DNA of 35,077 nt, taken from contig NEEC01000100.1 in assembly GCA_002189035.1 (NCBI GenBank), forward strand, positions 1 through 35,077. The letters are read 5' to 3'. The notes beneath the pieces are model-generated. The model was given only the letters and a program-made list of their open reading frames with translations. It made no database searches and had not been told where the DNA came from. The translations under genes were made by a program, and so were the position numbers. The stretch is from Utricularia gibba (lineage: Eukaryota > Plantae > Magnoliophyta). Shown here piece by piece: positions 1-35,077 of this stretch (position 1 is its first letter; the number at the start of each line of letters is the position of its first letter).

Positions 1-1
1 G

Positions 2-103
2 AGTAGAGTCTGCGCTAGCATATTCGAAGTTCGTCGTGTTTGTACTCGTCTCAGCATCACCACCATGAGTAGGAGAAGAAGGTGGCTCAAGGCCTTTTGT
101 CAT
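2..103 (-). CDS. Possible first coding exon of a gene running off the left edge (MTKGLEPPSSPTHGGDAETSTNTT...)
   Basis: On the minus strand an acceptor-like CTTGCAG is followed 6 nt later by ATG at 103, and the frame stays open to the window edge. No family recognised. Confidence 0.25.
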   Translation of the reverse strand, partial: MTKGLEPPSSPTHGGDAETSTNTTNFEYASADST

Positions 104-614
104 TGACCCCTGCAAGAAGTTTGCTGTGGAGTAAAAAGCATTGTCATTTTTCATTCCGTGAAGATTTCTTGCATGTTTTAGAGGGCATAAGCATATCAAT
201 ACGACAAGCAGAACAGTGAAAACAGCACGAAAAGCAGCCATATTAGCGATGCAGGGCAGAGACGGAACAGGTGTTGGGGAGGATGGCCTAATCCGAAAAC
301 AAAAGTGTTTATATATATAGATGGAGGCTATGATGAAGACGTTCAAATTCGGAAGGGAATGTGATGCCTATGCTGTTGAACCTCGTGCATGTATTGGACA
401 GGTGTGAAAACTATGAGGTTAGCCGCCACCCACATCCGAGACTGTATCTTTCTTGGAAGTTTCTTCGTCTAAAGAAGCCTTCACCTAGATTCATGGCTTG
501 GGTTTAAGAGTTAAGCCACTGTTAAAAAGGAGATCATATGGTGTAACCCTCGTAGACAAGAATCACTCTTTTTTTAAACGAACCAGACTGGCTTTCTCAA
601 CCCTCTAAACACCA

Positions 615-3600
615 TCATATCGCGGAATTGCAACTGCATGCAGAAGACATGGGAGGAAAGTAATAAAACTCGTTCTGAGTATATTTTACAAGTCTGACTG
701 GCTAGCATATTAGCCATTAATCTAGTAGCAGACATTAGTGGATGATGGAACATAAAGCATCCAGTACTCCAAAAAAAAAAAAAAAATTGCACAACTTTAC
801 CTTTCAATCTTCTCGATTCTTCCTTACTTTTCTACAAGATTCCTTCTTAGTCTCCTACTAGTTTTTGCTCTCTCTAGCGTTTCAAGAAACTTTCCTTCTC
901 CATGGAAGCTACCGGGAAAGAAGCGGTTTGGTGCAGCCAAATAGTGGTTGGTCGTTACTTTACCAGCCAGCGGCACCAGATTTTCGTTCGATTCTCCAGC
1001 CCTCCAAAACTGACCAAGTGCGCATGGCGTTGAATGCATGTTGCTATAGAAAAATCAACAGGACCCGTTGGACCAGGAAACTTGACCAAAACAATTGGGC
1101 CAACAAATTCCTCGAAAAGCAAGTGCAAGGCATCAGCAACAATACACATAGCTATCTATCAGCATTGATGATATGTTGTGGGTTTGGAGCAACGTTGGCT
1201 TGAGCTTGAGAAGTAAGTTTCAAACAGAGAACAGACTTAACAACAGGTAATACTTGGAAGTATTCAAACACTTCCTATGAAAGTAGACCGTTACAGTAGT
1301 TAGTGGGCTTCAGATGATGATTTGGACCTTTGGGCTTTTCTAGGTTGATGCCGGGCCTCATTCTCTAATCAACCCAGGTTTCGCTCTCCTCCAGAATCGC
1401 ACCATTACAGATAGACGCCGGTGTGCTGAGTTCTTCAGGACGTAACGCTGATGCAGCATAATCTAACACTCTCCTTGCTGCGAAGCTTCTGAGTTTTTTG
1501 TGGGACATTCCTTCATACCTACCTTGTCTCTTAGGTAAGCAAATCGTTTGGGCGGCAGGAATTTTGTAAGTAGGTCAGCAGCCTGCTCTTCAGTTTGAAT
1601 ATACTTGAGCGCGATTTCTCCATTTGATACAAACTCTCTAAGAGCATGATCGAACTCTGATATGTTTGCTCCTCCCGAATTGCGTTGGATTTTCCCTAGA
1701 GCAATTGCTGACTTATTATCGATCCAAAGGGTGGTAGCCCCGTGAGTTGGTAGGTCTATGTCTTCCAGAATTTTCCTGAGCCATATGGCATGTTTAGCAG
1801 CTTCCACTGCTGCAATGTATTCCGCTTCAGTGGTCGATAGTGCAATGATGTCTTGCTTCCTGGATGCCCAACTGAAGACTCCTGATCCGAATGTGAAGAG
1901 GTAACCGCTTGTGCTCCTTGAATCCTCAAAGCTACCTGCATAGTCAGAGTCAGTGAATCCAGATGAATTCATACCTGTGCCTTTTTTGAATGCTAGACCA
2001 TAGGCCATCGTTGAGTTCAAGTATTTGATGATCTGCTTGGCTGCGTCCATATGATGTTTGTGAGGATTCCGTAGGTAGCGAGAGAGATAGCTGACATAAA
2101 AACAAATGTCAGGTCTGGTAGCAGATAGGTATATAAGCGAGCCAATCAAGCTACTGAAGATTTTATCATTGGCAGAAGCTTCTTCGTTGATTTGATCAGG
2201 CTTCATGGCAGGTACACTAGCAGTCTTTGCATTACTCATGTGGTATTTTTTTATGAGATCAGCAGTATATTTGTGTTGGCTTAGGTAGATGCAATCAGGA
2301 GTATGCTTGATCTCTAGCCCCAAGAAGTAGCTCATTGTTCCTAGATCGCTCATCTCAAATGTAGTCATGAGTTGCTGTTTTTCTTGATTCAGTAGATGAT
2401 TGTCATTGCCAGTAAGAAGAATGTCGTCGACGTAGAGAGACAGAATGAGGTACTTCTTTTCGTTCTTCAACGTATAGAGTGTGGTGTCGTTTTTGCTCCT
2501 TTGAAAACCCTTGAATGAAAATGGGAGTCAATTCTGGTATACCAGGCCCGTGGTGCTTGCTTTAAACCGTATAGGGCCTTATGGAGTAGCAGGACTTTGT
2601 TTTCTGCTCCTTGTTTGACAAATCCAGGAGGCTGTTGAACATATACTTCCTCTTGTAGGGCCCCATTTAAGAAGGCTCTCTTGGCATCCAGGTGAAAGAT
2701 GTCCCAGTGATTGCAGGCAGCCAATGCTATCAGTAATTTGATGGTATCAAGGTGAGCAACAGGGGCAAAGGTCTCACTGAAATCAATCCCAGGTATTTGA
2801 GAATACCCCTGAGCTACCAGACGAGCTTTCAGTTTGTTCACAGTCCCATTTGCATTTAGCTTTGTGCGGAATATCCATTTCACACCTATTATTCTACGGT
2901 TGGGGGCTTGGATACTAATTCCCATGTCTCGTTTTTTTCAATTGATTGAATTTCAGAATCCATGGCAGCTTTCCAGGCCGGATCCTGGTAGGCAGAACTC
3001 CAGTCCGGAGGTTCTTGAGCAACTAGGCAGCGAGCATATATTTGGTTGATGTCTCTGTAACCTTGCACAGGAACTTCTCCATCGTCAATATAGGAATCAG
3101 TGTTGGTAGGCTGCTGAGTGAGTGGTGTATCTATTAGAGACGTTGAGCTGGTGGCGGGAGTAGGAGAATTATCCCTTAGATCATCATCCGTATCAGGAAA
3201 CGGCTCTTTAAACAGGTCGTTCCATGCATAGGAAGTAGGTATATTTTCTGGAGTCCAATCCCAGGATTTTTGTTCATCTACTAAGACATCCCGACTGATT
3301 ACGATTTTTTGTGTCATTAGATGCAGTACTCGATATGCCTTGGAGACGTCGCTGTACCCTAAGAAAATTCCGGTATCTGCCCGTTTATCCAGTTTGCCAT
3401 GGCGTTTTTCTGGAGGCACATAAATGTAACAGAGACTTCCAAAAACGCGCAGATGTTTCACTTGAGGAGGTGTCCCATACCAAGCTTCATATGGTGTTTT
3501 GTTAGGTAAAGAGGAAGTAGTACACCGATTTAGAAGATAGATTGACGTATTTATTGCTTCGCCCCAAAAATAGCTTGGCAAGGTTTTTTTGAAACAGGAG

Positions 3601-6558
3601 ACACCGGCTCATGTTCATGATGGTCCTGTTCTTGCGTTCTGAGGTACCGTTCTGCTGCGGAGTGTACGGAGCAGTTAACTCATGCTTGATCCCTTGAGAC
3701 TCACATAGAGTAATCAGCTCGGTGGGTGAGTATTCTCCACCGTTATCAGTTCTGAGTTTAACAATCCGTTCTTTGGTTTCATTTTCAACTGCAGATTTGA
3801 AGAGCTGGAAATAGTAGAGGACTTGAGATCGATGCTTCAAGAGGAAGATCCAGGCATATTTGGTAAAATCGTCAATGAACAGCAGGAAGTACCGGTTGCC
3901 ACTTGGAGTTGCACAGCTCATGGGGCCACACACATCGGAGTGCACAAGTTCCAATTTTCGAGAGCTTTTCCAGGTTCGAGATTCAAACGGAAATTTGCTC
4001 ATCTTTCCTTGCTGACATATAGAGCATATAGCTGTGTGGTGTTTCAGTTCTGAGATCCCATCAACCAGCTTGTGGCGCTGCATGTGAAGTAAGGTTTGTT
4101 GACATATGTGCCCAAATCGTTGATGCCAAGTTTCTGTCATTAGGCTGCTTAGACATAGGTCAGTCCTGTCACTGGGAGAAAAATTGATAGGATAAACTCT
4201 GTGATGTCGCTCTGCCTTAAAGAGTACTTTTCCTGTGGAGTCTTTAGTTGTGATGGAAGTACTGTCGTGTGTGTAGTTGATATTCTGATCCTGCAGTTGG
4301 CCATAACTGATGAGGTTGTGATGAGCTCTTGGCACATAGTACACGTCTTTGATAATTTTTCCAGATATGGAGATATTGTCAATTCCAGCGGGGATAAGTT
4401 TTTCCTGTCCAGCAGCTTGTAAAATTTTTATTTATGATAGAGAGTTCAAGGTTTGAAAGCAAGAAATATCATAAGTCAGGTGGTTGCTGCAGCCACTGTC
4501 TAGGTACCATTGCTTGTCTTTTGTGCATGATTCGTCGTTTGCAGATAGACTGGTGTGAGTTTCAGTAATAGTAAGAATCATATCACTCATAGCCTGGGAG
4601 GTTTCGGAGATACCAGCTACTGCTAATAATTCTTTTGCCTTTCTTTTTTCAGGACATACCTGCTCAATATGTCCTGTGGCAGAGCAATAGGTACACTTGT
4701 TAGATGGATTCCAGAAGCAGTCTTTGTTGAGGTGATTTTTTCCTTTGCAGAATTGGCAAGGTGGGTGAGGTCCTCTTTTCTCCCTTTTCGTCCCTTCATT
4801 TTGACTTGATCTATAGTTCATGTAGGCTGCTTGTAGGATTTTTTCTTGGGGCTTCTCTTGTTCTTCTAGCATATTGATCCTTTGTTCTTCACCCCGTAGA
4901 GTGTTCAGTAATTCAGATGGTGTCAAATTTGTGAGACTCCTTGTAGCAATGAGAACTCACTACTGGGCTGAACTTGGAAGGCATACTTGTGCATATTTTG
5001 TTAATAACTCTCTCGTCTTCGACTGTTCCTCCTAGTAGCTTGATTTTGCTAATAGGCTTGTTGAGTTTGTTTGCAAATGACTGAATGGAGTCTGAGTTTG
5101 ACATTCTCACCAGGTCAAATTCCCTCCAAAGGTTTAGTCTTTCTGATTGTCTTGAATTTTCGGTTCCTGAAAATTCCACTTCTAGTATTTTCCAAGCTTC
5201 CCTTGCAGTTTCGCAGTTAACAATCATCAGAAACATTTCATCAGTAAGTGAGCCATGAATTGCAACCAGCGCCTGCGAGTTAACCATTGTCTCTTCTTTG
5301 GTGAGTTCTCTTGTTTTTCCTTCTTTGTCTGTGGGTGGATCTTTGATTACTATGACCCATAGACCAAGAGCTTGCATGTAGCATTTCATTTTAGCTGCCC
5401 AGATAAGATAGTTCTTTCCATCGAACTGGGGTGGTTGTAGCCGGTTGAAATTGTTTGTTTTGTTGCTCATGTTGTTCCTGCGTTGTTAGTGATATAAAAA
5501 TGAAAGTAACGATGTGTGTGGTTGTGTGATGTGTTATACCTGCTTCATTGTTCGAAACAGGGCTCTGATACCATGATGATATGTTGTGGGTTTGGAGCAA
5601 CGTTGGTGCTTGAGCTTGAGAAGTAAGTTTCAAATAGAGAACATACTTAACAACAGGTAATACTTGGAAGTATTTAAACACTTCCTATGAAAGAGTCGAC
5701 CGTTGCAGTAGTTAGTGGGCTTCAGATGATGATTTGGACCTTTGGGCTTTTCTAGGTTGATGCCGGGCCTCATTCTCTAATCAACCCAGGTTTCGCTCTC
5801 CTCCAGAATCGCACCATTACAGATAGACGCCGGTGTGCTGAGTTCTTCAGGACGTAACGCTGATGCAGCATAATCTAACACGCATGAGAATCAAACTGCT
5901 TAAAAGTTTCCTGTGCAAGTGCATGCAGCTTACAATAGTGAGTTCGATGGTCCAAAACTAACTTCCTCGTTTAAATCCAAGTGCCTGAGGATGCTACAAT
6001 AGACTAGCGACCGGGGTTCCTGTCCCCCGGTTTCTCCATCGAATCAAATGCAGTGTTAGTTCTGGGATTGGGATTGCGTCACTGATTACACCACCAACCA
6101 AGTCTTCCCAACAATGAACAACTAAGAGACGGACCCCTGAGTTTTTTCTGGGCCAATATTGCATGCGTGTATCCGATATCCATCAGCACCGGCCCACCGG
6201 TGATCATCATAAATAAGCAAGTTTTATTAAAAATGAAAAAGCGATGGCCCATGTTGAGGGGGTGAGTTGGGCCCAACCCTACAGATAACACATGTTTTGG
6301 GGTCCAAAGAATTCACTTCGATACGTAAGATGCAAGTGCCAGTGCCAGCTGGTGAAGAGGTTGGCCCGAAGCTCATACGCCTCCTCTGGTTTGTCGGTGC
6401 GGGAGGTAATAGTTCGGAAATGAAATATTTAATCGAGATAGGAATTTTCTTAGCTCTTGTTCTGCGGCATTTGCATTCAGTTTTGTGCACCGCGGGGATC
6501 AACAAGTGGAAGGAATTAGGGAAGAAAGCGATGGCTGAGAAGGAGAAGCAGAGCCCAT
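615..6558 (-). CDS. Unidentified multi-exon host gene, fragmented by indels, hosting element A in an intron (proposed exons ~6558-5934, 1043-828, 633-615)
   Basis: Donor GTAAGC at 5933 and acceptor TTTTCTATAG at 1044 join in frame (phase 2) across element A, giving ...[28 protein letters not shown]...[20 protein letters not shown]. Donor GTAAGG at 827, acceptor CATGCAG at 634. The first exon needs several single-base restorations and has one in-frame TGA. Confidence 0.4.
1166..1468 (-). repeat. Element A 3' LTR (303 bp)
   Basis: Direct repeat of 5574-5880; reads TGTTAG...ATCATCA on the minus strand and directly follows the PPT. Confidence 0.96.
1463..5470 (-). pseudogene. Element A gag-pol, disrupted as sequenced
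   Basis: Six ORF pieces. In-frame TAA at 4432-4434 shortly after the protease motif; frameshifts near 4952, 3585, 2904 and 2511; compensating pair near 1691 and 1650 inside RNase H. Some may be sequencing errors. Confidence 0.8.
1469..1476 (-). other. Element A polypurine tract (AAGGAGAG)
   Basis: Purine run directly abutting the TG of the 3' LTR on the minus strand. Confidence 0.85.
5561..5573 (-). other. Element A primer-binding site, tRNA-iMet (TGGTATCAGAGCC)
   Basis: Canonical plant copia PBS directly after the 5' LTR with no spacer. Confidence 0.95.
5574..5880 (-). repeat. Element A 5' LTR (307 bp)
   Basis: Direct repeat of 1166-1468, differing by 5 substitutions and two 2-bp indels. 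Confidence 0.96.
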
Positions 6559-6856
6559 CAGGTCCCCTAGAATGAACTGCTATCTCTCATGGATCCCCAG
6601 ATTCGGACAACCTGCTTCCTCCGAGTTTCATTAATCAATTTTTTTCTTGAAGGTTGACACTGTTCTATGATTATATGGTTAACTGCGATGGTGATTGTTA
6701 ATTTCAATTCGAAGATTGAAGTTTGATTTACCAGGAGGGCTGCACCTGTCGCAGTTTCTCCATCATCCTGCATTTTTTTCCTGCAAAACTTATAGGGACC
6801 ATTTGAGTTTCACTGCAGTTGTTGAAACCATCATCTCTGAATGTATTCACCACTTG

Positions 6857-6874
6857 GAGAGAGAGAGAGAGAGA
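6857..6874. repeat. (GA)9 microsatellite
   Basis: Direct reading. Confidence 0.9.
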
Positions 6875-8030
6875 AGTACGGTGATTTTTTATTTTTCTTT
6901 TCCTTTCATTTGGAATGCACTCGTTTCTAGATAAGCAGAAAGATGCTGTCTTTTGGGGTGGGTATGCAAGCAGACTCTAGAAGCGGCCGAAGGTATGGAC
7001 TGGACGGGAAACAGAACTGGCCGGCCTATCTCCCTCGGATTTTATGGATACAACCTGGATCATATCTACGATGGTTAACTTTGAACTGATAGCCATGCCG
7101 TGTGTGAATTGCTTGGTACATAACTTGTGTCACTGCACCACTGTTAAGAGTCTAACAAATACCTTAGGTGATCGTCTGTTTAACTAACTACTCTAACTAC
7201 TTCATCTCCATTGACCCATCCCCTCTGCTGCGCGTGAGAGACGAGGAAGAGAAGCCCTGTCATGTAATTTCCTATTTATCCCTGAAATGTATGCCACCTT
7301 TTCTTTCCTTCTCTCTTTCTTGTGAGCAAGGAACCCCATCAAGAAAAGCAAGCGCTTATGGTATCTTTTTGCATGCCTGGTCAGCTGTGCTTCTAAGTTT
7401 GTCAATGTCCAAGGGGCAGGAGATGTTTCTTAGGTGTTTGTGCAGGGGGGAGAAGAGATCTCCTGAAGGGGATTTTTTTTTTTTTTTTTTGCTGATAAAA
7501 TTTATTATCTGAGCCATTTCTTCAGGTGTTATAGCATTTTAAACGAATGTTATCGTCTTTTTTAATGGGCAAGAAGGGATTGATGACGCCATTGCCATAC
7601 CTTGCCGGTATTTGAGGGTCTTGGTGACCATTTATTGCATTGCATTGCCCGCGCCTCTGACGGCCAACCGAACGTTGGTTTCGCAGGTGAAGGGACCAGG
7701 CTTCCCCCTTTGGGGCCAGACCAGCAAGAATGGAGGTGCTTGGTGAGGGATTAAAAGCCAGCCCTTTGGTCCCTTGGATCTGCCTGCTTATATCAATCAT
7801 TTCCACTTTTTTTTAATTTTCTTCTCTTCCACAGAGCAAACATCTGTGGTCCTTGTCCTCAGCCACCATTTATCAATCCCAGCCTTGGCCTCAGTACAAA
7901 CTACAAACCAACCTTGGGAGTTTATTTTTACTTCTAAACTGCTCCTCCCTCTCATAAATGTGTACTTGCCACCGAGGGCATGTCTTTTGGCCACCCAATG
8001 TCTCTGTAAGATAAGCTAAGCGTTTTTTTA

Positions 8031-8048
8031 ATATATATATATATATAT
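8031..8048. repeat. (AT)9 microsatellite
   Basis: Direct reading. Confidence 0.9.
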
Positions 8049-8660
8049 AAGCTAAACAACTTTAGGAGAATTAAAGAATTTATATTTTATTGGGTTTCCT
8101 GATAAGCAGAAGATGTGGAATGGAATCCAGACACTTTATAAAACTCCCACCGACAACTCGCTTTTCTACATCTCCTATTACTGCTGATGCTAATGGCGAG
8201 ATTAAGCTACTTGGGATGATGGGCCATGGACAGGAAGGAGAACCGACGCCTCTTAACTCTTGACCCCCGCAGCCCGTTCAACCACATGATACTACCGAAT
8301 TACTCGAGACACGTAAAAGAGCGTCATCCTTGTGAGTTCTTCATTGTGAGCAAGCCGGAATGATGGAACAAGACTGGAGGCATCCTTGGATGATCACGGT
8401 CCAACGGAACCAATAACACAAAAAAGAGACAACAACGTGTCGGGGTGTTTAATAAATGAATGAATGAATGAACTATGATGATAGGAGCAAGCTGGTGTTC
8501 CAATGGTCTTGTGAAGTCTGGCTCCTTCCTACCTACCCAGTGGATGACTTTGTTGCTGTTATTGACTCACTTTCTCCCCGCGGCATGTCTGTCACTGACG
8601 ACGTCCATCGAGCAGCCTCCACTCACTCGGATATTAGATGGATCCCAGTAGACCGACTTT

Positions 8661-11600
8661 TTACGTGTTGCTATAATGTCTCACCGACGTCTCCAGCACC
8701 TCTCGGTTCGGGCAAACCATTTCTTTCACCCGGTTCCCTTTTCTGTATATCTTGAAGGTTGGTACTACCCTCACGTTCTCTGCTTGGGCAATCGCAAACG
8801 CCTCCTCAATATCCACCTTCAACAATAACAGCAAAAACCACAATAAGGTGAGGCTACATAGCACACACACACACACACACACCCCTCTGTTCTCCTCTAC
8901 CTTGAGAAAGTTAACATATGGGTATTTGGTGCATAATTTGTCCAGGAACGGCGACATCTGCTTGGATTCGAAATTGCAACTTGTTGTGAAATGGACCACC
9001 GAAGCACCTGCACGAAAGTTAAGATGTGCACACACACTCACCACGAATACCAAGCTGTCTATCCATACTAAAAGTATTTTTGGCTGCTTGATTTTGTTGG
9101 AGACTTGGTTGAACGTTGAGAGAATGTTGAAGTTTGTGGATATTGACTATTGTTTTTGGATCGAAAAGAACTTTCCTTTTTTTTCATAAAGCAAACAGGG
9201 ATTTATATAGATGAGGAGAGTTGCCCGTTGGATCATATCAGGCCTAAAATATGACCGTTGCCTTTAGTCTGTAGATTAGTCCTCTTGTTCATCTACTGTG
9301 TAGCAGCCAGAATTTACTAGGACTTCTTTCATGGACTGGGCTTCAGATGCTTCTTCTTGGGCCAGTAGTTTGGAATGTTGAGGCCCAAGTATGATAAGGC
9401 CTTTTTCCCAATCTAATTGAGGGTTGCTTCTCATGGGAGGAACAGAGGTCGCGCGCCATTCATCTTCGCGGGTTGAGACTTCCCGGATCTTCGTTGCTCC
9501 ACCACTTGCTGACATTCCTCCCTGAGGGAGTAATGAAGATCCGGCTGTTGTCACAAGAGGATTTCTCCGAATTCCCAGCATTTCTCTGATTCTGTTGAAA
9601 TTCCTTGGGAATAAGCATTTGGTGAGAATATCTGCAGGTTGCTCATCCGATGGTAAGTACTCAAGTTTAATCAGTCCTTCCTTCACATAATCTCTGAGTA
9701 TATGGTATTTAAGCTTGATGTGCTTGGTCCGACCGAACATCACAGGATTTTTTGCGATGCTAATGGCAGATTTGTTATCTATCTTGAGTATTATCGGTCT
9801 TGTAATTTGAATTTTCAGGTCATCGCATAATTTCACCAACCATTGCGCATGGTTGGCAGCAGCAGCTCCTGCGATGTATTCGGCTTCTGCGATGATTGTG
9901 CAGTGACGGCTTGTTTCTTGCTGTTCCATGAAAATACCGCTGATCCTAAGTTGAATAGATAGCCTGTGGTAGATTTACAATCTTGTTCGTCGCCAGCAAA
10001 GTCTGAATCAACAAATCCCTGCAAAATAGGGTTAGTACCTTTCTTGTAATATAAACCAAAGGAAGTTGTGGCCTTCAAATATTTCAGGATACGTGTTGCT
10101 ATTTCCAGGTGTGTGTTGTGTGGCTGATGCATGAATCTGGCCAGAAATGATACGGCGAAGGTTATATCCGGTCTAGTAGCAGTTAAATACATCAGAGCGC
10201 CAATGAGTTTCTGGTAGTTATGAGAGTCAACTGGATGAGAATTAAGGTCAGATAATTTCTTTCTAACTTCTGGTGAGAAAGGAGTAGTAGATACTTTTGA
10301 TGATTCCATGCTGTATTTTTTGAGTAGTTCCTCTGTATATCTACGTTGGTTCAAAAATATGAAGTCTTTATGTTGAATGATCTCCATTCCTAGGAAATAA
10401 CGTGCATGTCCCAGATTGGTGAGTTCAAATCTTTGCTGCAATAGCTTCTGTAATTCAGAAATTCGTTCTTCACTGCTGCCTGTGATTAGAATGTCGTCTA
10501 CGTATAAGGAGACAATAACTTTTCCTTGGATATCCTCAGATATGTATAATGTAGTATCATTTTGACTTCTTGTATATCCCAGCTCTAGAAAGAAAGTGTC
10601 AATGGTAGTATACCATTCTTTGGGGGCCTGCTTGAGTCCGTATAAAGCTTTATTTAATTTCAGTACATATTCTGGATTATCTCGGATGATGAAACCTGGA
10701 GGGGGGTTCACATATATGTCTTCGCTTAACTCTCCATGCAGAAAGGCCGTTTTTATGTCCAGATGATGTAAATACCACTTGTTGCAGGCCGCAAGTGCAA
10801 TAATCAGCTTAATGGTGTCTAATCTTGCCACCGGAGCGAAGGTTTCCAGGTAATCAATCCCTTCTTTCTGTAAATATCCCTTTACCACCAGTCTGGATTT
10901 TCTTTTGTTCAGAGTGCCATCAGGATTTAACTTGGGACGGAATATGAATTTTAGGTCCAGAGGTTTTTTCTGCTTCGGCTTAGGCACTGCTGTCCAAACG
11001 CCGTGTTTCTGGATGGAGTTGAATTCTTCGTCTATGGATTTCTTCCAATCTGGGTCAGCGAGAGCTTCCTGAACGCTTGCTGGTTCATAGGTGCTCAATG
11101 CCCTATCATAGATATCGTTGATTGGTGCATATCCTCGCACAGGTGAGCTGTCTTCATTTTGTTTCAGATCCATACATAGATGATGTGGGGTGTAAGGAAC
11201 CCCTTCTTGTCCGTAATCTTCCAGGTAACTTTGCCTTTGAGGTGAGGGAATGAGTATAGGATTTCTTGCTGCTAGGTTGGGTCCTCGGTTTTGAGTTTCT
11301 TCATCTTCTCCTGATGAGTTTTCTTCTTCTGATGTATCGGTTGATGATAGCTCAGTGATTTCCTTTGGATTTCTGATGCTGTTGATGAGGGTTTCATGAC
11401 ATTCTAGAGTTTGTTCAGGTATGTGCTCTGAGTCTGCATCCTCATATCTCATGTCTTCGATAGTAGTGGCCAAGGAGCCTTCTGGAAACTGTTGGGTATT
11501 AACAGGATCTTCTGTTGTACAGGGGCTTTCGGGCTCAATTGTTCTCGGAACATCAGGACTAGGTGGTGGCAAATTTTCGCTATTAGAGACTTCTAGGATG

Positions 11601-14600
11601 TCTGTCGTTGACACCGAGTGTCCTCTTAAATCTGTTGAGTTTGAGGCTCGATCATTTGAGTTTGTGATTTGATCTTCTAGGGTTGCTTGGACCCTTAACA
11701 TATTTGTTCCTGAGGCTGTCATTTCTTGTTGAATAGAGTCTTGACTAGGACTGTTCCTCGCTGGGTGGATGCTGAGGGGTTCGGTTGTTGCATCATGTCC
11801 TTGTTGAGGGAATAAATTCCATATATTTTCTGAATAAGAATGATTTTTGTCATGTGTTGTCGAGGAACTCCAGTTGTAAATTCTAGTCTCGTCTACTGTT
11901 ACATCACGACTGAGTTCCACCTCATTTGTTCTTAGATTCAGTACCCTGTAGGCTTTACTTGTATTGCTATATCCCAGGAAAATTCCTTCATCAGATCTTT
12001 TGTCCCATTTTGATCTCTTCTCCTTTGGAATGTATATATAGCAGGGTGATCCAAATACCTTCATGTGATCTAGGCTTGGAATTTTGTTGTACCATAGCTC
12101 ATAAGGAGTTTTACAGTCTTTATTTCCTTTGGTTGGCAGGCGGTTCAACAGATACACGGCTGTGTTGACTGCTTCGCCCCAGAATTCTAGAGGTAAGTGT
12201 TTTTGATAGAGTAGACACCGAGCCATATTGACTATTGTCCTGTTCTTTCGTTCACATATGCCGTTCTGCTCTGGCGTATATGGCGTTGTAAACTGGTGAG
12301 TAATACCATTTGTCTCACAAATGTGTCTCAGTTCAGTTGATTTGTACTCACCTCCGTTGTCTGACCGGAGTGTTAGAATCTTACTATTGCTTTGAGTTTC
12401 TGCAAGGACCTTGAAGACTTGGAAGTGGTGCAAAACCTCTGATTTATGCTTCAGGAGATAGATCCAGGTATACTTTGAATATTCGTCAATAAAGATCACG
12501 TAATATTTGTTGCCGGCTCGAGTAGGAGAGGCCATGGGCCCACAGACGTCACTGGTAACAACTTCCAATTTTTTCTGAGAATGAATGCTGGACTTAGGGA
12601 GTGGTGTTCGGCTCATCTTCCCTTGAAAGCATATTCTGCAGTGTTTTTCCTCAGGAATTATATTAGGAATCCCCTCTGCCAGGTTTCTCTTCTTCATGGA
12701 TATAAGGGAGGCATAGTGATGGTGACCTAACCGTTGGTGCCAAATCTCAGATGATTCTAGGGACTTGAGGCAAATGTTGTAATCGATGGATGTAGCATTC
12801 GGAAGCAGTGGAAAGACCCTATCAGTCATAGCAACCGTAAGGAGTATATTATCTTCTTCATCTAATATTTTGCACTCATTACTTTCCAGATGAACTTTCA
12901 TCCCCTTTTCAACCAGCTGGCCAGTGCTTAGTAGATTGTGGTAGGCCTGGGGCACCAGATACACGTCTGTGATCTTGATTAATTTCTGGACAGTTTCAAG
13001 GCAAACTGTTCCTTGACCGATGACCTGTAAGTGATTTCCATCAGCAATTTCGATTACTTTCCCAGTTAGCTCGATGAAGGTTGTGAATAGACTCTTGTCG
13101 TTGGTTATATGATGACTGCATCCGCTATCGATAAACCAGATGTCTTGTTTCCTTAGATCCACAAATGATGTGATTAGAGTTTTGCGGCGCAGAGAGTAAA
13201 TATCAATCTTCTTCTTATTCATTTCAGCTGCGAGATTTACATCATTCATAGCGCTAGTAAGTTTGTCCTTAGGATCTGCAGCCTTTCCTCCAATCTGATG
13301 GTATTTTTTCAGGGGACACACTTTGTCCACATGACCTTGGAGAGAACAGTACAGGCATTTGGCGTCAGGGCTCCAGAAACATTGTGTTGGTGAATGGCCT
13401 TTTCGCTTGCAGAATGGGCATGAATCTCCAGTACTTGGTTTCTCAATTTTTGCTTGAAAGATCACCGGTTCATTTGATGATTGAGAACCATAGCCTTTCT
13501 GATTTTCTGTTGCCTTGAAGGCAAGTTCCTGGCCTTCACCAAGTCCGACTTCAACTTCGGATTCACTGAGTCTTTCTAGTAGTTTTCTGGAGGATATGGA
13601 GTGAATGCCTGTGACCCGCAAAGTAGTGACTACAGGGGCAAAGGACCGCGGTAGGGAACTGAGTATTTTTGATTTAATTCTTCTGTCTTCCAAGGGCTCT
13701 CCCAAGGTCTGTAACTCAGTGACAATTTTGATTAGCGTTTCTGAAAAATGAGAGATACTCATACCTGGTAAGAATTTCAGGTTGTCAAAGAGCTCCCATT
13801 GACGTTGAATGCGGCTCTCACGGGCTTCCGTATCCTCTCCGTAGAATTCCTCCAATTTTTTCCAGATGTCTTTGGGACTTTTCAGTAGCATAACACGGTT
13901 GAACACTTCTTCAGATAAGGCTTGATCCAGAGCATACTTAGCTTTCTTTACTTGAGCATCTGTGAGTTTGAGACTTTCTGCTGTGGCTATTTCAGAGGAG
14001 TCTGGACGTACAGGATCCACCACAGACCATAAGTCGTTCATTTGCAGGTAACTTTCCATTCGTACTGCCCAAGAAGCGTAGCGCTGACCAGTGAAGATTG
14101 GAGGAGCTTGTTGGAGGGCTGCCATTCTGAGAGACTGCAATGATAAGAGGAGATGGGAGTCGGTGAAGTATCTTCACGTCGGGTTCACCATAAAAGTATT
14201 TTTGGCTGCTTGATTTTGTTGGAGACTTGGTTGAACGTTGAGAGAATGTTGAAGTTTGTGGATATTGACTATTGTTTTTGGATCGAAAAGAACTTTCCTT
14301 TTTTTTCATAAAGCAAACAGGGATTTATATAGATGAGGAGAGTTGCCCGTTGGATCATATCAGGCCTAAAATATGACCGTTGCCTTTAGTCTGTAGATTA
14401 GTCCTCTTGTTCATCTACTGTGTAGCAGCCAGAATTTACTAGGACTTCTTTCATGGACTGGGCTTCAGATGCTTCTTCTTGGGCCAGTAGTTTGGAATGT
14501 TGAGGCCCAAGTATGATAAGGCCTTTTTCCCAATCTAATTGAGGGTTGCTTCTCATGGGAGGAACAGAGGTCGCGCGCCATTCATCTTCGCGGGTTGAGA

Positions 14601-17010
14601 CTTCCCGGATCTTCGTTGCTCCACCACTTGCTGACACATACCACCCCACCAAACTATCTCCGGTAGACGATGAGGTGAAACAAATACTTACATGGGGATG
14701 ATATAGCAGCTTGGAATTGCTCAACACTCGAAACAGATTCCACTTCCCCGCCAAATTTCAGGTTTGATACATCTTCACCGAGGGATTTCTTCAACGCTAC
14801 TTGCACATGAAACAGGGATTCGGCAATATCATTGTCATTTGGCATTTCTTTTCTCAATGCCTCATAGTCCCTAACAGCCTCCTTCCATCGCTCCAGCTAT
14901 CCACAATCACCAAGTTCTGATTAGAAGTTGGGCATTACAAAATTTTAAACAAGGCATCAACCAACCTACCTTAGAATATGCAGCTGCCCTGCGCATTAAG
15001 GCCTTGGTGTAATGGGGTCGAACACGAAGTGCCTGGTTGCAATCATCTACACATCGTTCCCATTGCCCAAGCATAAACCAGCAGGCTGCTCTGTTGCAGT
15101 AGAGAACCGAATTCGTGGGATCCATCCGGAGACCTTCAGTATAGGCTGAACAAGCCTCTGTGAACCTGCCTGACTTGAATAAGTCGTTGCCATGAGTACG
15201 CGCTCGAGTCACTATCTTCACATTGTTGAGCATCGTTGAGATTTCAGAATTATTAGGGTCCCTTTTTCCAGCCTTCTCAATGTCCATAAGTGCATCATCA
15301 AACCTGCAAATGTTCATCATTCAATGGGTAGGCTTCAAAAACTCCCCCGCTCGAGGAACTGCTTTTATTTTCTTACTCACCTTCCTCTAGCTAGCTCAAT
15401 CTCGCTTTTAACGAAGAAAATATAAGCCTCTGAAAGCATCCCAAATATTGTCGACTGCATGCTTCCAGAGGTTCCACTGACATCCACATTAGAAAAAGCC
15501 GAAACAGCATCATCCAATTGATGGAGCTTCAGCAAGGCCTCAACTCTACATGCCCAAAACTGCACTAGCAACAAGTCGTATCATGAGAAACGAACTGCAT
15601 CAGGCGAAAAAATTTCGCTATAAACTCCTGGAGACCTGAGGCGAGACTTCAACTCCGCATGCAATGGCAGCATCTATCTCTTTCAAGGCGCTTCTCCAAT
15701 CGCCAGCTCCACGAGCATCACCGCACATGCTAAGATGCTTTTCCACAGATTGAAGTTTATGCAAGAGCGTTGAATCCTGTTGTATTCCAGGAAAAAAAAT
15801 GTGCTTCCTGGCATTTTCAATCTGCCCCAGGCTGCAATTCTTGAAATTACTACGCAAGTATATAAACAGAGAATATCAATGCAGAAAAAGGAATTCCAAT
15901 AATTCACGATTGCCTATAACCCCAAGCGCCTGGGGCAACGATAATGAGAAACCAACAAGCAGATCAGAATCACTATATTCTAAAGCACGAAACGTTAGAA
16001 CACGCGAAAGCTTACCGCCGTAGGGAGCTAACAAACAAAGGATAATTACATCACTAAAGATTCGGCCTTTTTATTGTAAAATGCGAACCAACCGGCAAAG
16101 CTTACCTAAGAAATAGAGATCCAAGACGATGGCGGGCCCTCGCGTATCCAGGATCCAACTTAACAGCCATTTGACACTCTACCGCCGCCTCAGAAAGACG
16201 CTTCAAACCTATTAGAGCAGCGGAACGGTTGAACCGATATGCAGGGTTACTGGGCGACATAGCAATGGCCTTGTCATAGAAGGTCAAAGCTTCCGCAAAG
16301 TTACCCCTTTTATGATTCTCGTTACCCATTCTTCTAAACTCCTCCGGATCACTGTTACTGCTACACGCAGTTTTCTTCACCGGATCCGCACCAACCAATA
16401 GCCTTTTAGAGTAACTTAGGGGTCGGCATTCCTTACTGGGTTTCGGTGAAACACATCCCCGCAATACGCTGCCGTTGCCGTAGTTTGACGAACCAGAACC
16501 CAAGACGTCGGGTCTGCTTGATCTGTTCGTGATGCCGGATTTCAAAATCCTGCCAGAGGGGCAAATGTTTCCAGCGGGAAGCACATTGACGGCTGGGGAC
16601 GTGACGGAGCCAGAACCGAAGGAGATAGGCGAGCGGAACACTGCAGACTCCGAGCGGCTATGGACGTGCCTGATTACTCGGGCCGGGGAAGGCGAACTTT
16701 CGACCGAAAGCTCGCCGGAATGGCTGTTGGGATTTGAATCAGATTTTCTTGGCAGATCCAAATTGGTACCCGTTGAAACCCGGTCTGGGAAGGATCCGGA
16801 GGAACTAGAGCTGCTACTCGTTGTAGTGGTGGTGCTAGTGAGCCCACGACCAAGTCCTGTCCGAAGCGGCGAAATAGGCGAGCCCAGATGGATTTCTCTA
16901 AAATCTCGCTTATTCTGGGTCTGGTCTTCCTGACGCACTAATTTGCTTCTCAACGAATCTGAAAGTGAGTTCAAGTCCGAACCCAACCGAGGGTTGGGTT
17001 TACTCGCCAT
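8661..17010 (-). CDS. TTL1: Tetratricopeptide-repeat thioredoxin-like protein; exons 17010-16106, 15831-15636, 15559-15381, 15303-14970, 14896-14692, 9007-8901, 8816-8661
   Basis: Ser-rich disordered N-terminus ([31 protein letters not shown]), TPR motifs ([28 protein letters not shown]) and a C-terminal thioredoxin-like domain ([14 protein letters not shown]). GT-AG junctions keep frame. Paralog number is tentative (TTL1/TTL2 clade by recalled synteny). Confidence 0.9.
8862..8881. repeat. (CA)10 microsatellite in the last TTL intron
   Basis: Direct reading. Confidence 0.9.
9064..9068. repeat. Element B target-site duplication, left copy (CATAC)
   Basis: Identical to 14637-14641. Confidence 0.95.
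9069..9514 (-). repeat. Element B 3' LTR (446 bp)
   Basis: No difference from 14191-14636 on manual comparison; reads TGTCAGC...ACTTTTA on the minus strand. Confidence 0.97.
9276..14125 (-). CDS. Element B gag-pol polyprotein, about 1616 aa if one base is restored at ~9890
   Basis: The first true ATG is at 14125 (the ORF-track start at 14140 is TTG). The 1435-aa and 217-aa ORFs are joined by one missing G in ...QSS(A)EAEY. The stop lies inside the 3' LTR. Confidence 0.92.
9515..9523 (-). other. Element B polypurine tract (AGGGAGGAA)
   Basis: Purine run directly abutting the TG of the 3' LTR. Confidence 0.85.
14173..14190 (-). other. Element B primer-binding site, 18 nt, complementary to the 3' end of cytosolic tRNA-Trp
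   Basis: Minus strand TGGTGAACCCGACGTGAA abuts the LTR. The plus strand TTCACGTCGGGTTCACCA matches the plant tRNA-Trp(CCA) 3' end as recalled, and has T-stem + acceptor strand + discriminator + CCA geometry. Confidence 0.85.
14191..14636 (-). repeat. Element B 5' LTR (446 bp)
   Basis: Identical to 9069-9514 on manual comparison. Confidence 0.97.
14323..14332 (-). promoter_or_regulatory. Putative TATA box of element B 5' LTR (CTATATAAAT; second copy at 9201-9210)
   Basis: Matches the plant TATA consensus in element orientation, about 130 nt from the LTR end. Confidence 0.65.
14637..14641. repeat. Element B target-site duplication, right copy (CATAC)
   Basis: Identical to 9064-9068. Confidence 0.95.
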
Positions 17011-17965
17011 TCTCACACGCTATACGGCTTCAATCTTCTCTTCTCTGTCCACAGCCTGAACTCCGCCGTTTGGCAATGCGAGTGGACCAATGTGGAAAGA
17101 ACGGTGAGAAGAAGAATAAAGAAGCAGAAGTCACTGCGTCACGAGGCAGCTTTCAGAGCTGTTCTTCTTTCTTCTCTCCACAAATTATTGCTGTTCTTTT
17201 TCCTCGGGGTTGTTTACACATCGGCTTTGCATGTTTTCCTCTAAACAGGCACGCCACTGGGCTCTGGTGTCAAAGATGCAAAAAATGAATTAAGCCACCT
17301 CTTGGGAGGTGTTGATTTGGAGCCAAAGTCCACTGGCAAAAGAAGGCGAAGAAAGGGAAGGAGCGCTGTCCAATTTGTTTTAGCAGCATCGCATATTATT
17401 AATGACGGACGGAGGGGGCTGGCCGTAGATGATAGCTCTCCTAATGAAAATGAAGGTGGTGCTGTGCCGGTGCATAATAATGAATTATGCGCACAATAAA
17501 AGGAGAATCCCGCCCAGGGAGTCAAGTCGGTCACGCCAGCCCACGATGCCATACGATTAATCAGAGAAACATTTCGTAAGAAAGAAATGTGTGAGCAATT
17601 TGCTTGCACGCCGAATCGACCCGCTCACATGCCCTCGCGTCCTTGGATTGTACAATAAGCAGGGGGCAGCCGCAATTGTAGCTTGGGCCCAGGCCTAGCC
17701 AGTCGTCCTTGATAGCCAGCCCATTCTCTTCCTCACCAGGAATCTTGCGTCCCTCCCGCCCCCAGCCCAGCACATCTTCTTCACTTTAGGGATGAGGTTG
17801 CTCCACTGCTACCTGCTTTCAGTTCCCGCCTCTGCTCCTGGTATTTTTTTTTTTTTTTCATCTTCACTTGAGTGCTGGTTTTTCATCATTATAATTCCCA
17901 TGAATTGTATTAGGTTTGGTGCAACTCTATGTTTACAGCTTTGTTTGAAATGTGGACGTGCAGTG

Positions 17966-20489
17966 ATGATAAGTGGACTAAGATTTGCGCCACTTCGTAC
18001 GGTTACCCCGTTCCACGCGGTTCGCCGATACACCTGCGAGTGCAGAGGCTTTCCCACCTCCTATTCGGCCCTGCAAGATGGGCGGCAGAAGGTTGTGGTG
18101 ATATCTGGACCCACAGGGGCAGGAAAGAGCAGGCTTGCGTTGGAAATTGCAAAAAGACTCAACGGAGAAATTGTTAGCGCTGACTCCGTTCAGGTTTTTG
18201 TACCTTCAGAAATCGTGGAACGCCGTTGGTTCAGGTACTCATTTTGTTTTCTTTTTGGCTATTCCGTTGTGTTCCAGGTATACAGAGGTCTGGATGTCGG
18301 GTCAGCAAAACCATCTTCAAGCGAAAGAAAGGTTCTATATGTGCATTTTCTGAATTGAATTCTAGTGATATGCAGCAGTTGGAATTTAGCGCTCGACGCT
18401 CTTTGTTTTCCTTATCCACCGTTTTTTTTTTCAGGAAATACCGCATCATTTGATTGATATACGGCATCCTGCTGAAGGTGATCGCCATGAAATGTCGGTT
18501 GATAACGTGCTCGAATTTATTTTCTCTACTTTTTTATTGTCACTTCCTAATGCGGTTCATTGGGTGGACGGAAACATAAAAAAAATGTGGTTTTCAGAGT
18601 ACTCTGCTGGTGATTTCTTTGTGGATGCAAGACGGGTAACGGATGAAATACTCGGTAGAGGGCGTGTTCCAGTTATCACCGGTGGAACAGGGCTATACCT
18701 GAGATGGTATGCTTGCTTGTGCCACGGCTTGTCTCATTACACTAGAAGTTGCTTGGTTAAATGAGTTTATATGGAATTGCAAAGTACAATAGCTGAAGTC
18801 TTTCAATCTTCGCTGCCGTGAAAGGTTCATTTACGGGAAGCCTGATGTCCCGAAATCATGTTCTGAGACAATTCTGGAAGTTAACTCGGAGCTGTCTGAT
18901 TTACAAAGAATTGGAGACTGGGACACTGCTGTGCAATTACTTGTTGAAGCTGGTGATCCTGGTGTTCAATCATTGGCTGTCAATGATTGGTACAGACTGC
19001 GCCGCAGACTTGAAATTCTCAAGGTGTGAGTTCAACAATAATTTTATAGTTATTTGGCTACATTTTGTATTCCCCAAGATTACTTGGTTGTGTGCCTCAC
19101 AGTTCTGTTCCATGATCAGTGCCGTATTATTTTATGTAGCTCCGTATACCAACGCAATGATGTGTTAAATTAATATTTGTACCAATTCAGTCTAGTGGTA
19201 TGCCTCCGTCAGCATTCAAGGTACCCTACAATGCTTTCAAGGGGAACCTTGAGTCAGGGGAAGAAGATGCTATTTGCCCCAACTTGGCATTTGGAGAGAA
19301 TCAAGAAAGCCGGTCTAGCAGTTTAAAGTATGAATTTGTTTGTTTTTTTCTCACCACTCAAAGGCTTGAGCTCTATAGATCAATTGACTTGCGGTGTGAA
19401 GACATGCTTTTAGGTGATGCGAATTATGTCGGTGTACCGTTCCTTTGTTTTTGTCTGATGTTGTCAAGTCACCATTCTTCAAGATGTAAATGCTAAACTT
19501 TGAGTTTTCTAATTGTAGATGCCGGACTTCTGTCCGAAGCAAAATGGCTGCTTGATTTGGGTCTGTCTCCAAACTCAAACTCCGCAACACGAGCTATCGG
19601 TTACAGACAAGTATGTTATCGGTTGCATGCTTGCTTAGAACATAATCTTATCTTTTGAGATGGAGCACTGTGACCAGTGAAGGAAAAGTTGAGCCCATGG
19701 CCCCTTTCTTCATTTTTTGTAGGCAATGGATTTCCTACTTATGTCAAAAGAACAAGGATGCTGCAGTTTGTACAGAGAGTTCTTTAGTTTTCTAAGAGAC
19801 TTTCAAAAACATCTAGGTAATTTGATTCTACTTCCTTGTCCTCGCCAAGTGTTCAGTTTGAATCCCCGTGGTCGGTTGAATGATTTAACAGTTCGCTATG
19901 CCCTTGAATGCTTTTGACAGGAACTTCGCCAAAAGGCAGTTGACGTGGTTCCGGAGCGAGCCAACTTATCAATGGATCGATGCCTCCAAACCCTTGGTAT
20001 GTTGTCTGCTGGATTTTATGATAGCCTGTGGATTTCTGTTCTGGTGAAGTCACTGGACCCGAGGACCATAACCAAAAATAGGGGGGGCATTTTCAAGTGT
20101 TGACACCTCAACATCATTAAGCTCCAGATGCTTCTGCTGGAGCTTCATAAACTTTCATTGATCACAGGAAATGATCAGCAGCTTCATTTGCGATGCGTAT
20201 AACTATAGCGGTGAAACTGGGAGACTTAGAGTACCCGAGCGGCTGGAGATGAAGAAGGATATGGCGGATCAGAGGGAAATCCGTCAGCTAAAATCTTACC
20301 GCCCTAAAAACAGGTTATATTTTTGTCACTTTGGTGTCATTCAACCTTCTATGCTGTTGTTTTTGTTCTCCGACTCCACTGAGGTTGGTTGTTGTATTCT
20401 GAAGGTATTTTATATCAAAAGAAGATTGTGATCCCGTTATCGAGTGGGTGCGCGCGACGCTGGGAGAAACTACCGCCGTCTCCATCTGA
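17966..20489 (+). CDS. IPT9: tRNA dimethylallyl (isopentenyl) transferase 9, multi-exon
   Basis: [91 protein letters not shown]. Last exon ends ...WVRATLGETTAVSI*. Confidence 0.93.
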
Positions 20490-21178
20490 TAATAATGTAA
20501 AATGGTGCTTTTTGCGCCAGTAGGACAAGACGTGGTTCTTTTCTAGATCCTTTATTTCAGGCACATCCTGTGTTTTGCATTCACTTTTACCCCCGCCTCC
20601 CTATGATTCGCACTCTAATCTTGCGGCGCACACCCGCACCAGCGCCTCCCAACAACAGAGCAAACACAACAGAAAAAAAAGCCACCAAGTTCATGGCCTT
20701 GTATACAAGAGAATAAATAGTCCCAAATGGGAACATAAACGATGCCTTCCCACGCTGAATTCTGAAGTCTGTCCATCATGAGCTTACAGTTGGAGCGAAC
20801 ATCCCCCAGTTGTAGAATGCTATCAGTGGTACCTATCAGTTTTTTCTCCCTGCTTTTTTTGGTTTCCGGCGCGGCTCAGTCGCTCTAGAAGGGGACGAAG
20901 CTCAGCTTGAAGCGACTTGATTTTCTCCAGATGTGACATTTCCTCTCTCCACTTTCTAAAATGCTGCATGCAGAAAAAAACACTCGCATACAACGCGCTT
21001 CAATAGAGTCGACCAGCTTGTGTCATTCTATGTACCAAACGTCAAAGGCAACCTGAGGAGTGTGGCGAATGGTTAGCAGCAATATTAATCATTCTCCACC
21101 TCACTAGTGGCCCCAAACAATAAACATGCTGAAAGCACTGGCTATGGGTTCGTAGGATGAAGTCATAATTACCCTGCT

Positions 21179-24100
21179 CTATTCAGGAAGAAGAGGCAGT
21201 CTTTTTACAAGGAATGGAGAACCATTTGTTTCCTCTAAACCAACGAGTTCTTGTGGCTTGCAAGCATCCTCAACGTCTTCAATTGCAGTCTCACAATTGT
21301 CCTCATCCATAGAATTATTAAGAGGGAGGACCCTGAGCCATGTGCCGAATTCAGAGGCGACCCTTTCTGATTTGAGATTATATTTGCGAATTAGATCCTT
21401 TTGAAGCAACAATATATTTGATGGGCGGGGAAGCAGATCAATAGGTTCCCCTGTTGGAATCACTGTCTGCTCAATTGCCATCCTCGCTTCCTTCAAGCAA
21501 CAAGGCAACATTCTTAAGTAAAAAGAGGAAAATTACCAAGGGACAAATGAGTGGAATTTGCCCCATTCACGCATGGTGCAGTAATGAGCAGAAGCATATA
21601 CAGACGACATACTAGGGGTGCTGTTCCCCTTATGAAAGCAGAAACAATAAAAAAAGAGGTACTTGTCCCAGATACAGTACCTGGCATATAGAATACAAAA
21701 ATTTCATCCAGAAATAGGAAATAGGGATCGATCACCTCTAATGCGTCCACTTTCTCTGATTCATTTGCTTTCACTTCAGATTCATATATTTCCAAGATAT
21801 CAGCATGGTCAGCCAAAAATGCTTGTATTGCTTTAATCAAGTGACTAAAAGAGCTTGTCTGCAGAAGGAAGTATGTAAGACAAGAAAAAAGATTATTTGA
21901 TGAAAACAAGAACGAGGAACCCACTGCAGCCTATCGGTAAAGTGCGGTTTACAATATACAACCAAGTTAAAACCAAACCTTGCTGACATAAATAGGAATT
22001 CCACGAGTCCTTGCAGCTGCTTGAAGGTGAGAGTTCTTCTTCAGCTTTGGCAGCAAGGCCAATAGTATATCTGCTTCACTAATATTGTCTGTAAATGCAA
22101 CGACACCCTCAATCTTCATGTGTTTGAATCCTTGCACTACACTCGTCTCGGATATCTGAATTACCCAAATAAGTTCCAAGAATTCACAGTGAGGTTAGTG
22201 GAAACTTCATTTTGTACTTACACCATATAGAAACACAGAAATAGCATCATCCAGTTTGCAGTTTCTTGCTGAAACTTCTTGTGGATTAACTGAAACGAGG
22301 CTACCATTTTCATTATTCATTTCCAATCCAACCACATCCTCTATCCCCGTATTCGTATCAGATAAATCATGCCGAAATCTTGGGTTAAAACCATCCATAA
22401 GTCCCTTGTTTAGCTTACGTAGCTCAAACCTTGGGTTGCGGCCTACCGAAAAGCAAGAGCTCAAAAATCAGGGATTCACAATTTGGCAAAGGACACAAGA
22501 AAAGGTAGGCAACACAATTTCCATAATGAAAAATACGATGACCTGAGAGGATGGCATCCACAGTTGCTTCTAAATTATGATGAACACGTAATTCAAACTT
22601 GGTAATAATCTCCACTCCACAACTAAAAGTGGACGGTCCCTTTCTCTCCAAAACCGTTTTCTGAACACCCCTGCGACTGGCCTCTTCATCTCCTAATGTT
22701 ACACTCTGCAAAAATGTTATAAAATTAGCAATATTACTTGTGTAACCACAAGGTGACACACTGGAAGCTTACAAATTAAAGGCAAAAACTGAAATCATTT
22801 GAAGTAGGGCAGGAGCACTAGTATATCAATTCATGTCCTATGTACATTGGCAGATTCAGTGGTAGAAGGGCGAGAGCAAATAATAAACCAACTATACTCA
22901 TCCAGTGTACCTGAACACCTCCAACTAGCATCTCTAAGGCCGGATTCATCACTAAATTTTCTATTGCCAATCCATGAGCGGTGGCAATTAGCTGAATTCC
23001 ACGCTGTGCAATTGTAGTTGCAGCAGCAGCTTCAAGTCTTGTGCCAATTTCATCAATCACAATCACTTGTGGCATATGATTTTCAACAGCTTCTATCAGC
23101 ACCTAAGGAAATTATCGAAATGATTAGAGGATTAGAGGAAAAAGAACAGGCAGACAACAGCGGTTCCACATTATAAATGATGCTACATTAAAGATGAATA
23201 TCTTTCCATTTTCAAGAGAAGACCATGGCGATCTCATAATCAAGGCTCCTCGCTAAGGAATATTCTGTATACCTTATGTTGAACATCATTATGCGGGACT
23301 TGCATTCGCCTAGCATTTCCAATTCCTGGGTGAGGAACATCCCCATCACCACCGATCTCATTTGAAGTGTCAACAATCATCACTCTTTTTTCATACTCAT
23401 CTGCGAGCATACGAGCTATGTCCCTGCAGAAGAACAAAAAGAAATGGATGTTACGATACCAGGGAAAGAGATGACAAATATGAGAGGATAATTCACCTGA
23501 TAATTGTTGTCTTTCCCACCCCTGGAGGCCCAATGAGTAACAAGGAAGCCCCATCTTTAACCAAATCTCGCAGCAAATTTGCACTTCCAGAAACAGCACG
23601 CCCAACTCGGCACGTTAAACCTACAATTATACCCTTGCGATTGCGAATAGCACTAATGCGGTGAAGGGTCTTGCTGATTCCAGCACGATTATCGACCCCA
23701 AAACCGCCTGTCTGCACCAAGATATTCAATTAAATGCGAAACATCGCTGTGGCAAAGAAAACATCCAGCACACCCGATATGGATGTTACCGAGGCAAAAT
23801 CTAGAGGGCCTAAAAACCAGAATACATGGGTATGCAACACCGACCAGAAAAAAAAAAAAAAAAAATCGGCAAGGCCAATGCGAACAAACAGCAAAAACAG
23901 GCGTGAGAAGCAGCACACAGAGTAATGTACCTGGGCGGCAGCATGTTGGATGTCTTCTGCCGCAATCGAGTGGTCTGACAAAATGAAGTCGCCAGACGGA
24001 AATCGGGCCAATGGCTGTCGACCCAAATCCATGACGACCTCAATCAAATCATGACATTCCGGATGCTCGCTCACCCTCCGCCGCATGTTCTCTGGCAGAA

Positions 24101-24302
24101 GCTCAAGCAACCGACCCAGCTCCACATCGAAATCCTCAGAAGTGCCTTCCACATCGCGAAACGAAAACCGCCGCGGACAGCGAAGGCTGCGAAGCGACAG
24201 GAAAGAAGTGGCACGGCACTGGAGGCGGACAGAGAAGAGTTTTTGGGTAGAAAATGGGTGTGGAAGAGGGTTAAGGCTGAGGAGGAGATGAGACCGAAGC
24301 AT
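21179..24302 (-). CDS. YCF45-like / SpoIIIAA-type AAA ATPase with plastid transit peptide, multi-exon
   Basis: [38 protein letters not shown], Walker [33 protein letters not shown], Walker [19 protein letters not shown]. Confidence 0.92.
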
Positions 24303-25699
24303 TGGACGGAGGTCGCGTAATCCGTCCGGACAGTATCAGCTTTTCAACCCCCCATAAAAATCCGATCCTACCTGTCCACGAAAAAAGGAAAAACACAAAG
24401 GAAACAATCGTATGATAATCAAAGGTCGGCAAACTCGAAAAAAAGAGAGCCTTCTGATGGTTACAATGAAAGGTTTCAATCGCTTCTGGTTTCTCTAAAG
24501 AACAGTAAAAAAAGAGATAGAAATGGAGTTCGTGAGAGTTCAGAAACGAATGAATCAAAGCTTGTCCCAAGTCCACAAGGCACAATGGAATGGAATATGG
24601 GTACCGAGCCTATTCATTGTTACAAAAAAAGATCCCATTTTTTGTCGAATCTGAGTTACCAAGGGGGAAAAAGTTTCCATTTTTACTATGGATTTTTTCC
24701 CCTGTCTGCAGGGAATGAAGGTTCGGAGGGAATCAGAGTGAGGTCCATTATCTTTGGGGAGACAACGGCACTACAGCGGTAGCAGACAAAGCTCTAAAAA
24801 AAAAGGGGGGGACGCAACCACACCCACACCCACACGCAGAGGCAGGCAGGCGCATAAATCGCTTGTTATGTATCATATCCATATAATAAATCGCCAAGAC
24901 GACGACTTGCAGGAAATAGGGAGAGAATCTGATTCAGAACCCCCCAATTGAGAGTGAAATGAAGACTGAAAGGAAATGACGTCGTTTTAATTGTGGTGCA
25001 TGTTTATGTTTTGATGGTCGCTGTGTTGGAGAGCTCTTTAATCACCATTCTGCCCAAACACTGATATCACATCACTGGAATCAAAGCCTTTCTCTTTCTT
25101 TGGAGGACTGAGAACGACGGAGAATGCTGAGGAGCTTTCAACCCAAATTCTCTTCTTTATTCTTCTCCTCCTTTTCTCGTTCATTTAACTTCGAAATCCT
25201 CCCTCCCCACTGTGTGTCCAGATAAAGGATGAAATGAATGTGATGAGAGAGAGCATTCTGCTCCGAGTTTCCTGACTCGTGCGTCGCTTAAGGGAGAGGG
25301 GGCAAGTTTCCTTTTTTGTCAACTCATATTTCAGCCGGATTCCTCACTGTACTGCGGCAGTACAGTTTCATCAAACACCTGTAGGTGAAGAGCCTAGCTC
25401 GAGGAAAAAAGATGGGTTAATGTGTGTGAAGGTAGATCAGATCAAAATGGCGAAGATTTCTGGGTTGGACAGCGCAGCAACCTTGCGGGTCATTGATGAT
25501 TGACTGGGTTATTGTTGTCGTAAAGAGTGTTGGGTCAGAGGAATCTGCAGTTTAGTCAACAAAACGCCTTCTTCCTGCTGCACCGAGGAATGTAGGTAAG
25601 AAAAAAGGGGGTCGCCGACTTGAGCTGCTGAAATAAGTCAGGAGGGCTGCCACTCAAAGCATTTCCTTTGCCATCACCGAATATGCAAGTTTGGAAAAC

Positions 25700-27029
25700 A
25701 TGGGAGAAAACAACCATCAGCAGATAACACCACGATCTCGGTTTGGTCTGAGAACAAGCTGTGGCGAGATTGTGGAGGTGCAAGGTGGCCACATCGTGAG
25801 GGCAACCGGAACAAAGGACCGCCACAGCAAGGTCTGCACTGCCAAAGGCCCTAGAGATCGGCGCGTCCGCTTGGCTGCACACACAGCCATTCAATTTTAT
25901 GATGTTCAAGATCGCCTTGGCTATGACCGACCCAGCAAAGCCGTCGACTGGCTCATCAAGAAGGCCAAAGCCGCCATTGATGAGCTTGCACAGCTTCCCC
26001 CTGGCATCCCACTTCGTGCTCTCCCCGAAATGTTCGTTTCAATGAAGAAGATGCTCGGATGAAGTTTAATGAAGAAGAACCTCAAATGAAGCTTGAGACT
26101 GAGCATCACTCGGAGCACCAACAGCTCCTTGGTGTGCATGACTCAGATTTCATGATCAATATTTCTGCCCCTGCGAGTAAAACGCCCACGGTAATGCTTG
26201 AAGAGGAACATGGGCAACAAGATTTGCACAACCAGAGAGCCAATGGCAGCATCATTAATCCCACCCCCAGAGCACGAGCTTTTTGCCTCCAGTATACATC
26301 GATGGCATTGCAGATACAATCAAGCCTTTTTTTCCAGCGGGTGCTTCTGCAGCTGAAGCTAGTTCGTCTTCTACGAAATTTCAGAACTTCCGATTTCCAG
26401 ATTTACTTTCAAGAAATAGAGGTAACTTCCAGGATTTGAGGCTTTCACTCCAATCATTTCAAGATCCCCTGCTGTTCTACCATCATCCTCAGCAGCATTT
26501 GAACACCACTCACCACCCAGAACAAGCTTGCCAGCAAGGACATGTCCAAACTCAGATTATACTGAGTGGAACTCCGCTGGGATTCGATGTTACCGCAACA
26601 CGGGATGCGTATCATCAACAGGCTGCAGAAGTAACTCGTCTCCAGAGGCCATTGACCTGGAATTCCAGTGGTGGTGACACCGGTAGTGGGGCCGGCGCTG
26701 CAGCTTTCTTATTCAGTTTGCCGCAACTGTTAGGCCATTCCCAGTTTTTGCCACAGAGGGGACCCCTTCAGTCCAATAACCCACCTCTAGCTCGTGCTTG
26801 GATGGATCAATCAGACGTAACCACTGGCTCGGATGATCCCAGCCAACAGCACCACCTTCCCGAAACAGCTCTTCCCATCTATCAATCGTCAGTGCAAGGG
26901 ATTGGGTTTGCGTCAGGAGTTGGTGGGTGTTCTAGGTTTCACATTCCCGAAAGAATTCAGGATATTGAAGGAGAGCACGATGGCCACTCTCAAAAGCCAT
27001 CTTTTGCTTCCCCTGATACACCCCATTAA
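25700..27029 (+). CDS. TCP4: CIN-class (TCP3/TCP4-like) TCP transcription factor, intronless, with two apparent 1-bp deletions
   Basis: TCP domain [47 protein letters not shown]. Adding a T at ~26002 restores LPPWHPT and adding a C at 26264-26268 restores SFLPP...IADTIK. Contains QRGPLQS and C-terminal FHIPERIQ. Confidence 0.9.
26756..26776 (+). promoter_or_regulatory. miR319 (JAW) target site
   Basis: GAGGGGACCCCTTCAGTCCAA; the last 13 nt are perfectly complementary to the 5' end of miR319 (UUGGACUGAAGGG). Confidence 0.92.
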
Positions 27030-27984
27030 AGGTGATAGCTGCACTCGCTCTTTGTCCATTTCTCTTACAATCGGTAATTTTTCTTCACCGAGTTATTTTT
27101 TTCGGAAAGATTAAATACTGGGTGGATGAAAAATCTGATTACTTTATGCAGTTTTGCTTTTTGTGGGGAAGAAGCAAGAACCGGTTTCTCTCAATTGCGC
27201 CTTTACTTCCGGCCAACAATCTAGATGGCTGATTCCTCAATTGGCTACTACTCCCTCGACTATGTTACATGTTGGGTGTTCCCCTTCCATTCCATCTGTA
27301 TTTGAAACGGAAGAGAGCTAAATGGAACTCGACCAAGGGTTAGAGCGAGAGCCTGCTGGACGCTTAGAGTTGTCAGGACGCTACTGTCTCATTCTGTGTG
27401 ATTCAATTGACAGATTTGTTGTTCCTGCTGAATGAGCGTTTAAACCCGGCGAAAATCTTAGTTATTATGAAGAATTCACTGTTGGCAATCACTCATAGGA
27501 GCCTCATCCCTGAATTATAAAGCTTCAAACATTGGCATGGATTTTGATGGATGTTCATTGCTGAGACTTGTGGGGTGCATCTCGAAGAACGAAGCTGGAG
27601 AGAGCAACACTTAATTGGATGGTGTGTATCTTCTGTTCACCTATTTCAACAAGCCTGAGCCCGTTTCTCTTCTTTCAGAAACACTTCCAGCAAACTACAG
27701 CGTGATCAGCTCATCCAGTTTCAACACCAGGAAAAGAGGGTTGCTTTAGATCGCTTCGCTTTTCTTTCTCCTATGCCAATGACATGAATACCAATTAGCA
27801 CCGTTGTTTGCTTTGAATTCATGGTCCCGAATGTTTTCTGCATTGCTGAAGCTTCTGTTTTTTACTCTTTAGCAATTCTGGTCGTGTGAAATAACCTGAA
27901 ACTTACAATCAGTGTCCCAAAGAGTCAAGACCATCCAAAGTAGTAGCGACGAAGGTAACCACGTCCGAGAGTGAATTGTTCCCA

Positions 27985-29081
27985 TTATCGTTTTTCTTCG
28001 GGGCTGTGATCTTCGCTGCTGCTAGGTATATCAGAAACACTGGATTTCACCTCAGATGAACTTGTAGGTTCTTCAGTGTAACCGCCTGGACTACCCATCA
28101 AGGAGTTGATGGCAAGCTGGGCAGAGTACAGGAACAATCCAAGAGAATTGGCTCCAAAAACAAATGTGGCGAGATAGCACAAGCCATTGATTATTGTCCT
28201 GTGAAATAACGCAGCTGTTAACTGAACAAAAAGCAAGGGGGACACGGGTTACATTACCTTATGGTTATTGTTATCTGGCGCACCTAGAAACAATGAAAGA
28301 AGAGCGTGCAGTTGAGTTGGTTGGATGTGAGGGTGGGGAGGAATCCAGGATGATGAAAATAGAACCTTACCGAGTAATTATCTGAAATTGTTTGGCGATC
28401 GAGTGCAGATCCGATTGTTGTAGTGAACTTGTAAAGAATCAAAGCAATGGAGCCGGCTGCCAATGCGCCGAGAAACGCCTGAATAGGTTTTGGTTGAGAT
28501 TTGGAGGCTGCTGGCGACAGAGTAACAGACTTCAGGCTCTCCAAGGCCTCTTCAGTTAGAGACTTGGTTTCACCGGATGATCTGAATTTCTGATTCGTAA
28601 AATGGGGAACAGCCGATCAATGTGCAAAAAGCTATAATCGAACAATCCCAAGAGAAAACCAACAAGTAAAACTCCGGTGCTTAGAATTGGGAAAAGGAAA
28701 AGGCGGCAAGCAGCGTACATTTTCTCTGGCACGTTGGGCGCGGCGGCGGAGAGAGCGAAAGAGTAGCAGGGTGATGGAGCCTGTGAGGAGAAAACTAGTC
28801 AAAGACTGGAGAGGCGTGGGCTCATCCGAGGTAGCGAAAATGGTTGATCTCGAAGGAGATATCTCTATAGGACCATCTTGGGAGTCTGTCACACTATCGT
28901 CGCTCCTTTCGGATACGACCTCTGCAATCGCATTTCGAGAAGAGAGGCTGGAGAGACGAAGGACAGGTACGGAAACAGCAGTGAGAGAAAGGGGGCACGG
29001 ATTTGAAGAAGAAGATAGCAAAGGGACATGGACCGGCAGGAGAGGGAGGAACTGCCGTGGAGAAGATGATAGTATCCACAT
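27985..29081 (-). CDS. DUF3082 family plastid membrane protein, 3 exons
   Basis: Transit-like N-terminus, PTPLQSL..FL.GSI..LLFRSLRRRAQRARE, QAFLGALAAGSIALILYKFTTTI, RTIINGLCYLATFVFGANSLGLFLYSAQLAINS. Confidence 0.8.
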
Positions 29082-29231
29082 TTGACGCTGGGGTTTTTTG
29101 GAGAAGCGATCAGGTTAACCATGTATGTTTTTTCTAAATAAATTATCAGCTGCTCACGTTTGTAGTTGTGGGCCTGCAAGATGCGATCTTGTCGTCAGAC
29201 CGGCTCGAAAGGCTTCAGCCCACAACCACCG

Positions 29232-29254
29232 CCTGATCCTGATCCTGATCCTGA
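29232..29254. repeat. (CCTGAT)n hexamer repeat, about 4 units
   Basis: Direct reading; lies in the 300-bp gap between two genes. Confidence 0.8.
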
Positions 29255-29379
29255 ATCCCTCCCTGATCATCCATCATTTCAGCAATTCAATCCATGCGAA
29301 ACCTTAAAACTGGGAGACGACTAGCACCTTGATTGCGTTAGGAGTTTCGCATGCAACTCTCTACTGAGAAGCTTTTACA

Positions 29380-30877
29380 TTAGATTCGGTTACGGAAGAG
29401 AAATGTAACAGAATGAGGCGAAGTGCGAGCTCGTTTTGCTGTTACTTGAAGGTGAGCGCCATCAGCAAGCATGCGCCGTAAGACTCTCGCTATATTCTTG
29501 GAATCATCAATACCAACATGGTGGCTGCCCAACAACGGGATGTGGAGATGTCGCATCATCGAGAGCATTCCAGGCGCCTGCTTCAGACAAGAGAACCGCT
29601 TAGCAGCAGCAAGACCCCACTATGAAGACCCCCTCCAGCAGACAGTGAAAATTCAAATACAGAATGTTGGCGCTAACCCTTGTATTGTAGAAGTTGAGGA
29701 AAATGTCCTTGATATTGATCCATTCCATAAAATAAGGAGGAAGTTCAATACCCGAAACCTTGCATTGATCTGGGATTTTTGTTTTGAGATCCCAGTTCCC
29801 ACTGGTTCGTGGTCATAGCATAGCAAAAGCAGGTAAAAAGAATCTCGTGAGCCAACATATTTCATTTCTAAAGAAAATGCAACTCACGCTTGTACAAAAA
29901 TGCAGCTTCGTGAGTTGGATGGCTGGTTCTCACCAAGTCACGAATGCTGCTCTATGCAGAATGCCATCTCCAGACTCCTGTCTTAGAGCAATACCCCCGA
30001 CTCTCTCTTTTCTCAGCCAACCTTCAAACTGTTCGATGACATCTGCAAACTTTATGGCAGTGTCATGCCACACACTGCACAGGATTATAGAACCCAACCG
30101 GGATGGTTTCATTTTCAGCGCAAGCAGATTGGTTGGGAGTAAATAGCATCTAACTAAACTAAAAAGCACGCAAAAAAAAAGATCCATACCGATCCAAACC
30201 AAGCATTCCATACTTTCCCTCAATGTACTCGTTTATCCTTTGTTGGCTCATCTTAGTAGGCCTTACGAACCTGGGCACATAGGAAGAGAACAGATGGAAT
30301 GCGTGGTGCAAATCGCACCCATATCTATGTAAACCTCAGTGAAGGTTTTCTTTTTAATATGAGGGATTGCTTCTGACCTGTGGAAAACGTCTACTACGTC
30401 CAGAGTCTTGGTATCGAATAGTAGCACTGGAAATTCCAGAACCTCGACTTTTCCCTCTAAATCAAGCACGAGAAAGTAATCATAGTCTTGTCCCAGGACA
30501 TTTGGTGACCCGGAAACGCTGTCCCCTAATTGCACAGAGCAGCTATGACTGAACTTCTCAAGGTGCAGAGGATCTTCACTCTACATGAGTTAAAACAGCA
30601 AAACACATCACAGTGAGAAGGCTTCAGAGATTTCCGGAAAATGAGACGCATTTCACATAGGGATCACCTTCGTACACTTCCCTTGGGTGTAATACAAACA
30701 CGTGGGCTTCCATTTCGAACCTATGCTGGGTTTCGAAGAATGAGAGGAACACGTGACGAATGATGTTCGCGATTGAGACCGAAACGATAACGGAGAGGGG
30801 AATAAATGAAAGGGAAGGAGAGGAGAAGATAGCAAAACTGGGCGGCGCAACAAATTTATCTCCCGGAGCGCGGCCAT
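29380..30877 (-). CDS. ERL1: ERI1-like DEDDh 3'-5' exonuclease with CCCH finger and plastid transit peptide, multi-exon
   Basis: WKPTCLYYTQGKCT, YFLVLDLEGKVEVLEFPVL, WHDTAIKF, GSHHVGIDDSKNIARVL, C-terminal FLFRNRI*. First plausible ATG is MAALREINLLRR at 30877. Confidence 0.85.
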
Positions 30878-31985
30878 AGGAGAAATGGAATTAGGGCAAG
30901 GCAGATCGTCCCATTGTTCACAAAAGTTAAAATCGGGGAAAAGGGAAGGCAGGGCGGGGCAGGAGGAAGTTTGCAAGTTGTCTCATGGGGCAGAACCGTA
31001 GAAGGAAGGATCGGGGTGTTGCCGTGAGAGATGGTTGTGAAGACGAGGGCACGGCAGGAATTGCCAACACCCAAGGCCTTTGCTACACATTTTGGTTTTT
31101 GGATTCCAGTGAAGGCAAGAAGAGTGGAGCATGAAAAGGAAGGATTGTGAAAAGTCCCCACACGCAGTTAATCGCCATTAATTCATGTGTAATCAAAAGA
31201 TAGAGGGTAGGCCAGCGCTATTTCTTCCTTTTTTTGGTTTTTACTTCCTTTTATCCAAGGGGGCTGAAGCTGAAGCCCAATGAGACCAGATTGACCGTGA
31301 GGTTGCATTGCAATTTAATGTCGTTTAATTCAAGTTGCACCAGTCCCCTGGTAGGAGGGCACATGTGTTACATAGAGAGTCTGGGCTTTTATGAACCCCA
31401 TTAATTATGCTACCCTATCCTTGGCAAGGAAAGGATAGCATAGGGGCTAATCAGCAATTAAGGATGACTTGAGAAATCACCACTTGGGGTGAGGGGGGCC
31501 TGAAGGATGTAGATCCTTCCTAGACAGGCCAACGTGTGAGGCTCCCTCAATTTGGCCTTTCAGATTAGCCGGTAACCCGTAAATTGACAGCAAACCTGTC
31601 CCGTGTCCTGGGTCTACGCACCTAAATTTACTACCAGGGAACCACTGCACTGCACACATCCCATCCCGGGTAGCATCTTGTCTATCCTCTGAAGCACATG
31701 GTTGGGTTGGTTGTCCTAACGCTTGGAACTCACAAACAACGGGTTTTGATACATTTTGGATGTCCAGGGAAACAAAAAAAGAAAACAGAAAGAATGCGAG
31801 GGATGAATTCACAGTGCGACAGGGGCAAGCCGAAGAAAATCGATGTCACGCTCTAGCAGCAAAGTCATACTGCGAAGGATGGTACCAATCCAACGCAACA
31901 CTCGCTATAGAAACTCCACAAGTAGTCCCGCTTTAATTTTTCTTTCTTATTCTAATTGATATCGGTACAAGACAAAACCCGGGTG

Positions 31986-32546
31986 TCACTTGACCCCGCC
32001 GGGAAATGGCGCATGATTTGATCCCTTGGGGATGCCAAGCATCAGACACGCGTAAAGCTCTTCAAGCTTGAGAGAATCCCCATTTCCCCAGTTCCCAGAG
32101 TAGCCAACATCGTCGTTTAAGCTCGAACAGACTGTGGTGGTGGTTTCGTCGCCGCCGCTGGACAGGGAGGACCCAAAGACGGGGTTTTGAAACTGTGACC
32201 TGAAAGCAGTAGTATCTTGAGTAGCCCGTTTAAGCTCTGCTCTCAGACTCTCCACTTGTTTCTCTAGTTGCCTTTTGTCGGCAAGAGCGGCTTCCAGACG
32301 CAGCTGCAGGGCCCCGTAGTCGAGCTCCAAGCTCTGGTTCTTCCACCTCGCTCTCTTGTTCTGGTACCAGATGGCAATTTGGCGCGGTGGTACACCCAGC
32401 TCCCGAGCTAACTGGAACTTCCGCTCAGGTTCCAGCTTCTTACCGGCGATGAAGCTGGCTTCCAGGACTCGTACTTGGTCTTGAGTCAGCCTCTTCTTCT
32501 GCAGTTTCAAGGCGTGGTGGCTCTTCTGGCTGTGTTGAAGGCTCAT
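31986..32546 (-). CDS. ATHB52: HD-Zip class I homeobox-leucine zipper, ATHB52-like, intronless, 186 aa
   Basis: [16 protein letters not shown]...[38 protein letters not shown] followed by leucine heptads. Confidence 0.85.
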
Positions 32547-33957
32547 GATGAATCCTCTGTTTTTTTTTTTTTTTTGGTTTGTTTTTTTTTTTTCCTTTAC
32601 TCTCCGTTGGAGAATGGAAAAAAGGATTGGTTGGGGGCCTGTGCGTGGGGAGTAGCAGTATATATAGGAGGTTTAACTTTAAAATTATCCGTGGGGTGGC
32701 TGTAGGAGCACCACCTCGTGTACAGAAGAATATTAATGTGGGGTTTGACGAAAAACATGATGTTTGAGTTTATTCATCAGCTTCTGAAAGGGATTGATAA
32801 TTGATGTACAGATGGTGGTGGCCGAGGCCAACTCTCTTGGCAATTCGTCGGTAGGAGTAGCCTATAGGGAACGACTCCCATGAAAAGTTCGGGTAAACTT
32901 AATATTTTAGCTTCTCTCAACTGGGGTCCTGCCCTCGACTTCAGTTCCAAATTCCTCTCTGATTCTACCCAAAATAGATTACTACCAACTTGATTAGCCC
33001 ACCCTGTAGTGTAGACTCGCTAGAAGCTAGAGCGTGTGAATGAGGTAAGATAACTAAGCAAGATGCTGCACTAGACGACTAGACAAAGACTAATACACCC
33101 AGAGCCGTTTAGTGGGCCAGCAAGTGCGACGCTTGAGGGGCAGGCAGGCAGGCTCGGTCAAGTCCTCGCCATATTTTCCTGGTTGCCAAAAGCTCTACCA
33201 CTTCAGCAGTCTTTTCAAGTTGCCACACACGTTCGCTCCTTTTTCCTAAATATCAACAATATCGCAAGCATAATGCTCTTAGAATTGCGCTACCCAAAAA
33301 CAAAATACCACAACTAGGACGAATCGGAAGGAAAATAGATACCAGCAAGCCTGCCTGAACTAGTATCATGGCAGGGCACATTTGGGTGTTTGGGGGTAAT
33401 CTGTGGAGGTAGCTGTTCATTGGAATCCCCTGACTCCCCGGTATCTCAGCGGCTGTTACCTTTGCAGAATCAATCAGGTTATTTCGATCCCAGCTCCTGG
33501 TCCCCCACAAATGCATTTGGATGGAACATAACATCAACTACGTGCTTACGTGTAACCTGTAATATTCACAAATTTGCGTTTTGCAATATGCCAATTACCC
33601 TACATGTGTAAAGCAAATTCATTACAGGCAGGTACAACTCATCAACCTCCGCGGTGCTTTTCACCAGAGCACAAGAGTCAAATAGTGACTACTCACTCAC
33701 TACCAATAAGTGCTTATCCATTACCTAGTTTAAAGAATGAGGGAATGCCATTTAATGTAATTTGTAATGGAAAGAGCTTCTGCGCCAAAGGACCTCAATT
33801 CCAATTCGATAGCGGACGAATAGTCAGCTGAAACAATCAGCAACAACACAAAGAACCAGAGAATCTTCCTCCACCCACAGGCCACAACACAGAGATTGAG
33901 AGTCCTTCTGAGTTATGGAACCTCCACATCAGCTGTTAGCTGAACTATCAGTTGAGC

Positions 33958-35077
33958 TTAAACATCTGAATAAGGAACTGGAACCCTTTGTGTTTCTGGG
34001 CCAGCAACCATGTCTTCCCAAAGCAGATCAGAGAGGGACATCGTCAATTCTCCAACTTCACCTGCAATGAACAACAAAGCCCCAAACATGAAAGTGGACT
34101 GAAATTATAGAAACAACTTGTTCAGATCAACACAAGCATTGTCTGCTATGGAATCCAGAGACGCTACCAACCATTTCCAATGGGCTTCCCGTCCCAATCG
34201 ATGATGGGAATTATAGGAAGAGCGCTTCTAGGAACATCATCTCAGAAGTCCTTTTTGCCTCCTCCACAGTTATGTTTCTCGTATCCACAGCCTTCAAAAA
34301 GCCTTGATCAACCAGTTTTCGAGCAAGCTGAATCAGTCTAAGCGCAGTGCAACCGCTCAGAATGTTATCAAATCCTGGAAAAATAAGCTCTTTATCTTGA
34401 GTTAAGAAGGCAACATTCATATTGGACCCTCAGCAATATAACCATTTTCATCAACCCAAATAGAAGCAAACGCCCCTTTCTCTTCAGCTTCCATCAGTGA
34501 GAGAACATTTGGGAGGTAGTTTACATTCTTCATTGTGGCGAAAAGAGTTGGTTTCATGGGAATTGTGGATGTTATCACTCTCACCCCATCTCTGCATTGG
34601 CTGAAATCTTCATCAATGACTACAGCATAGAAAGCGGATGTTGTGCAGCCAGAGGGTGAGAGAAAGAAATCCCCCGGTCCAGCGCTCAACCAATATCTCA
34701 GGGATCCCTTTCTGCATTTTGAAGCTGCAGTGAGTTGAATGAGAATGCTTCTCAGTGCGGACCGAGAAAAGGGGGTCTGATTTTCGCTTTTTCAGCTGAT
34801 GTCAAGAAACGGGCTAGATGGTCATCAATGCCGTAAAGATATCTGTGGCATATAAATTAAGACAAAGCATGCATCACAGATCCCTCGAGTGAGAGAAGAA
34901 TAAAAGAGTGCAATTCTGGTTTCAAGATGTGTTTCTATGAAGTGGAAACAAATTTACCCGTTAAAAATAGTTGCGGTATCGAAAACCCCGTGGCCCCGAT
35001 GAACCATGTGATCATCTATGGGAATAACCATCATCTCCGTATCAAGAGTAATCCCACCAAATACACTGGAATACATT
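33958..35077 (-). CDS. DAAT: D-amino-acid aminotransferase / aminodeoxychorismate lyase (class IV PLP enzyme), 5'-truncated by the window edge
   Basis: MYSSVFGGITLD..MVIPIDDHMVHRGHGVFDT, ATMKNVNYLPNVLS, GYIAEGP(N)MNVAF, ILSGCTA, last exon ...DMVAGPETQRVPVPYSDV*. Three apparent 1-bp deletions. Confidence 0.92.

Follow-up and report, generated by a model that had tools for sequence, protein, structure and literature searches.

A young Ty1/copia retrotransposon with a tRNA-Trp primer binding site and TG...TA ends

Introduction

Minus-strand synthesis in avian sarcoma/leukosis retroviruses starts from the 3′ end of tRNA-Trp, and the yeast element Ty4 is primed by tRNA-Asn. In plants, tRNA-Trp primes the Ty3/gypsy groups TatI and Phygy, both of which produce 4-bp target site duplications (TSDs) (PMC6317226). 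The REXdb survey lists tRNA-Trp as a (dominant) primer type for none of the plant copia lineages; Ale elements, which average 5145 bp in size, use tRNA-Met in 77% of cases, and the Gymco-III copia elements use tRNA-Leu in 2/3 elements (PMC6317226).

Several copia elements have termini other than TG..CA, for example Tos17 (TG..GA), Hopscotch (TA..CA), and AtRE1 (TA..TA). These non-TGCA elements have short long terminal repeats (LTRs) and a preference for introns and genes, and some have identical LTRs, which indicates that they are capable of transposition (bioRxiv 10.1101/137141; PMC9804982). TGTA is among the seven non-canonical motifs of LTR_retriever (bioRxiv 10.1101/137141), and 941 TGTA copia copies have been described in lotus (PMC9804982). 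The reports on non-TGCA copia elements make no mention of a non-Met primer, and the word "tRNA" is absent from the lotus text (PMC9804982).

Here we describe a copia element, B, that lies in a 35,077-nt stretch of DNA (the window, taken as a whole) together with a second, degenerate copia element, A. An earlier analysis made from the letters of the window (the sequence-only reading) had taken TGTA to be a recognized motif, in agreement with the reports above. Its claim that TG...CA-only LTR finders would miss such an element is weak, given the LTR_retriever motif list and the lotus copies; moreover, a common LTR-finder setting, the motif TGCA with one mismatch, would retain ends of the B type (PMC10025401).

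Structure and Insertion Site of Element B

Element B is a Ty1/copia LTR retrotransposon of 5568 bp on the minus strand (9069-14636). Its 5′ LTR (14191..14636, minus strand) and 3′ LTR (9069..9514, minus strand) are direct repeats of one 446-bp sequence, TGTCAG...CTTTTA, identical at 446/446 positions when compared with each other. Directly outside the LTRs there is a perfect 5-bp TSD, which reads CATAC on the plus strand (GTATG on the element strand) beside the 3′ LTR (9064..9068) and again CATAC beside the 5′ LTR (14637..14641). The TG...TA border is the only one that yields this TSD, and shifted borders break it. The LTR contains a TATA box, TATATAAA, at LTR position 306 (about 14324-14331 in the 5′ LTR). 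A polypurine tract (PPT) region, read from the sequence, lies directly 5′ of the 3′ LTR (9515..9526, minus strand, ..CTCAGGGAGGAA), with AGGGAGGAA abutting the LTR and a PPT/LTR junction of GGGAGGAA-TGTCAG; copia relatives have AAGGAGGAG or AAGGGGGAG at the matching position. Two direct LTRs with a 5-bp TSD, and a primer binding site (PBS, described below) together with a PPT, are the structural hallmarks by which B was assigned to Ty1/copia.

The insertion is young, the 0/446 LTR differences bounding its age at less than about 0.26-0.48 million years. The insertion separates the thioredoxin exon (8664-9053) from the TPR exons (14910-15320, 16105-17016) of a single gene on the minus strand; with B removed, no open reading frame (ORF) crosses the site. 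Judging from the ORFs and Pfam domains of this gene, B probably lies in an intron of a TTL-like gene. The host plant belongs to the Lamiales.

The Primer Binding Site

The PBS of B, TGGTGAACCCGACGTGAA (14173..14190, minus strand), adjoins the 5′ LTR with no spacer and is complementary at 18/18 positions to the 3′-terminal 18 nt (CCA included) of tRNA-Trp(CCA), for which a 72-nt gene recovered from metagenome contigs served as the reference. Of the tRNA genes whose terminus is the 15-mer used as query, 11/11 are tRNA-Trp, and the iMet PBS, TGGTATCAGAGC, is absent from the 65-nt leader of B. This complementarity suggests that minus-strand DNA synthesis of B would be primed by tRNA-Trp.

The pairing ends one base before canonical tRNA position 58. 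Near the PBS, no additional complementarity to tRNA-Trp stands out beyond the 18 nt, and no unusual structure was found in the leader; thus, neither feature points independently to a long adaptation to tRNA-Trp. The same 18-nt PBS is found in an unrelated copia-type element on two metagenome contigs (L002, Ga0115851_102789; L039, Ga0181464_1003561), and tRNA-Trp priming in copia-type elements is therefore not unique to B. It is likewise found in four gypsy-type metagenome loci (L049, L064, L081, and L112).

Coding Capacity and the Open Frame in U3

The main gag-pol ORF of B (9833..14125, minus strand; 1430 aa) begins with an ATG at 14125 and ends prematurely inside RNase H, with its stop at 9833-9835. 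In order along the minus strand, it encodes GAG (13556..14059; Pfam Retrotran_gag_2, aa 23-190, and DUF4219, aa 11-36), a protease region (12899..13138; Pfam Pol_BBD, aa 330-409, with a DSG motif in the translation), integrase (11879..12772; Pfam gag_pre-integrs, rve, and SH3_retrovirus, aa 452-749), and a copia-type reverse transcriptase (RT; 10277..10999; Pfam RVT_2, aa 1043-1283, E = 1.4e-75). The RNase H region (9555..10276, minus strand) was found by homology and occupies two reading frames, which completes the domain order of Ty1/copia. Homologs follow frame -1 of B as far as 9890 and frame -3 between 9842 and about 9555-9570, and the frameshift that breaks pol is thereby confined to 9842..9890 (minus strand), where the frame change is not within a homopolymer run. 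Because this frameshift splits pol inside RNase H, the sequenced copy of B is non-autonomous. The earlier claim that B was recently active holds with respect to the young insertion, but that activity applies to the source of B and not necessarily to this copy. Outside gag-pol there is no additional long ORF, and the size of 5568 bp is in keeping with the small elements of Ale (about 5.1 kb).

Between integrase and RT, B has an integrase C-terminal region and linker of 294 aa (11000..11878, minus strand) that is rich in Ser, Thr, Glu, and Pro, contains no Pfam domain, and looks disordered. The corresponding gap between the SH3 and RVT_2 domains is 72-109 aa in five homologs, which makes that of B about 200 aa longer. 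In Ty1 and Ty5, the corresponding part of integrase selects the target site, and by analogy the long linker of B may affect where the element lands.

A second ORF (9276..9929, minus strand; 217 aa; stop at 9276-9278) comprises the remaining RNase H and a tail of about 95 aa past the usual end of pol. Its last 79 codons lie in U3 of the 3′ LTR, and its stop is about 67 nt ahead of the TATA box. The LTR is stop-free for 78 codons in the pol frame, and the remaining frames reach 27 and 17; an open run at least this long occurred in 2.3% of dinucleotide shuffles in the pol frame and in 6.5% in any frame, so that the run is only marginally unusual. No Pfam match was found in the U3 frame. In A and in four other relatives (Sesamum L122, JGI L123, Trifolium L125, and Citrus L127), pol terminates no later than nt 6 of the 3′ LTR, by means of TGT-TAG, TAT-TAG, TGT-TGA, or TGA, whereas the equivalent site in B, TGTCAG, is in another frame and contains no stop. 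Loss of a stop codon, with read-through, is the best reading of the U3 extension, in preference to a designed feature, and the tail is most likely tolerated and not a new domain. Of the proposal in the sequence-only reading that the pol frame runs through U3, what stands is that an open frame enters U3; this frame (9276-9929) is not continuous with the gag-pol ORF (9833-14125), from which the frameshift cuts it off, its length has the chance expectation given above, and the relatives stop at the start of the LTR.

Relatives of B

Element A (1166-5880, minus strand; 4715 bp), 3.19 kb from B, is a degenerate copia element. Its LTRs (1166-1468 and 5574-5880, minus strand) are 97-99% identical and have TG..CA ends, its TSD is ATGCG/ATGCT, its PBS (5562-5573) is the standard iMet sequence, its pol stop is at LTR nt 4-6 (the 3′ LTR opens with TGT-TAG), and its linker is about 115 aa. 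The sequence-only reading had described B as having identical LTRs, a perfect TSD, a TA right end, a non-iMet PBS matching tRNA-Trp, and a long linker, and A as canonical on all four of the traits that set B apart (termini, PBS, end of pol, and linker); each of these observations agrees with ours.

Among about 15 billion proteins, the best match to B outside the window is a 1.3-kb Logan contig (P0297) with about 60% RT identity, and all other matches have at most 54%. The best named RT matches are RE1/RE2-like proteins, including one from Sesamum, at about 48-52% identity, and the names of the nearest named proteins (RE1-, RE2-, or TNT1-like) come only from automatic annotation. In RT-RH trees B and P0297 group together (SH-aLRT 100) on a long, well-supported branch beside A, which joins at 95-98, and the INT tree recovers A and B as sisters (SH-aLRT 99). 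A, the closest full-length relative of B in both INT and RT trees, thus falls in the same clade as B, with the proviso that the branches of A, B, and P0297 are long and some attraction is possible. The trees place B within a large angiosperm copia clade, and the clade around it is iMet-primed with CA ends. Because both A and this surrounding clade are canonical, the trait states of B are derived.

A and B share about 50% amino-acid identity (41-60%); nucleotide similarity is limited to one 417-nt stretch (67.6% identity), and their LTRs show no similarity. They lie outside the 80-80-80 definition of a family, which asks for 80% or more nucleotide identity across no less than 80% of the LTR or internal region, and represent one small clade, not one family. 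Accordingly, the suggestion that A belongs to the lineage of B survives as far as the trees join the two, and their divergence makes them separate families. The further suggestion that B represents an undescribed sublineage gains from the lack of any relative closer than about 60% in the protein collections, but only one copy with LTRs and a PBS is at hand: no second such copy of the B family was retrieved, and only the long linker (more than 156 aa in the P0297 element) is visibly common to B and P0297.

The traits of B are known from a single copy and are putative family traits.

Discussion

We favor, as the probable explanation, that B is a young copia element of a small divergent clade that includes A and P0297, and that it is tRNA-Trp-primed, TA-ended, and frameshifted. 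B would probably have branched off from the Ale-type copia elements with short LTRs that occur in angiosperms, and would have inserted into an intron of the TTL-like gene of a Lamiales plant within the age bound given above. In its last round of replication, tRNA-Trp(CCA), and not initiator tRNA-Met, would have primed the minus strand, and the 18-nt PBS matches exactly the part of the primer that is copied during plus-strand strong-stop synthesis, before the modified base at position 58 halts it. The integrase appears to tolerate a TA end, and would have accepted this U5 end in place of CA. With the stop at the start of the LTR lost, translation would continue 79 codons into U3. The copy itself may be the defective product of an error-prone cycle, or may have been moved by the proteins of an intact sibling.

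It is unlikely, in our estimation, that B is instead a one-off copy of an iMet-primed, TG..CA parent, produced by a single tRNA-Trp mis-priming that left 18 nt of the tRNA in the PBS, with the U5 change, the stop loss, and the frameshift as replication errors. Such an origin accords with the single copy seen, with the presence of at least one clear replication-type defect (the frameshift), with the canonical state of A and the wider clade, and with the PBS itself, as an exact 18-nt match is the expected trace of one primer swap. However, only TGGT is common to the iMet and Trp primer sites, and from the established retroviral mechanism we infer that both mis-priming and plus-strand transfer between mismatched PBS copies would be very inefficient. 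Four independent rare changes in a single cycle are also unparsimonious. Furthermore, the divergence between A and B is about 50%, the long linker of P0297 marks that trait as old, and the unrelated copia-type element with the same PBS indicates that copia-type elements can switch stably to tRNA-Trp.

We consider it improbable that template switching with a co-packaged Trp-primed element, such as a Ty3/gypsy element, gave B its U5 end and PBS or its entire LTR. TatI and Phygy could in principle act as donors (PMC6317226), gypsy-type elements with the identical PBS are common in the metagenome contigs, and sequence swapping among LTR retrotransposons is described in the literature (cited in PMC9804982). 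Nevertheless, the junction of B resembles the AAGGAGGAG-TGTTAG or TGTTGA of its copia relatives, its PBS follows the LTR without a spacer whereas the gypsy-type loci have another LTR end (..CGACATCTT), and there is no donor sequence at hand. A similarly small chance attaches to the U3 frame being functional, as an added C-terminal module of pol or as a small LTR-encoded protein comparable to retroviral U3 accessory genes: the pol frame is much longer than the other two and, ending ahead of the TATA box, fits in U3, but the shuffles are not compelling for one sequence, Pfam is silent, pol of all relatives ends by LTR nt 6, and in this copy the frame is severed from gag-pol. Finally, although single-base frame changes are the commonest long-read error type and polishing with mis-mapped reads can yield perfect LTR identity, an artefact in part of the data, be it a base-calling error behind the frameshift or consensus collapse behind the identical LTRs, is also improbable, given that the frame change is outside a homopolymer run, that the perfect TSD and clean LTR-flank junctions favor a real insertion, and that the PBS, ends, and linker are independent of single bases.

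As a young copia element with a derived primer site and derived termini, B can be compared with several known systems. It resembles the Ale-type elements (Retrofit/Hopscotch, including the RE1/RE2-like elements) in its GAG-PR-INT-RT-RH order, its size of about 5 kb, its short LTRs, its 5-bp TSD, its PPT ending in GGAGGAG-like purines, and its LTR start of TGT.AG, within which the pol stop of Ale normally lies; B is probably affiliated with the Ale lineage. It differs from Ale in having a tRNA-Trp PBS in place of the tRNA-Met PBS, a TA end, about 200 aa of additional linker, and an LTR start that lacks the stop. With the TGTA group of lotus, B shares TG..TA ends, a 5-bp TSD, a short LTR, and a putative gene-intron insertion, its 446-bp LTR being somewhat longer than the 288-bp mean of that group.

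The other systems resemble B in their primers. The tRNA-Trp-primed gypsy and retroviral elements belong to another superfamily, with an RT-RH-INT order and an RVT_1-type RT. Gymco-III and Ty4 are similar to B in that copia replication proceeds with a full-length non-iMet tRNA; they use other tRNAs in gymnosperm and yeast hosts, and none is from an angiosperm. The element on L002 and L039 has the same 18-nt Trp PBS, followed downstream by remnants of PR, INT, and RT coding sequence in the order typical of copia; in contrast to B, it is degenerate, has a 2-nt spacer after an ..ACA end, is 31-43% identical to B, and falls outside its clade, and no LTR pair was recovered. TG..TA ends alone are an already known motif, and what is new in B is the occurrence of a tRNA-Trp primer site together with TA ends in a copia element.

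Structure and Age of Element B

Element B is a Ty1/copia LTR retrotransposon of 5568 bp from Utricularia gibba, bounded by 446-bp direct repeats at 9069-9514 and 14191-14636 that are identical at every base, as determined by repeat finding and direct comparison. Both outer flanks of the LTRs carry CATAC, a 5-bp target site duplication (TSD). All long open reading frames (ORFs) between the LTRs lie on the minus strand, and thus B reads from right to left. On the element strand, GTATG, the TSD, precedes the 5' LTR (TGTCAG...CTTTTA), which is followed with zero spacer by the primer binding site (PBS; TGGTGAACCCGACGTGAA), a 65-nt leader leading to the ATG at 14125, a purine tract (..CTCAGGGAGGAA) at the end of gag-pol, the 3' LTR, and again GTATG. 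Shifting either LTR boundary by one base abolishes the 5-bp TSD, so the TG...TA ends are sound. The TA right end, the identical LTRs, and the perfect TSD described in a sequence-only reading of this element are therefore all confirmed. With rates of 1.3e-8 or 7e-9 substitutions per site per year, the absence of differences over 446 bp gives a 95% upper bound on the age of B of ~0.26-0.48 million years. The same reading regarded B as recently active, and the insertion is indeed young, but the sequenced copy is frameshifted in RNase H.

Coding Content and the Frame in U3

The main ORF of B extends 1430 aa from the ATG to a stop at 9833, within RNase H, and encodes Pfam domains in copia order, that is, Retrotran_gag_2, protease beta-barrel, gag_pre-integrase, rve, retroviral SH3-like, and RVT_2. 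The remainder of RNase H is encoded in another frame by a 217-aa ORF (9276-9929). In alignments with four homologues, similarity follows one frame as far as 9890 and resumes in the other at 9842, so a single frame change lies within the 48-nt interval 9842-9890, outside any homopolymer run. As sequenced, this copy cannot encode a full RNase H, a defect that had previously escaped mention.

Homologous pol proteins end at ~9555-9570 on B, whereas the second ORF runs ~95 aa past this usual end, with 79 of those codons lying within the 3' LTR, and stops at 9276-9278, ~67 nt before TATATAAA at LTR position 306. In every sampled relative the pol stop falls within the initial 6 nt of the 3' LTR, which begins TGT-TAG in the neighboring copia element A, TAT-TAG in a Sesamum radiatum element (L122), TGT-TGA in both a JGI contig (L123) and a Trifolium element (L125), and TGA in a Citrus element (L127). 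The LTR of B begins TGTCAG, in another frame, and the pol stop has thus been lost. Counted from the beginning of the LTR, 78 codons without a stop are reached in 2.3% of dinucleotide shuffles in that frame and in 6.5% in any frame, and the U3 tail has no Pfam match. The frame proposed to carry pol through U3 is therefore open for 79 codons into the LTR but is separated from the main ORF by the RNase H frameshift, and the notion of a U3-encoded extension as a designed feature is disfavored by the position of the stop in relatives, by the shuffles, and by the lack of a Pfam domain. In this one copy, we read the U3 tail as tolerated read-through.

The claim of a long integrase-RT linker is borne out. 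Measured as the gap from the end of the integrase SH3-like domain to the start of RVT_2, the linker is 294 aa in B compared with 72-109 aa in five ordinary copia polyproteins and about 115 aa in element A. Ser, Thr, Glu, and Pro are abundant among the ~200 extra residues, which contain no domain. In the element encoding P0297, an RT protein from Logan contig L121 that is the best outside match of B, the open frame reaches RVT_2 at residue 157 and has no SH3 domain upstream, so the linker exceeds 156 aa and its enlargement probably predates B itself. The two ends of this contig (L121:1-30 and 1245-1274) are reverse-complementary over 30 nt, probably an assembly artefact, and the first residues of the open frame are unreliable.

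The Probable Primer of Element B

ARAGORN found no tRNA gene in the window, and no Rfam family matched there. In view of the missing tRNA gene, metagenome contigs were scanned with the 15-mer complementary to the PBS of B minus CCA, and ARAGORN was run on 60 matching loci. All tRNA genes ending at the 15-mer match (11 genes in 8 loci) were tRNA-Trp(CCA), and the common 72-nt tRNA-Trp gene with CCA added is perfectly complementary to the PBS over 18 nt, upholding the earlier assignment of a primer other than initiator tRNA-Met (iMet). Counted from the tRNA 3' end, the match ends one base before canonical position 58. During plus-strand strong-stop synthesis, 18 nt of the primer are copied in the textbook case before a modified base blocks the process. 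Because the match has exactly this length, we infer that tRNA-Trp really primed the replication cycle that yielded the B copy.

Additional primer contacts are known elsewhere, such as the Ty1 boxes and the U5-TψC pairing of RSV. Outside the PBS of B, complementarity to tRNA-Trp is limited to one 7-mer, which is at chance level (54% of shuffles), and the predicted RNA fold of the R-U5-PBS-leader region does not exceed shuffled sequences in stability (z = +1.1). That fold does include a perfect hairpin of 6 bp (GTGAAG-ATA-CTTCAC, 14163-14177, minus strand), which overlaps the last five PBS bases.

Other Elements with a tRNA-Trp PBS

TGG precedes 25 of the 125 metagenome matches to the 15-mer, where ~2 would be expected by chance, and by this signature these 25 sites are retroelement primer sites. 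Four loci (L049, L064, L081, and L112) and many short ERZ1034xxx contigs hold gypsy-type elements with an identical tRNA-Trp PBS and domains in the order RVT_1, RNase H, and integrase; presumably, these correspond to non-chromovirus groups with a Trp primer that have been reported from mosses. In all of them the PBS is preceded by ..CGACATCTT, and L064 has two Trp PBS sites 6.5 kb apart.

In two further loci that are 99.9% alike, L002 (minus strand, with the PBS at 5097 when reverse-complemented) and L039 (375-4115), the same 18-nt Trp PBS is followed downstream by coding remnants arranged as in copia, namely protease, integrase, and RT. This element is degenerate, its PBS is preceded by ..GTAAACA and a TT spacer, and no LTR pair was found for it within the contigs. 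The same LTR-end-plus-PBS motif occurs in L084 and L113. The L002/L039 element falls outside the B clade in our tree, and tRNA-Trp thus seems to have been taken up by copia-type elements on more than one occasion, which makes B less unique but a stable primer switch more plausible.

Phylogenetic Placement

Among 5.8 billion clustered proteins, a word-index search with the B polyprotein gave best matches of 35-48%, none of them close. An exhaustive search of 1.84 billion representatives with the RT-RH region recovered one protein at ~60%, P0297, which derives from a 1.27-kb Logan contig of run SRR2033663 (an accession that turned up in none of the papers searched), and a word search with the same region added proteins at 52-54%, including one from a Sesamum radiatum element. 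The protein collections thus supplied a relative in P0297 but no second copy, with a ceiling of ~60%. Exact look-up of the second ORF of B and of one host exon found neither in the contig collection, and viral contigs scanned with the RT of B yielded no relative.

Broken stretches of element A and L039 were bridged with X only in the trees that include them. In maximum-likelihood RT-RH trees, B and P0297 are sisters (SH-aLRT 100) and element A joins them at 95-98, inside a larger angiosperm copia clade. A and B are also sisters (99) in an independent integrase tree and are mutual best matches at 53%. A, B, and P0297 are all long-branched and some attraction may be present, but both domains give a consistent picture. 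In nucleotide comparison, a single stretch of 417 nt at 68% is all that A and B share. The suggestion that A is of the same lineage as B therefore stands in the sense that both fall in one small clade, but by sequence comparison they are different families within it. Element A (1166-5880, minus strand) is itself degenerate: many ORFs of this 4.7-kb copia are broken, its LTRs are 97-99% identical with one indel, and its TSD is imperfect (ATGCG/ATGCT).

Elements of the surrounding clade have an iMet PBS with TA..CA ends in Sesamum, TG..CA ends in Citrus, and a ..CA end in Theobroma, and an odd iMet-like PBS with TG..CA ends in Trifolium. Based on these states in the sampled clade, B is derived in its Trp PBS, in its TA end, in the loss of the stop, and in the length of its linker. 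The closest named relative of the B RT, at 52% identity, is the Sesamum radiatum element (L122:5015-9825, JACGWJ010000011.1), a copia with TA..CA termini, TSD ATGCT, and an iMet PBS after a 1-nt spacer. The Trifolium repens copia (L125:2632-7282, CM063275.1) has 293-bp LTRs that are 100% identical and TSD GTTCC; its PBS, TGGTATTTAAGAGC, differs from the standard iMet site, TGGTATCAGAGC, and in this recently active element the primer site is imperfect or unassigned. The size of B, its short LTRs, and its RE1/RE2-like best hits suggest an origin from Ale-type elements (Ale being Retrofit/Hopscotch in REXdb).

The Insertion Site

A gene on the same (minus) strand as B has tetratricopeptide exons (16105-17016 and 14910-15320) and a thioredoxin exon (8664-9053), an architecture that is TTL-like with a C-terminal thioredoxin domain. 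Disruption of an exon by B is the less likely case: when the empty site is reconstructed, it is not spanned by any ORF, and the following exon apparently starts ~55-60 nt downstream. For these reasons B likely lies in an intron of this gene. It is ~55-60 nt upstream of the putative acceptor of the thioredoxin exon (AG at 9008-9009), and B may truncate or mis-splice the gene.

Downstream of the TTL-like gene, element A follows after ~2.5 kb. Genes are dense in the window, which has a GC content of 41-51% that is rather high for a eudicot and includes the start of a tRNA isopentenyltransferase-like gene (17792-18355, plus strand) and an ATHB-52-like homeodomain-leucine zipper gene (31989-32546, minus strand), whose best matches are Lamiales proteins (maximum 71%, Sesamum), placing the host among Lamiales plants that the annotated collections lack.

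Comparison with Known Elements

Overall, B represents a copia variant that is new and divergent, recently inserted, and derived in both its primer tRNA and its end, seen as one frameshifted copy. The fuller scenario, which we advance tentatively and regard as less likely than not, is that B and the P0297 element form an undescribed angiosperm copia sublineage that split from iMet-primed Ale-type elements, permanently adopted full-length tRNA-Trp as primer, changed the U5 end from CA to TA, enlarged the integrase C-terminal region ~threefold, lost the pol stop such that pol ends in U3, and inserted into an intron within the last few hundred thousand years. The sequence-only reading was thus largely right in its observations and partly supported in its interpretation. 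LTR retroelements in general often switch primers, and one of the four traits of B is already catalogued (TGTA) while another is statistically weak (the U3 frame); for these reasons, and because B is a single defective copy, its significance is limited. Nevertheless, lineages of plant copia are each treated as having a constant primer tRNA, and B, with its clean 18-nt tRNA-Trp site beside a canonical sister, provides with A a natural pair for studying primer change and for asking what else changes with the primer, whether the U5 end, the integrase, or the leader.

According to the REXdb survey, which covered 5410 plant copia elements, copia lineages primed by a complete tRNA all rely on tRNA-Met, the exceptions being half-tRNAs, self-priming, or tRNA-Leu in Gymco-III, and tRNA-Trp is recorded for no groups other than TatI and Phygy, both gypsy (PMC6317226). 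This agrees with the premise that plant copia are overwhelmingly iMet-primed. Literature searches on the PBS and on copia with tRNA-Trp yielded the REXdb survey and cases in gypsy but none of a copia element primed by tRNA-Trp.

The TG..TA terminus is, as had been stated, a recognized rare motif, one of seven non-canonical motifs sought by LTR_retriever (bioRxiv 10.1101/137141). The claim that TG...CA-only LTR finders would miss B is consequently weak, and B would also be retained under a widely used LTRharvest setting in which one mismatch to the motif is tolerated; annotation rules expecting iMet and TG..CA for copia can nonetheless mislabel or down-rank B-like copies. Most elements with these non-canonical motifs are copia that have short LTRs and lie within genes or close to them (bioRxiv 10.1101/137141). 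Lotus has 941 TGTA copia copies, and its non-TGCA copia as a whole are intron-enriched (PMC9804982), an insertion habit that the likely intron site of B fits.
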